From NCBI GenBank assembly GCA_965116875.1, contig OZ220733.1, positions 3,904,001 through 3,968,000 on the forward strand: 64,000 bases of DNA, in the 5' to 3' direction. The first letter of the stretch is position 1. The number at the start of each line of letters is the position of its first letter. Shown here piece by piece: positions 1 to 64,000 of this stretch. Under the pieces are notes generated by a model. The model saw only the letters and a program-made list of their open reading frames with translations. It ran no database searches and had not been told where the DNA came from. Both the position numbers and the translations under genes were made by a program. This DNA is from Candidatus Latescibacterota bacterium (GTDB lineage Bacteria; Latescibacterota; UBA2968; GCA-2709665).

Positions 1-1304
1 AGCAGCCGGTCGCGTTGTTGCCGGAAGTCAGTCATCTGATCCGGGGAAAGCTGTCTGGCACGGGAGCGATTGGCAAATCCGGCCGGGTTGACGAGTTGAT
101 AGCGCTTGCCGTTTCTGACGAAGAAGTTGTAATGAAGGTGCGGCCCCGTGGAGCGTCCGGTCGATCCAACGAAACCGATGGTCTGCTTCTGCCTGACGTT
201 TGTGCCCACCTTCAACCCGCGCGGGAACCTGCTCAGGTGGCCATAGCCCGTCTTGTAGCCGTTTCGATGCCGGATTTCGACGTAGTTGCCGAGGGCGCCT
301 CTCCAACCCCTGAAGACGACGATGCCCGGGGCGGTCGCCCAGACACGCGTGCCGTACGCCGCGGCGTAGTCGATGCCGTGGTGAGGAAGGTACCGCTTCA
401 GGATGGGGTGGAAACGCCGGTTGGAATAACCGGAACTGATTCGACGATAGTTCAATGGAGATTTGAGAAACAGGCCGCGCAAGGACTTTCCGTTCGCATC
501 GTAATAGGCCGTATGACCGTCTTCGGATTCGAACAAAAAGGCCTGATGACGCTTCCTGGCCGACTGGTACTCGGCGGAAAGAATATCTCCGTATCGAAGG
601 AACCGGCCGTCTTTATAGAGTTTTTCGAGTGCGAGGGCAAATCGGTCGCCCGCACGACAGTCGACCATAAAATCAATATCGAATTCAAAAATGCGGGTCA
701 TCTTTCCGTTCAGTACGTGCGGATTCTCGCCGGTTTCAGAAAGGGCATTCCAGAGGGAACTGCGGATTTCACCCGTGACAACGTCAATCCTGCGATCCAG
801 GGGTATCTGCTCGCTGCGTGCGGTCAGCCTTCCGTTCGACCGTGTGGCTACAAACCGGGTTTCGAAAGCGCCTCTCTTGATAAATTCAAAGGTCTGAACG
901 GTTCCGATGCTGTCCGTTCCCAATGCGTAACGGTCACCGCTCCGGACGATTCGGGGGTTGAATTCCGACCGTGGGATCCCCTCCTTGATCGCATTCAGCA
1001 ACTCATGGATCTGAGACCGCGCAACGTCTTTCCGATTCAATGCGTCCCAGAACGTCTCTCTGTGGCGGATGCGGCCGTCAATTACCGAGAGCCGGGGTTC
1101 AGGCGAGGCGGGAATCGAATCCGGAAACGCTGAAATCTCCCGGGCGATTTCGGAATTCTGCGCGATTTGAGGATCGGGCGGTCGAGCAGCTACGAGCCAG
1201 GCCAGTACAGCTGCCGGCACAACGATAAACGCAAACTTCGGCAGCCGGAACCGGAAACCGGATCGAGCAGACCGGTCCGTGGGATCACACTCGCGATTAC
1301 CCAT
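1..1304 (-). CDS. M23 family metallopeptidase (MepM/OapA-like peptidoglycan endopeptidase), 3' end runs off the window
   Basis: Manual translation of the minus strand (absent from the ORF track because it has no stop in the window): N-terminal membrane anchor, RFHPILK...HHGIDYAAAYGT, YGHLS, GSTGRSTGPHLHY. Alternative in-frame ATG at 1331. Confidence 0.9.
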   Translation of the reverse strand, partial: MGNRECDPTDRSARSGFRFRLPKFAFIVVPAAVLAWLVAARPPDPQIAQNSEIAREISAFPDSIPASPEPRLSVIDGRIRHRETFWDALNRKDVARSQIHELLNAIKEGIPRSEFNPRIVRSGDRYALGTDSIGTVQTFEFIKRGAFETRFVATRSNGRLTARSEQIPLDRRIDVVTGEIRSSLWNALSETGENPHVLNGKMTRIFEFDIDFMVDCRAGDRFALALEKLYKDGRFLRYGDILSAEYQSARKRHQAFLFESEDGHTAYYDANGKSLRGLFLKSPLNYRRISSGYSNRRFHPILKRYLPHHGIDYAAAYGTRVWATAPGIVVFRGWRGALGNYVEIRHRNGYKTGYGHLSRFPRGLKVGTNVRQKQTIGFVGSTGRSTGPHLHYNFFVRNGKRYQLVNPAGFANRSRARQLSPDQMTDFRQQRDRL

Positions 1305-1397
1305 ATCAGTGATTACCTGGAATGCCGCCATGGGTCCGGGGAATTGAGATGACCCGACGGCAACAAGCGGAATAACCTCAGGGAAGAACGGCTTCTC

Positions 1398-1426
1398 AAG
1401 ATAGGCCAAAACCTGACGTCTGTCAA
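1398..1426 (-). promoter_or_regulatory. sigma70-type promoter for the M23 peptidase
   Basis: Minus strand TTGACA-17 bp-TATCTT. Confidence 0.55.
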
Positions 1427-1439
1427 CCTGTAATTTCTC

Positions 1440-1468
1440 TTGCATCCGGAACGCTGCGCCCTTAACCT
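1440..1468 (+). promoter_or_regulatory. sigma70-type promoter for rlmN
   Basis: TTGCAT-17 bp-TAACCT upstream of RBS AAGGA. Confidence 0.45.
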
Positions 1469-1499
1469 GACGTCAACTGTAAAACAAGGAGACGCGCAA

Positions 1500-2582
1500 A
1501 TGGCCGACGTTTCGCAGGCTGGCGACCGCGTGGAACTGAAGGGACTCTATCCGGGAGAGATCGAGGAATTCGTCGCTTCTCTCGGGTTGGAGCCCTATCG
1601 GGCCAGGCAGATCGCCGCCTGGATCTACAATCGCGGTTCAACCGACTTCGCCGGGATGACCGACCTTTCCAGGGGGGTCCGCGCCAGGCTCTCGCAACAC
1701 GCGTCGATTTTGAATCTTGAGGCGGCGGCGCGACTCGGCACGGATGACGGCGAAACCGTGAAGTATCTGTTTGAGCTGCCGGACGGCAGGCGCGTAGAAA
1801 GCGTTCTGATGCGCGACGGGAGGAGGCGGACGCTTTGCGTTTCGTCACAGGTGGGATGCCCGCTTGATTGTACGTTTTGCGCCACGGGACGGATGGGGCT
1901 TCTCCGAAACCTCTCCGCCGGTGAAATCCTCGACCAGCTCGTCTTTGTCCGGCGCGAACTGAGAGCACGCGGGGACGATTTGACCAATGTGGTCATGATG
2001 GGCATGGGAGAGCCGTTGTTGAACTACGTGAACGTCGTTCGCGCAATCCGTCTGATGAACCTGGATTACGGGCTGGCTATCGGGATACGAAGGATTACCC
2101 TGTCGACGGTCGGCTACGTGCCCGGCATTTTGAGGTTGGCGCAGGAGGGATTGAAGGTTGGCCTGGCGGTTTCGCTCAATGCGGCCGACGATGTAAAGCG
2201 ATCGCGAATCATGTCGATCAACCGGCGCTGGCCGATCGCGAAACTTCTCGCGGCCGTCAGGGCGTATCGGAAGCGCATCGACAGACGGGTGACGTTCGAA
2301 TACGTGCTGTTGCACGAAGTAAACGACTCGGTGGAGGACGCCGGGCGTCTGGTCGCGCTCGTACGCGACATACCGTGCAAAGTCAACGTCATCCCCTGGA
2401 ATCCGGTCGAGGACACGGCATATGTACGGCCGCCCCGGGAGGCCGTGGACCGGTTTGTGCGCTCCCTCAGGAATGCGCGGTTGACAACGACGGTGCGTTA
2501 CAGCAGGGGCGTGGATATCGCGGCGGGATGCGGGCAGCTGTATATCCGTCCCGGCGCGGCCGCAAATGCATCCGGCCCCTGA
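1500..2582 (+). CDS. rlmN: 23S rRNA (A2503-C2) methyltransferase RlmN, radical SAM
   Basis: CVSSQVGCPLDCTFC, MGMGEP, C-terminal DIAAGCGQL; ATG at 1500 after an RBS. Confidence 0.95.
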   Translation: MADVSQAGDRVELKGLYPGEIEEFVASLGLEPYRARQIAAWIYNRGSTDFAGMTDLSRGVRARLSQHASILNLEAAARLGTDDGETVKYLFELPDGRRVESVLMRDGRRRTLCVSSQVGCPLDCTFCATGRMGLLRNLSAGEILDQLVFVRRELRARGDDLTNVVMMGMGEPLLNYVNVVRAIRLMNLDYGLAIGIRRITLSTVGYVPGILRLAQEGLKVGLAVSLNAADDVKRSRIMSINRRWPIAKLLAAVRAYRKRIDRRVTFEYVLLHEVNDSVEDAGRLVALVRDIPCKVNVIPWNPVEDTAYVRPPREAVDRFVRSLRNARLTTTVRYSRGVDIAAGCGQLYIRPGAAANASGP

Positions 2583-2643
2583 ATGGACGGCGGGCGGCGT
2601 CTCCGGTTGCACATGGCCTGGGGCGCCTCGGCGGAGAATTCCC

Positions 2644-2672
2644 TTGATTGTTATGTAAAGATATGATATATT
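2644..2672 (+). promoter_or_regulatory. sigma70 promoter with extended -10 for murA-cca
   Basis: TTGATT-17 bp-TATATT with TGn, in an AT-rich gap. Confidence 0.6.
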
Positions 2673-2739
2673 GTAACTTACCGAGAAATACGCAGGATCC
2701 GGTTTCACCAGTCCGAGGCGCATCGGGACGTGGGTCTCT

Positions 2740-4032
2740 ATGGAACAGTTCGTGATCGAGGGCGGATATCCGCTATCCGGCACCATCAGGCCGCTCGGCA
2801 ACAAAAACGCCGCGCTTACGCTTCTCGCCGCCACGCTCATGACGGACGAAACGGTGGTCTTGAAGAATGCGCCGCCGATAGGCGACGTACTCACCCAGAT
2901 TGCAATCCTGCGCGATCTGGGCGTCTCGGTCCAGCATCCTGTACGAGCCGAACTGACCGCCTGCGCGGCTTCCCTCAGCAAGACCGCCCTGAATCCTGAC
3001 TTCTGCAGAAGGGTACGCGGCAGCATCCTTCTCGCGGGCCCGCTTCTGGCGCGCCACGGCCGTGCCACGATGCCCAGGCCCGGCGGCGACAGAATCGGGC
3101 GCCGGCGCCTCGATACCCACCTTCGCGCGCTGGAGGCGTTGGGTGCGCGCATCGAGACCGGCCACGGCTATGAAATGAGGGCGCCGGGCGGATTGACCGG
3201 CGCGGACATTTTTCTGGATGAGCGAAGCGTGACCGGAACGGAAAACGTCATTATGGCATCCACCCTGGCGAAAGGCACAACCATCATCCGCAACGCGGCC
3301 TCTGAACCGCACGTGCAGGAGTTGTGCCGGTTGCTCAATGCCATGGGCGCCCGGATTTCGGGTGTGGGTACGAATGAGCTGACCGTCGAAGGCGTTCATG
3401 CGCTTCACGGCGGCGAACATGCGATCGGTCCGGACTATATGGAGGTGGGAAGCTTCATCGGTCTCGCGGCGGTTACCCGGGGCGAGATACGGATCAGAGA
3501 CGCGGCGCCGCATCATATGCGAAGAAGTCTGATGGTATTTGAGCGACTCGGGGTCGAGGTGATGGTCGATGGAGATGACATTCTGGTTCCCGACGATCAG
3601 AAGCTAGAGATTGTCCGGGACGCCGGAGACGCGATTCCGAAGATATTTGACGATCCATGGCCGGGGTTCCCCGCGGATCTGATGAGCATTGCGATTGTTG
3701 TGGCCACACAGGCCCGGGGAACCGTCCTGTTTTTCGAGAAAATGTACGAGAGCCGGCTTTTCTGGCTGGACCGCTTGATCGAAATGGGGGCCGAGATCAT
3801 CATCTGCGACCCGCACAGGGCCGTAGTGGTGGGTCCGTCCGGGCTGTACGGGGAGCGAATTACAAGCCCCGATATCAGGGCGGGGATGGCGTTGTTGATC
3901 GCCAGCCTGTGCGCGGAAGGCCAGAGTGTGATTCGAAACATCGAACAGATCGATCGCGGTTATGATCGCATCGACGAACGACTTCGCACGCTGGGCGCCC
4001 GGATCGAACGGGTTCCCGTTCGCCTGGACTGA
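2740..4032 (+). CDS. murA: UDP-N-acetylglucosamine 1-carboxyvinyltransferase (Asp at the catalytic Cys position)
   Basis: [42 protein letters not shown]. Confidence 0.95.
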
Positions 4033-4037
4033 ACGCA

Positions 4038-5390
4038 ATGGCTTCTGCTCTCGATACGGCGATTGAGGTGGTTCGACGACTCGATGCGCGAGGTTTCCGG
4101 GCGTTGCTTGCCGGAGGATGCGTGCGGGACCTCCAACTCGGGCTGGAGCCGCGCGACTACGACATTGCTACCGATGCCGATCCTCATCAGGTGGCCGGTA
4201 TTTTTCAGAACGCCCGGGCCGTCGGCGCGCACTTTGGCGTGGTGGAAGTGCGCCTGGCGGGGCATGGATTCGAGGTTGCCCGTTTTCGGCGCGACCTGGG
4301 GTACAGCGACGGCCGGCACCCGGACGCGGTCGAATTCGCTGACGAGACCGAGGATGCCAGGCGCCGTGATTTCACGGTGAACGGGATGTTCTGGGACCCC
4401 CTGGCGGATCGGTTGCTGGACTACGTGGGCGGACAGGCGGATATCAGGCAGAAAACGATCCGGACGATCGGACCGGCAGAGGACCGGTTTGCGGAAGATC
4501 ATCTGCGAATGATGAGAGCGGTCCGGCTCGGCTGCCGTCTGCACTGGCGGATCGATGCAGCCACGTTTGCCGCGATTCGGCGATCGAGTGACGATCTCGC
4601 ACAGGTCAGTGTCGAGCGGACCCGGGACGAATTCGTAAAGATCCTGACGGAAGGAGGCGCGCCGCTCGGGGTGCGATGGCTTATCGATTCAGGGCTGATG
4701 ACGCAGTTGGCGCCGGAGGTCCTGGAACTCGAGGGCGTCGCGCAGCCGCCTGAGTATCATCCCGAAGGCGACGTGTTGACCCACACGTTGATCATGCTGG
4801 GGCTGATGCGCAACCCGTCGCCCGAACTGGCCGTGGCAGTGCTGTTGCACGACGTGGGGAAACCGCGGACGTTCAGATCGGCCGACCGTATCCGGTTCGA
4901 CAATCACGCCGGCGTGGGTGCCCGGATCACGGATGAGATCTGCCGCAGGCTGCGATTTTCCGGCGAGGCGACCCGGCACATCGTCCGGTTGGTGGCGGAC
5001 CATCACCGATTCATGCACGTTCGACAGATGCGTGCGAACAGGTTGAAGCGGTTCCTGCGCATGGAGCGATTCGACGAACACCTGGAACTGCACCGGGTGG
5101 ATTGTCTGTCAAGCCACCGGAACCTTGAAAATTACCATTTCTGCCGCCATGCTCTGGAAACAATGGAGCCCGAGGAGATACGTCCGGAACCGATGATTAC
5201 CGGCAGGGACCTGATCCAGCTCGGGTATACGCCGGGGCCTGCGTTCACGGCCGTCCTGAGGGCAGTGGAAGACGGTCAGCTCGACGGCAGCGTCAGGGAT
5301 CGGGAGAGTGCGCTGCTCGTCGCTCGAGGGGTGTTTGAACGTGGGGCGGCGCCTGGGTGCGACGTTCTGGACGAAAACGGGGCCGCGTAA
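4038..5390 (+). CDS. cca: CCA tRNA nucleotidyltransferase / poly(A) polymerase family with HD domain
   Basis: GGCVRD, DYDIAT, RRDFTVN, EDHLRMMRAVR, YHPEGDV, LLHDVGKP. Confidence 0.88.
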   Translation: MASALDTAIEVVRRLDARGFRALLAGGCVRDLQLGLEPRDYDIATDADPHQVAGIFQNARAVGAHFGVVEVRLAGHGFEVARFRRDLGYSDGRHPDAVEFADETEDARRRDFTVNGMFWDPLADRLLDYVGGQADIRQKTIRTIGPAEDRFAEDHLRMMRAVRLGCRLHWRIDAATFAAIRRSSDDLAQVSVERTRDEFVKILTEGGAPLGVRWLIDSGLMTQLAPEVLELEGVAQPPEYHPEGDVLTHTLIMLGLMRNPSPELAVAVLLHDVGKPRTFRSADRIRFDNHAGVGARITDEICRRLRFSGEATRHIVRLVADHHRFMHVRQMRANRLKRFLRMERFDEHLELHRVDCLSSHRNLENYHFCRHALETMEPEEIRPEPMITGRDLIQLGYTPGPAFTAVLRAVEDGQLDGSVRDRESALLVARGVFERGAAPGCDVLDENGAA

Positions 5391-5578
5391 TGATCCGTCC
5401 CGGTTGACGGGTTCAGGTACAGACAACCCGGGACTGGCGAGTTGGCGGCCGGCGCACGCGATTGCCGGATTCCGGCGCCGACCCGCGTGTCTGGAACCAT
5501 GACCGGGCAGGGGCGTTTCCAGATTAGAGAAGACCGCTCGCCGTACCCGTTTCACCCATGTTATCCGAAGGGTTTTCC

Positions 5579-6154
5579 ATGTCAGGACTGATTCGATCCG
5601 TACTTGCGATATCCGTCCTCGCCGTCTGGATACCGCAGGCGGAGGCGACAACCGTGGAACGGTTCGCTTTCGATTCGCTCTGCGAACGGGCGGAGACAAT
5701 CGCCCACGTCCGGTGTGTGTCCGCAAACAGCTTTATGGATGACGGACGCGGGGAAATCGTAACGCGGCACCGGTTCAGGGTAATCGCACCGGTCAAGGGC
5801 AATCCGGGCGGCGAGATCGTCCTCACGCTGCCCGGGGGAACCGCCGACGGCCGGAGGCTGTATATCCCCGGCATTCCCGAATTCGGCGTCGATGAAGAGG
5901 TCGTCCTGTTCCTCACGGGTCGGGACCGCCACGGATCTCCGTGGCCGCTGGGGCTCGGACAGGGCTGTTACCGCATCCTCGGAGCGCAGGATGGCCACGC
6001 TCAGGTCAGGCTGCAGCAAGGGTCCACGCCCCTGCCGGCCGGTGCGCTCTTCAAGCCGGCGCTGAACCGGCGCTCGCGGCCCTTCAATGTGCCGCTCCAA
6101 TTGTTTCTTCATCAAATCCGTCTGACGATACCCGAAGCATCCGACGAGCGGTAA
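5579..6154 (+). CDS. hypothetical secreted protein
   Basis: Signal peptide (...PQAEA-TT), LPGG and GLGQG motifs; start could be 5558 or 5579. Confidence 0.7.
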   Translation: MSGLIRSVLAISVLAVWIPQAEATTVERFAFDSLCERAETIAHVRCVSANSFMDDGRGEIVTRHRFRVIAPVKGNPGGEIVLTLPGGTADGRRLYIPGIPEFGVDEEVVLFLTGRDRHGSPWPLGLGQGCYRILGAQDGHAQVRLQQGSTPLPAGALFKPALNRRSRPFNVPLQLFLHQIRLTIPEASDER

Positions 6155-6484
6155 GCCCGCCCGCAGGCTACAGCGGGTTCGGGGACCCCGGGACCGCCGG
6201 CTGTCAAGTGCCCGTCCGGGACGGAATCCGGGGGTCGAGTCCATCGCCAGACCCCAGTGTCCCGCTCCGGGAATTCCGGCAACCGGCTCCCGGGACGGAA
6301 CACCGGATCTGTTTTATTTCGCTTGACTTTGTTCCCGCGTTTTTGCATCATACCGGTGCGATTTATGTGCCCACTATTGCGCGTGTAAGGTTATGAATTT
6401 AAGTGACTTTGGCACATTCGGCATGCTTCGGGGGCGGCGTTATGCCCTTTTTTTGTTGGCCTCGGACTGTAAGGGGGGTGTGTA

Positions 6485-7675
6485 ATGTCCAAGCTGCATT
6501 TTGATATACGGGACATCTTTCAGGTGGTCCGGCTCGGCTGGTCCGGAAAAAAGATATGGGTTGGGTTGTGCGGTACGCTGATTGCCTGGGCCGGATATTC
6601 CATCCTGGCCATCGCAGACCACCTTCTGGCCGGGGCCCGGATGGGAGAGATCTGGCACAGGTTCGGGCTCTTTCCCGGACCAGCGCCATTCCCGGCCACG
6701 CTGGCGGGCATGGCGATCGACGTGCTTGCAATGCTCTATGTCTGGCTGGTCATGCTATTAACGACGTGCATGATCTGCAAGATTGCGTACCAGCAATTGA
6801 AAGGAGACGACTTCTATTCTTCGGGCGACGCATTGGGCTTCATCAGAAAGAATTGGGGCGGCGTTGTCTGGGGTCCGGTGGCCACACTGGCGCTGCTGGT
6901 CTTTTTTGTTGTCGCGGGCGTCGTGATCGGATGGCTGGCGGGTCTGATTCCCTGGGTCGGCGAACTGGCATTCGGGGTATTGTTCATTCCAATCTTCTTT
7001 GCCGCGCTGGTTGCCATCTTCGTATCGATCGCATTTATCGTGTCCCTGACGATGTCGCCTGCGGTTGTGGGTACGGTCGGCGAAGACGCGCTCGAGGTGG
7101 CCATCCAGTCTTTCTCATTGGCCTGGAGCCAGCCCTGGCGGCTGGTGTTGTATATGGTCTGGATGAAGATTTCAGTTTCCATCGGTTCGGTCCTTCTGGG
7201 AATCTTCATGGCCTCTTCGCTCGGTCTGGTGAGCTGGACCTGTGGCCTGTTCATGAAGGAGAAGCTGGCCAACATGGTCTATGTGGCGGGAACGTATGTT
7301 CCATTTGACTTTACGCGTTCCGATTGGTTGTCTCTGGACATAACCACGTTTCTGCCGGCTGCCGGCATCCCCTCCGGTTCCGAACTGATGGCCGGCGGAA
7401 TTCTTGCCGTGATGCTGATTCTTCTCACGGTGATTTTCAGTTCATACGTGCTGTCCGCCTATGCCTCCGGTCTCAGCCTGATTTACGTGATTCTCCGGAA
7501 GCGCAAGGACGATGAGAACCTGCTCGAATGGGAGGACGACGAGGCGGAGGACGAGGGGCAACCTGAGGAAGCGGAAGCGACGGAAGGCAGCGTCGGCGAG
7601 ACGGATAAGGACACGTCCGCCGAATCGGAGAACGGAGACGGTGAGTCGCCGGACACGGAAACCGAAAAGCAGTGA
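6485..7675 (+). CDS. multi-pass membrane protein of unknown function with acidic C-terminal tail
   Basis: Several hydrophobic helices and an E/D-rich tail. Confidence 0.8.
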   Translation: MSKLHFDIRDIFQVVRLGWSGKKIWVGLCGTLIAWAGYSILAIADHLLAGARMGEIWHRFGLFPGPAPFPATLAGMAIDVLAMLYVWLVMLLTTCMICKIAYQQLKGDDFYSSGDALGFIRKNWGGVVWGPVATLALLVFFVVAGVVIGWLAGLIPWVGELAFGVLFIPIFFAALVAIFVSIAFIVSLTMSPAVVGTVGEDALEVAIQSFSLAWSQPWRLVLYMVWMKISVSIGSVLLGIFMASSLGLVSWTCGLFMKEKLANMVYVAGTYVPFDFTRSDWLSLDITTFLPAAGIPSGSELMAGGILAVMLILLTVIFSSYVLSAYASGLSLIYVILRKRKDDENLLEWEDDEAEDEGQPEEAEATEGSVGETDKDTSAESENGDGESPDTETEKQ

Positions 7676-8690
7676 CACCGGGCATTCGGGAAACGTACTC
7701 GCGGACGTTGCGGCCGATGCGCGGCTCGACGAGGGTCCCGAAGGGGTCCGTCGCGTGTTGCGGGCGATTTATCGTGCGGGCACGATGCCCGTACGGGACC
7801 TGTCGCGGGAGACGGGTCTGCCGGTTCCGGTTGTGGCGGCGGTCCGGGGCGAGTTGGAAAAGAGGGGCTGGCTGGAGCGGCGAGGGGGTGTGGTCCTGTC
7901 TTCGTCCGGCCGGGATGCGGTGGAAGAACAACTGGGTCTGAGCTGCCGCCGCCGGTTTCAAAGACCGGTTTTTCCCGTTCTGGACGACGAGATGCGTTCG
8001 TTACGCGCCCGGATGGAAGCATTGGGGGAGCGGAGACCGGCCGTCGACGTGCGGTTGGATCAGTCTCATGCAACGGCGGAAACCGCGTTGCGGCGCGCCG
8101 TGTATCTGTACGAACACGACGGGCTGGAAGGGCGGGACGTCCTGATACTGGGAGACGACGACCTTACCTCTCTGGCCATTGGCCTGCTGGCGGACTTTTT
8201 CGGGATTTCAGTGCGCAGGGTGGTGGTGCTGGAATGCGACCCGCGTCTTGTGGCCTTTCTGAACGCCGCGTCACGCGAGACACGACAGGCGGTCGAGGCC
8301 GTCGAGCACGACTTGCGGGCGGAACTGCCAGCCGACCTCCTCGCGGGTTTCGACCTGTTCTTTACCGATCCGCCATACACGCTTCCCGGCTTGTCATTGT
8401 TCGTTTCACGCGGCGCCGCCGGGCTTCGGCCGGAGGTGGGCAAGCAGGGCATTGTCTGTTTCGGCAGCCGCAGGCCCGACGAGACGGCTACCGCCGTGGG
8501 AACGATCACGGAGACCGGGCTGGCGCCGGTCGAGGTCATTCCGGATTTCAATCGGTACGTCGGCGCACAGATGCTTGCCGGTGTCAGTCACCTCATTCGA
8601 ACGGTTGCGACTGCACGGTTGACACCCCGTGTCAATGGCTTCTACGAGGGTTCGCTCTACACGGCCGACAGGTCACGGAAGAAGGGATGA
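7641..8690 (+). CDS. bpsA: BpsA-like (DUF43) N4-bis(aminopropyl)spermidine synthase family protein with N-terminal winged HTH
   Basis: LDQSHAT.ETALRR, VLILGDDDLTSLA, FFTDPPYT; GTG at 7641 after GGAG. Confidence 0.75.
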   Translation: MSRRTRKPKSSDTGHSGNVLADVAADARLDEGPEGVRRVLRAIYRAGTMPVRDLSRETGLPVPVVAAVRGELEKRGWLERRGGVVLSSSGRDAVEEQLGLSCRRRFQRPVFPVLDDEMRSLRARMEALGERRPAVDVRLDQSHATAETALRRAVYLYEHDGLEGRDVLILGDDDLTSLAIGLLADFFGISVRRVVVLECDPRLVAFLNAASRETRQAVEAVEHDLRAELPADLLAGFDLFFTDPPYTLPGLSLFVSRGAAGLRPEVGKQGIVCFGSRRPDETATAVGTITETGLAPVEVIPDFNRYVGAQMLAGVSHLIRTVATARLTPRVNGFYEGSLYTADRSRKKG

Positions 8691-9595
8691 ATCTGCCGTT
8701 CGAAGCGGAACCCATTCACCCCCGTCATACGCGCCGGCTGCAGGGAGTATTCGAGTCGGCCCGGAAGAGCGCGTGGTGCTATTACGCTCCCTTTCTCTGT
8801 TGTTTCAGCCTGGCCCCGGCGCGGGAAGTGTTTCTTGCCGAACACGATGGCGCTCTCTGGCTTCCCGTGCGTCGCGTTGACAGAAGCGGCCGCGCCTGGT
8901 TCGATCTGGTCGTACCTCCGATGCCACTGTCGGCCGAACCGCTCGCCGACGTTCTGAACCGGTTTCGTGATATCAATGGAGGCCGGTACCCGCGTATCCT
9001 GTGGGTGGACGAGGCCGACAGGCGGTGTCTGCCGCCGGACGGGCTGGAAGTTCGGATCAGGTCGCGAGAGTACCTGTACGATCCGTCGAAGGTCGCGGCG
9101 GCCACGGGCCGGCCGTACCGGGATCTGAGAAAGAAACTGCGTCGCTTCCGAAGAGGGGCGGACCCGCTTTTCCGGAAACTGACGCCCGCCGATATCACGG
9201 CCTGCCGGGCGCTGTTGCGGCACTGGCGGAAGCGGCAGGGGCGCAAGAGAGATTTCCTCCTCGATTGGGGATATACCCGGTCGGCGCTGTCGATGTACGG
9301 ACATTGGACGTCCGAGGAACTCCAGGGCTGGTGCGTGGAGCTCGAGGGCCGGGTCGCGGCCTTCGCGATTGCCGGCCGGATGCACGCCCGGCTGGCCAAT
9401 TTCTTTATCGCCAAAACGGACCCCGATGTGCGGGGACTGTCGGAATACCTGCGAATGGAGGTCTACCGGGCGCTGGCGGATTTCGACCTCGTCAACGACG
9501 CGGGTGACCTGGGGCTGCAGGGATTGCGGCAACATAAGCGGAAATTCCGGCCTGTCGAGTTGATTCCGGTTTACAGCGCGTCGTTTTCGGATTGA
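8687..9595 (+). CDS. DUF2156 / phosphatidylglycerol lysyltransferase C-terminal-like (GNAT-fold) protein
   Basis: EYLY, K(T)DPDVRGLSEYL, VNDAGDLGLQGLRQHKRKFRP; ATGA overlap with the bpsA-like stop. Confidence 0.7.
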   Translation: MNLPFEAEPIHPRHTRRLQGVFESARKSAWCYYAPFLCCFSLAPAREVFLAEHDGALWLPVRRVDRSGRAWFDLVVPPMPLSAEPLADVLNRFRDINGGRYPRILWVDEADRRCLPPDGLEVRIRSREYLYDPSKVAAATGRPYRDLRKKLRRFRRGADPLFRKLTPADITACRALLRHWRKRQGRKRDFLLDWGYTRSALSMYGHWTSEELQGWCVELEGRVAAFAIAGRMHARLANFFIAKTDPDVRGLSEYLRMEVYRALADFDLVNDAGDLGLQGLRQHKRKFRPVELIPVYSASFSD

Positions 9596-9703
9596 TGACG
9601 CGTTTCCCCGACTTGCCGTGGGGTCTGACCCAACGGCCGAGTTGAGTAACGTCAGGGTTGGCTGTTCCGAGTTGAAGATGACGTAACAGGGAGGCGGTTC
9701 CCG

Positions 9704-10330
9704 GTGGCTGCAAAAGCGACGAATATCGTGTGGCATGAAGGACACGTGAGTCGAGCGGAGCGGGAGAGTCTGTTGGCTCAGGCCGGGTGCCTGGTGTGGC
9801 TGACCGGTCTTCCGTCATCCGGGAAGAGTACCATTGCGTTTACCGCAGAGCACGCGCTGGTCGCGCGGGGCCGGATGGCCTATGTTCTGGACGGGGACAA
9901 TATCAGGCATGGTCTGAACAGAAATCTGGGTTTCTCGGCTGCTGACAGGGCGGAAAATATCCGCCGTATCGGCGAGGTGGGGAAGCTGTTCGTGGATGCG
10001 GGGATCCTTGCCATAAGCAGCTTCGTGAGTCCGTACAGGATCGACAGGGACGGCGTTCGCGGGATGCTGGATCCAGGGGAATTCCTGGAGGTTTTCATCG
10101 ACACACCCCTGGAGGTCTGCGAAGAAAGGGACCCCAAGGGACTCTACAAGAAAGCGCGTGCCGGAGAGATACCCGGCTTTACGGGTATCTCGGATCCTTA
10201 CGAGCCGCCGGAGAATCCGGAACTGGTCATCAGGGCGGCCGAATGTACGCCCGAGGACGCGGCGCAACGAATCCTCGAGTTGCTCGAGTCTCGTGGAAAG
10301 ATCCCGGCGCGGGAAGGAAACGAACCATGA
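9704..10330 (+). CDS. cysC: adenylyl-sulfate kinase
   Basis: WLTGLPSSGKST, LDGDNIRHGL, RDPKGLYKKARAGEI, FTGISDPYE. Confidence 0.96.
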   Translation: MAAKATNIVWHEGHVSRAERESLLAQAGCLVWLTGLPSSGKSTIAFTAEHALVARGRMAYVLDGDNIRHGLNRNLGFSAADRAENIRRIGEVGKLFVDAGILAISSFVSPYRIDRDGVRGMLDPGEFLEVFIDTPLEVCEERDPKGLYKKARAGEIPGFTGISDPYEPPENPELVIRAAECTPEDAAQRILELLESRGKIPAREGNEP

Positions 10331-11703
10331 TGCCGCTGGACGGGCGGCGGGTACTCGTGATGGGGCTGGGACTGTTTGGCGGGGGCGCGGGTGCGGTTCG
10401 GTTTCTGTGCAGAGAGGGCGCGCGGGTGACCGTTACCGACCTGCGGCCCGCAGAGGCGCTTCAGGAGTCGCTCCGGACGCTTGAGTCGCTGCCGGTCGTC
10501 TACAGGCTGGGCGGACACGAGGAGGCGGATTTTCGGGCTGCGGACCTGATCGTGGCGAACCCGGGGGTCCCCCGGTCTTCCCCGTTCCTGAATGACGCCG
10601 GGAAAAGGGGAATCCCCGTGACAACGGAGATATGCCTGTTCGCGGAGCGTTGCGAGGCGCCGGTGGTGGGAATTACGGGCAGCAGCGGAAAGACGACGAC
10701 CACGTCGCTGGCCGGAGAGATGATGCGACGCAGGAACCCGCGGACGATGGTGGGCGGAAATATCGGTGGATCTCTACTGGATGCACTGGATGACATAACG
10801 GCAGACACTCACGTCGTCCTCGAACTCTCAAGCTTTCAACTGGATCGACTGGCCGATCTGAAGTGGAGCCCGCAGACCGCGGTAATTACGAATTTCGCCC
10901 CCAATCATCTGGACAACCATGGCTCGCTGGAGGCATACAAAAGGGCGAAACGACAGATCGTCGCGCATCAGGATGTACGGGACGTCGCGGTGTTGAATGG
11001 AGACGACCCTGAAGTGCGTCGGTGGTCCGGCGCCGGGCGCCGCATCGTATTCAGCGCGCAGCCGGCACCGGGGTCCCACGTCTTCCTGGACGACGGAGTC
11101 ATACGACACCGGATCGGCCGTTCCGAAAAAACCGTCTGTCCGTCGGGCGCGGTGGCGCTTCCGGGAAGGCATAACCTGTCAAACGCGCTGGCCGCCTGCG
11201 CAGCGGCGCTTTCCAACGGCGTGACCGAAGCGGATATTGCGGCCGTACTGCGTACATTCAAGGGCGTTCCCCATCGGTTGGAACGGGTTGCCGAAATCCG
11301 GGACGTAACGTACTATAACGATTCCATTGCGACCAGTCCGGACCGGACGCAGGTGGCGCTTTCGGCCCTTCCGCCAGGTGTGGTGTTAATCGCGGGAGGA
11401 TACGACAAGGGTCTGGCGTTTGACGGGCTTGGACGTCAGATCGGGCGACGGGTGTCGCATCTCATCCTGACGGGCAAGACGGCGGACGCGATCGCGGCAT
11501 CGGTACCGGCCGGATCCCCGATACGCATCCTGAGGGCGAATTCACTGGACGATGCGGTGTCCGCGGCGGCGAGATTTGCAGCGCCGGGCGGCACGGTGCT
11601 TTTTTCTCCGGCCTCGGCCAGCTACGATCGCTTTCGCAATTTTACCGAACGCGGAGAGCGGTTCAGGCAACTGGTTCTGAATATGAGGACGTGTGATGGC
11701 TGA
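10327..11703 (+). CDS. murD: UDP-N-acetylmuramoyl-L-alanine--D-glutamate ligase
   Basis: GITGSSGKTTT, GGNIG, ELSSFQL, HRLE, NDSIAT, SPASASYD.FRNF. Confidence 0.93.
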   Translation: MMPLDGRRVLVMGLGLFGGGAGAVRFLCREGARVTVTDLRPAEALQESLRTLESLPVVYRLGGHEEADFRAADLIVANPGVPRSSPFLNDAGKRGIPVTTEICLFAERCEAPVVGITGSSGKTTTTSLAGEMMRRRNPRTMVGGNIGGSLLDALDDITADTHVVLELSSFQLDRLADLKWSPQTAVITNFAPNHLDNHGSLEAYKRAKRQIVAHQDVRDVAVLNGDDPEVRRWSGAGRRIVFSAQPAPGSHVFLDDGVIRHRIGRSEKTVCPSGAVALPGRHNLSNALAACAAALSNGVTEADIAAVLRTFKGVPHRLERVAEIRDVTYYNDSIATSPDRTQVALSALPPGVVLIAGGYDKGLAFDGLGRQIGRRVSHLILTGKTADAIAASVPAGSPIRILRANSLDDAVSAAARFAAPGGTVLFSPASASYDRFRNFTERGERFRQLVLNMRTCDG

Positions 11704-12535
11704 AAAAATCGACTTGCGGGCGATCGCTCCCACCATTTCCCGCGTACTCGACGTACCCGTACCCAGAGGCGCCGAGGCGGCGCCGATCGATGACGTCGTC
11801 GATACCCTGTATGCCGCCGACCGGCTTGCGCTGGTGGTGGTTGACGGATTCGGCTCGTCGCTTTGGGCGCATGTTCGCGGCGCCGTGCCGGTTTTCAACC
11901 GAATCGCGGCGCTTCGGCATCGTGAGATCCGGTCCGTGCTGCCCTCAATGACCTACATATGCATTTCCACGATGTTGACCGGCGTATCGCCGTCCTCGCA
12001 CGGCGTAACGGATCTGAAGACGATGATCCGTGCAACCCGGTCCCCCCTCATGGATTCCGTCTTCAATCGGGTTCGGGATGCCGGCGGGCAGACGTTGATG
12101 GCCGTCCACAAGAGGGACGTGGCGGGGTTGGACGTCGAGCGGTTCGCCGACCGGACGGTACTGGCAAGGGAACGAAATGACCTTGAGATCTACGCCCGGG
12201 TCCCCGGTCTGATCCGCAGTCATTCACCGGCGTTCGCGTTTGTTCATCTGCTGGACGTCGACGAAGCGGGTCACCGGTACGGTCCTTATGCGCCGGAAGT
12301 CCGGCGGGCCGCCTCCGAGATGGACCGGAGTCTGAACGGGCTGCTGGCCTGTCTCGCGTCTTCCGGATACGCGGTGGTCATCGTAGCGGACCATGGCATG
12401 CATGAGTCTCAGGAGGGCTCCGCAGACGAGGGCGGGAATCGCGGTACCCACGATGGCTCGGTTGAGGAGGACCTGGCTGTTCCCCTGCTGTGGGCCACCG
12501 CGGAAGAACTCGGTGAAATCACGCAAGGAACATGA
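11696..12535 (+). CDS. alkaline phosphatase superfamily (nucleotide pyrophosphatase/phosphodiesterase-like) protein
   Basis: VVDG, PSMT, DEAGH, ADHG, GTH metal-binding motifs. Confidence 0.8.
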   Translation: MAEKIDLRAIAPTISRVLDVPVPRGAEAAPIDDVVDTLYAADRLALVVVDGFGSSLWAHVRGAVPVFNRIAALRHREIRSVLPSMTYICISTMLTGVSPSSHGVTDLKTMIRATRSPLMDSVFNRVRDAGGQTLMAVHKRDVAGLDVERFADRTVLARERNDLEIYARVPGLIRSHSPAFAFVHLLDVDEAGHRYGPYAPEVRRAASEMDRSLNGLLACLASSGYAVVIVADHGMHESQEGSADEGGNRGTHDGSVEEDLAVPLLWATAEELGEITQGT

Positions 12536-12572
12536 AAAAAAGCCGGACGTTTCTGTCGTCCGGCCTTCTTTT
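12535..12572. terminator. bidirectional intrinsic terminator between convergent genes
   Basis: A7-GCCGGACG-loop-CGTCCGGC followed by a T-rich tract. Confidence 0.75.
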
Positions 12573-12589
12573 CGCTGGGAGATCCCTGT

Positions 12590-13462
12590 TCATGCGCCGT
12601 CTGAATAGGGCATGAGTTTTCGGCCCCGAGTGGGGTGGCGGAGCTTTCTGAGCGCCTTTTCCTTGATCTGCCTCACGCGTTCTCGGGTGAGCCTGAACCG
12701 GACGCCGATTTCCTCAAGGGTCATCTCTGCGTCGCCGCCCAGGCCGAAATAGAGGCGAATGACCTCACGTTCCCTTTCTTCCAGCGTGTCCAGCGCCGCC
12801 AGGATCTCATCTTCCAGTGAATTCTGCAAGAGCAAATGGTCGGGCGATTCCTGGTTTTCGTCCGTCATGACTTCCAGCAGGCTGTTTTCTTCGTCTTCGC
12901 CGAAGGTCATGTCCAGCGAGAGGATGCGCTGTCCGCTCGCAAGGGTATCGACCACCTGCTCAACCGTGATTCCGAGCTCCTCGGCGATCTCTTCCTCGGG
13001 GGGTCGGCCGGACGTTTCCTGTTGCCGGTTGTTGACGTAGCGGGATATGCGGCGCAGAAGGTCCACCCGGTTGAGCGGAAGGCGAACGACCCTGGAGTGT
13101 TCGGCCACTGTCTGCAGGATGGACTGGCGAATCCACCAGACCGCGTAGGATATGAACTTGAAACCCCTGGTTTCGTCGAATCTTTCCGCCGCCGTAATGA
13201 GTCCGAGGTTGCCCGCGCTGATCAGATCCGCCAACGGCACCCCCTGGTTCTGGTATTCCCGGGCTACGGTGATGACAAATCGAAGGTTGGCCTCGACAAG
13301 CTTCCTGCGGGCTTCGAGGTCTCCCTTCCTGATGCGACGGGCAAGAAAGACCTCCTCCTGGGACGTCAGCGGCTTTGACGTGGCAACGTCTTCCAGGTAG
13401 CGGTGCAATGAATCCTTCGCCTCATTGCGGTAGATTCCGCTCTTTCCGGCCACGAAGATCAC
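12590..13462 (-). CDS. rpoD: RNA polymerase sigma70 factor, RpoD/SigA family, lacking region 1.1
   Basis: ANLRFV, DLISAGNLGL, FKFISYAVWWIRQ, LTRERVRQIKEKALRKLR. Confidence 0.85.
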   Translation of the reverse strand: MIFVAGKSGIYRNEAKDSLHRYLEDVATSKPLTSQEEVFLARRIRKGDLEARRKLVEANLRFVITVAREYQNQGVPLADLISAGNLGLITAAERFDETRGFKFISYAVWWIRQSILQTVAEHSRVVRLPLNRVDLLRRISRYVNNRQQETSGRPPEEEIAEELGITVEQVVDTLASGQRILSLDMTFGEDEENSLLEVMTDENQESPDHLLLQNSLEDEILAALDTLEEREREVIRLYFGLGGDAEMTLEEIGVRFRLTRERVRQIKEKALRKLRHPTRGRKLMPYSDGA

Positions 13463-13534
13463 CTCTGGCGGATGGGTTTTCGATGGATGGGATTCTGCAG
13501 CCGGCGGGAGGATGTCTGATCAACAACCAAATTG

Positions 13535-13563
13535 AATATTCCGTGTTTCCAAAGTGATGTCAA
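13535..13563 (-). promoter_or_regulatory. sigma70 promoter of the sigma gene
   Basis: Minus strand TTGACA-17 bp-AATATT. Confidence 0.5.
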
Positions 13564-13664
13564 GCGAAATCTCCTGCGCGGACCGCATTGAATCCCGGGT
13601 TGTACCGCGGTGACCGCGGCCGGGCTTTTGGAACGGCTTCACGGAGACGTCTGGAGGCATTTCG

Positions 13665-14723
13665 ATGGATGTGTCAATTGATCGACCCCGTCTCATGAAA
13701 TTGCTGGAAAGACTTCTGACGGCCCACGCCCCGCCGGGAGCGGAGGGCGAAGTGGACGCCATCGTGATGGAGGAGGTGCGCCCTTTCGCGGCTTCGGTGT
13801 GGCAGGATGCGGCCGAGAGTATCGTGGTTCACTTCAGGGGACGGGGCGGCGGCGCGCCCGTTGCCGTCACGGCGCACAAGGACGAGATCTCGCTCATGGT
13901 CAGGCGCGTCCACGACGATGGCCGCCTCCGTGTCCGGCCGCTGGGCGGGCTCCACGCGTGGGCGGTCGGCGAGGGGCCGGTTGACGTGCTGACCGAAAGT
14001 GAGCCGGTCACGGGCATCTTGTCCGTGGGCTCCAAGCATGTTTCCAGCGAGAGTCCCGCAGGTCCATTAAAGTCGGGAAAGGCGGTCGAGTGGGAGAAGT
14101 TCTGGATCGAGACCAAGCGCACCGCTGCCGAATTGCGGGATCTGGGCGTACATCGAGGCAGCAAGGCGGTGCTGGCGCGTTCCCGGAAACCTCCGGTGTT
14201 TATGGGGGACTTCATCTGCGGTTACAATCTGGATTGCAGGGCGGGACTCGCGGTTCTGATCGAGGCGGCCAGACACCTGGAAGAAACGCCGCCGCCGCAT
14301 GACGTGTATCTCATCGCCAGTTCAGAGGAGGAAATAGGCGCGCAGGGCGCCGCGTTTTCGATCGGTCAGTTACCGGCTCAGACGGCGGTCGCGCTGGACA
14401 TCGCACCCGTGGCGGAGGAGTATCAGATTCGGAACTGCGAAAATCCCGTCCTGCTCTGGGGCGACGCGACGGGAGTTTACCACGAGCGGACATTGCGCCA
14501 CCTGGAAGCGCTGGCAACGCGCCTGGGATTCGAAACGCAACCGGCTGTCGTAACCTCCTACGGTAGCGACGCCAGTATTGCCAAACGTACCGGGTCGGCC
14601 GGACGGTCCGCCTGCATCGCGTATCCGGGGGAGAATACCCACGGGTACGAGATCTGTTCTATGGAAGGGATCGTCAATTCGGCCCGGCTGCTGATGGCGT
14701 ACCTGAGAAACCCTCTGGAATGA
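13665..14723 (+). CDS. M42 family aminopeptidase
   Basis: AHKDE, NLDCRAG, EEEIG, LDI, GSDA, NTHGYE. Confidence 0.85.
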   Translation: MDVSIDRPRLMKLLERLLTAHAPPGAEGEVDAIVMEEVRPFAASVWQDAAESIVVHFRGRGGGAPVAVTAHKDEISLMVRRVHDDGRLRVRPLGGLHAWAVGEGPVDVLTESEPVTGILSVGSKHVSSESPAGPLKSGKAVEWEKFWIETKRTAAELRDLGVHRGSKAVLARSRKPPVFMGDFICGYNLDCRAGLAVLIEAARHLEETPPPHDVYLIASSEEEIGAQGAAFSIGQLPAQTAVALDIAPVAEEYQIRNCENPVLLWGDATGVYHERTLRHLEALATRLGFETQPAVVTSYGSDASIAKRTGSAGRSACIAYPGENTHGYEICSMEGIVNSARLLMAYLRNPLE

Positions 14724-14774
14724 ACGTCTGCACGCTGACGCTTCGCTCCCGGCGGACATCCACGGGTGTTATTT

Positions 14775-15524
14775 ATGCTATTTGAGAATATAAAGGGACA
14801 ATATCAATTCCTGAAAGGAATCGAACCCTATTCGTGCGGCGCCGTCGCTACGCATGGATACGAGGTTGTACACGCGACATTGTCGGAACCGGTTCCATGG
14901 CGCGAGGGGTTCGAAAGGGTGGATGTTCATCTTCGTGAGTCGGGTCGGGAGCGGCACGCGCTCTGCGGGGTGGAACTCCGATGCCCGAAACCGCATCCGA
15001 TGGACGGATTCATCCGGTTCAACGAGGAGTATTGCGAACTTTTGGCATCCTGGGACCTGCACGTGGACGGGATGAATCCGGTAGCGCGAACCAATGTCGC
15101 GCCGTTGTACAATCCGCCCGAAGAGACCACGATGCACGGGTTTTCATACACGACGCCCCGTCATGAGGAAACCGGCCGTACGTTCGTCATCGCGGGCGCG
15201 GGTGAACTGCTTGAAGGAGAACTCGTGCGCGACGGCATCGTCAGGCGGGGAGAGACGGGTACGGACGCGATGCGGGAAAAGGCGGAATACGTGGTGAAGG
15301 TGATGGCGGACCGGCTGGCGGGTGTGGGAGCGGCCTGGAGTGAGGTGACAGCCGTGGACGTGTACACGGCGCACGGTATGGACCGCCTGCTGGACGAGGT
15401 TGTTGGGCCTGGCGTCAAGGCAGCGCAGCGTCATGGCCTCACGTTGTACTTTGCGCGCCCTCCCGTGATCGGGATTGAATTCGAGATGGACATCCGTGGC
15501 GTCAGGCGCGAGATACGCATTTGA
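14775..15524 (+). CDS. CnbZ-like (2-aminomuconate deaminase, RidA superfamily) protein
   Basis: YQFLKGIEPYS, ELRCP, NPVARTNVAP, FVIAGAGE, RPPVIGIEFEMD.RGV. Confidence 0.7.
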   Translation: MLFENIKGQYQFLKGIEPYSCGAVATHGYEVVHATLSEPVPWREGFERVDVHLRESGRERHALCGVELRCPKPHPMDGFIRFNEEYCELLASWDLHVDGMNPVARTNVAPLYNPPEETTMHGFSYTTPRHEETGRTFVIAGAGELLEGELVRDGIVRRGETGTDAMREKAEYVVKVMADRLAGVGAAWSEVTAVDVYTAHGMDRLLDEVVGPGVKAAQRHGLTLYFARPPVIGIEFEMDIRGVRREIRI

Positions 15525-15574
15525 GGCCGAATGACGCGGTACGAATCTGCCAGGCCCGCCATTTTAAAGGCATT

Positions 15575-16543
15575 CTACGGGACAAGAAGCACCTTGCCCG
15601 TCGTCCGTCTGCCTTCCAGGAGCCGATGGGCTTCCCGTGCATCCGACAGGGGCAGCGTTCGGTCGATCCGCAGATTGAGCTTCCCGGATTGAATCCAGCC
15701 AAGCACGTCCCCGGCGCGTTGTTCCAGCTCTTCCCGGTTCGCAGTGTAGTCGACAAGGGTGGGGCGCGTGATGAAGATCGAGCCGAGACGGGAAAGCAAC
15801 AGCGGATCGACCGGCGGCACCGGACCGCTGGCATTGCCGAACAGTACGAGGTAGCCCCTGGGACACAGGCTGTTCATGCTCTTTTCCCACGTGGTCTTAC
15901 CCACCGAGTCGTATGCGACGTGCACGCCCCGGCCGTCGGTGAGCCGATTGACTTCGGCTTCGAAATCCTGCTCGGTGTATCTGATGACTTCATCCGCCCC
16001 GGCGTCCCGTGCCAGTTTCGCCTTTTCTTCCGTTGACACCGTTCCGATGACGCGCGCGCCCCGCATTTTCGCCATCTGAACCAGAATGAGTCCCACGCCC
16101 CCCGCCGCCGCGTGGATGAGAACGGTGTCGCCTTCCAGGACGTTGCACGTACTGTGAACGAGATAGTGGGATGTCATACCCTGGAGCATGGCGGCCGCGC
16201 CGGTCACGGCATCCACGCCACCGGGGAGTCTGACGAGTCGTTCCTGCGGGGCCGCGACGAACTCGGCGTAGGAACCGGGTACTCCCGCGTAGGCGACAAG
16301 GTCTCCCACCCGGAAGTCCGTGGCGTCGGTACCCAGGGCCGTCACCGTGCCCGCGGCCTCGAGGCCGGGAATGAAGGGCAGGTCCAGTGGATAGAGACCC
16401 GTGCGATGGTAGGTGTCGATGTAATTCAGACCGATGGCTTCGATTTTGACCAGTACCTCGCCCGGTCCGGGATTGGGATTCGCAACGTCTTTATAGCAGA
16501 GGACCTCGGGTCCGCCTGTGCGGGCAACCTGAATCGCTTTCAT
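15575..16543 (-). CDS. qor: NADPH:quinone oxidoreductase (zeta-crystallin family)
   Basis: MKAIQV, GLNYIDTY, HAAAGGVG, YDSVGK, RRTTGKVLL. The ORF-track N-terminal extension comes from the adjacent MITE. Confidence 0.92.
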   Translation of the reverse strand: MKAIQVARTGGPEVLCYKDVANPNPGPGEVLVKIEAIGLNYIDTYHRTGLYPLDLPFIPGLEAAGTVTALGTDATDFRVGDLVAYAGVPGSYAEFVAAPQERLVRLPGGVDAVTGAAAMLQGMTSHYLVHSTCNVLEGDTVLIHAAAGGVGLILVQMAKMRGARVIGTVSTEEKAKLARDAGADEVIRYTEQDFEAEVNRLTDGRGVHVAYDSVGKTTWEKSMNSLCPRGYLVLFGNASGPVPPVDPLLLSRLGSIFITRPTLVDYTANREELEQRAGDVLGWIQSGKLNLRIDRTLPLSDAREAHRLLEGRRTTGKVLLVP

Positions 16544-16565
16544 GGAAAACTCCTTCAGGGTTTTA

Positions 16566-16727
16566 GAAGCTGCCTTAAAATTCCCGGCGGTCTTCGCGCG
16601 GCTGCAAAAGCGCCGGTCGGCGTTGGTCAAGCCCACCCGTATAGACAAATATGGGCGGGCTTTCCCGCCTTGACCGCCGCCTTTTCGCCCGCGCTCGGGA
16701 ACTCACCGGTAATTTTAAGACAACTTC
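16566..16727 (+). mobile_element. MITE family 1, 162 bp, copy A
   Basis: TIRs GAAGCTGCCTTAAAATT / AATTTTAAGACAACTTC; flanks TTA/TCA; near-identical to 26323-26484 and 26593-26754. Confidence 0.85.
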
Positions 16728-18887
16728 TCAGTGCCTGGCCGTAATGCCGAGTGAAATGCGTCTGGGCGAACCCAGATTGCGTTCGACGACGGCGTAGTTG
16801 TATTCCAGAGCATTGTGCGCCTTCAGCACCACCTGGACCTCACCGAAAGCGTAAGCGGCCGAGAGGTCCAGGAGGTAGACCGGTATGAGATCGCGGTTCC
16901 CTTCCGGTAACAGACCGGATGCGCGCAGGATCCGGCTTCTGAATCTCAAGCGGCCTGCCAATGTGAGCCGGCCGAACGTGGTCTGCAAACCGGCGGTGGC
17001 AATGTGCCGGGGGCGGTAGGGCAGCGGAAGATCGCCTTCCGGAAGGTTTTCAATCGCGGCGATGAAGGTATAGTTCCCCTCAAGGCGAACCGGATCGATC
17101 GCCGCGGCCAGGCTCGCCTCGACGCCGGCGATACGGCCCTTCGCCACGTTCCTGAACTGCACGACGCCGGCGGCGTCCGGCCTGGCCTCCACGAGATCCC
17201 GGTACCGACTCCAGAATGTCGCGGCGCTGATGACCGACCAGGGCGACGGACGGTGATCCAGTGCGACTTCTGCGGAGATGCTCCTTTCTGCCGTGAGGCC
17301 GGTATTGGGAATAATGGGAATCGCGGAGAAGGTGGCGTCGGTGTAGATTTCGGCGATTGAGGGACCCCTGAAACCCCATCCCAGGGTTCCGCGTAACGTT
17401 GTGCTTCCGGATGTTCGATACGAGAACCCCAGCTTGGGGCTCAGCCGGTTTTCCGCGTCCCTGTCGTCTGTGCGATATCGGTCGTAGCGGCCGCCCGCCG
17501 AGAGCGTCATCCGATCCGAGGGTTCGATTTCGGCCTGGCCATAGGCCGCCAGGTTGAGCCCCGTGTGGTCGCCGAAGAGATGATCTGACGAGTGTACGAC
17601 GTCATGAATCCACTGTGTGCCGAACGTAAGCGCCACGTTCCCGGTCGGCTGGAGATCCAACTGGAGTTCCTGCCCCATCTTGTATGCTTCCGACGACGTT
17701 CTCCCGCCGATTTCGTTGTCGAATTCCGTGCGATACACGAACGATTTGAGTCGATAGCCCGATTGCGGATTGAACAGATGGTAGAAGTCGACGTTCAGGT
17801 TCAGTTTCTGGGATACGGTCTTGTCTCCCCTGGCGCTCTCCGGCACCTCAAGGGGCTCGTTTCTGTCTTTCCACAGCACAAACGTACCGTGATCGTCCAG
17901 CGCCCAGTTGCAGGTTGCCGTAAGCGTTGCCGCTGCCTTGAACCGGTGTTGGAGTTTGCCGAAGAGCTTGTATCTCCTGTGCCACGCGTTTTCCCTGAAA
18001 CCGTTGGTCCACTTCTGCCCCGCGCCCAGAATGAACCCGGTGTTCCCGGACTGCCTGGAATGGCTGATGTACGTGCCTTCGTAGTATCTCCCGCTCGACG
18101 ACCAGCGCCACTCCTGATGGACGGGCTCGCTGTATCGGCCGCCCAGGAACCGGAAGAGCGTTTCCGGTTCCGGAGACGGATCCCGGGTGATGACGTTGAT
18201 GATGCCCCCGAGTGCGCCCGTACCGTAAAGTGCGGAACCTGCGCCCTTGATGATTTCCACGCGTGCGATCTGGTCGATTGGAATGGCGTCCCATTTGACG
18301 TCGGCGTTATCGGCCGACAGCGCCGGAAAGCCGTCGATCAGCATGAGTACGCGGCTTCCTGTACCGCGGGAATAGCCGCTGGACCCCCTTATATTGACCT
18401 GGCCTCCCACCATATTGACGCCGGGAACGTATTCCAGGGATTCGTTCAGCGTGGCAGAGTTGTCGGACTGGATTTCCTCGGAGTCGATGAGCGAAACGCT
18501 TGTCGGCGCGTCGACGAAGTTGCGTGCGCGTTTGCTTGCGGAGACCACGATGGCGGGCATCCGGATCGGCGAGGGCGTGAGCCGGACGGAAAGCCTCACG
18601 GTATCGTTTGCGGCAACCTGAACGTCCTCCATGACGTGGGGTATGAAACCAAGCAGCGAAACGGAGAGGGTATAGAGGCCGGGCGGCAGACCCGTCAGGC
18701 CGAACGCTCCTTCGACGCCGGTCTCGGTTCCGATACCAGTGCCAAGCAATACGACGTATGCGCCCGGCAGGGGTTCACCGGTCGTTTCGTCGGTTGTCCG
18801 TCCGACGATCGTGCCGGAGGCTTCCGCCTGCAGCGCCGAGCCCGGAAAGAGAAGGCAGAGGAGGCAGAAAACCCATGCAAATTTCAC
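16728..18887 (-). CDS. TonB-dependent receptor with N-terminal carboxypeptidase-regulatory-like domain
   Basis: Signal peptide VKFAWVFCLL...AEA, GEPLPGA, plug motifs NIRGS and IARVEIIKGAGSALYG...GGIINVIT, C-terminal barrel; start inferred at GTG 18887. Confidence 0.9.
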   Translation of the reverse strand: MKFAWVFCLLCLLFPGSALQAEASGTIVGRTTDETTGEPLPGAYVVLLGTGIGTETGVEGAFGLTGLPPGLYTLSVSLLGFIPHVMEDVQVAANDTVRLSVRLTPSPIRMPAIVVSASKRARNFVDAPTSVSLIDSEEIQSDNSATLNESLEYVPGVNMVGGQVNIRGSSGYSRGTGSRVLMLIDGFPALSADNADVKWDAIPIDQIARVEIIKGAGSALYGTGALGGIINVITRDPSPEPETLFRFLGGRYSEPVHQEWRWSSSGRYYEGTYISHSRQSGNTGFILGAGQKWTNGFRENAWHRRYKLFGKLQHRFKAAATLTATCNWALDDHGTFVLWKDRNEPLEVPESARGDKTVSQKLNLNVDFYHLFNPQSGYRLKSFVYRTEFDNEIGGRTSSEAYKMGQELQLDLQPTGNVALTFGTQWIHDVVHSSDHLFGDHTGLNLAAYGQAEIEPSDRMTLSAGGRYDRYRTDDRDAENRLSPKLGFSYRTSGSTTLRGTLGWGFRGPSIAEIYTDATFSAIPIIPNTGLTAERSISAEVALDHRPSPWSVISAATFWSRYRDLVEARPDAAGVVQFRNVAKGRIAGVEASLAAAIDPVRLEGNYTFIAAIENLPEGDLPLPYRPRHIATAGLQTTFGRLTLAGRLRFRSRILRASGLLPEGNRDLIPVYLLDLSAAYAFGEVQVVLKAHNALEYNYAVVERNLGSPRRISLGITARH

Positions 18888-19365
18888 GATCCGGACGATC
18901 GGCGCCCTGCACGAGGTCGAAATAGGTCTGGATATCGACATTTTTCGTGGTTTCGCCCAGGTGAACCTGCACCGGTGTGGGCAGGGTGTCATTGCCAACG
19001 TGGTAACAGCCGAGCAGAGAGTCAAAGTTCCAGAAACCGCCTCGAGGCCGCCAGGCCACGACAATCCACTCATAGACGCCCGGCTCTTCCAGTGGGACGA
19101 AATAATCGAATCGCACCGCCCCGATGGTCACGGTTGTGTCCCAGCCGGCAATATTGAAGAAGTCGGCCAGCGCCTGCGGGCGTCGCCGGTATACCGCCAC
19201 AGCCACGTCATCGGTCTCCGGCGGCCACTCCCCATTGAAAACGAGGGTTCCCTTGATACCCGTACCGTCGGGGGGCCCAGGCCCGAGGCCGCCTCCGCAG
19301 GCGATCATGACCAGGAAGGCCGTTGGTATCAAACGCTTTAAAAAGGACTCGCCACGGGGCGGCAT
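18775..19365 (-). CDS. hypothetical lipoprotein upstream of the TonB-dependent receptor
   Basis: Lipobox MIAC, beta-rich mature part (GIKGTLVFNGEWP). Confidence 0.7.
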   Translation of the reverse strand: MPPRGESFLKRLIPTAFLVMIACGGGLGPGPPDGTGIKGTLVFNGEWPPETDDVAVAVYRRRPQALADFFNIAGWDTTVTIGAVRFDYFVPLEEPGVYEWIVVAWRPRGGFWNFDSLLGCYHVGNDTLPTPVQVHLGETTKNVDIQTYFDLVQGADRPDREICMGFLPPLPSLSGLGAAGGSLRHDRRTDNRRNDR

Positions 19366-19409
19366 TTCAGGGTTCCTCGCCCGGCCGCTGCCGGAAAAAG
19401 CGGTTTTTC

Positions 19410-19438
19410 TTGACACGAAGAGGAGTAGAAAATATGTT
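19410..19438 (+). promoter_or_regulatory. sigma70 promoter for the ygfZ-like gene
   Basis: TTGACA-17 bp-TATGTT. Confidence 0.5.
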
Positions 19439-19491
19439 TCAAGCGGGACTCGTGCGTATCATTTCATGTGTCAAATTCAGGAGGTCGGCCA

Positions 19492-20553
19492 ATGACGGTT
19501 ACAACGCTGCGGGCAGCCAAGGTTGCGGCGGGCGCCGTATTCGAACGGATCGGCGGCCTGGAGGCGGCTGCACATTACGGCGATTCCGCATCCGAGTATG
19601 CGGCGGTTAGAGAGGCCGCGGGTCTGGTTGATCGGAGCGACAGGGGTCACCTGCTGGTAACCGGCTCGGACCGTGCCCGTTTCCTGCACGGGATGTTGAG
19701 CAATACGGTGGAAGGGCTGGAAACCGGAGCGGGCAATTACGCAACGATGACGACCCCCCGGGGTCAGACATTGTCGGACGTATGGGTCTATTGCCGTGAG
19801 GAAGGTTTCCTGCTGGAGACCGAGCCCGGATTACAGACGAAACTGATGTCCTCCCTGGACAGATACCTGGTTGCGGATGACGTCCGGATCACGGACGTTA
19901 CGGGGTTACAGGCGACGTTCGGCGTCCACGGACCGGGCTCCCGCGCGCTGATTGCACGGGTGCTGGGTGAGGTTTCCACCGATCTTGCCGAATGCCAGAC
20001 GGTCGTCCGGACCCTGGGACGCACGGATGTAACCGTAACCGCGCGTTCCTATTCGGGAGAGCCGGGGTATGACGCGCGGATCGAGGCGGACGGTGCGCTT
20101 CGCCTCTGGAATGAGCTGACATCCGCCGGGGCGCGTCCCGTGGGTACCCTGGCTATGGAGGCGTTGCGAATAGAGTCCGGCATTCCTCGATACGGCGTTG
20201 ACCTGGACGAACGGGTCGTGCCGCTCGAAGCGGGCCTTCACCACGCGGTCGACTTTACGAAGGGATGTTTTATCGGTCAGGAAACAATCGCCAAGATGCA
20301 CAACCTGGGCAAGCCCAGACGGTTCCTGGTTGGTTTACGCCTGGAGGCGGATACGGTTCCGCCCTCGGAAACACCGCTTCGAGACGGTGAAAAACAGATC
20401 GGATGGATTACCAGCAGTGTCCGTTCGCCTGCCCTGGGTCGGGTGGTATCGCTCGCATCCGTCCGCAGGGGGTATGAGCAGCCCGGTCTTTCTTTGTCTC
20501 TGGAATGCGGAGGCCGTGCCGAGGTGGTCGAACTGCCCTTTTATAGACGGTAG
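19492..20553 (+). CDS. folate-binding YgfZ/GcvT-family protein
   Basis: KGCFIGQE motif, GcvT fold, RBS CAGGAGG. Confidence 0.88.
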   Translation: MTVTTLRAAKVAAGAVFERIGGLEAAAHYGDSASEYAAVREAAGLVDRSDRGHLLVTGSDRARFLHGMLSNTVEGLETGAGNYATMTTPRGQTLSDVWVYCREEGFLLETEPGLQTKLMSSLDRYLVADDVRITDVTGLQATFGVHGPGSRALIARVLGEVSTDLAECQTVVRTLGRTDVTVTARSYSGEPGYDARIEADGALRLWNELTSAGARPVGTLAMEALRIESGIPRYGVDLDERVVPLEAGLHHAVDFTKGCFIGQETIAKMHNLGKPRRFLVGLRLEADTVPPSETPLRDGEKQIGWITSSVRSPALGRVVSLASVRRGYEQPGLSLSLECGGRAEVVELPFYRR

Positions 20554-20670
20554 CGGACCCGTTTCGACGCCAGTTACAATACAGGCGCAAATTGGGGATG
20601 TCAAGGGCTTTCTGGCACAGCGAAAGGTTGTGGCCCGGACGGTGGTTTCGGGCCGGAATCCATCGCGTTG

Positions 20671-20699
20671 TTGACTCTGCACATTTGTTCATTTATATT
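20671..20699 (+). promoter_or_regulatory. sigma70 promoter of the fol/pan operon
   Basis: TTGACT-17 bp-TATATT. Confidence 0.65.
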
Positions 20700-20793
20700 G
20701 ATATCCAGAAAGGAAAGGGTGCCGCGTGTACACGGCGGCGCTGGTTGATGATTTGAGGCTGGAAGCGCGCCCGGGAATTGTCTGAGACCGTCG

Positions 20794-21150
20794 ATGGGAA
20801 ACGACGTATTGCGCCTTAGAAATATGAGGTTCTTCGCCTACCACGGGCTGTTTCCCGAAGAGGCGAAACTGGGGCAGTGGTTCGAAGTGGACGTTGAGGT
20901 TTTCTCGGACTTCCGTGGCTATGCCCGGAAAGACGACGCCGGCGCCCTGGACTATGCTCGCATCTACGAAACGACGAAGACGGTCGTTACGTCCGAGCGT
21001 TTCGGACTCGTGGAGGCGCTTGCCGACCGTATCGCGGAGGTCCTGCAGTCGAGCTTTCATCTGAAGCGTCTGCGAGTCCGGGTGCGCAAGCCCAATCCGC
21101 CCATACAGGCAATTTTCGACGGCGTCGAAGTCGAAGTGGAGCGGGGATGA
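20794..21150 (+). CDS. folB: dihydroneopterin aldolase
   Basis: FFAYHG..PEE..LGQ.FEVD, LDY, LVEALA, RKP.PPI. Confidence 0.93.
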   Translation: MGNDVLRLRNMRFFAYHGLFPEEAKLGQWFEVDVEVFSDFRGYARKDDAGALDYARIYETTKTVVTSERFGLVEALADRIAEVLQSSFHLKRLRVRVRKPNPPIQAIFDGVEVEVERG

Positions 21151-21153
21151 CCC

Positions 21154-21666
21154 ATGGCGATTTCCTACATCGGTATGGGTGCGAACCTGGACGATCGCGC
21201 AGATGTGTTGCGACGGGCCGCTGTCGCGCTGGATCGGGACGATCGTCTCGAAGTGAAGGCTGTCTCCCCGGTATACGAGACCGCGCCGGTTGGGGTAACG
21301 GCGCAGCCGATGTTCCTGAATGCGGTGCTTGCAGCGGAAACAGACCTCGATCCGCACGCGCTGCTGGAATGCCTTCTCGCGGTCGAAAGAGGGTTCGGAA
21401 GGGTCCGCGGACAGAGGTGGGGGCCTCGGTTGCTGGATCTGGATATTCTCCTTTACGAGAATGACATCGTTCAGGGTAGAGGGCTGGAAATTCCACATCC
21501 AAGGTTACACGAGCGGGCTTTCGTGCTGGTTCCGCTGTGCGATCTGGCGCCTTGTGGTCTCCATCCGTTGTTCAACAAGACCTTTTCGGAATTGGCGGAA
21601 ACGATCGTTCCGACGCAGGAAGTACGAAAGCTGGACGGCGTTTCGCTGTTGTCGGTTTGCGCATAA
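21154..21666 (+). CDS. folK: 2-amino-4-hydroxy-6-hydroxymethyldihydropteridine pyrophosphokinase
   Basis: YIGMGANL, FLNAV, RWGPRLLDLDIL, IPHPRLHERAFVL. Confidence 0.95.
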   Translation: MAISYIGMGANLDDRADVLRRAAVALDRDDRLEVKAVSPVYETAPVGVTAQPMFLNAVLAAETDLDPHALLECLLAVERGFGRVRGQRWGPRLLDLDILLYENDIVQGRGLEIPHPRLHERAFVLVPLCDLAPCGLHPLFNKTFSELAETIVPTQEVRKLDGVSLLSVCA

Positions 21667-21677
21667 GGGCGTATTTC

Positions 21678-22319
21678 GTGGCCGTACGTTACCTCGCGAT
21701 CGAAGGTCCTCCCTGCGTGGGCAAGACCGAGTTGGCGCGCCTCCTCGGAAGGTCGATGAAGGCCCGTCTGGTCCTTGAGGAGGCGGAGGAGAACCCCTTT
21801 CTGCCCCTGTTCTACGAAAACCCGGAACAATACGGATTCCAGACGCAGGTTTTCTTCATGCTGCACCGGTACCGGCAGCAACAGGACCTTCACCAGATGG
21901 ACCTGTTCGAATCCACGGTGGTCAGCAACTATCTGTTCGCCAGAAGCGGGATATACGCCCATGTCTGCCTTAACGACGCCGAACTTTCCCTGTACGAGCG
22001 CGTGGCCGAGACGCTCGATGAAAAGGTGCCGAGTCCCGATCTGGTCATCTACCTCCACAATTCAACCGAAAGTCTCCTTCAGCGCGTTCGCAAACAGACG
22101 CCTTCGTACGAACGTCTGATGACTGAATCGTACATGGCCAGGCTCGTCGAGGCGTACACTCACTTTTTCTTTCACTATTCCGAGTCGCCTTTGCTCATCA
22201 TTAACGTGTCTCAGGTCGACTTCGTACGGAATCCCGAGGGCCTGGAGGAACTGCTGCAGCAGGTGAAGGCGCCGCCCGCGGGCACCCGCTATTATCGCCC
22301 CTCTCAGATTAAGGCCTGA
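21678..22319 (+). CDS. deoxynucleoside kinase
   Basis: IEGPPCVGKT, ENPFL..FY, PDLVIYL; usual folK-dNK-panB context. Confidence 0.9.
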   Translation: MAVRYLAIEGPPCVGKTELARLLGRSMKARLVLEEAEENPFLPLFYENPEQYGFQTQVFFMLHRYRQQQDLHQMDLFESTVVSNYLFARSGIYAHVCLNDAELSLYERVAETLDEKVPSPDLVIYLHNSTESLLQRVRKQTPSYERLMTESYMARLVEAYTHFFFHYSESPLLIINVSQVDFVRNPEGLEELLQQVKAPPAGTRYYRPSQIKA

Positions 22320-22356
22320 TCACGGAACGCGCGTTGAAAAACGGATACGCAGGTAA

Positions 22357-22465
22357 GAAGCTGTTTTAACATTCACGGTGAGTCCCGACTGGCGCTTTTG
22401 CAACCGCCTGCCTTGCCCGCGGCAGCAGGCAGGCGCGATGCCGCCGGGGGTCTTAAGACAGCTTC
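22357..22465 (-). mobile_element. MITE family 1, short (109 bp) inverted variant containing a GCCTGC...GCAGGC hairpin
   Basis: Ends GAAGCTGTTTTAA / TTAAGACAGCTTC; internal blocks are reverse complements of family 1 (CGGTGAG-TCCCGA; GGCGCTTTTGCA); flanks TAA/CAA. Confidence 0.7.
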
Positions 22466-22481
22466 CAAGGGAGTTCAAGAG

Positions 22482-23324
22482 GTGTCCGACGAGGAATCAC
22501 GTACCACGACAGGTGTCTTGCCGGAGATGAAGCGGCGGGGCGAACCGATCGCCATGTTGACGTGTTACGATTTTCCCACCGCCATCCAGCAGGATGCGTC
22601 GAACGTGGATGTCATCCTGGTTGGCGATTCGGTGGGGATGAACATCCTTGGATACGAAAGTCCCCAGCAGGTAACCATGGAGGATATGCTGCACCACACC
22701 CGTGCCGTCAGACGTGGCGTCCGGAATGCAATCCTGCTGGCGGATCTGCCCTACCGGTCCTACGAGACCGACGCCCAGGCGGTTGCCAACGCCCGACTGT
22801 TGGCGGACGCGGGCGCCGATATGGTCAAACTCGAAGGCGCGGAAGAGGTGGCGGGAAGGATGGGCGCGATCACGGCGGACGGCATCGCTGCGGTCGGCCA
22901 CGTGGGCCATATGCCTCAGACGTGGACGGGAAACAGACACGTCTACGGTGACCGCGCCGACGAGGCTGCCCGTGTTCTCTCGGGAGCGCTCGCGCTCGAG
23001 GCCGCGGGGGCGTCAGCCGTGGTGCTTGAATGCGTTCCCGAACGGGTGGCCGGCGTGGTTTCGCGCGCGTTGAGTATCCCTACAATCGGCATCGGGTCGG
23101 GTCGACGGTGCGACGGCCAGGTGCTGGTGGCGCCGGATCTGTTGGGGCTCAATGATTTTTCATTCAGGTATTCCAAACGGTACGCGGAACTCGGGGGCAC
23201 CATCCGCAAGGCTTTTGCGAAATACGTCGTTGACGTGAAGGAAAAGCGTTATCCGGCCGAGGAGCATCGTTATCGTATCCGAAACGAAGAGTTGCGGAAG
23301 TTCAAGGCGCTCGCGGAAGAGTGA
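22482..23324 (+). CDS. panB: 3-methyl-2-oxobutanoate hydroxymethyltransferase
   Basis: MLTCYD, ILVGDS, ADLP, VKLEG, PTIGIGSG..CDGQVLV. Confidence 0.94.
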   Translation: MSDEESRTTTGVLPEMKRRGEPIAMLTCYDFPTAIQQDASNVDVILVGDSVGMNILGYESPQQVTMEDMLHHTRAVRRGVRNAILLADLPYRSYETDAQAVANARLLADAGADMVKLEGAEEVAGRMGAITADGIAAVGHVGHMPQTWTGNRHVYGDRADEAARVLSGALALEAAGASAVVLECVPERVAGVVSRALSIPTIGIGSGRRCDGQVLVAPDLLGLNDFSFRYSKRYAELGGTIRKAFAKYVVDVKEKRYPAEEHRYRIRNEELRKFKALAEE

Positions 23325-23401
23325 ACTCGCGGTCCACACGTTATTGATGATACCGTGGGGCGGGGATCTCTCGCCCTGCGTTTTTGTTTCAGGGGTAAGC
23401 G

Positions 23402-24283
23402 ATGGAAGCTGCCAGGGTCATTCGGAGCGTTCAGGACATGCATCGGGTTGCGGACCGGATGCGGAAGGACGGACTCCGGATCGGACTGGTACCTACGATG
23501 GGGTATCTCCACGAAGGACATGCCAGCCTGATGCGCCAGATCGGGCGGGTGACCGACCGGACGGTTGTGAGCGTCTTCGTCAATCCGGTCCAGTTCGGAC
23601 CCGATGAGGATTTCGAGACGTATCCCCGCGATTTCGAACGGGACCTGGCGATGGTCCGATCGGAGGAAGGCGCCCTGGTCTACGCGCCGCCAAAGGTGGA
23701 GATGTACCCGGACGGCTATGCGACGTACGTGGACGTGGAGCGGCTGGCTGACCATCTGTGCGGAGCGTCCCGTCCCGGTCATTTCCGGGGCGTGGCAACG
23801 GTCGTGACCAAACTCTTCACGGCCGTGAAACCGCACGTGGCCGTATTCGGCCGGAAGGACGCCCAGCAGGCGGGGGTTGTCCGCAGGTTGGCGGCCGATC
23901 TGAATCTGGACGTGGAAATCATGATCGCGCCAACGGTAAGAGAAGCGGACGGGTTGGCCAAGAGTTCACGAAACCGTTACCTGACGCCCCGCCATCGCCG
24001 TAGCGCCACGGTGCTATTCAGCGCCCTGCAGGCAGGTCGAGATCTGGTGCTGGGGGGCGAAAGACGCGCGTCGGTGGTCATCAACGACATGACTCGCCGC
24101 CTCACCCGGAGCCCGGGCGTGGAGGTTGACTACGTCGCGGCGGTCGATTCGGAGGATTTCCGGCCTGTTGAAGAGCTTGGAGACAGAGTGCTTCTGGCGG
24201 CGGCAGTCCGGATCGGCGAATCCCGGCTCATCGACAACATTGTCGTGGAAACCGAATGCCGGGCGGTTCTGGAACCACGATAA
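23402..24283 (+). CDS. panC: pantoate--beta-alanine ligase
   Basis: VPTMGYLHEGH, FVNP.QF, RPGHFRGV, FGRKD.QQ, SSRN, RLIDN. Confidence 0.96.
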   Translation: MEAARVIRSVQDMHRVADRMRKDGLRIGLVPTMGYLHEGHASLMRQIGRVTDRTVVSVFVNPVQFGPDEDFETYPRDFERDLAMVRSEEGALVYAPPKVEMYPDGYATYVDVERLADHLCGASRPGHFRGVATVVTKLFTAVKPHVAVFGRKDAQQAGVVRRLAADLNLDVEIMIAPTVREADGLAKSSRNRYLTPRHRRSATVLFSALQAGRDLVLGGERRASVVINDMTRRLTRSPGVEVDYVAAVDSEDFRPVEELGDRVLLAAAVRIGESRLIDNIVVETECRAVLEPR

Positions 24284-24323
24284 GTGTAAGTTTTTTTTAT
24301 AAGTAAGGCGGGATTGAAATCGC

Positions 24324-24352
24324 TTGACGACGTGCCCTTTCTTCGTTATATT
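24324..24352 (+). promoter_or_regulatory. sigma70 promoter of sod
   Basis: TTGACG-17 bp-TATATT. Confidence 0.65.
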
Positions 24353-24423
24353 TTTTTCTCGGATGTTTTACGGAAGTGTCCGGTTTTGTCTCCCATCCTC
24401 AATTACCTGAAGGAGTGTACTCA

Positions 24424-25038
24424 ATGGCTTATTCACTTCCCGATCTGCCGTACGGTTATGATGCTCTCGAGCCCCATATAGACGCCCGCACGATGGAAAT
24501 TCACCATAGCAGGCACCACAACACGTATATCACGAACCTGAACAACGCACTCAACGGGCACGCCGACCTGGCCGACCAGAGTGTCGAAGATCTCGTGAGT
24601 AATCTCGATGGCGTTCCGGAGGCAATTCGTACGGCGGTCCGGAACAATGGCGGCGGCCATGCCAATCACAGCCTGTTCTGGTCGGTGATGTCTCCGGACG
24701 GGGGCGGCGATCCGTCCGGTGATCTGGCCGACGCGATCAACGATGCATTCGGCAGCCTGGACGCGGCTCGCGACGAGTTCGTGCAGGCGGCAACGACTCG
24801 TTTCGGCAGCGGTTGGGCGTGGGTCGTCGTGAAGGACGGTGGTCTGGCGATTCTCAGCACCCCGAATCAGGACAGCCCGCTGATGTCCGGCGACGGTACG
24901 CCAATACTCGGACTGGATGTCTGGGAGCACGCTTATTACCTGAATTATCAGAACCGGCGACCCGATTATATCCAGGCCTGGGGAAACGTGATTGACTGGG
25001 ACGCGGTGGCGGCCCGATTCGCCGCTGCAACTTCCTGA
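24424..25038 (+). CDS. sodA: Mn/Fe superoxide dismutase
   Basis: [30 protein letters not shown]. Confidence 0.95.
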
Positions 25039-25137
25039 CCCGGTCCGCGGACACTGCGTGCCGGGGAAGCGCCTGCCGCTGTTTATTCGGTTCGGAATTC
25101 CGGTCGGCATGCTGGAAATACAAGAAAGGAACATCTT

Positions 25138-25614
25138 ATGGGGATCAATGTAGGCGATCAGGCGCCCGACTTCACCCTGAAGAGCAAGCGCGGTGAACTC
25201 GAGGATGTGGCGTTGAGCGGTTTCAGAGGTAAAAGGAACGTCGTGCTGCTGTTTTTTCCACTTGCGTATACTTCGGTCTGTACAGATGAAATGTGCTCGG
25301 TGAGCGGGGGCCTTTCCGAGTACGACGATTTGAACGCGCAGGTGCTGGGAGTCAGTGTGGACAGCCCTTTCGCCCAGGAAGCCTGGGCGGATCAGAACGG
25401 TATCTCCTTCCCGCTGCTGAGCGATTTCAACAAGGAAGTGAGCGCCGCCTACGGAGCTCAATATCAGGACCTTCTGGGTTTCAGGGGCGTTGCGAAACGC
25501 GCGGCGTTCGTTGTAGACCGGGAAGGGATCGTCCGGTACGCGGAAGTATCTGAAGACGCGACGGTAATTCCCGATTTTGACGCTGTAAAGCGCTGTCTTT
25601 CCTCAATCGGCTGA
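25138..25614 (+). CDS. peroxiredoxin (AhpE/AhpC-TSA-like)
   Basis: FFPLAYTSVCTDE, LLSDFN, RAAFVVD. Confidence 0.9.
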   Translation: MGINVGDQAPDFTLKSKRGELEDVALSGFRGKRNVVLLFFPLAYTSVCTDEMCSVSGGLSEYDDLNAQVLGVSVDSPFAQEAWADQNGISFPLLSDFNKEVSAAYGAQYQDLLGFRGVAKRAAFVVDREGIVRYAEVSEDATVIPDFDAVKRCLSSIG

Positions 25615-25628
25615 TCGACAGCGTTTAA

Positions 25629-25788
25629 CAGCCCGTTGAAAAAGTCCATCCGGGCTACGGCCGGCCCTTGCGGTCGAAATACTGCGTTGCGCTCCCTCGC
25701 CGAATCGAAGGATGGGACTCGGTCGCGCGCCTTGTCTTCGACCACAATGGCTCGGCCTCGCCTGCAGAGCGACTTTCTCAACGGACAG
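25629..25788 (+). mobile_element. MITE family 2, 160 bp, with TTAA target duplication
   Basis: Ends CAGCCCGTTGAAAAAGTC / GACTTTCTCAACGGACAG, flanked by TTAA on both sides; same ends as 60859-60942. Confidence 0.8.
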
Positions 25789-25817
25789 TTAAGAAGCCAG
25801 AATAGATCGAGGGTACA

Positions 25818-26141
25818 ATGGTTACGGTCACCGAGGCTGCCGCGGTAAAAATCAAGGATCTGCTGGACCGCGAAGGTGTTCCCGACGCGGGTCTCCGCAT
25901 GAAGGTGGTCGGGGGCGGATGTTCCGGGCTGCAGTACCAGTTGGGTTTCGAAAATGGTCCCGGCGAAGATGACGACACAATCGAATGCAATGGCGTCAGG
26001 GTGTTCGTGGACATGAAGAGCGCACTGTATCTCGCTGGATCTGAATTGGACTTTGACGACGGGCTGATGGGCACGGGTTTCAAGGTATCGAACCCCAATG
26101 CCACGAATCAATGCGGCTGCGGGGAGTCGTTTGGTGTATGA
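25818..26141 (+). CDS. erpA: A-type Fe-S carrier ErpA/IscA
   Basis: GGGCSG.QY, NPNA...CGCGESF. Confidence 0.9.
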   Translation: MVTVTEAAAVKIKDLLDREGVPDAGLRMKVVGGGCSGLQYQLGFENGPGEDDDTIECNGVRVFVDMKSALYLAGSELDFDDGLMGTGFKVSNPNATNQCGCGESFGV

Positions 26142-26196
26142 TGAAACGAGCCGGACCGTTCTGCTGCAGCGGCCGGTTCGTTTCCGGTTTGGGACG

Positions 26197-26229
26197 GGGA
26201 GGGGTCCGCGCGGGATGCCTCCCTTTTTT
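26197..26229 (+). terminator. intrinsic terminator after erpA
   Basis: GGGAGG...CCTCCC followed by T6. Confidence 0.75.
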
Positions 26230-26322
26230 GTCCGGACGAACAGTTGAACCGGAGTGTTATGCTGTTTTTGTTGCACATTGCAGGCCTGCTCCTTAACGGA
26301 AGCAGGCAGCAATTGGCTCCAG

Positions 26323-26484
26323 GAAGCTGTCTTAAAATTCCCAGCGGTATTCGCGCGGCTGCAAAAGCGCCGGTCGGCGTTGGTCAAACCCACCCGTATC
26401 AACAGATACGGGCGGAACTTCCCGCCTTGACCGCCCCTTTTTCGCTCGCGCTCGGGAACTCACCGGTAATTTTAAAACAGCTTC
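26323..26484 (+). mobile_element. MITE family 1, 162 bp, copy B
   Basis: GAAGCTGTCTTAAAATT...AATTTTAAAACAGCTTC. Confidence 0.85.
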
Positions 26485-26592
26485 CAATGGAGAATTCCGG
26501 AGAACCGGCGTCGCATCGCCTCAAGGAGCGAAAGCGACAATTCACCGTGGAGCCAAACGTGCGTCAATCGATTGACCTGGATCTCAATCTTA

Positions 26593-26754
26593 GAGGCTGT
26601 CTTAAAATTCCCAGCGGTCTTCGCGCGGCTGCAAAAGCGGCGGTCAGCGTTGGTCAAACCCACCCGTATAGACAAATATGGGCGGATTTTCCCGCCTTGA
26701 CCGCCACTTTTTCGCTTGCGCTCGGGAACTCACCGGTAATTTTAAAACAGCCTC
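26593..26754 (+). mobile_element. MITE family 1, 162 bp, copy C, with TTA target duplication
   Basis: TTA-GAGGCTGTCTTAAAATT...AATTTTAAAACAGCCTC-TTA. Confidence 0.88.
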
Positions 26755-26776
26755 TTACCGAAAACGGGAGGCTTCA

Positions 26777-28576
26777 ATGGCACTGGATGCATACTCAGTC
26801 GGTCTTGCCATTGCTTGCGCGATTCTCCTCTTCGCCGTCGGGTGGTTCCTGTCCGCAAGGCTCAAAGCCCGCAGAATTCAGGAAATTGAACACCACACCG
26901 AGCGTCGGATTTCAAAAATGGTCGAGAAGGCGGGTCGGGAGCGCAGGGCCGCATTTCTTGAAGAGAAGAACAAATGGTACGACGCCAAAACGACGTTCGA
27001 GCGCGAACTGGACAGCAAGAGGCGTGACCTGGAGCGACGCGATGAGGATCTGAACGAGAAAGAAAACGGCATACTCGAGCAGTACGAAAACCTCAAACAA
27101 CGTAACAAGGACCTGAATCGCAGGGACCGCGACGTCCGGCAGCGCGCGGTACGGTTGGATCAGAATCAGCAGGAGCTCGAACGGGTGCTGGGCGAACAGC
27201 GCGCCATGCTGGAACGCATATCCGGCATGAACGTGGACCGCGCCCGGGAAATGCTTCTGGAGACCATCGAGACCGATCTCCGGCATACGGCGACCGCGAT
27301 GGGCATGGAAATCATGGATCAGGCCCGGGAGCGGTCGGAACGTGAGTCGAAGAAAATCATCGCGCAGGCAATAGAACGATGCTCCACGGATCAGACGGTG
27401 CAATCGTCCATCTCGGTCGTGGCGCTGCCCGACGACGATATCAAGGGGAGGATCGTAGGCAAGGAGGGGCGGAATATCATCTCCTTCGAGGCTGCCACCG
27501 GCGTGAAGGTCATTGTGAACGATACGCCGGAAGCCGTTGTGCTTTCCAGCTTCGACCCCGTAAAGCGGGATGTGGCGAGGCTGGCAATGGAGCAGTTGGT
27601 GAAGGAGGGACGAATCAACCCCAGCCGTGTGGAAGAGGTCGTGGCCGAATGCGAGGACCGGATCGAGACCCTGGTCGAAGAGGAGGGCCGCCGAGCGGTC
27701 AGAGAAGTCGGCATCGATAACATGCACTCGGAGCTCGTATCGATGCTGGGACGTCTGAAATATCGGACGAGTTACGGTCAGAGCGTGTTGGGGCATTCAA
27801 AGGAAGTTGCCTTTCTGGCAGGCGCGATGGCTGCGGAACTGCGGATGGATGAAATGCTGGCGCGGCGGGCCGGGCTGTTGCACGACATTGGCAAAGCGGT
27901 GGACCAGGAACAGGAAGGAACCCATACCGACATCGGCGTGGCGCTCGTTCGCAAGCACGGCGAAGGGCAGGAAGTCGGAAATGCCATACTCTACCATCAC
28001 GGAGACGCCGAAGCCAGTTCTCCCATTTCATTCCTCGTAAAAGCCGCGGACGCCATTTCCTCGTCGCGTCCGGGCGCGCGCCGCGACGACGCGGAAGGGT
28101 ATATTCGAAGGGTGCGGGATCTGGAGGATATTGCCCGTGGTTTCCAGGGCGTTCGAGACGCGTACGCGATCAACGCCGGACGGGAGATCCGGGTGATGGT
28201 GAATGCCGGCCGCGTGGACGACGAACACGCCAAGGCCCTGTCCTTCGAAATCGCACAGCGCATCCGGGAGGGGATGACCTATCCCGGTGAGATTCAGGTT
28301 ACGTTAATCCGGCAAACCGTCGCCACCCAATGGGCCGGACGTACGAATAAGAGACGCAAAGGCCGATCCAGAAACAGGAGAGGAGAGCGCCGATATGAAA
28401 AAGGTCGGTCACGAAATGACGCTGACCGAAAGAATGTATCTTCCGGCAATCACAAAGGGTCTGTCCCTGACCTTCCGTCATCTGCTCGGAAAGAAGATCA
28501 CGATGCAGTATCCGGAGGAAACCTGGACAAAGCCCAGCGGATACCGAGGGCTGCACAAGCTCACAAAGGACGATAA
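26777..28576 (+). CDS. rny: ribonuclease Y with an Arg-rich C-terminal extension overlapping nuoI
   Basis: N-terminal TM, coiled coil, KH (KGRIVGKEGRNI), HD (LLHDIGK), ADAIS..RPGAR, YPGEIQVT; RBS GGAGG. Confidence 0.92.
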   Translation: MALDAYSVGLAIACAILLFAVGWFLSARLKARRIQEIEHHTERRISKMVEKAGRERRAAFLEEKNKWYDAKTTFERELDSKRRDLERRDEDLNEKENGILEQYENLKQRNKDLNRRDRDVRQRAVRLDQNQQELERVLGEQRAMLERISGMNVDRAREMLLETIETDLRHTATAMGMEIMDQARERSERESKKIIAQAIERCSTDQTVQSSISVVALPDDDIKGRIVGKEGRNIISFEAATGVKVIVNDTPEAVVLSSFDPVKRDVARLAMEQLVKEGRINPSRVEEVVAECEDRIETLVEEEGRRAVREVGIDNMHSELVSMLGRLKYRTSYGQSVLGHSKEVAFLAGAMAAELRMDEMLARRAGLLHDIGKAVDQEQEGTHTDIGVALVRKHGEGQEVGNAILYHHGDAEASSPISFLVKAADAISSSRPGARRDDAEGYIRRVRDLEDIARGFQGVRDAYAINAGREIRVMVNAGRVDDEHAKALSFEIAQRIREGMTYPGEIQVTLIRQTVATQWAGRTNKRRKGRSRNRRGERRYEKGRSRNDADRKNVSSGNHKGSVPDLPSSARKEDHDAVSGGNLDKAQRIPRAAQAHKGR

Positions 28577-28892
28577 GGGGCGTCCGAAGTGCGTTGCATG
28601 CTACATGTGCGCCACGGCCTGTCCGGCCGAATGCATCGCCATCGAGGCCGAGGAAGCGCCCTGGGAGGATCGTGAGAAGCATCCGAAGCGGTTCGACATC
28701 GATATGCTGCGGTGCATTTTCTGCGGCATGTGCGTCGAGGCCTGCCCTGAAGACGCGATCGTCATGACCGAGCGAACAGAACTGGCGGCGGAAAGCCGCG
28801 CCGAACTGATTTACACGAAAGAGAAACTGCTGGCCGTAGAAGACCGAGTGACGCTTACGCCGCCTCGAAGGCCACTCGAAAACACCCGATGA
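28395..28892 (+). CDS. nuoI: NADH-quinone oxidoreductase subunit I-like 2x[4Fe-4S] protein
   Basis: TMQYPEE, CVACYMCATACP, CIFCGMCVEACP; strong RBS. Confidence 0.88.
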   Translation: MKKVGHEMTLTERMYLPAITKGLSLTFRHLLGKKITMQYPEETWTKPSGYRGLHKLTKDDKGRPKCVACYMCATACPAECIAIEAEEAPWEDREKHPKRFDIDMLRCIFCGMCVEACPEDAIVMTERTELAAESRAELIYTKEKLLAVEDRVTLTPPRRPLENTR

Positions 28893-28914
28893 GCCGACGG
28901 GTGGTTGGGCGACC

Positions 28915-29295
28915 ATGGCCGAGATCTACAGCGAGATTGCGCTCGATCATTTCAGGAATCCGCGCAACGCGGGGACCATGCAAAGTGCGGACGGCGCCGC
29001 CACGGTTGAGAATCCGGCGTCCGGCGCGGTGGTGTCGCTTCAGATGAGAATCGTCGACGAACGGGTCGTGTGCGCGAAGTTTCAGGCCCAGGGCTGCACG
29101 GCCACCATCGCCGCCGCTTCGGCAATAACAGAAATGGTGTCGGGTCTCCCGGTTGCGGCGGCGGCGGCGGTAACGCGTGCGGACGTGGAGGCCACGCTGG
29201 GCGGCCTGCCGCCCACGAGAAAGCACGCGGTCGCACTGGCACGAGATGCGGTCAGGGCGGCAATTGCGGACTTCAGGGCGCGGGTCGGGGTCTGA
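28915..29295 (+). CDS. IscU/NifU-N-like scaffold protein, Cys-depleted
   Basis: YSEIALDHFRNPRNAG, KFQAQGC..TIA, LGGLP..RKH. Confidence 0.8.
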   Translation: MAEIYSEIALDHFRNPRNAGTMQSADGAATVENPASGAVVSLQMRIVDERVVCAKFQAQGCTATIAAASAITEMVSGLPVAAAAAVTRADVEATLGGLPPTRKHAVALARDAVRAAIADFRARVGV

Positions 29296-29317
29296 CGGAT
29301 TTGATTCGATTGCAATG

Positions 29318-29351
29318 AAAAGGACAGGGCGCATCCGTTCCCTGTCCTTTT
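29318..29351. terminator. hairpin/terminator between the iscU-like gene and queG
   Basis: AAAAGGACAGGG...CCCTGTCCTTTT. Confidence 0.65.
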
Positions 29352-29368
29352 GGGCTTGTTTGGAGTCC

Positions 29369-30619
29369 ATGGCTACGTATACGGAAGACGACCAGCGGAA
29401 GTTGACGGCGCAGATTAAGCGAAAGGCGCGCGGGATGGGCTTCAGTCCCGTGGGCGTCGCCCCCGCGGGACCGCCGGAGCACTGGGGCTTCTATCTGGAC
29501 TGGCTCGCGAAGGGGTATGCCGGCCAGATGGCATATCTTGGCCGGAATCTCGACCGGAAGTCACACCCCGGGCAGGTTCTGCCGGGCGCCAGAACCATCC
29601 TCTGCGTGGGGATGAATTACGAACAGGCGAACGGCGCGCCACCGGCCGGTGTGCGCACCACGGGCAGGATTTCCAGGTACGCCCGGGGCGACGACTACCA
29701 CGACCTGATGAACGCCCGGCTGAAGAAACTGCTGGAATGGATTCAGACCCTGAAACCCGATGTGCAGGGCAGGGTTTACGTCGACACAGGACCCGTACTC
29801 GAGCGCGATTTCGCTGCCCGCGCCGGCTTGGGATGGTTCGGAAAGCACACCAACCTCATCCATAAGCGCAAAGGTTCGTGGTTTTTTCTCGGTGAGATTC
29901 TACTGACCCTGCCTCTGGTGTACGACCGCCCTGTTGCCGATCATTGCGGAACCTGCACTCTATGCATGGACGCCTGCCCCACCGATGCGATTCCGCAGCC
30001 CTACGTACTGGATTCCAAACGGTGCATCTCGTACCTGACCATCGAGTTGAAGGGCCCCATTCCACGGCCCTTCAGGGAACAGATGGGTGACTGGATTTAT
30101 GGATGCGATATTTGCCAGGAAGTCTGTCCGTGGAACCTCAAGCAGGCCGGACCGACCGCGGAGCCGGCGCTGAAGCCCCGTGCGGGTCTCGAAGCGCCCG
30201 AACTCGCCGAATTGCTTTCCATGGACCAGAAGGCGTTCAGCAGGAGATTTCGCGGAAGCCCGATCAAACGCGCCAAACGGCGCGGATTATTGCGCAATGC
30301 CGCCGTGGCTCTGGGCAATTGCGGCACGGCCGACGATATTCCCGCATTGACGGCAGCGTTATCCGATGGGGAACCTCTCGTCCGCGGCCATGCGGCCTGG
30401 GCCCTCGGGCGCATCGGCGGGACCGATGCGCGCCGCGCGCTTACCGAGGCGGGCGGCTCCGAGCCGGACGAGGCCGTCCGCGAGGAAATCGGGATGGCAT
30501 TGGATGCAATCGACCGGGGGGCCGGGCGGGGGAACGTCCGCGACCCCAGGCGCAAAGTTACCGAAACATCGGAAGTGGACGAATATTCCGGGGTGCCGCA
30601 TGCAGATTCTCGACATTGA
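29369..30619 (+). CDS. queG: epoxyqueuosine reductase
   Basis: SRYA.GDDYH, VDTGPVLER, CGTC..C..ACPT, CISYLTIE, GCDICQEVCPWN, HEAT-repeat tail. Confidence 0.95.
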   Translation: MATYTEDDQRKLTAQIKRKARGMGFSPVGVAPAGPPEHWGFYLDWLAKGYAGQMAYLGRNLDRKSHPGQVLPGARTILCVGMNYEQANGAPPAGVRTTGRISRYARGDDYHDLMNARLKKLLEWIQTLKPDVQGRVYVDTGPVLERDFAARAGLGWFGKHTNLIHKRKGSWFFLGEILLTLPLVYDRPVADHCGTCTLCMDACPTDAIPQPYVLDSKRCISYLTIELKGPIPRPFREQMGDWIYGCDICQEVCPWNLKQAGPTAEPALKPRAGLEAPELAELLSMDQKAFSRRFRGSPIKRAKRRGLLRNAAVALGNCGTADDIPALTAALSDGEPLVRGHAAWALGRIGGTDARRALTEAGGSEPDEAVREEIGMALDAIDRGAGRGNVRDPRRKVTETSEVDEYSGVPHADSRH

Positions 30620-31976
30620 ACGCCAGCCGGACGTCAACGGGGCGAATGGCTCAGGTACTCCGGCTTCCGGCGCGGGACGCCGGATCTTTATCGAGACCTA
30701 CGGCTGTCAGATGAACGTGTCCGACACGGAACTGATGATGGGCGTACTGAAGAGCGCAGGATTCCGCCCGGCATCCGGTGTCGAGGACGCGGACGTCGTT
30801 CTGTTGAATACATGCGCCATTCGAGAGCGTGCGGAAGAGCGTGTGGTGGGCCGTCTTTCGCAGCTCAGCATGCTGAAGCGGGCGCGACCGGATCTCGTAC
30901 TCGGCGTGAGCGGATGCATGGCCAAGCACCTCGCCGAGGAACTTCTGAATCAATTGCCGTACGTGGATCTCGTGGTCGGGCCGGACTCCTATCGGCGGCT
31001 TCCCGAGTTGATCGGGGAAGCTGCCGGGAATCCCGCGCTGGACGTACGGCTCGACCGGCGCGAGGACTATTTGGAACTCGATCCCGTCCGCCGGGAGGGC
31101 ACGAATGCCTGGATCACGATCATGCGGGGATGCGACAAGTTTTGCACGTTCTGTATCGTACCCTACGTGCGCGGTCGCGAGCGAAGCGTGCCCGCGGGCG
31201 ACCTGTTGCGACAGGTGCGGATGGCTGCGTCGGAGGGGTTCCGGGAAGTTACCCTGCTCGGTCAGACCGTGAATTCCTACCATGACGGCGAAACCGATTT
31301 TGCCGATCTCCTGAAGATGGTTGCCGGTGTGGAGGGTATACGCAGGATTCGCTTTACGTCGCCGCATCCGAGCGATTTTTCGGACAAGCTGATCGGCACG
31401 CTGGCGGAAGAGAACAAGATCTGCCGATTCATCCATCTGCCGGTTCAGTCCGGTTCCGACAGGGTCCTCAGGGCCATGAAGCGGACCTACACAACCGGCC
31501 GGTATCTCGACCTGGTCGACCGTCTCCGGTCAGCCCTCCCGGGGTTGTGCCTGTCCACCGATGTCATCGTCGGGTTTCCCGGCGAAGAGGATTGTGACTT
31601 CGAGTCGACCATGGCGCTGATGAGACACGTTCGGTACGACTCGGCCTTCATGTTCAAATATTCCCCCCGGAAGGGTACGGTAGCCTACAGGGAGATTCCC
31701 GATACGGTCCCGGAGGCAGAAAAAGCACGTCGGCTCCAGGCCGTAATCGCGCAGCAGACGAGAATCTCCGGCGAGATCAACCGGCGCTGTATCGGACAAT
31801 TGCAGGAGGTACTCGTCGAGGGCGACGCGCGGCGCGGCGAAGGACAGGCAGTAGGAAAATCCGATGGATTCAAAACGGTTGTGTTTCCAAAGGACGGGGT
31901 TGGGACCAACACGTTCGTGGATATCAGAATCACAGACGCGACGTCTCATACGCTGATCGGTCGGCGGGAACGTTGA
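30600..31976 (+). CDS. miaB: tRNA-2-methylthio-N6-dimethylallyladenosine synthase
   Basis: [35 protein letters not shown] domain. Confidence 0.95.
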
Positions 31977-32022
31977 GAAGTCGCGGTATCGCCGGCGGGC
32001 GACTTCCTTCCGGCAAGCCTCC

Positions 32023-32910
32023 ATGATGCTGCAAATCGAAAACCAGAATCCAGGTAGAAACCGCCGTTTGCCGGACTGGTTCCGGGTACCTGCGCCCGGC
32101 AACGCAGGGTACCTGGGACTGAAGCGCCTCATGCGCGAACTGGACCTGCACACCGTTTGCGAGAGCGCGAAGTGTCCGAATATCGGCGAATGCTGGGGCG
32201 CCGGTACGGCAACGTTCATGATTCTGGGGGACATCTGTACTCGCAGCTGCGGGTTTTGCGCCGTAAAGACCGGACGTCCGCAGGGTCTCGACATGGATGA
32301 ACCCGGCCGGGTTGCCCAGGCCGTCGTGCGGCTGGGTCTGAGACACGCCGTAGTGACATCGGTAAACCGTGACGAACTGCCGGACGGAGGCGCGTCGATA
32401 TTCGCGGCTACCATCAGGGAAATCCGACGTATGCGTCCTGAGACACGGGTGGAGGTGCTGATTCCGGATTTTCAGGGAAACTGGAGGGCGCTGGATCTGG
32501 TGATGTCGGCCGGCCCCGATATACTGAACCACAACGTGGAGACGCCTCCCCGGCTCTATCGTCTGATGCGCCCCCAGGCCAACTACGCCCAATCCCTCGA
32601 ATTGCTCCGGCGAGCCGGAATCATCAGTCCGGGCATCCCAACGAAATCCGGCATCATGGTCGGCGCTGGAGAAACCGTGGAGGAAGTGTACCAGACCATC
32701 GACGAAATCGCCGAACAGGGAACGGACATACTCACGGTGGGTCAATATCTGCAGCCTTCTCCGGCGCATGTTTCCATTGCGAGATTCTACCATCCGGATG
32801 AATTCGAGAAGATCCGGCGCTTCGCGGAGACGCGAGGATTCCGACACGTGGAGTCGGGTCCGCTTGTGCGGAGTTCCTATCACGCCGCAAACCATGCGAT
32901 TGCAGGATGA
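32023..32910 (+). CDS. lipA: lipoyl synthase
   Basis: [33 protein letters not shown]. Confidence 0.96.
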
Positions 32911-33331
32911 GACCGTGTTCCGTTTGAGTCGATGGCGTCCGAAAAGCCGGCGCCGGACCGCGCAGACCGCTCCCGCGGACGCGGGACAGGTTCCTGGCTT
33001 TATACGGGTGGCTTCGATTCATGAAGTCCCCCCGGGTACCGGCAAACTCGTAACGATGATGGGCCGTGAAGTCGGGCTCTTCAACGTGGACGGAAGAATC
33101 GAGGCGATTGACAATACCTGTCCACACAACCACCGACCGATCGGGACAGATGGGTTCAGAGGCGGGGCCGTGACCTGTTTCTGGCACAACCTGACGTTCG
33201 ACCTTGCGTCCGGCAAATGTACCGAGGCGCCTCATTTCAAAATCAGGAAGTATCCCGTGCGTGTCCGGAGCCAGGAGATCTACGTGTCTCCCCGCGCTGA
33301 GGGATTGCCGGGCGCTTTGGAGTTGACTTGA
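32894..33331 (+). CDS. small Rieske [2Fe-2S] ferredoxin
   Basis: CPH...CFWH..TFDL.SG; start uncertain. Confidence 0.8.
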
Positions 33332-33465
33332 ATATTGGAGTTCAATACATTGCCTGTTTCGGCCCGGGATGCGAAACCATTCGCACGAGGCTGGCTCCGC
33401 GCGGCGAATAACTCCATGGAAGCAGTTTTTACAGTCAGCATCTGACAATCTCGGAGAATCGGCAA

Positions 33466-34842
33466 ATGAAAAACAGGGATCGGCTTTGGGTGTGCGCCCT
33501 GCTGTTCGCGGGCGTTTTGTTCCTGGGCGTGAAGGGGCACTGCGCCGAGGCTGAGCGCCTGGACCTGCCGTTTATCGGCGAAGGGGACCTGGCATTTTTC
33601 ACCGACACCGCGGGATTCCAGGCGTCCGTGGGTTTCACGCGACAGGAGATCTACGTCCTGCTGGACGCGAGTCAGTTGAAATTCAGGCGCAAAAGGAAAC
33701 GATATGAAGCGGAAATGGAACTGTCTGTTTCACTGACCGATTCCGCGGGCGTCGTCGTCAATGAAGAAACCTGGAAGCGCAAGGTCTGGGTCGAAAGCGC
33801 CGACGACGTCGAGGGTGCGGGACTGCCCTTTCGCGATATGATCGGATTCGATCTGAAGCCGGGCACGTATCGAATGACCCTTTCAATTCGTGACCTCAAG
33901 GAGAAAAAAAGGGCCGTTGCCGAGGGGGACCTGCGGGTCCGGGATTTCGAGGAGCAGGCATTGAGATCCAGCGACCTCCTGTTCGCATCCGGGCTGTCCA
34001 GAACGGACTCGGAAGGCAGGTTCTCGAGATACGGCTGGCAGGTGACGCCCAACGTGACCCGGACCTATCCGGCCGGCGGGGACATCGAAGTTTATTTTGA
34101 GATCTATCACCTCTCGGCGCCCGTCGAGGGTGCGGACAATACGTTTCTGCTGGGGTACAGCGTGCTGGATACTGCCGGGGCCGTGGTGGCGAAGTTTGCC
34201 GACCAGAGGTTGATGAAGCCCGGCACCAGCGCCGTGAAGACGGAGATCTTCAGTACCGGCGAACTGCGACCGGGCCGGTACTTTTTTCAAGTCGAGGCGC
34301 TGGACCGGAGCAATCGCGCCGTCCACAGATCGAGACGGATGATTTCTCTGGCAAGGCAGCGGGAAGTCGTAGAGTTGTCACAGGAGGAACGGGACAATAT
34401 CCGATACTACAGGGAAATTCGATATATCGCGAAAGGTTCTCAGTGGAAGGAATACCGGAAACTGAAAAACCGTATGGACCAGATGGCGTTCCTGAAGGTC
34501 TTCTGGAAGGAACTGGACCCAACCCCGGCGACCGACGAAAACGAGCGCCTGATCCAGCACATCCATCGAATGCGTTTCGCGGAGAACAACTACGCCGCGG
34601 GCCGCGGCAAGCGGGGGTCGGATACGGACAAGGGCCGAATCTATATCAAGTTTGGCGAGCCGAGCGATATTCAATACAATCTGGCGGCGTCCAACGAAAA
34701 GCCGTTTGAAGTCTGGACTTACGAAGAACAGCGCGGTGTCCGATTCATCTTCGTGGATCGGCGCGGCGCGGGTGTATTCGAACTCGTACACTCAACGCAT
34801 CCGGCGGAAACGTACAACCCGAATTGGCGGCTGATGGAGTAG
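33466..34842 (+). CDS. GWxTD domain-containing secreted protein
   Basis: Signal peptide; FWKELDPTP.T.ENE, GSDTDKGRIYIKFGEP, EVWTY. Confidence 0.85.
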   Translation: MKNRDRLWVCALLFAGVLFLGVKGHCAEAERLDLPFIGEGDLAFFTDTAGFQASVGFTRQEIYVLLDASQLKFRRKRKRYEAEMELSVSLTDSAGVVVNEETWKRKVWVESADDVEGAGLPFRDMIGFDLKPGTYRMTLSIRDLKEKKRAVAEGDLRVRDFEEQALRSSDLLFASGLSRTDSEGRFSRYGWQVTPNVTRTYPAGGDIEVYFEIYHLSAPVEGADNTFLLGYSVLDTAGAVVAKFADQRLMKPGTSAVKTEIFSTGELRPGRYFFQVEALDRSNRAVHRSRRMISLARQREVVELSQEERDNIRYYREIRYIAKGSQWKEYRKLKNRMDQMAFLKVFWKELDPTPATDENERLIQHIHRMRFAENNYAAGRGKRGSDTDKGRIYIKFGEPSDIQYNLAASNEKPFEVWTYEEQRGVRFIFVDRRGAGVFELVHSTHPAETYNPNWRLME

Positions 34843-34877
34843 CGTCCGGACAGGGGGCGTGAACTCCCGGGGCGGCC

Positions 34878-34907
34878 GCAGCCCGCATGGATTTTTTCAA
34901 CGGGCTG
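34878..34907 (-). repeat. solo end of MITE family 2
   Basis: GCAGCCCGCATGGATTTTTTCAACGGGCTG followed by CTAA; matches the right end of 60859-60942. Confidence 0.6.
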
Positions 34908-34929
34908 CTAACCATCCAGAGGAATCGCG

Positions 34930-37900
34930 GTGGATCCTAGGTTTCTCCTTGAAGAAGGCGTCGGGATCTTTACCGGCAATGAGCTCATTGTCAAGGGCGG
35001 TCTCGAGCACCGCATGGGTATGCTTACCGGCTACCCCGGTTCTCCGGTCGCAGAGGTCTTCGATGCCGCTGAGCGCATCCGGGAACTGCTCGTGGAACAG
35101 GGCGTGGTGGTGCAGATTGCCAACAACGAAGCGCTCAGCGCCGCGCGGCTTAACGGTTCCCAGATGACGCCCGTGCGCGCGATGGCGGTGATGAAGAGCG
35201 TGGGCGCCCACGTGGCTTCCGACGGGCTTGCCCTCGGCAATATGGCGGGAACGGCGCCGGGCGGCGCGGCCGTGGCCGTGTTCGGTGACGATACGTGGTC
35301 GGAGGGCACCCAGGTTCCCGCCGATTCCCGGTTTATCGCGAAACACCTGTATATGCCCATTCTTGAGCCGAGCACGTTCCAGGAACTCAAGGACTGGATC
35401 GGCGTCGCCTTCGATCTTTCGGAAAAGACTCGCCTCTATGTGGCCTATCTCATTACCTCCAACCAGGCGGACGGCGGGGGCACCGTTACGGTAGCTCCCA
35501 ATCGTTTTCCCCACCTGACACCGCACGCGCCAATAACCATAGACAGCGACACGATTCCGCTCGACGACAGGGTGATCATCCCACCAAGCACCGCCATCAA
35601 GGAGGAAGACGTACTGCACCGGCGGATGCCGGAATTGCTGGAATACGCCCGCGAATACAAACTGAACCGCCTTCTGTATCCGCCTGAATCGGGGAAGAGA
35701 CGCATTGGTTTCGTCAGTTCCAGCCTCGCGTATTGCTACCTGGAGCATGTGTTGAATATGCTGGGGCTGGAAGGCAGCATCCCCATACTGAAATACGGGC
35801 TGACGTATCCGGTAGACCCGGTAATCCTGAAGGCATTCGTGGGATCTGTCGATGATATCTACGTGGTGGAAGAGAAACGCGGGTTTCTGGAGGGGCAGAT
35901 TACGGCCGCGCTGCAGGCATTGCATCAGGATGGAGAGATCGGCCCGTTCCGGGTCTGGGGCAAGCGTTTTCCTGACGGTCAACCGGGATTTCCGGACAGC
36001 AAGGGCATGAACCCGTCCATCCTCCTCAAAGCGCTCGCGCCCGTCCTGCTGGATCTGGACGACCCCGCGGTCCCCGTCGACCGTGGTCGGATCGCGCAGG
36101 AAGTCGACCTTGTCGACGAAACAGCCGGTTACCAGGTGGAGGCGGCCGTACGCACCCCCTCATTCTGTCCCGGTTGTCCGCATCGGGATTCCGCGAGCGT
36201 GCTGAACCGGGTCATCGACGATTTCGGCAATGCGGATTATATGCGGAAACACCATCACCGGGATCCGGCTGACCTGGTGTTTCACGGCGATATCGGGTGC
36301 TATTCCCTGTTGAAATACAAGCCCTTCGACCGGCTGATGCACAATCTGTCCGGGATGGGGCTGGGCGGAGGCACGGGAGCCGGGATCGATCCCTATATTG
36401 ACAATAAGCAGCTTGTCTTTATGGGAGACTCGACCTTTTTTCACAGCGGAATGGCGGCGATTTCCGATTCGATAAAGCACGGCCAGGACATTACCTACGT
36501 CATTCTGGACAACAAGACAACGGCAATGACCGGCCACCAGCCCACGCCCGGCGTTGACGTGGACATTCTGGGCAAGCCGACGTTTGCACAGGATATCGAA
36601 CAGGTTGTGCGGGGCATGGCCGGCGACGGCGACAGCGTCTTTATTGCGAGGATGGATCCGGCGGAACGCGCACCCTACCGGCAGACACTGGAGCGTGCGG
36701 TGTTGAAGGACGGTGTCAAGATCGTCATCGCCGACAAGGAATGCGGGATTACGTTTCACCGCAGGCAGCGCGCGATGCAGAACGAGACCGTGCAGGACAG
36801 GGGATACCTGCCGGAGGAACGCCACGTCAACATCACGCCGGAGGTCTGCGAATATTGCCTGGAATGTACGCGGGCAACCGGATGCAGCGGATTGACGGTG
36901 GAGGAGACGTTGCACGGCCCCAAGATCGCCACCGATCTTTCCCTGTGCGTGGCGGACGGCGCCTGCACGAAGGTGACCGTTTCAAATGGCGATGGCACAT
37001 GCCCGTCGTTCGAGGAAGTGATCGTCAGACGCACCCGGCCGGCGCAAAGACAGACGGAAGCCATCGACCTGTCTGACCTGCCTGCGCCGGAAGTGAGCTC
37101 CTTCGACGCCACCTGGTACGCGTACATTGCGGGGGTGGGCGGCATGGGCATCAACACCATCGCCGCGATTCTCTCCGTAGCCGGCGCAAGGCAGGGCTAT
37201 GCCGTGCGATTCACGAACAAGAAGGGGCTGGCCATCCGAAACGGCGCCGTGTATTCCCATGTCAGTTTTACGAAGGGTGACCGCGTCATTTCCCAGATCA
37301 CGCCCTACGGCCACGCCAATCTTCTGCTTGGGCTGGATATTCTGGAAGCGGTGCGTGGTCTGGAGTCGATGGGAAACGGTCGCGTCGCCAGTCCGAGGCA
37401 TACATCCGCGGTGGTGGAGACGGGGAAGCGGCATACGGTGCTCACGCTCACCGGGCAGGACGAATTCGATACCGCGGAACTGGAGGACGTACTCAAGAGG
37501 CACACGAAGTCCGAGGGGTATTTCGGGATGGACCTGGGGGAGATCTCGGAGCGATTCCTGGGCAACAAGATCTATGCGAACAGTATCCTTCTCGGAGTTG
37601 CCTATCAGCGGGGTGTGCTGCCGCTGGATCTGGAAAACATCAAGTGGTCGATGCGGCGCAACATCAAACGCAGCGACCTCGATCCGAATTTTAAAGCTTT
37701 CGATCTCGGCCGCAAAATCGCCATCGAACCGGAAGTCGTCTCGGAGGAGAAACCATTGCTTTCCTGCAGCGAACTGATCGAAGACAAGGCCGGCATTCTG
37801 GAGCGCGGAAAGGGCAGGAAAGCGAGGGCCGCGTACCTCGAACTTACTGCCGACGCGGCGCTGTTGGACCTTGCCGAAGAGGATCGTCTGCAGTTTGCCC

Positions 37901-38535
37901 TGGGTGTGTACGATCTGATGCAGTGGGACGGCGCCCGGTACGCCGGGTCGTACGTAAGGCGCGTGCGCAAGGTGTACGAAAAGGATCGGCCGGAGGAGGA
38001 GTACGAAGCCACGCGCGCGGTCATTCGCTACCTGCCGCGCGTGATGGCCTACAAGGACGAGGTGTACGTCGCCCATCTGCTGACAAGCGAAGAGAAATAC
38101 CGACGCGATTGCGAGCGATACAACGTGTGCGAGGAGCGGGGAGACCGGATATCGTACCGCCATTTCAACCGGGGCAATTTCAATATCCTGGGGTTCAACG
38201 TGTATCTCAAGCTGACCACCAGGGACTGGATGCTGAAGCTGATGAGACGGTTGAAATTCCTGCGCAAGCTGATGCCGTCGTGGCATAGGGAAGAGAAGGC
38301 GTACCGCGATTGGTATATCGAGTTTGTCGATCGGTTCGAGTTCGATCACGAAGAGAAGTACGCGGACTACGTGCGGGTGTTCCGGCTGCCCGACGAAGTG
38401 CGCGGATATCGCGAGGTCATCCGACCCAAGATCGAGGCCGCGTATCAGGCGGCCGCGGCGATGATGGACGGCAACGGACGTCCCCGGTCCGTGGAACCCT
38501 ATCTCTCAATCGAGCCCGTTGTCGAACGGGTCTGA
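34930..38535 (+). CDS. indolepyruvate:ferredoxin oxidoreductase family, fused alpha/beta
   Basis: GYPGSP, RTPSFCPGCPH, GDIGC, GDSTFFHSG, TAMTGHQ, AGVGG.G, GLAIRNGAV, MAYKDE. Confidence 0.88.
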   Translation: MDPRFLLEEGVGIFTGNELIVKGGLEHRMGMLTGYPGSPVAEVFDAAERIRELLVEQGVVVQIANNEALSAARLNGSQMTPVRAMAVMKSVGAHVASDGLALGNMAGTAPGGAAVAVFGDDTWSEGTQVPADSRFIAKHLYMPILEPSTFQELKDWIGVAFDLSEKTRLYVAYLITSNQADGGGTVTVAPNRFPHLTPHAPITIDSDTIPLDDRVIIPPSTAIKEEDVLHRRMPELLEYAREYKLNRLLYPPESGKRRIGFVSSSLAYCYLEHVLNMLGLEGSIPILKYGLTYPVDPVILKAFVGSVDDIYVVEEKRGFLEGQITAALQALHQDGEIGPFRVWGKRFPDGQPGFPDSKGMNPSILLKALAPVLLDLDDPAVPVDRGRIAQEVDLVDETAGYQVEAAVRTPSFCPGCPHRDSASVLNRVIDDFGNADYMRKHHHRDPADLVFHGDIGCYSLLKYKPFDRLMHNLSGMGLGGGTGAGIDPYIDNKQLVFMGDSTFFHSGMAAISDSIKHGQDITYVILDNKTTAMTGHQPTPGVDVDILGKPTFAQDIEQVVRGMAGDGDSVFIARMDPAERAPYRQTLERAVLKDGVKIVIADKECGITFHRRQRAMQNETVQDRGYLPEERHVNITPEVCEYCLECTRATGCSGLTVEETLHGPKIATDLSLCVADGACTKVTVSNGDGTCPSFEEVIVRRTRPAQRQTEAIDLSDLPAPEVSSFDATWYAYIAGVGGMGINTIAAILSVAGARQGYAVRFTNKKGLAIRNGAVYSHVSFTKGDRVISQITPYGHANLLLGLDILEAVRGLESMGNGRVASPRHTSAVVETGKRHTVLTLTGQDEFDTAELEDVLKRHTKSEGYFGMDLGEISERFLGNKIYANSILLGVAYQRGVLPLDLENIKWSMRRNIKRSDLDPNFKAFDLGRKIAIEPEVVSEEKPLLSCSELIEDKAGILERGKGRKARAAYLELTADAALLDLAEEDRLQFALGVYDLMQWDGARYAGSYVRRVRKVYEKDRPEEEYEATRAVIRYLPRVMAYKDEVYVAHLLTSEEKYRRDCERYNVCEERGDRISYRHFNRGNFNILGFNVYLKLTTRDWMLKLMRRLKFLRKLMPSWHREEKAYRDWYIEFVDRFEFDHEEKYADYVRVFRLPDEVRGYREVIRPKIEAAYQAAAAMMDGNGRPRSVEPYLSIEPVVERV

Positions 38536-38603
38536 ACCGAAAGACAGTTGAATCGGCCGCCGAATGTTGCGGTATTGTCGGGGCAGGACACCGGGAAGGA
38601 GAT

Positions 38604-39653
38604 ATGTTACGGGTTGGAGTCGCCGGATTGAGGCGTGGACGAGGCCTTGCGAAGACCTTTCACAACCATCCGGAAACGCGTCTTGCCGCCATTTGCGACC
38701 CGGTAGCGGACCGGCGGGAGCAGGAGGCCGAGGCCTTCGGCGTCGAACGGGCGTACGCGGATTTCGACGCGTTTCTGTCGGCGGACCTGGACGTGGTCGT
38801 CGTGGCAACGCCGGCGCCCCTTCACGCGGCGCAGTCCATTCTGGCAATGGAAGCCGGTGCGCATGTCCTGAGCGAGGTCCCGGCCGCCTGGTCGCTGGAG
38901 GAATGTGAGGCCCTTGCCGGGGCCGTTCGGCGCACCGGACAGTTCTACATGATGGCGGAGAACATGAACTTCTACCATTATGTTCAGGACTGGAAATCGA
39001 AAATCCGGTCGGGCGCGATCGGCCGCGTTTTCTACGCTGAAGCGGAGTATATACACGATTGCCGGAAGCTGATGCGGGGTCCGGGCGGTGAACTGACGTG
39101 GCGGGCATCCATGCCGCCGATCTACTATTGCACCCACAGCCTGGGACCGGTGCTGGATATCCTGGACGACCGGTGCGTCACCGCGGTGGGCATGTCCACC
39201 GGCACGCATACGGCGCCCGATATCGGTTCGATCGACATGCAGGTGGGGTTGTTCCGGACGGAGAAGGGAAGCGTCATCAAGATCCTGTGCGGGTTTACCG
39301 TCACCCGGGAACCCGGCATGCACTGGCAGATTTTCTACGGTACCGGGGGTACCCTGGAAAACAGACGGGCGCCCTGGGAAGACGCCAAGATCTTCCGTTC
39401 GGGCGAAGGACCCATGATGGCGTTTCCGGCGCAGGACTCGGATCCCGATGCGCCCGACGAGGCGTTGGCGGGTGGACACGGCACGTCGGAATTCTACATG
39501 GTGGACCGTTTTGTACGGGCAGTGACCGGCAGAGGTCCCGTACCGATTGACGTATACCGTTCTCTGGACTTCTCGGTCCCCGGCCTGTGCGCGCATCGGT
39601 CGGCCCAACAGGGCGGCGAGCCGGTTGAGGTACCGGACTACAGGGTTTATTGA
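38604..39653 (+). CDS. Gfo/Idh/MocA family oxidoreductase
   Basis: RVGVAGL, VATP..HA, HVLSEVP, EAEYIHD, YCTHSLGP, GGHG. Confidence 0.88.
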   Translation: MLRVGVAGLRRGRGLAKTFHNHPETRLAAICDPVADRREQEAEAFGVERAYADFDAFLSADLDVVVVATPAPLHAAQSILAMEAGAHVLSEVPAAWSLEECEALAGAVRRTGQFYMMAENMNFYHYVQDWKSKIRSGAIGRVFYAEAEYIHDCRKLMRGPGGELTWRASMPPIYYCTHSLGPVLDILDDRCVTAVGMSTGTHTAPDIGSIDMQVGLFRTEKGSVIKILCGFTVTREPGMHWQIFYGTGGTLENRRAPWEDAKIFRSGEGPMMAFPAQDSDPDAPDEALAGGHGTSEFYMVDRFVRAVTGRGPVPIDVYRSLDFSVPGLCAHRSAQQGGEPVEVPDYRVY

Positions 39654-39814
39654 TCCATAGCCGGCGCCAGCCAATGCCTTTGGATTCATGAAACGGCCGG
39701 GCCGATAGCAATTGTACTGCTGACAATCAAGCGGGGTTTCTGAGACGGGTCCGGCCGATGCCCTGAAAGCCGGCGAGAAAGGATCCCGTCTTCAATCTTT
39801 AAGGAGGGTGTGTT

Positions 39815-40960
39815 TTGGCTGCCAATGAGTGGACGACGTTCAATGCTTCGGGGAATCTGCGCGTGGTGGTTACGAAAGAGCTTCCTGGCGACCGCTGGCT
39901 GAATATTCTGGAACAGGCCGGCTGCCGCGTTGAATACAACACCTCCATCCGGATCCTGGAGGTGGATGAAATCAAGGCGGCGATCGGCGACCGGTGCGAC
40001 GGCGTGATCGGGCAGCTCACGGAGGATTGGGGCGAACCGCTCTTTGCGGTGCTGAAAGCGGCGGGCGGCAGAGCGTACAGCAACTATGCGGTCGGTTTCA
40101 ACAACGTGGACGTGGATGCGGCCACCCGAAATGGTATCCCCGTGGGAAACACGCCCGGTGTCTTGACGGAGACCACTGCGGAGATGGCGATTGCGCTTAC
40201 GTTTTCCGCCGCGCGCCGCGTGGTGGAGGCCGATGAATACATGCGGGGCGGGAGGTACGAAGGATGGCTCCCGACCCTGTTCCTCGGGCAGTTGCTGAAC
40301 CGGAAGACCGTGGGCGTGGTTGGCGCCGGGCGAATCGGAGCGACGTACGCGCGGATGATGGTCGAAGGGTTCAAAATGAACTTCGTGTACTACGATCCCT
40401 ACCCCAATGAAAGGCTGGAGGATTACATTCGGGATTACGCCGCGTTCCTTGAGGGACACGGTGAAGAGCCTGTGAGCGTTACCCGGGCGGACTCGGTGGA
40501 ACAGGTCCTGAGCGAGGCCGACGTGGTCAGCCTGCATCCGCTTCTGGATCCGACGACCCACCACCTGATGAACGAGGAACGCCTGAACCTGATGAAGTCG
40601 GACGCGATTCTCGTGAATGCCAGCCGCGGCCCGGTCATCGATGAAAACGCGCTCGTTGCTCATTGCAGGAAAAATCCGGACTTCCGCGTGGGGCTCGATG
40701 TCTTCGAAGACGAGCCGGAAATGAAGCCCGGACTGAATGAACTGAACAACGTGGTGATTGTCCCGCACATTGCGTCGGCGACAAGCTGGACGCGTGAGGG
40801 TATGGCAACGCTCGCCGCCAGCAACGTGGCCGGCGTTCTGAGAGGCCTTCCCACGTGGTCGGACCAGGACGACATCCTGCCGTTCCTGGGCGACGACGCT
40901 CCGGACGCATGTCCGAGTATCGTGAATGCAGAAGAGCTGGGACTGCCGGTGGCCGGGTAA
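39815..40960 (+). CDS. D-glycerate dehydrogenase / hydroxypyruvate reductase, plant HPR1-like
   Basis: GVIGQLTEDWG, AVGFNNVD, NTPGVLTETTAE, GAGRIG..YARMMVEGFKMN, PHIASA..WTREGMATLAA. Confidence 0.9.
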   Translation: MAANEWTTFNASGNLRVVVTKELPGDRWLNILEQAGCRVEYNTSIRILEVDEIKAAIGDRCDGVIGQLTEDWGEPLFAVLKAAGGRAYSNYAVGFNNVDVDAATRNGIPVGNTPGVLTETTAEMAIALTFSAARRVVEADEYMRGGRYEGWLPTLFLGQLLNRKTVGVVGAGRIGATYARMMVEGFKMNFVYYDPYPNERLEDYIRDYAAFLEGHGEEPVSVTRADSVEQVLSEADVVSLHPLLDPTTHHLMNEERLNLMKSDAILVNASRGPVIDENALVAHCRKNPDFRVGLDVFEDEPEMKPGLNELNNVVIVPHIASATSWTREGMATLAASNVAGVLRGLPTWSDQDDILPFLGDDAPDACPSIVNAEELGLPVAG

Positions 40961-41052
40961 CTGAACCGGTCCTTGTGCCCGTACAGCGGCGGGGTTCCGC
41001 GCGAACAAGGCGTGAAATCCCGCCGCTGTCGTTTATCGTGGCACGCCAACCT

Positions 41053-41925
41053 TCAGTCCGTTATCTTTGCAATGGCGATCCCGGATTCGCCCGCGACCGA
41101 GTAGAGGAGGTAGGTATCGTCGCCCTCCCGGTAGATTCCCGGATCGCGAAGTTGCCGGACCCGTTCCGGCGACCATCCGCGGCGGGAGGGTTGCAGGGGC
41201 AGGTCCGCCCCTTCGTAGTCGGTTTCCGGTTCGAGTATGACCACGGCCTCCGATGCCCGCCAGTTCATCCAGTCCGAGGTCAATTCAACCCGGGACAGCA
41301 GGATGCGCTCGGGGCAGTCGTGGGCGTTGGAATAGAAGACCGAGAGCGTGTTGCCGTCCAGCTTCAGCGCGGTGTGGCGCTGGTCCTCGGAGAACAGCGC
41401 GGGCCCCTGCAGGAATCCCGTGAGGCCGTCCATCGATCGATAGAAGACCCCGGGCATCCCCAGAGCGTACGTCGCGCCTCGCCACCGGAAGACCCTGAAG
41501 TAGGAGTTGCCGAGGTTTTCCGGCCGTGCGGTAAAGTGAATCCCGTCCGAAGACAGCGCGACTTTGGACTGTTGGCCCCGGCCCGGCACAGGGCCGTGAT
41601 AATACATCCTGATTTCACGACTCCCGTGGTCCACGTGGACGTCCGGCGAGGCAAGATGGCCGGTCGTGTACCCGTCGTTCAGGTGCAGCACGCCGGGTTC
41701 GTAGGTGGTCCAGGGGCCTGAGAGACGGTCCGCATACGCCAGGCGGATGTACTCGCCCCGATGGTGGCCGAAATAGAGATAGTACTTTCCGACGGGGTTG
41801 GGCAGCCAGTCGGGCGTCCGGACGAGCGAGGGTCCGTTGACGTTGGCGCCCATGCGGGCGTCCATGTGCGGGCGGATCATGGGGTTGTTCGGAAGGCGTT
41901 CAACGCGCATTGTCGGTGTCTCCAT
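41053..41925 (-). CDS. five-bladed beta-propeller, glycoside hydrolase-like protein
   Basis: NGPS, YYLYFGHH, GPWT, ASPDV, RDPGIY...YLLYSVAGE.GIAIA. Confidence 0.7.
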   Translation of the reverse strand: METPTMRVERLPNNPMIRPHMDARMGANVNGPSLVRTPDWLPNPVGKYYLYFGHHRGEYIRLAYADRLSGPWTTYEPGVLHLNDGYTTGHLASPDVHVDHGSREIRMYYHGPVPGRGQQSKVALSSDGIHFTARPENLGNSYFRVFRWRGATYALGMPGVFYRSMDGLTGFLQGPALFSEDQRHTALKLDGNTLSVFYSNAHDCPERILLSRVELTSDWMNWRASEAVVILEPETDYEGADLPLQPSRRGWSPERVRQLRDPGIYREGDDTYLLYSVAGESGIAIAKITD

Positions 41926-42005
41926 GAACTTGGTGACGGTTCGACGATAGCGCCCCGTTTCGGAGGGTTTTATCGCGTCGCCGCGTTGCCGTTATTTTCG
42001 GATTG

Positions 42006-43004
42006 ATGTGGAGTCTGGCACCAGTGGAAGAGACGGTCAACAGGCGCCTGTCGGTTGCGCCGATGATGGACTGGACGGACAGGCACGAACGGTATTTCCT
42101 GAGGTTGTTCTCACGGCACATCCTGCTGTATACCGAGATGATTGGCGTGGACGCCGTTCTCCGCGGACCGCGCGAGCAACTTCTGAACTACCATCGCAGG
42201 GAGCACCCGGTGGCGCTTCAACTGGGTGGCAGCGATCCGGAGGCGCTGGCGCGTTGCGCGCGGATCGGTGCGGAATACCGGTACGACGAAATCAACCTGA
42301 ACGTGGGTTGTCCGAGCGACCGGGTGCAGGCCGGCCGGTTCGGCGCGTGCCTGATGGCGGAGCCGGAACGGGTCGCCCGCTGCGTGGACGCGATGCGCAG
42401 GGCGGTTGAGATTCCGGTCACCGTGAAGACGAGGATTGGCATTGATGACCGGGATTCGTACGGGAACCTGGTCGATTTTATTCGAACCGTTTCCGATGGC
42501 GGATGCCGGGTATTCGTCATTCACGCCAGAAAAGCCTGGCTTCATGGGTTGAGTCCGAAGGAGAACCGCGAGATCCCGCCCCTGCGTTACGACGTGGTCT
42601 ACCGGTTGAAACAGGACTTCCCGGATCTGACGGTCGTCCTCAATGGTGGAATCACAACCCGCGAGCAGGTGCGCCGGCATTTGAAAAACGTGGACGGGGT
42701 CATGATCGGACGGGAGGCCTATCGGAATCCCTATTTTCTGGCGTCGATGGACCAGATGTTCTACGGCGATACGCGCGCCGTGGCCGGCCGCGGGGAGATT
42801 CTGGACCGTTTCTGCGAATACGTCGAGGATCAGCTGCAGAAGGGGATGCCGCTTGCCGGCATGACGCGGCACATCCAGGGGCTTTTTCAGGGCATGCCGG
42901 GGGCCCGCGCCTGGCGCCGGCACCTGAGCGAGAACGCGCACAGGCCGGGGTCCGGGGTGGAAGTGATTCGAAAGGCCGCCAGCTTCGTGCCCGGGTCGTC
43001 GTGA
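42006..43004 (+). CDS. dusA: tRNA dihydrouridine(20/20a) synthase DusA
   Basis: APMMDWTDRH, QLGGS, NLNVGCPSDRVQ.G.FGACLM, HARKAWL.GLSPKENREIPPL. Confidence 0.95.
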   Translation: MWSLAPVEETVNRRLSVAPMMDWTDRHERYFLRLFSRHILLYTEMIGVDAVLRGPREQLLNYHRREHPVALQLGGSDPEALARCARIGAEYRYDEINLNVGCPSDRVQAGRFGACLMAEPERVARCVDAMRRAVEIPVTVKTRIGIDDRDSYGNLVDFIRTVSDGGCRVFVIHARKAWLHGLSPKENREIPPLRYDVVYRLKQDFPDLTVVLNGGITTREQVRRHLKNVDGVMIGREAYRNPYFLASMDQMFYGDTRAVAGRGEILDRFCEYVEDQLQKGMPLAGMTRHIQGLFQGMPGARAWRRHLSENAHRPGSGVEVIRKAASFVPGSS

Positions 43005-43050
43005 TTCGCCCGAGACCCGGGTTGTATGGAATCCCGCGCCCGCCGGATGT

Positions 43051-43836
43051 TTACGTCTCCAATGCCTTTCGGCAGGCGGCAACCAGGTCGCCGTGTGCGG
43101 TGGTGTATCCGATATTGACTTCCGTGTCGATGACTGCCGCGCGGGACAGGTCCAGGGTTTGGGACGTGTCCGCGACTTCGATGGCCGTGGTGCAGTCCCG
43201 GACGAGGATGATGTCGTAGCCGCGGTCCTTCATCGCCCTCATCCCGTAGTCCCGGAAGGGTACGCACATATTGGCGGCGAAGCCGGCGTAGAACAGGTGC
43301 AGGATGCCCCTGTGTTTCAGCAGGCGGTGCATCTGGGCGCCGGTAACGACGACGTCGTCGCCTTCGCGGGGTTCGGCCTCGGGAATGATGCGGCGGTTCC
43401 TGATGATGTCCTCGAAAACCTGATCGTGAGGGTCTTGGGGCCGCGCCCACGCTTCATAGTCGCCTGTTTTGGACCGGAATTCCGCGGGCGGCCAGTCGTC
43501 GGGGAGTGGCGCCGAACGCCCGAAGACTTCCTCGTCGCCCGCAAAACGGGTCCAGGCCTCATAGCGTCTGGCGCAGTCGGGGCTGGGCGCGTGAATCACG
43601 GAGGCGCCCACCGACCGGAACGCCTCGGCAACGGGAACGATACGTTCGAGTGTGATCTCTCTCCCGCGTTGCAGGTGCGTGCTCACGTAGTGATCGCTCC
43701 ACACGTCCACGAGCACCAGTGCGACCCGGTTTGCCGGATAGTCGCGCTGCAGGGTCCGGAGATGGAACTCACCTTCCGTGATGCTGGCTCGCCGGGTGAG
43801 GTGATAGTAACGGACGTCCAGCCTGATGCTCTTCAT
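43051..43836 (-). CDS. isochorismatase-like cysteine hydrolase
   Basis: ALVLVDVW, GFAANMCV, LVRDCT. Confidence 0.75.
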   Translation of the reverse strand: MKSIRLDVRYYHLTRRASITEGEFHLRTLQRDYPANRVALVLVDVWSDHYVSTHLQRGREITLERIVPVAEAFRSVGASVIHAPSPDCARRYEAWTRFAGDEEVFGRSAPLPDDWPPAEFRSKTGDYEAWARPQDPHDQVFEDIIRNRRIIPEAEPREGDDVVVTGAQMHRLLKHRGILHLFYAGFAANMCVPFRDYGMRAMKDRGYDIILVRDCTTAIEVADTSQTLDLSRAAVIDTEVNIGYTTAHGDLVAACRKALET

Positions 43837-43979
43837 ACGGGACCTTTCGATGCGTTGGTTTCTGACGCCTTGCCGGGAAGCAATATGGCAATGAATGAAC
43901 GCCGGTGTCAAGGAGATCCCGGGACCGGCGCGGCGGATATTCGGCGCCTCGATCACGAATGGAAAGGCGGCATGCGGAG

Positions 43980-45350
43980 ATGAAAAGAGAACATATCTGG
44001 GCCCATCATGAGTGGGACGCTACGATCAACTGGAAGTTGATGGAGGGCGGCTACGCCAGCCTGCAGAGCGTGAAGCCGGGTGAGGAGATCGCGTTTCACA
44101 TTTCGAACTCCCGGTCCTATTATGAAATCTTCATCTTCAGGGAAGGCGCCAGACGGGAACTGGTCAAGACGATCGAGGGACTGCGAGGTTCGCTCCAGGA
44201 AGTCCCGGAACTGGGCTATCAGGATGGATACGGGTGGGCGCCGGCGGTGTCCTTCGTCGTACCGGATACGTGGAAGAGCGGAATCTACATTGCAACCTTT
44301 CCCACCGGACAGGGTCTGCGGGAGATTTTTTTCGTGGTGCGGCCCGGGTCGCCGCAATCGCCGATGCTGTTGACGGTTGCAACAAATACCTATCAGGCCT
44401 ACAACAACGTGGGAGGAAAGTGCTTCTACGATTACATTTCCACCGATCGGCAGCACGCCAAGCTGCTGAGTTTCGAACGCCCGCTTCAGATGGAAAGTCT
44501 GGGCAACTTCTATATCTGGGATCAGTTCTTCACTTCCTGGCTGGATGCGGAGGGATACCACGCCGACTATTGTGTAAACGGCGACCACGACGCGGAGCCC
44601 GATATTCTGAACGCCTACCGGGCGAACGTGCGCTTCGCTCACGATGAATACAACAGCCGGAATGAGTGTGAGCAGCTCCAGCGGTTCGTCGATGACGGCG
44701 GCAATCTGATTCTGTTCGGGGGGAATTGTTTCTGCCACGAGATCGAGTTGAGAGACCGGGGGAGGCAGATCTATTGCGCGAAGCCGTACTATCACGATCA
44801 TCCGACGCCCGAGCGGCCGGAGACGTCGTTTCTGTGTTTCATAGACGACCTGCGACAGCGAACGATCGGCCTGTTCTACACGTCGTTCATTCATACCAAG
44901 ACGCCGGATCCGAACGTGTTCCTTGCGCCCACGACCGAAGACTGGGGGTATTACCGCGTGTGCGATCCGGACCACTGGGTATTCGAGGGTACCGGACTTG
45001 TCGAGGGGGACGAATTCGGCCGCGAGGATTCGATCGTCGGCGTGGAGGCCGACGCGGCGGACCTGACATTCGAAAACGGCCGGCCGCGGTACACCGGCGC
45101 GGACGGCGTGTCGCCCGAATATAGAATCGTGGCCATCGCGGATTGTATGACGCCCGACGGACACCGGCTGGTGAAAGAAGGCGGGAAGGAGGGCGTCGCG
45201 CGGTGCTACGGAACCGTGGCCGTCAACGAGACCGAGTTCGAGGGTACGGTCTTCAACGCCGCCACGATCGAATGGGCCCACGGGTTATACCGGGATGAAA
45301 GCGTGGTGGCCAGGATCACGCGCAACGTACTGGACCGATTGGCGACGTAA
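43980..45350 (+). CDS. N,N-dimethylformamidase beta-subunit-like (DUF6605) protein
   Basis: SVKPGE.I.FHIS, W.SG.Y, TNTYQAYNN.GG, SFERP, HDEY, GGNL..FGGN, VFNAATI.W. Confidence 0.78.
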   Translation: MKREHIWAHHEWDATINWKLMEGGYASLQSVKPGEEIAFHISNSRSYYEIFIFREGARRELVKTIEGLRGSLQEVPELGYQDGYGWAPAVSFVVPDTWKSGIYIATFPTGQGLREIFFVVRPGSPQSPMLLTVATNTYQAYNNVGGKCFYDYISTDRQHAKLLSFERPLQMESLGNFYIWDQFFTSWLDAEGYHADYCVNGDHDAEPDILNAYRANVRFAHDEYNSRNECEQLQRFVDDGGNLILFGGNCFCHEIELRDRGRQIYCAKPYYHDHPTPERPETSFLCFIDDLRQRTIGLFYTSFIHTKTPDPNVFLAPTTEDWGYYRVCDPDHWVFEGTGLVEGDEFGREDSIVGVEADAADLTFENGRPRYTGADGVSPEYRIVAIADCMTPDGHRLVKEGGKEGVARCYGTVAVNETEFEGTVFNAATIEWAHGLYRDESVVARITRNVLDRLAT

Positions 45351-45409
45351 CGCGGTCCGGTTGGGAAGTGCCGCCGCACCGCTGCCCCAATCTTCAACAC
45401 GGGCTTCCA

Positions 45410-47077
45410 ATGATGGATGCGGGTGTTCGAATTCAACTGGATCTGAGAATCCCGATGAGAGACGGGGTGAATCTCTACGGCGCGGCATACCTTCCGCCGC
45501 GGGGAGAGCGGTTTCCCGTACTGCTCATCCGGTCGCCGTACAGCACACAGCACCCCAGGTACGTGGACTGGGCCGTGCGTTTCGCTTCGTCGGGATACGC
45601 GGCTGTGATGGTGGACAGCCGCGGGCGCTACGAGTCCGAGGGCGAGTGGCGGGCGTACGTGGACGAGGCGCAGGATGGATACGACACGCAGCAGTGGATC
45701 GGGGCGCAGGCGTGGTGCGACGGCAACATCGGGATGTTCGGGATTTCCTATCCGGGTTTCACACAGATTCTTCCGGCCCCGTTTCGGAGTCCCTTCGTGA
45801 AGGGGCTGATGCCCATTGCGAACCAGGAGGACAACTACGGGCACCTGCGTTATAACGGCGTGCTCCAGCTGCAGAATGCGATGAACTGGATCTGGCTCGG
45901 CGGGCGGACCAGACAGCACGCGCCGCGGGACCTGCTGGACTGGGACCGGATCTACCGCCGGCTGCCGCTGATCTCGGCCATGGACGGCATCGCGGACCGG
46001 CCGTTCTTCAGGGAGATGGTCCGGCACAACGAATTCGACGCATTCTGGTCCTCGTACAGCATGAAGGGCCGGTACGGGGAAGTGAGTACGCCGGCCTATT
46101 TCGTGTCGGGATGGTACGATAATCTGGTCCACGAGGGTTTCAAGTGTTTTCGCGGCTGGCGCACGGAAGCCGGAGACGCCCGTACCCGGCAACTGACCCG
46201 TCTGATGGTCGGGCCCTGGACGCACTCGGCGATCGGGAGCGCCGAGCCGTTCGGAGACATCGACTTCGGATCGAACGCGGCGGTGGATATTCCTGGTGAA
46301 CATCTGCGCTGGTACGACAAGCGGCTGCGCGGGATCGATACCGGGATCGACGAGGAACCGGCCATCCGGATTTTCGTGATGGGCAGGAACGCGTGGCGAT
46401 GGGAAAACGAGTGGCCGCTGGCGCGAACGAATTACACGGCGTACTATCTCCACAGCGGTGGCCGTGCGAATTCGCTTCGGGGCGACGGTGAACTCAGCCT
46501 TGGGGCGCCGGGAGACGAACCCGCGGACCGGTTCGACTACGATCCCGGAAATCCGGTGCCGACGGTGGGCGGGCAGAGTCTGTCACACGCCAACACGGGT
46601 CCCCGCGACCGGCAGGGTGTGGAATGCCGTGAAGACGTGCTGGTATACAATACGGAAACACTGGTGTCGGACGTGGAGGTAACCGGCCCGGTGGCACTCA
46701 CGCTGTTCGCCGAATCGGATGCGCGGGATACGGATTTTACGGCCACACTGGTCGACGTACATCCCGACGGACCGGCGATCCACATAACGGAGGGTATCGT
46801 GCGGGCGCGATTCCGCGAGTCCTTTCGCAAACCGTGCCTGATTCCACCTGGCGCGGTTATTGAATACCGGATCGTACTCTGGGAGACCAGCAACGTATTC
46901 AAAGCCGGCCATCGGATCAGGCTGGAGGTCTCCAGCAGCAATTTCCCGCGTTTCGACCGGAACCTGAATACTGGCAATGTCCCGGGTCTGGATGAGGAGA
47001 TGAAGGTGGCGCGTCAGACGATCCATCACAGCAGTCGATACCCGTCGCATCTGCTTTTGCCGGTGATTCCCGAATGA
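45410..47077 (+). CDS. CocE/NonD family serine hydrolase
   Basis: IPMRDGV, RSPY, GISYPG, GWYD, GPWTH, SSSNFPRFDRN.N. Confidence 0.92.
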   Translation: MMDAGVRIQLDLRIPMRDGVNLYGAAYLPPRGERFPVLLIRSPYSTQHPRYVDWAVRFASSGYAAVMVDSRGRYESEGEWRAYVDEAQDGYDTQQWIGAQAWCDGNIGMFGISYPGFTQILPAPFRSPFVKGLMPIANQEDNYGHLRYNGVLQLQNAMNWIWLGGRTRQHAPRDLLDWDRIYRRLPLISAMDGIADRPFFREMVRHNEFDAFWSSYSMKGRYGEVSTPAYFVSGWYDNLVHEGFKCFRGWRTEAGDARTRQLTRLMVGPWTHSAIGSAEPFGDIDFGSNAAVDIPGEHLRWYDKRLRGIDTGIDEEPAIRIFVMGRNAWRWENEWPLARTNYTAYYLHSGGRANSLRGDGELSLGAPGDEPADRFDYDPGNPVPTVGGQSLSHANTGPRDRQGVECREDVLVYNTETLVSDVEVTGPVALTLFAESDARDTDFTATLVDVHPDGPAIHITEGIVRARFRESFRKPCLIPPGAVIEYRIVLWETSNVFKAGHRIRLEVSSSNFPRFDRNLNTGNVPGLDEEMKVARQTIHHSSRYPSHLLLPVIPE

Positions 47078-49200
47078 ATGAGACGGCATTTCGAATCGGC
47101 GCCGACGTGGGCGGGACGTTTACGGATGTGATCCTTATGGACGCCGGGGGGAATCTGTGGACGCACAAGATTCCCTCGACTCCGCCGGATTTCGAGCGGG
47201 CCGTTCTTGACGCCATCGCTCGCCTGCTGAAGGAGACCGGGATACCCGCCGAATCGATTGCCGATGTCTCGCACGGGACCACGGTGGCGACCAACGCCGT
47301 CCTCGAACGCCGGGGCGCCAGGACAGCGCTGATCACCACGCGCGGATTTCGCGACGTACTCGAATTGCGGCGCGTCAGGGCCCCGCAGATGTACGATCTG
47401 TTCTTCGACAAACCGGAACCCATCGTGGAGCGGTATCTGAGGCTGGAGGTGACGGAGCGCATTGCCGCCGACGGTGAAGTCCTGGCGCCTCTGGACAGGG
47501 CGGACCTCGAAACGGTGAAGGCCGCAATTGAACGGGAACGGGTGGAGTCGATCGCGGTCTGCACGCTTCACGCCTACGCGTATCCACGGCACGAACACGC
47601 AATCGGCGAATTCCTCCAGGACGCGTTTCCCGACTTGCCGGTATCCCTTTCAACGGAGATTCTGCCTGAACGCCGGGAATACGAGCGCACGGCAACGACC
47701 GTGCTGAACGCGTACGTGCGTCCCGTCATGCAGCGTTATCTCAACGCGATGCGCGATGGCCTGACGGGACAGGGCATTCTCGCGCCTGTGCTGATCATGC
47801 AATCCGCGGGCGGCCTGACCCCGGAGGCCGACGCGGCCGGCCGACCCGTGTACGTTCTCGAGTCCGGGCCCGCGGCGGGGGTCTTCGCGGCCCGTTCCGC
47901 GGGAGAACAACTGGGTATCGACGATTTCATCACGTTCGATATGGGCGGCACCACGGCCAAGGCGTCCATCGTCGAAAACGGCGAGATCTCCTACAGCCCG
48001 GAGTACGAGGTCGGCGCATCCGTGTCGGCCGGAAACAGGCTGGTGGGCGGGGGCGGCGAGTTGATTCGCGCGCCCAGCATCGATATCGCCGAGGTGGGAT
48101 CCGGGGGCGGCAGCATCGCCTGTCTGGATGGGGCGGGCGGACTGCGGGTTGGACCCGGAAGCGCGGGCGCCGTTCCGGGCCCCGCCTGTTACGGCCGCGG
48201 CGGAAACGAGCCCACCGTGACCGACGCCAATGTCGTGCTGGGGTATATTCGCCCTGGGGAACTGGCGGACGGGGAAGTCTCCATAGACACCGAGGCCGCG
48301 AGCAGGATTGTGTATGATCGGATTGCGGCGCCGCTGGGCATGGACCTGCTCGAGGCGGCCGAGGGCATACACAGGATTGCCAACGCCCGGTGTATGCGAG
48401 CGCTTCGGTCCGTGTCCACGGAGCGGGGCCGTGATCCGAGGTCGTTCTCCCTGATCGCCTTCGGCGGTTCCGGTCCGGTTCATGCCGCGGGCCTGGCCGG
48501 CGAACTTCTGAGTCCCAGAGTCATTGTCCCTCCGTTGCCCGGATTGTTCAGTGCGCTGGGGCTTCTGTTTTCCGGCGTGGAACATCATGAAGTTTCCAGT
48601 TGTCTGCTTTCGGGCGACGGGCTGAGCGCGGAGGCGCTGAGCGGCATCCAGTCGGAACTGAAGCGAAAGATGCTTGCCCGGTTCCGGGCGGAGGGCTATT
48701 CCGATGAACAGGTGGCGCTTCACCCCAGTGTGGACGTGCGTTTTCGAGGCCAGGCGTCGGAGATCCGGATTCCTGTGGAGGAAATCCCGGTGACAGACGC
48801 GACGGTAAGAGACCTGTGCAGCGCATTCGAACGGGAACACAGGCAGCTTTACGGGCATTCGTCGGAACCCGATATTCCGGTTGAGGTGGTCGCCGTACGC
48901 CTGATCGGCAGCACCGGACGCCGCGGAACAGGGGGGCGAATTCGCGCTTCGCGGCGGAATGTCCGAAAGATGGCCTCGCGCCCTGCGTATTTCGGAAAGG
49001 CGTGGGGAACGGTGGAGACCCCGGTTATCGACCGCGAGGAGCTGACAGGAACCCGGGTCGGTCCTCTGTTGATCGACGAATACGATTCCACGACGGTAGT
49101 GCCGCCGGGGATTCGCGCCTATCGGGACCGTCAGGATTTCGTGGTTCTGGAAGGGAACGGTGCGTCGTCGTGCGCTTCGGCATCGCCGGGAGAAACGTGA
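47074..49200 (+). CDS. hydantoinase/oxoprolinase subunit A
   Basis: DVGGTFTD, HGTTVATN, REYER, SGPAAG, DMGGTT, GPACYGRG, FGG.GP.H. Confidence 0.93.
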   Translation: MNETAFRIGADVGGTFTDVILMDAGGNLWTHKIPSTPPDFERAVLDAIARLLKETGIPAESIADVSHGTTVATNAVLERRGARTALITTRGFRDVLELRRVRAPQMYDLFFDKPEPIVERYLRLEVTERIAADGEVLAPLDRADLETVKAAIERERVESIAVCTLHAYAYPRHEHAIGEFLQDAFPDLPVSLSTEILPERREYERTATTVLNAYVRPVMQRYLNAMRDGLTGQGILAPVLIMQSAGGLTPEADAAGRPVYVLESGPAAGVFAARSAGEQLGIDDFITFDMGGTTAKASIVENGEISYSPEYEVGASVSAGNRLVGGGGELIRAPSIDIAEVGSGGGSIACLDGAGGLRVGPGSAGAVPGPACYGRGGNEPTVTDANVVLGYIRPGELADGEVSIDTEAASRIVYDRIAAPLGMDLLEAAEGIHRIANARCMRALRSVSTERGRDPRSFSLIAFGGSGPVHAAGLAGELLSPRVIVPPLPGLFSALGLLFSGVEHHEVSSCLLSGDGLSAEALSGIQSELKRKMLARFRAEGYSDEQVALHPSVDVRFRGQASEIRIPVEEIPVTDATVRDLCSAFEREHRQLYGHSSEPDIPVEVVAVRLIGSTGRRGTGGRIRASRRNVRKMASRPAYFGKAWGTVETPVIDREELTGTRVGPLLIDEYDSTTVVPPGIRAYRDRQDFVVLEGNGASSCASASPGET

Positions 49201-49204
49201 AACC

Positions 49205-50959
49205 ATGACTCGGATTGACCCCGTAACGCGCGAGATCATGCAGAATGCGCTTGCCGCCGCCGCCGATGAAATGAGCGCCGCGCTGTATCGAACGGCCTAT
49301 TCCACCATCGTGCGCGACTGCCTGGACTATTCCACGTCGCTGTGCAACGCAAAGGGACAGATGATCGCGCAGGGCGTGACGATTCCGCTGCATCTGGGAT
49401 CCGTCCCGTACGCAATGGCCGCGCTGTTCGAGCGCTTCGGCGATGAGATCCACCCCGGCGACGTGTTTATTCTGAACGACCCCTTCGACGGCGGGATGCA
49501 CATTCCGGATATATTCATCGTGCAGCCGGTTTTCTGGGAGGGTCAGCGAGTGGCTTTCGCGGTGAGTACGGCGCACCATCTGGACCTTGGCGGACGCCTG
49601 CCGGGGAGTTCCGCCTGCGATAACACGGAGATCTTCCAGGAAGGCATCCGCATTCCGTGGCTCAAGCTCTATCACAGGGGCGAGCCCGACGAGTCTATAT
49701 TTTCCCTGATTCGTACGAACGTGCGGGTGCCCCAGATGACGATCGGGGACATCAGGGCGCAGTTGGCGGCCTGCCACATCGGCGAGCGGGCGGTGCATTC
49801 ACTGATCGAACGGTACGGGCACGACACGTTCCAGGCGGGCTCGCAGGATCTGATCGACTACACGGAACGGCTGGTACGTTCGGAGATTGCATCCTGGCCC
49901 GATGGATCCCATTCCTTCACGGACTATCTGGACAGCGACGGTGTCGGCGGCCCCCGGGTGCGAATCAGGGTGAAAATGACCGTGCGGGGAGACTCGCTGA
50001 CGGCGGACTTCACGGGGACGGACCCTCAGGTGCGCGGGGCGGTCAACAGTACGCTCTCGTTTACGGCGGCGGTGGTTGCCCTGTGCGTGCGTGCCGTGAT
50101 GCGGGAGGACATTCCGAATACCGAAGGGTTGTTCAGTCCTCTGGAAATTGTCGCGCCCGAAGGCACGCTCGTGAACGTACGGATGCCGGGCGCGTCGTCC
50201 ATGCGCGGCGTGACGGGGTTCCGGATGACGGACGTGGTGTTCGGCGCGCTGTCCGGGCTGCTGCCGGAGCGCGTGCTGGCCGCTGGCGAGGGGGGCAATT
50301 CGCTGGTCATCATCGGTGGTCAGCGGCAGGACAGGTCGCACTATGTCTACTATGAACTGCTCTCCGGGACCTGGGGCGCGCGGCCGGACCGGGACGGAAA
50401 CGACGGGTTGTGCAATCCTGCGAACGTGGCCAGCAACATCCCCGTTGAACAGGCCGAGTGTGAATACCCGGTGAGAATCGACCGCTACGGGCTGGTTTGC
50501 GACAGCGGGGGCGCAGGACGATTCCGGGGCGGAATGGCGATCGAGCGGGAGTGGACCCTGCTCTCGGGCGAGGCGCACCTGGCGATCCGGTCCGATCGGA
50601 GAGACCACCTGCCGTACGGCCTCTACGGCGGTAAGCCGGCGACGGGATCGACCAATGTACTTTACAGCGGGAACGGCCGCGAGGAGTTGCCGACCATGAT
50701 ATCGACGTCGATGTCGGCGGGAGACCGGATCTACCACCGGCAGGCGGGCGGCGGCGGCTGGGGCGATGCGACGGAACGTGATCCTGCCGCTGTCGCGCGG
50801 GACGTCAGGAACGGGAGGGTTTCGGCGAACAGGGCGCGGAAGCAGTACGGCGTGGTGATCGATCCCGGGACGTTTGACGTCGACATGACAGAAACCGCGG
50901 ACGTGAGGCGGCGGATGGCCGGACAGGATACCGGGCCCGGCGGCGGCAACACGGGTTGA
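49205..50959 (+). CDS. hydantoinase B/oxoprolinase subunit
   Basis: AYSTIVRD..DYS, NDPF.GG.H.PD, HHLD.GG, QEG, SGGAGRFRGG, GGGGWG. Confidence 0.93.
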   Translation: MTRIDPVTREIMQNALAAAADEMSAALYRTAYSTIVRDCLDYSTSLCNAKGQMIAQGVTIPLHLGSVPYAMAALFERFGDEIHPGDVFILNDPFDGGMHIPDIFIVQPVFWEGQRVAFAVSTAHHLDLGGRLPGSSACDNTEIFQEGIRIPWLKLYHRGEPDESIFSLIRTNVRVPQMTIGDIRAQLAACHIGERAVHSLIERYGHDTFQAGSQDLIDYTERLVRSEIASWPDGSHSFTDYLDSDGVGGPRVRIRVKMTVRGDSLTADFTGTDPQVRGAVNSTLSFTAAVVALCVRAVMREDIPNTEGLFSPLEIVAPEGTLVNVRMPGASSMRGVTGFRMTDVVFGALSGLLPERVLAAGEGGNSLVIIGGQRQDRSHYVYYELLSGTWGARPDRDGNDGLCNPANVASNIPVEQAECEYPVRIDRYGLVCDSGGAGRFRGGMAIEREWTLLSGEAHLAIRSDRRDHLPYGLYGGKPATGSTNVLYSGNGREELPTMISTSMSAGDRIYHRQAGGGGWGDATERDPAAVARDVRNGRVSANRARKQYGVVIDPGTFDVDMTETADVRRRMAGQDTGPGGGNTG

Positions 50960-50984
50960 CTCGAAAGTGGAATGGTGATATATT
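50956..50984 (+). promoter_or_regulatory. sigma70 promoter with extended -10 for the ankyrin gene
   Basis: TTGACT-17 bp-TATATT with TGn. Confidence 0.6.
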
Positions 50985-51033
50985 TAAATCGGGACGGAAT
51001 GTAGTGTAACCCGATTCATATAGGAGGCAGCCT

Positions 51034-51873
51034 ATGTCCGGAAAAGTCAATCGTTTCGTGCTGTTTCTGCTGGTGTTGGGGTTCGCGGGCTGCGGCGCGC
51101 CGCTCACGGAATTGTCACGTCGAGGGGACGTCAATGGGGTTCAGCGGGCCCTCGATCGCGGGAGCGACGTGAATGCCAGGACGCCGCAGGGCCACAGCCC
51201 GTTGACGCTGGCTTCCAGAGAGGGTCATCTCGAGATTGTCCTCGCCCTCCTCCGTGAAGGCGCGGACGTCGACGCGGTGGCCTGGACCGTCGGCGCCCAC
51301 ACCGTCGAAAGCCAGGATCGTCACGGCGGCTATGCGTTCATCAGGGAACGGTATGCCAACCCCGACAGTTCGGGGCCCCAGTCCAGGTTCATGGCGCAGC
51401 GGACCCGCGGTTCGGCGTACTGGGTGTTGAGAGACGGAAAGACCGCGTTGATGCTTGCCGCCGAGGCCGGCCACCTGGACGTGGTCAAGGCGCTTGTTGA
51501 AGGCGGCTCCGCCCTGTTCGCCACAAGCGGCGGCGAAGTCGTAACCTCCGGAATGCCGTCATACAGGGACTACGACGGGATACTCGCGGGTTATACCGGC
51601 GCGCAGCCGGAAGATATCAGACGTGAAGACGGCAAACAAGGTGGCAGTTACTACGGTCCGGAGCATGGCCGCGTCTTATATTACGATGTTGTCGATTCCG
51701 ACCTTCCATCCTGGACGATCGGAGGCAGCACGGCGCTGGACTTCGCTTACCTGAACGGACATAAGGAAATCATCGACTTCCTCCTGGAATCGGGCGCCGG
51801 GATGACCCCGTCGACTCTGAAACGCGAACTTCCATCGTCACCTGAGAACGTGATCGATGTCTCGAACAATTAA
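51034..51873 (+). CDS. ankyrin-repeat lipoprotein with insertions between repeats
   Basis: Lipobox FAGC; GHSPLTLASREGH, GKTALMLAAEAGH, GSTALDFAYLNGH. Confidence 0.85.
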   Translation: MSGKVNRFVLFLLVLGFAGCGAPLTELSRRGDVNGVQRALDRGSDVNARTPQGHSPLTLASREGHLEIVLALLREGADVDAVAWTVGAHTVESQDRHGGYAFIRERYANPDSSGPQSRFMAQRTRGSAYWVLRDGKTALMLAAEAGHLDVVKALVEGGSALFATSGGEVVTSGMPSYRDYDGILAGYTGAQPEDIRREDGKQGGSYYGPEHGRVLYYDVVDSDLPSWTIGGSTALDFAYLNGHKEIIDFLLESGAGMTPSTLKRELPSSPENVIDVSNN

Positions 51874-51960
51874 ACGCCTCGCGGTGCGGGATTTCTCTTA
51901 CGAAAACGGACATACGTACGTCGTCGATCTCCTCCTGGAAGCCGGCGCGCTGGCGCGTAA
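51874..51960 (+). pseudogene. relic ankyrin repeat downstream of the stop codon
   Basis: Shifted frame reads AVRDFSYENGHTYVVDLLLEAGA, resembling the last repeat TALDFAYLNGHKEIIDFLLESGA. Confidence 0.6.
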
Positions 51961-52092
51961 TTCCCGTACAAAATAGGTCCCCAGGCGGTCCGTTCGGTAT
52001 GAGATGCGGTCTCGTAACAGGGAAACGTGGCGAGGCCGTTTTCTGTTAGATTCAGGCTGATCGCCTTGTCCCTGCATTCAGGGTGAAGGATA

Positions 52093-53685
52093 ATGGACCT
52101 GGTCATTTCCGGCGGAACCGTGGTCGACGGAACCGGCGCCGCTCCCGTCCCCGGCGACGTGGCCGTGGCGGACGGGCGGATCGTCGGCGTCGGCCGGTTC
52201 TCGCAGCCCGAGGGCGTGCCGTGTGTGGATGCGTCCGGTTGCTACGTAACGCCGGGATTTATCGATATCCACAGTCATTCCGATTTCACCCTGATGATCG
52301 ACCCCCGGGCGGTGAGCTCGATCACGCAGGGCGTGACGCTGGAGGTGGTGGGCAACTGCGGGCACGGAAGCGCACCGATAGGCGATCCGGAGCGAACGCG
52401 GGCGAACATATATGGATGCAGATCCGGGTATGAGATCGACTGGCGCACCGTGGGCGAGTACCTGGATCGCCTGGAGGACCGGCGCCCGGCTGTAAATGTA
52501 ATGACCCTGGTGCCGAACGGCAACCTGAGGCTGGCTGTCTGCGACGCGCTGGACCGTCCGTCCACGCCGGACGAACTGGGTAAGATGAAACGCCTCCTGG
52601 CGCAGGGGATGGAAGAAGGGGCCGTGGGGTATTCCACGGGCCTGGAATACGGTCCGGAACGGGATTGCCCCGAGGACGAGATTTCCGGGCTCTGTGCGAT
52701 TGCCGCGGAATACGGCGGAATCTACACGACACATACCCGAAACCGTCCGGGCGAGGCGGAGGAGGCCATCGCCGAGTCGATCCGTACGGCTGAAATGGCC
52801 GGTGCGCCTCTGCAGATCTCGCATATTTCTTCCGTTGCCAGGCTGGCCGACGACGGCGGACGGGCCGTCGATCGGGCGCTCGAACAGGTGGACGGGGCTC
52901 GCGGCGGCGGGCTGGACGTGCATTTCGATATGCACACGCGACTCTTCGGCACAACCAATCTGAGCGCGGCGCTGCCGCTTTGGGTGATGGAGGGAAGTTC
53001 AAAGGAAATCGCGGGTCGGCTGCGCGATCCATCCGTGCGTCGCGAAATGGAAGACGGCGAGAGTATCGTTACCTCTCTGGCGCAGGGAGACTGGGAGCGG
53101 ATCGTCGTCTTTCACTCGCCCGCGCAGCCCGAGCTCGCCGGGAAGAGTATTGCAGATCTTGCCGCTGCCGGAACCGGAAACGTCTATGACGTCATCTGCG
53201 ACATGCTGATTGCAGCGTCCGACCGGCTGCACGAGATGATGGTAATCGCGTTCAGCTATCGCGAGTCGGACGTCCGGCCGGCATTCGAACACCCGTTCTG
53301 TATGGTCGGCTCGGACGCGACCGCGCTCGCAACGGACGGGCCGTTGAAGGACGATACGTTCCACGGCGCCTATACCTGGGCATCCTGGTTCTTTCGTCAT
53401 TTCGTCCGGGACCGGAAGCTGTTCCCCCCGCAGGAAGCCGTGCGCAGGCTGACGTCTCTGCCGGCTTCCCGGCTGGGGTTGTCCGAACGCGGCGTGATCC
53501 GCAATGGGGCGCATGCGGACCTGGCCGTTTTCGATCCGAAGGTGTTCGCCGAGCGGGGAACCACGTTCCAGCCGAACCGGACGGCAGCGGGCATGCGTCA
53601 CGTGCTGGTAAACGGCGGTGTTGCGGTGCGGGACGGCGTCCTTTCGGGACAGCGATACGGACGGGTGTTGCGGCGCGAGGCCTGA
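52093..53685 (+). CDS. N-acyl-D-amino-acid deacylase family amidohydrolase
   Basis: GGTVVDGTG, PGFIDIHSHSD, GNCG, STGLEY, GSDA, ADLAVFDP. Confidence 0.92.
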   Translation: MDLVISGGTVVDGTGAAPVPGDVAVADGRIVGVGRFSQPEGVPCVDASGCYVTPGFIDIHSHSDFTLMIDPRAVSSITQGVTLEVVGNCGHGSAPIGDPERTRANIYGCRSGYEIDWRTVGEYLDRLEDRRPAVNVMTLVPNGNLRLAVCDALDRPSTPDELGKMKRLLAQGMEEGAVGYSTGLEYGPERDCPEDEISGLCAIAAEYGGIYTTHTRNRPGEAEEAIAESIRTAEMAGAPLQISHISSVARLADDGGRAVDRALEQVDGARGGGLDVHFDMHTRLFGTTNLSAALPLWVMEGSSKEIAGRLRDPSVRREMEDGESIVTSLAQGDWERIVVFHSPAQPELAGKSIADLAAAGTGNVYDVICDMLIAASDRLHEMMVIAFSYRESDVRPAFEHPFCMVGSDATALATDGPLKDDTFHGAYTWASWFFRHFVRDRKLFPPQEAVRRLTSLPASRLGLSERGVIRNGAHADLAVFDPKVFAERGTTFQPNRTAAGMRHVLVNGGVAVRDGVLSGQRYGRVLRREA

Positions 53686-53723
53686 ACATCGCCACCTTCG
53701 TGGAACGGGAAGTGAGGAATTCC

Positions 53724-54725
53724 ATGGGTCGAAACTCGATTTCAGGACCGATTCACTGGAGGTTCAGCGATGAAAACCCGGTGATCGCTCCGGGTCAATT
53801 GCACGCGGATATGGATAGCCGCCGCGCCGGCGCTGCCCACGTCCTGCAGATCTGGGACCGGTACCGGATGTATTACTGGGGAACCGGAACGAACGGGTTT
53901 CACCGCATTCTGATTGCCGAAAGCCCGGTGGACGAGCCCAACGACTGGAAGCCCGTGGGCGTGGCGCTCAGCCGGCAGCCGGACACGGCGTATAACGACG
54001 AAGGGCCGGGTTTTCCGTTTGTGGTCCCGAGGGACGACGGCCCCTGGCTCCTGTATTTCTGCGGATGGGGAAAACCCAGGGCGGACGGCAAACTTCCCAA
54101 TACCACGGGCGTGGCAGTCAGCGAAGACGGCGGGTACCGGTTCCGCTATCCGAAACGGGAACCGATTCTGCCGCTGGACCGGGACTGGGACCGGGAGGGA
54201 ACCGGAAGCGTGTGTGTCTTACGGTTCAATGACCTCTATCATATGTACTATACGTCTATCGGGTCCTATTTCACCCGTCCCGAAGGCGCTGTCACGGGCC
54301 ACGGAGACGTCATTCCCCGCATCGGCGTTGCCTGTGCGGCGTCGCAGGACGGGTTGGTATGGACCAAACCGCAGAATGGTCTGATGGTCGCACCGAGGGG
54401 TTTCGAGACCGAGCCCTACGAGTACATCTGTTCGAAGCCCTTCATCCTGCGGGAACCCGGCGGCTACCGGATGTGGGTGAACACGTTCGGCACGGCCTAT
54501 CGGATGAGGAGTCTGGTCGGACCCGACGGCATGGACTGGCGCTGGTGCGAAAGCGGGCCCGACGGGGAGTTTGGTGTGGGCAGGCCGGGAGCGTTCGACG
54601 ACAGGCAGCGTTGCTACGCGAGTGTCGTCAGGTGTGGCGAGGAATACCGTTGCTGGTATACGGGAAACCGGTTTGGCGCGACAGGGATGGGGTATGCGGT
54701 TGGGAGGCTCGAGAGCGAGGGATAG
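53724..54725 (+). CDS. five-bladed beta-propeller, glycoside hydrolase-like protein
   Basis: Repeated YRMYY/YRCWY blades, S.DG..W motifs. Confidence 0.72.
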   Translation: MGRNSISGPIHWRFSDENPVIAPGQLHADMDSRRAGAAHVLQIWDRYRMYYWGTGTNGFHRILIAESPVDEPNDWKPVGVALSRQPDTAYNDEGPGFPFVVPRDDGPWLLYFCGWGKPRADGKLPNTTGVAVSEDGGYRFRYPKREPILPLDRDWDREGTGSVCVLRFNDLYHMYYTSIGSYFTRPEGAVTGHGDVIPRIGVACAASQDGLVWTKPQNGLMVAPRGFETEPYEYICSKPFILREPGGYRMWVNTFGTAYRMRSLVGPDGMDWRWCESGPDGEFGVGRPGAFDDRQRCYASVVRCGEEYRCWYTGNRFGATGMGYAVGRLESEG

Positions 54726-54820
54726 CCGGGATTTCCGATGCGGATCTGACGGATCGGGTCCTCAGGTCGTATGGATCTTCACAGCCAGGTGTACCTGCGG
54801 GAAAATCGGGAGAGCGACCC

Positions 54821-55543
54821 ATGAAGCTGGATGAGTCGAAGCTGCGGCAGTACAGGCAAGATGGATATACAACGGTGGAAGGGCTGATATCTACAGCCGA
54901 GGCGGCCGCGGCGCGGAAGCGGCTTCTGGAGATTCTGGAAGGAGAGCATGACTGGCCGGACCTGCATTTTCAGGTCCTGGACCCCGGGAAGCACCGCAAC
55001 AAAAGGGGTGGATTCGTACCGATCGGCGTCCAGAGGCCGGCCAGACAGGAGGCCGTCTTCCGGGACATTGCGGACCACGCCAATCTGCAGGGAGCGATGG
55101 CCCAACTCCTGGGCGGCCCGGTGAAGCGTTTTACGGATCAGGCGCTGATCAAGAACCGGGCGATCGACGGCCAGTCGTTCTATCACCAGGACTCCTACTA
55201 CTGGAAAATCGAGCCGGGACGCGGGTGCAACGCCTGGATCGCGCTGGACGAAGTCGGGTTGGACGCCAGCGCGCTGGGCATCCTTCCGGAGACCCAGAGG
55301 GATTGGACGCTGGCGCCTCACGAGAAGTACTTCGATGAGCCCAACTATTACGCCGCGCGTACAGGAGAAGCATTTACCCGATGGCGGATTCCAACGGAAG
55401 ATTCGGACCTGTCCGATGAGGTCGTGCTGCCGATGCAGCCTGGAGACGCCGCGTTCTTCTCGAATTACACCTGGCATCGTTCCGAGGTAAACCGTTCGGG
55501 CCAGCACAAGACGGCCTACGCGATCGCGTATCAGTTGCGATAG
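54821..55543 (+). CDS. phytanoyl-CoA dioxygenase (PhyH) family Fe(II)/2OG enzyme
   Basis: Y..DGY, HQD..YW, WIALD, PGDA.FF...TWHRS. Confidence 0.88.
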   Translation: MKLDESKLRQYRQDGYTTVEGLISTAEAAAARKRLLEILEGEHDWPDLHFQVLDPGKHRNKRGGFVPIGVQRPARQEAVFRDIADHANLQGAMAQLLGGPVKRFTDQALIKNRAIDGQSFYHQDSYYWKIEPGRGCNAWIALDEVGLDASALGILPETQRDWTLAPHEKYFDEPNYYAARTGEAFTRWRIPTEDSDLSDEVVLPMQPGDAAFFSNYTWHRSEVNRSGQHKTAYAIAYQLR

Positions 55544-55633
55544 CGGCCGAAGACGGCGACGGTTCGAACGTGGACCCTTGCGCAGGTTGGGGACAGATCT
55601 GCATCCGGCATTGTTGCTGAGGAGAAGGTACCT

Positions 55634-57082
55634 ATGGTTCGGGGAAAAGAGCGTGCGCCGACTTCCCGCGTGCGTTTCGGCTTCGCGCGCGTGGACATGA
55701 CGCCGCCGGTGGGAATCTATCACCGCATGTGGGGCGCGGCCAGGCACGACAGGGCCACGGGCGTTCATCGCCCGATTCTTGGAGACGTGCTGGTTTTTGA
55801 ATCAGTGGACGCGCCGGAGGAGATTCGGCTGGTTCGGGCGCATCTGGACCTCGTCGGTCTGGTCGCGAAACAGTATGCTGCTCTTGTGAAGGCGCTCGGC
55901 GCCGCCGCGGGGGTCGGTCGGGACCAGGTGGACGTGACGTTCTCCCACACCCACGCCTCCGGATGGTACGCGCCGGATCGTTTCGGCATGCCCGGTGGCG
56001 AGCTGATCGAGCCGTTTCTGAAGGACGTGGAAGATAAGCTGGCGGAGGCATGCGGCGAGGCGATATCGGGAATGCGGGAGGTGCTGATCACCTACGCCTC
56101 GGGTCATTGCGGCATGGCGGCCGACAGGGATTACCGGGATGAGGCGTTCGAAGGATACGTCTGCGGGTACAATCCCGAAGGCAACGGCGACGATGCCCTG
56201 CTGGTGGGTCGTCTTGCTGAAGGAGACGGCAGGACCGTGGCGACGGTGGTGAATTACGGATGCCACCCGACCACGCTTGCCTGGGAAAATACGCTGATCA
56301 GCCCGGATTACGTGGGCGCGATGCGGGAAGAGGTGGAGCGGGTGACCGGGGCGCCCTGCACGTTCGTGCTGGCGCCGTGCGGGGATCTGGGTCCGAAAGA
56401 CGGATTCGTGGGGGACCTCGACGTCGCAGACAGGAACGGACGCCAGCTTGGGTTTGCGGCGCTTTCCGTTCTGATGTCGATGGGACCGCCGGGCACGGAT
56501 TTCGAATACCGGGGTCCTGTGATCTCGGGCGCCACGATTGGTACGTGGGCGCACGCGGCATTCGGACGGGAGCGATTGCACGAGGTTGCCGCCTTCGCCC
56601 GCGGCGTGTATTCGGTGGATCTGCCGATGAAAGAACGCCGGGACCCGGAATCGCTCCAGGATGAACTGGCGCGGTGGTCGGAAGCCGAACGGGCGGCCGA
56701 TGCGGCCGGAGACGCGGCGGAGGCGCGATTATGCGGCGCCCGGGCGGAGCGGGCCAGGCGATGGCTGGCGCGGATCGCGAATCTGCCGCCGGGCGAGACA
56801 TATCCGTATCGATTCTCCGTATGCCGTATGGGAGACGCGATCTGGGTGACGTGCGGCGGGGAGCCCTACAGCGATCTTCAGGTGGCGTTGCGACGACGAT
56901 TTCCCCGGCTCGCGATTCTGGTATCTCCTCTGGCGGGCAATGTACAGGTCGCTTACCTGCTGCGGAAAGAGGCGTACGGCAGGGGTCTCTACCAGGAGGA
57001 ACCGTCGAGTCTCGCGCCCGGCTGCCTGGAAATCCTGACCGGTGCGATTGAAGAACGAATCGAAGAGATCGTCGCTGAATAG
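55634..57082 (+). CDS. neutral/alkaline ceramidase N-terminal-like hydrolase
   Basis: DMTPP, SHTHA, NYGCHPT, ISPDYVG, GEPY. Confidence 0.75.
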   Translation: MVRGKERAPTSRVRFGFARVDMTPPVGIYHRMWGAARHDRATGVHRPILGDVLVFESVDAPEEIRLVRAHLDLVGLVAKQYAALVKALGAAAGVGRDQVDVTFSHTHASGWYAPDRFGMPGGELIEPFLKDVEDKLAEACGEAISGMREVLITYASGHCGMAADRDYRDEAFEGYVCGYNPEGNGDDALLVGRLAEGDGRTVATVVNYGCHPTTLAWENTLISPDYVGAMREEVERVTGAPCTFVLAPCGDLGPKDGFVGDLDVADRNGRQLGFAALSVLMSMGPPGTDFEYRGPVISGATIGTWAHAAFGRERLHEVAAFARGVYSVDLPMKERRDPESLQDELARWSEAERAADAAGDAAEARLCGARAERARRWLARIANLPPGETYPYRFSVCRMGDAIWVTCGGEPYSDLQVALRRRFPRLAILVSPLAGNVQVAYLLRKEAYGRGLYQEEPSSLAPGCLEILTGAIEERIEEIVAE

Positions 57083-57105
57083 TGGGGTAACAGGGAGGAC
57101 AGGAG

Positions 57106-57990
57106 ATGGCCGAACTCGTATATCGTCCGGCTGCCGACGCGTATCATTTCGAAACGGAGGCGATGACCGGCGAAATCCGCGCGTCGGGAAACTATCACGG
57201 GGTGTGGACGCTTACGGACAAAGTCACCGGCAGGCAGGTGGTCCACCCGCAATTTTCGGCATTGAACCTGTTCCGGCTGTTCGCGGTGCACCAGGGTCTG
57301 GATCAACCCCGTCTGATGGACCGGACCGTCGACGTCCGGGACAACGTTATCGAAATACACTGGTCCGCCACTGAAACCCATCAGGGCGCGTTGACGGCCC
57401 GCTACGAGGTGGTCGAGCCGAATTGCATCGACCTGGCGGTGACGGTAGCGTGCGAGGGGACGTATGCGGGATATGAGCTCTTCCTGTCCAACTATTTCGA
57501 CAAGACGCTGCGGCCCCACGTCTATCTGCACGGAAGCCGTTACGGCCGGGCAAGCGAGGCTCCCGAACGGGTTGTGCCGATGGTGAATGACGTCTTTCGA
57601 GGGACCGTCATCGTGTTTCCGCGGGACCCGCACGCCGCGAGGCGCTGCGTCGACGGGCGGTGGAACCGCAGTGAGAACAATTCACCCACCGTGCAGATGT
57701 GCCCGGTCCGGTACTACGGCTATCCGTTCTCGTTCCTGACCGACGTCGGGAATCGTCTGGGCGTTGTGCTGATGTCGACGGAGGCGGACTGCTATGCGAT
57801 CAGCACGCGCTACCACGTGGACGACGAAGCCGATCGAATGACGGATTACAGCGCGTTCGATTTCTCGTTGTTCGGCGACGACCTCGTACCCGGCAGCCGT
57901 CGCACGGTCCGGATGCGGTTGGCGTTGACAGAGATCGATGAGGAAATGTCCCAGCCCCTGGCGCATTATCAGACGTTTGCGGAGGGTTGA
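57106..57990 (+). CDS. hypothetical protein (beta-rich, possibly mutarotase-like fold)
   Basis: 294-aa ORF with strong RBS AGGAG, co-oriented in the operon. Confidence 0.7.
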   Translation: MAELVYRPAADAYHFETEAMTGEIRASGNYHGVWTLTDKVTGRQVVHPQFSALNLFRLFAVHQGLDQPRLMDRTVDVRDNVIEIHWSATETHQGALTARYEVVEPNCIDLAVTVACEGTYAGYELFLSNYFDKTLRPHVYLHGSRYGRASEAPERVVPMVNDVFRGTVIVFPRDPHAARRCVDGRWNRSENNSPTVQMCPVRYYGYPFSFLTDVGNRLGVVLMSTEADCYAISTRYHVDDEADRMTDYSAFDFSLFGDDLVPGSRRTVRMRLALTEIDEEMSQPLAHYQTFAEG

Positions 57991-58076
57991 TGGCAACGGA
58001 CTGTCAGCGATGCTTTCCGTTATCCGGGACAATTTCTGGGTTGAATCGCGGCGGGCTTGTTCCTATTTTTACCAGG

Positions 58077-59270
58077 ATGAAACGACTGAATCAGGTTTGG
58101 GTCCGGCTCGCGTTTGCCGTCTTTGCGGCCGTGGTCGCGGCGGCATGTGGGAAGACACCGCCGACCGTGGACGACGATCTGTACGAAGAGTACCCCGGGT
58201 TGCCGTATGGGATCATGATCACCGTTGCCGGCACCGGAGATCCCGGCAGGAGCGCCACCGGAAACGGCCCCCTGGACACGGAATTGTATTTCCCCCAGGA
58301 CGTGGCCGTCGGCCCCGAGGGCCGGACGTACATTCTGGACTGGAACAACAATCGCGTTGTCGTGATCGACAACGGAACCGTCCGCCCCCTGATCGGCAAC
58401 GGCGAACCGGGCCAGGCGCTTACGGGTCCCGCGCTGGAAACAGGCGTCGATCATCCGGCACACATTTCGTTCGATCCGCAGGGGCGGTTGATCCTGTCGG
58501 CCTGGCAGAATTCGAGGATCCTTCGATACGACTTTTCCACGCGCCGGATCGGGACCATTGCCGGCACGGGCGATCGGGGGTTCAGCGGCGATGGCGGCCC
58601 CGCTCTGGACGCCTCGTTGAATCTGCCGAGTTCCACAGTCTTCGATCCGTCCGGTCGCATGTATATCTCCGATCAGGGCAACCTCCGCATTCGATTGGTC
58701 GATCTGAACGGCATCATCTCCACCGTTGCGGGCACCGGACGGGAGGGGTTTGCCGGGGACGGCGGTCCTGCGACCCTGGCCGACCTGTATGCGCCCACGG
58801 GTGACGCCGCACAGCCCGGCGGCCGGATTGCGATGGATAGCCGGGGCAACCTGTATATCGCCGATACGTTCAACAACCGGATACGCAAGGTGGATACCGC
58901 CGGCAGGATCGGCACGGTGGCCGGCGGGGGCAGTATCGGTGCAACCGCCGGTACGTATTCCGGGGACGGCGGTCCGGCAACCCAGGCCAGCCTTTCGCGG
59001 CCCAGCGACGTGGCCGTCGACGCGGAGGGGAATCTGTATATTGCCGATACCGGCAACCATTGTATCCGGAAGGTGGATACAGAGGGGACAATCACCACGC
59101 TTGCCGGCCGGTGCGGGGAGCCGGGATTCAAGGGCGACAGCGACCACCCGAGATGGGGAAAACTCAGGAGCCCCTATGGCGTCGCGCTCGACCGGGAAGA
59201 GAATCTGTACATCGCCGATACGTTCAACCATCGGATCCGCGTGGTGTACAAGCACATCGCCGTACGATGA
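58077..59270 (+). CDS. NHL-repeat (teneurin-like) beta-propeller lipoprotein
   Basis: Lipobox VAAAC; repeated GFSGDGGPA...P..VAVD..GNLYIADT.N.RIRKVD. Confidence 0.9.
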   Translation: MKRLNQVWVRLAFAVFAAVVAAACGKTPPTVDDDLYEEYPGLPYGIMITVAGTGDPGRSATGNGPLDTELYFPQDVAVGPEGRTYILDWNNNRVVVIDNGTVRPLIGNGEPGQALTGPALETGVDHPAHISFDPQGRLILSAWQNSRILRYDFSTRRIGTIAGTGDRGFSGDGGPALDASLNLPSSTVFDPSGRMYISDQGNLRIRLVDLNGIISTVAGTGREGFAGDGGPATLADLYAPTGDAAQPGGRIAMDSRGNLYIADTFNNRIRKVDTAGRIGTVAGGGSIGATAGTYSGDGGPATQASLSRPSDVAVDAEGNLYIADTGNHCIRKVDTEGTITTLAGRCGEPGFKGDSDHPRWGKLRSPYGVALDREENLYIADTFNHRIRVVYKHIAVR

Positions 59271-59336
59271 TCTTCCCGCCGGTGAGCGGGAGTCATGGCG
59301 ATCGGGATCTGATACCGTACCTTCAGGGGTGAGCAA

Positions 59337-59840
59337 ATGGGCGGAATGAGACGGCTTGGATTTGCAGGCATCCTGCTGGCTGCGAGTCTGTTCTGTTGTT
59401 TTCCGGATATCGCGGCCGCCGGGGATAAGGAACCCGTTCCCCTGCCACGCGTGCAGGTTGTCACGCTGGAAGGAGACACGCTGAATCTTGCCGATGTGTG
59501 CGAAGACAAGCCATCCTTCGTCTATCTTTGGGCAACCTGGTGCAAGACGTGCAAGAAGGACTTGAAGAATGTCTTCAAGTTGAGGGATAAATTCGGCGAC
59601 CGGATCCAGGTTTTCGGCATTGCGTGGAAGAACAGCGCGGAGGAGATTCAGACCTTCTTCGCGGACAGGAAGCAGACGCTGCACAGCTACATCGATTCGG
59701 ATGGCCGGGTATTCGAAGCCTTCGAGACCCGGTTGACGCCCACGGTTGTGATCGTCAATGCCCGCGGGGAGGTCCTTTTTTCGGGTTACGGCTCCTTTCG
59801 GAAGTACAGAAAGATCCTGGAAAAGGCATTGAAAGGGTAG
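59337..59840 (+). CDS. TlpA-family exported thioredoxin
   Basis: Signal peptide, WATWCKTC, cis-Pro motif LTPT; alternative start 59346. Confidence 0.88.
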   Translation: MGGMRRLGFAGILLAASLFCCFPDIAAAGDKEPVPLPRVQVVTLEGDTLNLADVCEDKPSFVYLWATWCKTCKKDLKNVFKLRDKFGDRIQVFGIAWKNSAEEIQTFFADRKQTLHSYIDSDGRVFEAFETRLTPTVVIVNARGEVLFSGYGSFRKYRKILEKALKG

Positions 59841-59883
59841 CGGTCGACTGAACGAAAACCACAATGCTCGAGGAGTGTGGAAG

Positions 59884-60858
59884 ATGAAACGAGTTTTCAA
59901 GGTTCTCCCGTTGATTCTGATCAGCCACCTGTTTTACGGTTACGAACCTGCCCTGGCGCAGCCTGGCGTAAGCTGACGTCGTCCCGTACTCCCGGGCGGG
60001 AGAATGCTTCAGGGCAGTCTGATCACGAAGGACCTTTTCGTCGTGAGCGCGAACTACGAGTACGAGTACCTGGGCGATGCGATGTACGGTACCGGGCCGA
60101 TCCCCAACATCAACCAGGAAGTGACCAGCATGTCAACGGTGTCCGTATTCGCCAGTTACGGGGTCACGGAATGGTTCGGCGCCGCCGTCGTGCTTCCGTT
60201 TCGTTCCATTACCAACGACAAGATTCTGCTACCCGGTCAGTACGACAACCAGTATCAGGGCGGAAAGTACGTCCGGCACGCCGCCGGTCTGGGCGACGTC
60301 GTTCTGATGTTGAATTTTGCGCCGCCACTGCCCGACGCACTGCCCGGATTGCTCTTTTCGGCAGGTGTCAAGTTGGCCAACGGTTCGACTCACGCGGTCG
60401 ATGAGTACGGCAGCCGGTTCGCCGACCTGTTGCAGGTGGGTTCCGGAAGCATGGACCCCATTTTCTCCGTCAGTCTGTCCCGCGCGTTCGACAGCCTGTT
60501 TTTCTCCGGTATGCTCTTCACACGCATTATTTCCCGCGAGAACGTGTACGGATACAAATACGGAAATGAGTTTCAGGGCATCTTTTCCATGGATTACATG
60601 CACGGGGAGAAGATAATTGCCGGTCTCAGCCTGAACCACGTCTACACGGACCGCGATTATTTCCAATATGGAAAGATTGCCCGAAAACGTGGCGGTACGT
60701 GGCTGTATCTCGCGCCGAAGCTGGGTGTACGGGCAACGGAGAATCTGAGCCTGGAGGCCAGGCTGCCGCTTCCCGTGTATCAGAACGTGAACGAAAGCCA
60801 GCTGACCTCCGACTACCAGCTCCACGTGGGCGCCACCTATCACTTTTTCGCCCGTTAG
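59884..60858 (+). CDS. outer-membrane beta-barrel (MetA-pathway/phenol-degradation-like transporter) with in-frame UGA at codon 31, candidate selenoprotein
   Basis: ATG 59884 after GAGGAG gives MKRVFKVLPLILISHLFYGYEPALA-QPGVS-[TGA 59974-59976]-RRPVLPGGR, in frame with the 60004-60858 ORF (GLGD, LQVGSGS.D, Y.YGNE, LPVYQNVN..QL). Confidence 0.75.
59985..60006 (+). promoter_or_regulatory. candidate bacterial SECIS hairpin
   Basis: Stem CTCCC/GGGAG, extended by CGT/ATG pairs, with apical loop GGGC whose first G is 18 nt after the UGA. Confidence 0.5.
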
Positions 60859-60942
60859 CAGTCCGTTGATAAAGTCGCTCTGCAGGCCTGCGAGTGAAGT
60901 CTTCGCAGGCAGGCAGCCCGGATGGACTTTTTCAACGGGCTG
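60859..60942 (-). mobile_element. MITE family 2, short (84 bp) variant with TTAG target duplication
   Basis: TTAG-CAGTCCGTTGATAAAGTC...GACTTTTTCAACGGGCTG-TTAG; the left TAG is the stop codon of the barrel gene. Confidence 0.8.
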
Positions 60943-60971
60943 TTAGCGGCTGTACAGCGTGGAAACGTCAC

Positions 60972-61718
60972 ATGCGGGAGGCCGGGTTGGCGCCGAATGA
61001 AACCGAAAAGATGTGGGCCGAACTGGCGCCGTACTATGACGTATTGTATCAGTGGAAGGACTATCGGACCGAGTCGGAGCGGGTTCATCAATTGATCCAG
61101 GCGCATCGAATGACGTCCGGCAATGCCCTGCTGGACGTCGCGTGCGGGACCGGGGGGCATGCCCGGTTTCTGCGGGACCACTACGATGTAACCGGTGTCG
61201 ATCTGAATCGCGAAATGTTGAAGGAGGCCCGCAGAAAAATACCCGGTGTCAGATTTCTGTCCCGGGACATGACGTCCTTCGATCTCAATCGTCGCTTTGA
61301 CGCGGTCATCTGTCTGTTCAGTTCAATTGCCTACGTAAGGACGTACCGGAACCTGAAACGGACGATCGCCTGTTTTGCGAGACATCTGAAACCCGGCGGC
61401 ATTCTGATTATCGAGCCTTTTTTCACGAAAGAGACGTTCGTTGCAGGATCGATCCACGGAGGCACGCTTGAAGCCGAAGGTGTAAAGATCTCCAGACACA
61501 ACGTGAGTCGACGCCGCGGAAACCTGGCCGTCCTCGATTTTCATTTTCTCCTTTCAACGAAGAAAGGCACACGGTACTTTCGCGACACCCACGAGATGGC
61601 CCTGTTCGACAGGGAGAGATTTCTCGAGATTATGGCGCTTGCAGGTCTGGCGCCGAGGTACGACGAAAGCGGTCTGATGCCGGGTCGGGGACTCTACGTC
61701 ACGCAGAAGGCCGTTTGA
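60972..61718 (+). CDS. class I SAM-dependent methyltransferase
   Basis: YYD..Y..KDY, LLDVACGTG, GVDL...ML, FDAVICLFSSI, HLKPGG; start uncertain. Confidence 0.88.
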   Translation: MREAGLAPNETEKMWAELAPYYDVLYQWKDYRTESERVHQLIQAHRMTSGNALLDVACGTGGHARFLRDHYDVTGVDLNREMLKEARRKIPGVRFLSRDMTSFDLNRRFDAVICLFSSIAYVRTYRNLKRTIACFARHLKPGGILIIEPFFTKETFVAGSIHGGTLEAEGVKISRHNVSRRRGNLAVLDFHFLLSTKKGTRYFRDTHEMALFDRERFLEIMALAGLAPRYDESGLMPGRGLYVTQKAV

Positions 61719-61737
61719 ACAGCAGGAGCGATACCAT

Positions 61738-63102
61738 ATGGAACCACGTTCGGACAATGGCAATGCGGGGACCGATCGGAATCCGCAGGTTCTGGGCAAG
61801 AATTTCATGTTTCCGCCTCACGTGATCGACGATATACACATCAAGGCGAATCTGGGCCGGTACCGCATGCGCGGTATGGCGCTTTTCAAGAAGATCCCAT
61901 CGTGGGACGACCTGACGTTTCTGCCGGGCACGCTTACCCGGTTCGTTATCGAGGGATACCGTGAAAAATGCGAAACGAGGACGGTGCTCGGGCCCATGGC
62001 GGAACGGCCCCTGGCGCTGGATATTCCCATATACATAACGGGAATGAGCTTTGGGGCGTTGTCCTACGAGGCGAAGGTGGCTCTGGCCAGAGGGGCCACG
62101 ATGGCGGGCACGGCGACCTGTTCAGGAGAGGGTGGAATGCTGCCCGACGAGCGGCGGTATTCGGAGAAGTGGCTGTACCAGTGCATTCAGTCCCGTTACG
62201 GATTCAATCCGCACCACATGCGACTGGCCGACGGTGTCGAGTTCTTCATCGGTCAGGGATGCAAGGTGGGCCTCGGCGGGCACCTGATGGGCCAGAAGGT
62301 GACCGACCAGGTTGCCGAAATGCGTTCATTGCCGGCGGGGATCGATCAGCGTTCGCCGGCCAGGCACCCGGACTGGCTGGGCCCCGACGATCTGGCCCTG
62401 AAGATCGAGGAGATCCGCGAAGCGACCAACTGGCAGATACCCATCCAGTTGAAGCTCGGCGCGGCGCGGGTCTATGACGATGTGAGGATGGCGGCCAAGA
62501 CCGGCCCCGACAGCATCTATATGGACGGGATGGAAGGCTCGACGGGGGCGGGACCCCACCTGGCCACCGAGGAGACGGGCGTGCCGGGGATCGCGGCCAT
62601 CAGGCAGGCCAGAAAGGCGCTGGACGACGTGGGAAAGACCGGGGAGATTACGCTGGTCTATGCGGGAGGGATACGCAACGGGGCCGACGTTGCCAAAGCG
62701 CTCGCGCTTGGCGCCGACGCGGTAGCCATCGGCACCGCGGCGATGGTGGCGCTCAACTGCAACAAGGATATCCCGGAGGCCGATTACGAGGGAACGGTCG
62801 GCGTTCCCGCGGGTACCTGCTACCATTGCCATACCGGGCTGTGTCCCGTGGGCGTGGCCACCCAGGATCCTGTGCTTCGCAGCCGACTGGACCCGGATGA
62901 GGCGGCCGAACGGGTATACAATTTCCTTCATACCCTTGCCATCGAGTGCCAGATGTTCGCCAGGGCCTGCGGCAAAACCGACGTCCACTCCCTGGAGCCG
63001 GAGGACCTTGCCGCGCTGACCATGGAAGCGTCCGCCATGGCGGAGGTTCCGCTTGCGGGCACCCGCCATACCGTGGGCCATCCGGAGATGAACAGGTTCT
63101 GA
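61738..63102 (+). CDS. glxD: FMN-binding glutamate synthase family protein, GlxD/MgsC (N-methylglutamate synthase subunit)-like
   Basis: GMSFGALS, GEGGM, GQGCKVGLGG, LPAGIDQRSPARHPDWLGPDDL, CYHCHTGLCPVGVATQD, ACGKTDVHSLEPEDL.ALT.EA. Confidence 0.82.
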   Translation: MEPRSDNGNAGTDRNPQVLGKNFMFPPHVIDDIHIKANLGRYRMRGMALFKKIPSWDDLTFLPGTLTRFVIEGYREKCETRTVLGPMAERPLALDIPIYITGMSFGALSYEAKVALARGATMAGTATCSGEGGMLPDERRYSEKWLYQCIQSRYGFNPHHMRLADGVEFFIGQGCKVGLGGHLMGQKVTDQVAEMRSLPAGIDQRSPARHPDWLGPDDLALKIEEIREATNWQIPIQLKLGAARVYDDVRMAAKTGPDSIYMDGMEGSTGAGPHLATEETGVPGIAAIRQARKALDDVGKTGEITLVYAGGIRNGADVAKALALGADAVAIGTAAMVALNCNKDIPEADYEGTVGVPAGTCYHCHTGLCPVGVATQDPVLRSRLDPDEAAERVYNFLHTLAIECQMFARACGKTDVHSLEPEDLAALTMEASAMAEVPLAGTRHTVGHPEMNRF

Positions 63103-63190
63103 AAAAAGGAAGAAGGAAGAAGGACCACAACGCACCCCGCCGGTTCCGCGCTCGCCATTCCGGGACAGGGCGCCGCACCAGGAGAATCCG

Positions 63191-63607
63191 ATGGCAGAAG
63201 CCAAAGACGTGAACTACTACCTGAAGTCCACGGGGCTCGACTCGGACCGCGAAAAGGAAATCGGTCAGCACATCGGGTATCGGTACGATGTGAACCTCCC
63301 GCCGGACTATACGCTGCTGACGCCCTTCCTGAAGAGGTATATGGAGGCGATGGGATGGCGGGACCTCAACTGGCTGGAAGATGTACATATGGGGTACGAA
63401 GACGGAAAGCCCGCGGTATTCGACCGGAATATCAACGGCTGGGTGCTGGTTCCCGAAGATATGGCGCTGCCCGACAACCAGCAGGAGCGCGACATGATTG
63501 CGCGCGAACTGCTTGTCAAGTTTCAGATGTCCGAAAAGCATCCCGTCGTGGAACTTGGCCACGCGTACGGAATGAACCTTGAGGACGACGGCGGCGCGCG
63601 CGGGTAG
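63191..63607 (+). CDS. hypothetical protein
   Basis: 138-aa ORF with RBS AGGAG and non-random, protein-like composition. Confidence 0.75.
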   Translation: MAEAKDVNYYLKSTGLDSDREKEIGQHIGYRYDVNLPPDYTLLTPFLKRYMEAMGWRDLNWLEDVHMGYEDGKPAVFDRNINGWVLVPEDMALPDNQQERDMIARELLVKFQMSEKHPVVELGHAYGMNLEDDGGARG

Positions 63608-63654
63608 CGCAGGGTCGAGCCGCGATCCCGAGAAACCAGGAGTCTGGAGGCGTT

Positions 63655-64000
63655 ATGAGCAAATCGAAGATGTGGGGTCCGGATGCGTTCTGGGGCCTGG
63701 ACTACGACTGGGACCCCCAGTGGGTATTGACGCAGGAGCAGGAGGCGCTCCAGGAGAAGCTGATCGAGCTTTGCCGGACCACGCTGCGGGATAACGCCGT
63801 AGAGAGCGATCGCGAACTCGTGTTTCCACGGAAGAACTTCGAGGCGCTGGCTTCGCTGGGCCTGCTTGGGCTGAACGTGCCACGGGAATGGGGGGGCATG
63901 GGAGAAAACCATACCTGTACGGCGATGGTGGTGGAGACGATCGCGCGTTACGGGTGCGCAAGTACTGCGATGTGCTATACCATGCACATCGGGGCCGTGG
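63655..64000 (+). CDS. acyl-CoA dehydrogenase family protein (partial, runs off the window)
   Basis: Manual translation from ATG 63655 after GGAGG: LTQEQ..L, FPRKNFEAL..LGLLG..VP.EWGG.G, ETIARYGCASTAMCYTMH. Confidence 0.85.
   Translation, partial: MSKSKMWGPDAFWGLDYDWDPQWVLTQEQEALQEKLIELCRTTLRDNAVESDRELVFPRKNFEALASLGLLGLNVPREWGGMGENHTCTAMVVETIARYGCASTAMCYTMHIGAV

Follow-up and report, generated by a model that had tools for sequence, protein, structure and literature searches.

A probable beta-barrel selenoprotein family of the outer membrane, read through an in-frame UGA in Latescibacterota and other bacterial phyla

Gene layout at the locus

The window analysed here is a stretch of 64,000 nucleotides from contig OZ220733.1 of a Candidatus Latescibacterota bacterium (assembly GCA_965116875.1). 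The part of it under study holds three neighbouring genes and their associated elements, all given in window positions:

58077-59270, forward strand: NHL-repeat beta-propeller lipoprotein, with putative start ATG 58077 and putative lipobox Cys at residue 24
59337-59840, forward strand: exported TlpA/ResA/StoA-like thioredoxin with WCKTC, the upstream neighbour of the barrel (from Pfam and PDB-sequence relatives)
59870-59875, forward strand: Shine-Dalgarno-like GAGGAG, 8 nt 5' of ATG 59884
59884-60858, forward strand: full candidate selenoprotein gene, 324 codons with Sec31 counted, ending in TAG 60856-60858 (homologue match over 1-324 with one TGA)
59884-59958, forward strand: predicted signal peptide M1-A25, ending PALA, with probable cleavage before Q26 (from the leaders of homologues)
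59974-59976, forward strand: UGA read as putative Sec, codon 31 and sixth residue of the predicted mature chain (column-wide TGA in homologues)
59985-60006, forward strand: candidate SECIS hairpin, core stem 59989-59993 / 59998-60002, loop GGGC 59994-59997
60004-60858, forward strand: table-11 ORF covering the barrel body, 284 aa, leaderless, the truncated pipeline form (ORF call)

From the ATG at 59884 the frame runs through 30 sense codons (MKRVFKVLPLILISHLFYGYEPALAQPGVS), meets a single TGA and continues as RRPVLPGGR; the ATG of the table-11 ORF at 60004 lies in the same frame and shares its stop. The original prediction, made from the letters of this DNA, had described a barrel ORF without signal peptide, an upstream ATG preceded by a ribosome binding site and opening a leader that ends in PALA, and a single TGA between the two. 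All of these were found in place, the table-11 product beginning MLQGSLITKDL with no hydrophobic leader. In most of the 41 homologous loci compared below an AGGA/GAGG purine-rich motif lies 5' of the equivalent ATG, and homologues carry at the equivalent place a variable hydrophobic leader with an A-x-A end before Q. A promoter and terminator scan gave values at or under shuffled expectation and was uninformative. Judged from its sequence, 59884-60858 is highly likely to be one gene, encoding an outer-membrane beta-barrel selenoprotein.

Conservation of the UGA codon

DNA was compared for 41 homologous loci (37 distinct stretches). The genus of the window contributed 15 orthologues and 15 paralogues from 15 genomes (two paralogues per genome), the rest of the phylum three loci from a second genus and one from another family at 31% identity, and the other seven came from KSB1, Calditrichaceae, Fidelibacterota, Neomarinimicrobiota (Marinimicrobia) and unclassified MAGs. 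The TGA occupies the identical aligned column at the junction of signal peptide and barrel in 41 of 41 loci and is therefore not strain-specific, which disposes of the strain-specific nonsense mutation that had been named as a possible refutation. It stands in the aligned column in 38 of 38 distinct full genes, and six further loci beyond the 41 have TGA at the same aligned place.

The peptide around the UGA is kept on both sides, as AQ(P/G)GVS-U-RRPxLPGG (mostly RRPVLPGG). The leader 5' of it varies in sequence, yet stays open and hydrophobic throughout the loci, and leader and barrel lie in one frame in all 41. The residues from the UGA to Met41 form the best-conserved segment of the protein, Met41 itself is variable, and no start codon 3' of the TGA is conserved; five loci (L083, L084, L094, L095, L100) have no Met within the next 15-20 residues. 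Constraint at synonymous sites 3' of the UGA is seen at stem positions only, third-position conservation there not being generally raised (1.03 vs 1.17 +/- 0.44 bits).

In public sequencing runs, a 1522-base stretch including the TGA is identical in two run assemblies from different studies, one of which may be the source sample. Metagenome run X3 (DNA) holds only parts of a close relative, with the UGA unbridged, and in RNA-library run X11 the contig spans only 60025-60233 of a 98% relative, short of the UGA; short run pieces at 59965-60002 were assigned to the paralogue. The runs with parts of the stretch (shares 0.05-0.29) carry sponge and coral-reef metagenome labels, a tentative pointer to the habitat.

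A SECIS-type hairpin 3' of the UGA

A hairpin with a G-first apical loop, as originally described, lies past the UGA: its stem pairs CUCCC (59989-59993) with GGGAG (59998-60002) around the loop GGGC; 17 bases separate the UGA from the first loop G, itself base 18 past it. A lower extension (59985-59987 / 60004-60006) is weaker than the core stem. A published model of bacterial SECIS elements sets a loop of 3-9 nt, an upper stem of 4-16 bp, a G in the first two loop positions, a UGA-to-loop distance of 16-37 nt and an MFE <= -7.5 kcal/mol (PMC13188914), and the window hairpin lies within these limits with its 4-nt loop, 5-bp core stem, 17 nt spacing and -13.4 kcal/mol.

Across the homologues the hairpin is both conserved and covarying. 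It can be drawn in a common register at 39 of the 41 loci (L041 and L100 only in a shifted register), with a stem of 5-9 bp, a core of 6 bp in most, and loops GGGC, GGGU, AGGU, UGGA or GGUC. Among loci, 92.6% of cells in the 6-bp core are paired, and the covariation score of the core is 0.217 vs 0.104 +/- 0.014 for shuffled alignments, a value that none of 500 shuffles reaches. The wobble positions of the Leu codon and the second Gly codon pair as CG (23), UA (8), UG (2) or AU (1) in 34 distinct rows, with none unpaired. The Sec codon in selD of the same genome has a 7-bp hairpin 3' of it, whose loop, GGUC, likewise lies 17 nt past the UGA.

Against shuffles the folding energy is ordinary for G+C-rich sequence (z = 0.30), with equal or better folding in 122 of 200 of them; support for the hairpin comes from the comparison between loci. 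When the 37 nt 3' of the UGA are folded by plain MFE, the conserved hairpin comes back in just 15 of 41 loci; the window sequence gives a competing fold, and G+C-rich competitors are favoured in most Latescibacterota copies. One competing hairpin, in which positions 9-14 past the UGA pair with 23-28, shows no covariation and was rejected. An Rfam scan of 59850-60150 with E up to 10 found no family. The comparison between loci supports the hairpin as a candidate SECIS of bacterial type, resembling that of selD in the same genome in spacing and loop type.

Selenocysteine machinery

A search for the sel genes, proposed at the outset as a check, found all four: selA (549 bits), selB (373 bits), selD (366 bits) and tRNA-Sec, selC (73 bits), each above its curated cut-off and the selA and selB matches without internal stops. 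Among genomes with a TGA-containing barrel, selB was found in 17 of the 18 within the phylum and in all 5 of those outside it. It is frequent across the phylum (128 of 168 genomes), so its co-occurrence with the barrel discriminates little. The conserved TGA, the covarying hairpin and the sel genes bear out the decoding first proposed, and on this sequence evidence there is little doubt that the UGA at codon 31 is a genuine Sec codon.

Homologues without the UGA and the tree

It had been expected that homologues would show Cys or UGA at codon 31, and non-Cys residues there had been taken as grounds for refutation. The expectation held for the 41 loci, all with UGA, but not for the only two close full-length homologues without TGA (P0014, P0023), which have Ser at the Sec position and keep the RRPxLxGG tail. 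Such forms thus exist; in the tree, however, they are nested inside the Sec clade, which indicates secondary loss and leaves the Sec reading unrefuted. In remoter relatives within the clade a Glu, Ala or Pro stands near the position and RRP/KRP is retained, and a 172-aa database fragment (P0054) has W there (GVSWRRPILPGG), perhaps from a TGA translated with a different table. Given these Ser, Glu/Ala/Pro and Trp relatives, Sec or Cys is dispensable for some barrels of the clade.

The sister clade (24 rows, support 99) holds Cys-tipped barrels with Cys motifs that align at or beside the Sec position. They are homologous at 24-33% identity and carry their thiol motif a few residues past the leader, with mature N-termini of the forms Q-x-CC-S-G-G, A-S-C-G-S-x-x-C and C-A-S-C-G-C; the early mature Cys anticipated for barrels of this type is thus found in distant members of the superfamily. 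They differ in having two or three Cys against one Sec and in lacking the thioredoxin and propeller neighbours. At the three CASCGC-type loci scanned (L130, L163, L177) the upstream gene is DUF2946, a family reported to be tied to copper control (PMC9426467).

Fold and predicted product

The AF2 model of the protein (pLDDT 83.7, pTM 0.79) is a barrel of ~12 strands, in which the placement of the Sec tail is uncertain (pLDDT 49-65, residues 20-50). The best structural match in Foldseek is FapF (5o65; E 4e-12, TMq 0.63), and the COG4313 channel 4rl8 matches at E 3e-11 to 2e-10 with TM 0.63-0.75 (TMt 0.74-0.75). Sec is the sole Cys-like residue of the window protein, and the mature part is without Cys in 37 of 38 distinct genes. 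In Pfam, neither the window protein (P0001) nor the 284-aa ORF matched a family, PF13557 included; that family scores 28.6 in the paralogue-type P0020, vs a gathering cut-off of 22 bits, and 34 in P0039. NCBIfam gave no family for P0001 with E up to 1, the selenoprotein models NF041027 and NF049945 included, and a profile search of PDB sequences with the barrel gave no match. The structural model points to an exported outer-membrane channel with a FapF / COG4313-type barrel as the predicted product.

Members of COG4313 / PF13557 (Phenol_MetA_deg), such as Pput2725 of Pseudomonas putida F1 (4rl8), are likewise exported proteins of ~300 residues with a like fold, whereas the window protein has a Sec in its N-terminal tail and no Pfam match. 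Uptake of hydrophobic compounds has been suggested for COG4313 channels; nothing at the window locus indicates it. In the Pseudomonas barrel FapF, which serves amyloid secretion, a helix at the N-terminus acts as a plug; FapF differs from the window protein in its 14-15% identity and in the absence of Sec, and no fap genes lie near the window barrel.

Propeller, thioredoxin and fusion partners

The most constant partner of the barrel is a beta-propeller gene, which adjoins it at 39 of 41 loci. A TlpA/ResA-like thioredoxin adjoins it at 22 of 41, and among the 41 loci none does so at the 15 paralogues, L095 and L097. The window neighbour (59337-59840) scores above the cut-offs of PF00578, PF08534 and PF13905 and has a leader and a WCKTC motif; its relatives among PDB sequences are YkuV, StoA, ResA and TlpA (E 1e-9 to 2e-6), and its matches to the StoA, ResA and TlpA models of NCBIfam fall below the equivalog cut-offs. 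With the TlpA / ResA / StoA reductases it shares the thioredoxin fold, the leader and WCxxC. TlpA maintains ScoI and CoxB with their metal-binding cysteines in the reduced state, and we know of no TlpA / ResA / StoA member that services a selenol on an outer-membrane barrel.

Barrel relatives of 372-417 aa have a C-terminal PF00085 thioredoxin domain in nine of nine tested, with CxxC in eight; all 13 members of one such fusion group are called leaderless. Fusion DNA was not found in 168 genomes of the phylum of the window and 167 of the KSB1 phylum. The chances of a functional link between barrel and thioredoxin seem to us about even.

Alternative explanations

A bare in-frame stop, taken alone, would suggest a nonsense mutation, a pseudogene or a sequencing error, an account to which we give next to no credence when the TGA recurs in every one of the 41 loci, in independent assemblies and several phyla, when two run assemblies of different studies agree fully across it, and when the remaining gene is intact and conserved. 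The UGA could also be a true stop separating two products, a leader peptide of 30 residues and a barrel started from ATG 60004. This is how table 11 reads the locus and how 34 of 36 close homologues are called; it is extremely improbable, however, in that a barrel without leader cannot reach the outer membrane, that conservation peaks between the UGA and a variable Met41 with several loci lacking a nearby start, and that the frame joining leader and barrel is unbroken in all 41 loci.

If the UGA is read through, a near-cognate tRNA for Trp, Cys, Arg or Gly might supply the residue, or the code might have TGA as sense; the W in the fragment P0054 could be cited for this. We consider it very improbable, since table 11 leaves the genes of the window and the genome uninterrupted, with many frames ending in TGA, the selA and selB matches are free of internal stops, a SECIS-type hairpin with the spacing and loop of that in selD lies 3' of the UGA, and of 23 genomes tested 22 carry the Sec machinery. 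The remaining alternative accepts Sec at the UGA but holds the selenol to be chemically idle, the codon tying synthesis of the channel to selenium and SelB while the RRPxLPGG tail does the work. The Ser forms within the Sec clade, which retain the RRPxLxGG tail, and the Glu/Ala/Pro relatives with RRP/KRP agree with such a selenium-dependent switch; against it, Sec is held at one exact site beside conserved residues in several phyla and both paralogues, the sister clade has Cys motifs at the equivalent tip, and redox partners are co-encoded or fused where a bare switch needs no thioredoxin. On these grounds the switch is unlikely.

Proposed mechanism and function

SelB with Sec-tRNA(Sec) would bind the hairpin, its loop 17 nt past the UGA, while the ribosome stands on the UGA, and Sec would be inserted. 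The protein would then be exported by the Sec translocon and cut by signal peptidase after PALA, and the mature chain, starting QPGVS-U-RRPVLPGG, would fold into a barrel of ~12 strands of the FapF / COG4313-channel type, with its short N-terminal Sec tail facing the periplasm or lying within the barrel lumen.

Since Sec is the sole Cys-like residue of the mature protein, its oxidised or liganded state would need another molecule for resolution. The likeliest resolving partner would be the co-encoded exported TlpA/ResA-like thioredoxin with its CxxC, which is C-terminally fused in some relatives. Barrel, propeller and thioredoxin may thus form an envelope module in which thioredoxin keeps the tail selenol reduced, and the selenol would serve as a redox-active site or a site for thiophilic ligands at the channel mouth. 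Our best guess is that Sec is a periplasmic redox or ligand site serviced by thioredoxin; like the original prediction, we infer a redox- or metal-reactive property of the barrel, and any particular substrate put forward for it would be doubtful.

Relation to known selenoproteins and significance

Sec-containing outer-membrane barrels are known: Table 1 of a 2026 review lists GSU2204 / MtrB-PioB (NF041027) and a TonB-dependent receptor with an FCYXU motif (NF049945). Both resemble the window protein in being outer-membrane selenoprotein barrels, but they are unrelated families of larger barrels with the motifs CXXCH and FCYXU. The family described here is absent from that review's table of 119 selenoprotein families. 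We found no description of it in the literature searched, and none of the papers listed joined COG4313 with selenocysteine; the candidate lists of a groundwater-MAG selenoproteome study, cited in PMC13188914, and of deep-learning predictor papers may nevertheless include it.

The truncation by standard pipelines that had been foreseen is evident in the databases. Among 36 close homologues (P0002-P0037), 34 appear as leaderless calls of 236-289 aa under the names 'hypothetical' or 'transporter', and the other two are the full-length Ser forms. With the records truncated, the export signal and the sole reactive residue are invisible to database users.

Thioredoxin-fold enzymes of the UxxC/CxxU type dominate the list of selenoprotein families, which the present one would extend by an outer-membrane channel whose one Sec is unpaired. 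The family sits in little-studied lineages, namely Latescibacterota, KSB1, Fidelibacterota and Marinimicrobia. Propeller, thioredoxin and barrel, with their fusions, make a concrete three-part module that can be tested. More tentatively, as a possibility that we rate well short of probable, the three may constitute a new envelope redox machine with a lone selenol on a flexible channel tip as its working site, acting as a membrane-anchored, thioredoxin-recycled selenoperoxidase or reductase, or as a selenol gate or thiophilic-ligand site; together with the Cys-tipped sister clade, these barrels would then form a large multi-phylum class of 'chalcogen-tipped' outer-membrane channels.

Gene layout and conservation of the in-frame TGA

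The layout of the barrel gene, as read here, agrees with the original prediction of an ATG with an upstream ribosome-binding site, a leader ending in PALA, a single in-frame TGA, a hairpin and a barrel ORF that has no signal peptide of its own. The elements are as follows (window positions, forward strand).

59870-59875, GAGGAG, purine-rich motif before the start
59884, start ATG, opening a hydrophobic leader of 25 residues that ends PALA and is followed by QPGVS
59974-59976, TGA, codon 31, followed by RRPVLPGGR
59989-60002, hairpin CUCCC-GGGC-GGGAG, 17 nt from the UGA to the loop start
60004, ATG of the 284-codon ORF under table-11 reading, in the same frame as the ATG at 59884; its 284-aa product is without a leader
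60856-60858, stop TAG

Using the 324-residue read-through product as query, matches were obtained in 35 of the 168 genomes of the phylum, each strong match with exactly one internal TGA. From these, 34 loci were cut out, comprising 30 from the genus of the window (an orthologue and a paralogue, 52-54% identical, from each of 15 genomes, its own genome counted), three from a second genus and one from another family at 31% identity. In all 34 the TGA occupies the same aligned position, with a variable leader before it and the motif RRPVLPGG after it. A wider scan of all prokaryotes, with one genome per species, added loci from KSB1, Calditrichaceae, Fidelibacterota and Neomarinimicrobiota as well as two unclassified MAGs, all reading AQGG(V/I)S-U-RRPxLPGG. 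The TGA is thus present in 41/41 loci, which represent 37 distinct sequences across a 63-nt stretch, and falls in the same alignment column in 38/38 distinct full-length genes; the same arrangement was seen in five metagenome loci and one further genome, where overlap in organisms is possible.

An ATG lies 24-32 codons before the TGA in every locus, mostly preceded by a purine-rich motif, and no conserved start codon follows the TGA in the homologous loci compared. A 1522-base stretch is without any difference in two run assemblies from separate studies, one of which is possibly the source. Given this conservation, the upstream ATGs, the lack of a conserved later start and the identical assemblies, a sequencing error, a strain-specific nonsense mutation and a separate leaderless ORF are all excluded for practical purposes.

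The 38 nt at 59965-60002 (last Gly-Val-Ser codons, TGA, spacer and hairpin) are alike in both paralogues, and paralogue contigs aligned to this segment with 4 differences, their flanks not matching. One 172-aa fragment, P0054, reads GVS-W-RRPILPGG with Trp in the place of Sec; the gene caller of its source may have applied another genetic code and read a TGA as Trp.

A covarying hairpin downstream of the TGA

The bacterial SECIS consensus, as summarised in PMC13188914, has a loop of 3-9 nt, an upper stem of 4-16 bp, a G at one of the two leading loop bases, a UGA-to-loop distance of 16-37 nt and an MFE of at most -7.5 kcal/mol. The window hairpin falls within these bounds, with its GGGC loop, its distance of 17 nt, a 5-bp core stem with a lower extension (6 bp in most homologues) and an MFE of -13.4 kcal/mol for the 45-nt stretch. 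Its folding energy is ordinary for its composition (z = 0.30), plain MFE folding gave the conserved form for just 15 of the 41 loci, a set that leaves out the window itself (37 nt folded), two loci form it only with a shifted register, and Rfam gave no match to the hairpin region.

Over the 34 distinct rows from the 41 loci, the six-pair core is paired in 92.6% of cells, and the covariation score reaches 0.217, compared with 0.104 +/- 0.014 in shuffled alignments, with 0/500 shuffles as high and every slid control lower. The most informative pair joins the third position of the Leu codon to that of the second Gly codon, two positions that the protein sequence leaves unconstrained; it is CG in 23 rows, UA in 8, UG in 2 and AU in 1, and no row has it unpaired. 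In the spacer, both Arg codons show free variation at the third base. A competing fold, considered as a conserved element, showed no covariation (0.102 vs 0.107) and was rejected. The genome's own selD serves as an internal control: behind its Sec codon lies a hairpin of 7 bp with a GGUC loop, likewise at 17 nt from the UGA. GGUC is also the loop in the barrel's Marinimicrobia copy.

Selenocysteine machinery

The genome encodes selA and selB, next to which lies tRNA-Sec, as well as selD, all over curated cut-offs, as the original prediction called for. Two further genes of this genome carry an in-frame TGA.

G000:C1:1070717-1071640 (+) (locus L012), selD, itself a selenoprotein gene with one in-frame TGA (TCG-U-AAKVSP)
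G000:C1:4532170-4533108 (-) (L183:7171-8109), second Sec barrel copy, 52% identical, with its own TGA and hairpin

In L183, a lactonase/SGL-type β-propeller gene (5952-7172) overlaps the end of the second barrel copy; genes for a small multihaem cytochrome c and a class II ribonucleotide reductase are close by.

Within the phylum, 17 of 18 TGA-barrel genomes have selB, and the one without it is 80% complete; selB was also found in 5/5 tested genomes of other phyla. Since 128 of the 168 genomes of the phylum have selB, this co-occurrence is necessary without being discriminating. With the conserved TGA, the covarying hairpin and the sel genes all in its favour, the UGA of the barrel gene is very probably a Sec codon.

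Barrel fold and Cys-tipped relatives

The AlphaFold2 model (26-row alignment) has a pLDDT of 83.7, a pTM of 0.79 and about 12 long strands, with low confidence over residues 20-50. Its closest PDB structures are FapF (E 4e-12), followed by the COG4313 channel Pput2725 (E 3e-11, TM up to 0.75). The window protein matched none of the Pfam or NCBIfam models; the paralogue group passed PF13557. A HMMER scan of 1.84 billion representatives gave 614 relatives with an E-value of 1e-3 or less and just 6 at 1e-30, by which the Sec subfamily is judged compact inside a large superfamily. In 37 of the 38 distinct genes the mature protein is without any Cys, leaving Sec alone.

Among relatives in the superfamily, Cys motifs straight after the leader are the rule (Q-x-CC-S-G-G, A-S-C-G-S-x-x-C, C-A-S-C-G-C), bearing out the expectation of Cys early in the mature N-terminus. 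A quick maximum-likelihood tree, with a midpoint root only, of 60 rows hand-picked from database homologues, HMMER relatives and cut-out loci splits the superfamily into a Cys-tipped clade (24 rows, support 99) and a clade of 36 rows (support 99) holding all Sec forms, truncated calls and thioredoxin fusions, four forms without Cys and two Ser forms. The expectation of Cys or UGA at codon 31 held for the TGA loci and failed for the two Ser forms, which, being nested inside the Sec clade (14 rows, support 95), look like secondary replacements.

A possible link to metals arises in the sister clade only, through DUF2946 genes directly upstream of the three CASCGC-tipped barrels tested.

L130:2256-2630, DUF2946 gene
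L163:2260-2631, DUF2946 gene
L177:2134-2520, DUF2946 gene

DUF2946 is reported to be linked to copper control (PMC9426467). No metal-related genes flank the Sec barrel family at the window or the homologous loci examined. Upstream of ASCGSxxC-tipped barrels (L110, L125) there are small ORFs of similar size to the DUF2946 genes, with no Pfam hit.

Neighbouring genes and thioredoxin fusions

In the window, an NHL β-propeller lipoprotein gene is followed by that of an exported TlpA/ResA/StoA-like thioredoxin (WCKTC) and then by the barrel; in loci from outside the window's family the thioredoxin comes first, then the barrel and then the propeller. A propeller gene (NHL, SGL or lactonase type) adjoins the barrel in 39 of 41 loci and a thioredoxin gene in 22 of 41. 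Every orthologue-type locus has the thioredoxin, as do the loci from KSB1, Calditrichaceae, Fidelibacterota and one unclassified MAG; the 15 paralogues, L095 and L097 have none beside the barrel. In 6/6 non-Latescibacterota loci examined, the cassette is adjoined by an FG-GAP/VCBS and ASPIC-UnbV protein, which is not found in the window; five of the six carry a type-IX secretion C-terminal domain, the L097 copy being cut by the locus end.

L083:325-2157, FG-GAP/ASPIC gene
L084:376-2346, FG-GAP/ASPIC gene
L097:5403-6941, FG-GAP/ASPIC gene
L094:700-2652 (-), FG-GAP/ASPIC gene
L095:1170-2912 (-), FG-GAP/ASPIC gene
L100:629-2425 (-), FG-GAP/ASPIC gene

At 57106-57990 (+) is a 294-codon ORF that matched nothing in Pfam; it shares 4 nt with the longest NHL ORF, at the latter's TTG start, and may be part of the same operon. 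The barrel is followed on its own strand by a SAM-dependent methyltransferase, 60894-61718 (+), and an FMN protein with a glutamate-synthase domain, 61738-63102 (+), both of them kept beside the barrel only inside the window's genus (L098, L103).

All nine scanned relatives of 372-417 aa have a thioredoxin domain fused to the barrel C-terminus, with CxxC in eight. The same-clade fusions listed (P0046, P0048, P0049, P0051, P0055, P0069, P0076, P0089, P0111 and P0118) were all called without a leader and so may also hide an upstream TGA. Of all the evidence for joint action of barrel and thioredoxin, this argument from gene fusion is the strongest. An even number of strands leaves both termini of a barrel facing the periplasm, which would place the thioredoxin next to the Sec tail.

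Proposed mechanism and relation to known selenoproteins

Hairpin-directed Sec insertion by SelB is established for E. coli fdhF. On this paradigm and the comparative evidence, SelB and the hairpin would direct Sec insertion at the UGA of the barrel gene, and the read-through barrel would be exported and cleaved before Gln26. The single selenol, the lack of a resolving Cys, the flexible tail and the reductase-type thioredoxin beside or fused to the barrel suggest a thioredoxin-serviced site; the lone selenol on the channel's tail might cycle via a mixed selenenyl-sulfide with the thioredoxin, or alternatively the thioredoxin might hold it reduced, ready to bind something thiophilic. Our working model places at the periplasmic tip of the channel a selenol that the thioredoxin would service.

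Table 1 of PMC13188914 lists 119 selenoprotein families, two of them outer-membrane (an MtrB/PioB-type barrel and the FCYXU TonB-dependent receptor), and a PF13557/COG4313-like barrel is not among them; in the available portion of PMC9312934, the MtrB/PioB barrel is the only outer-membrane selenoprotein named. No description of this single-Sec barrel family was found in the literature searched, although supplements of predictor and MAG-survey papers might include it among their candidates. We regard the single-Sec barrels as a further bacterial selenoprotein family, unusual in their location and in their unpaired Sec.
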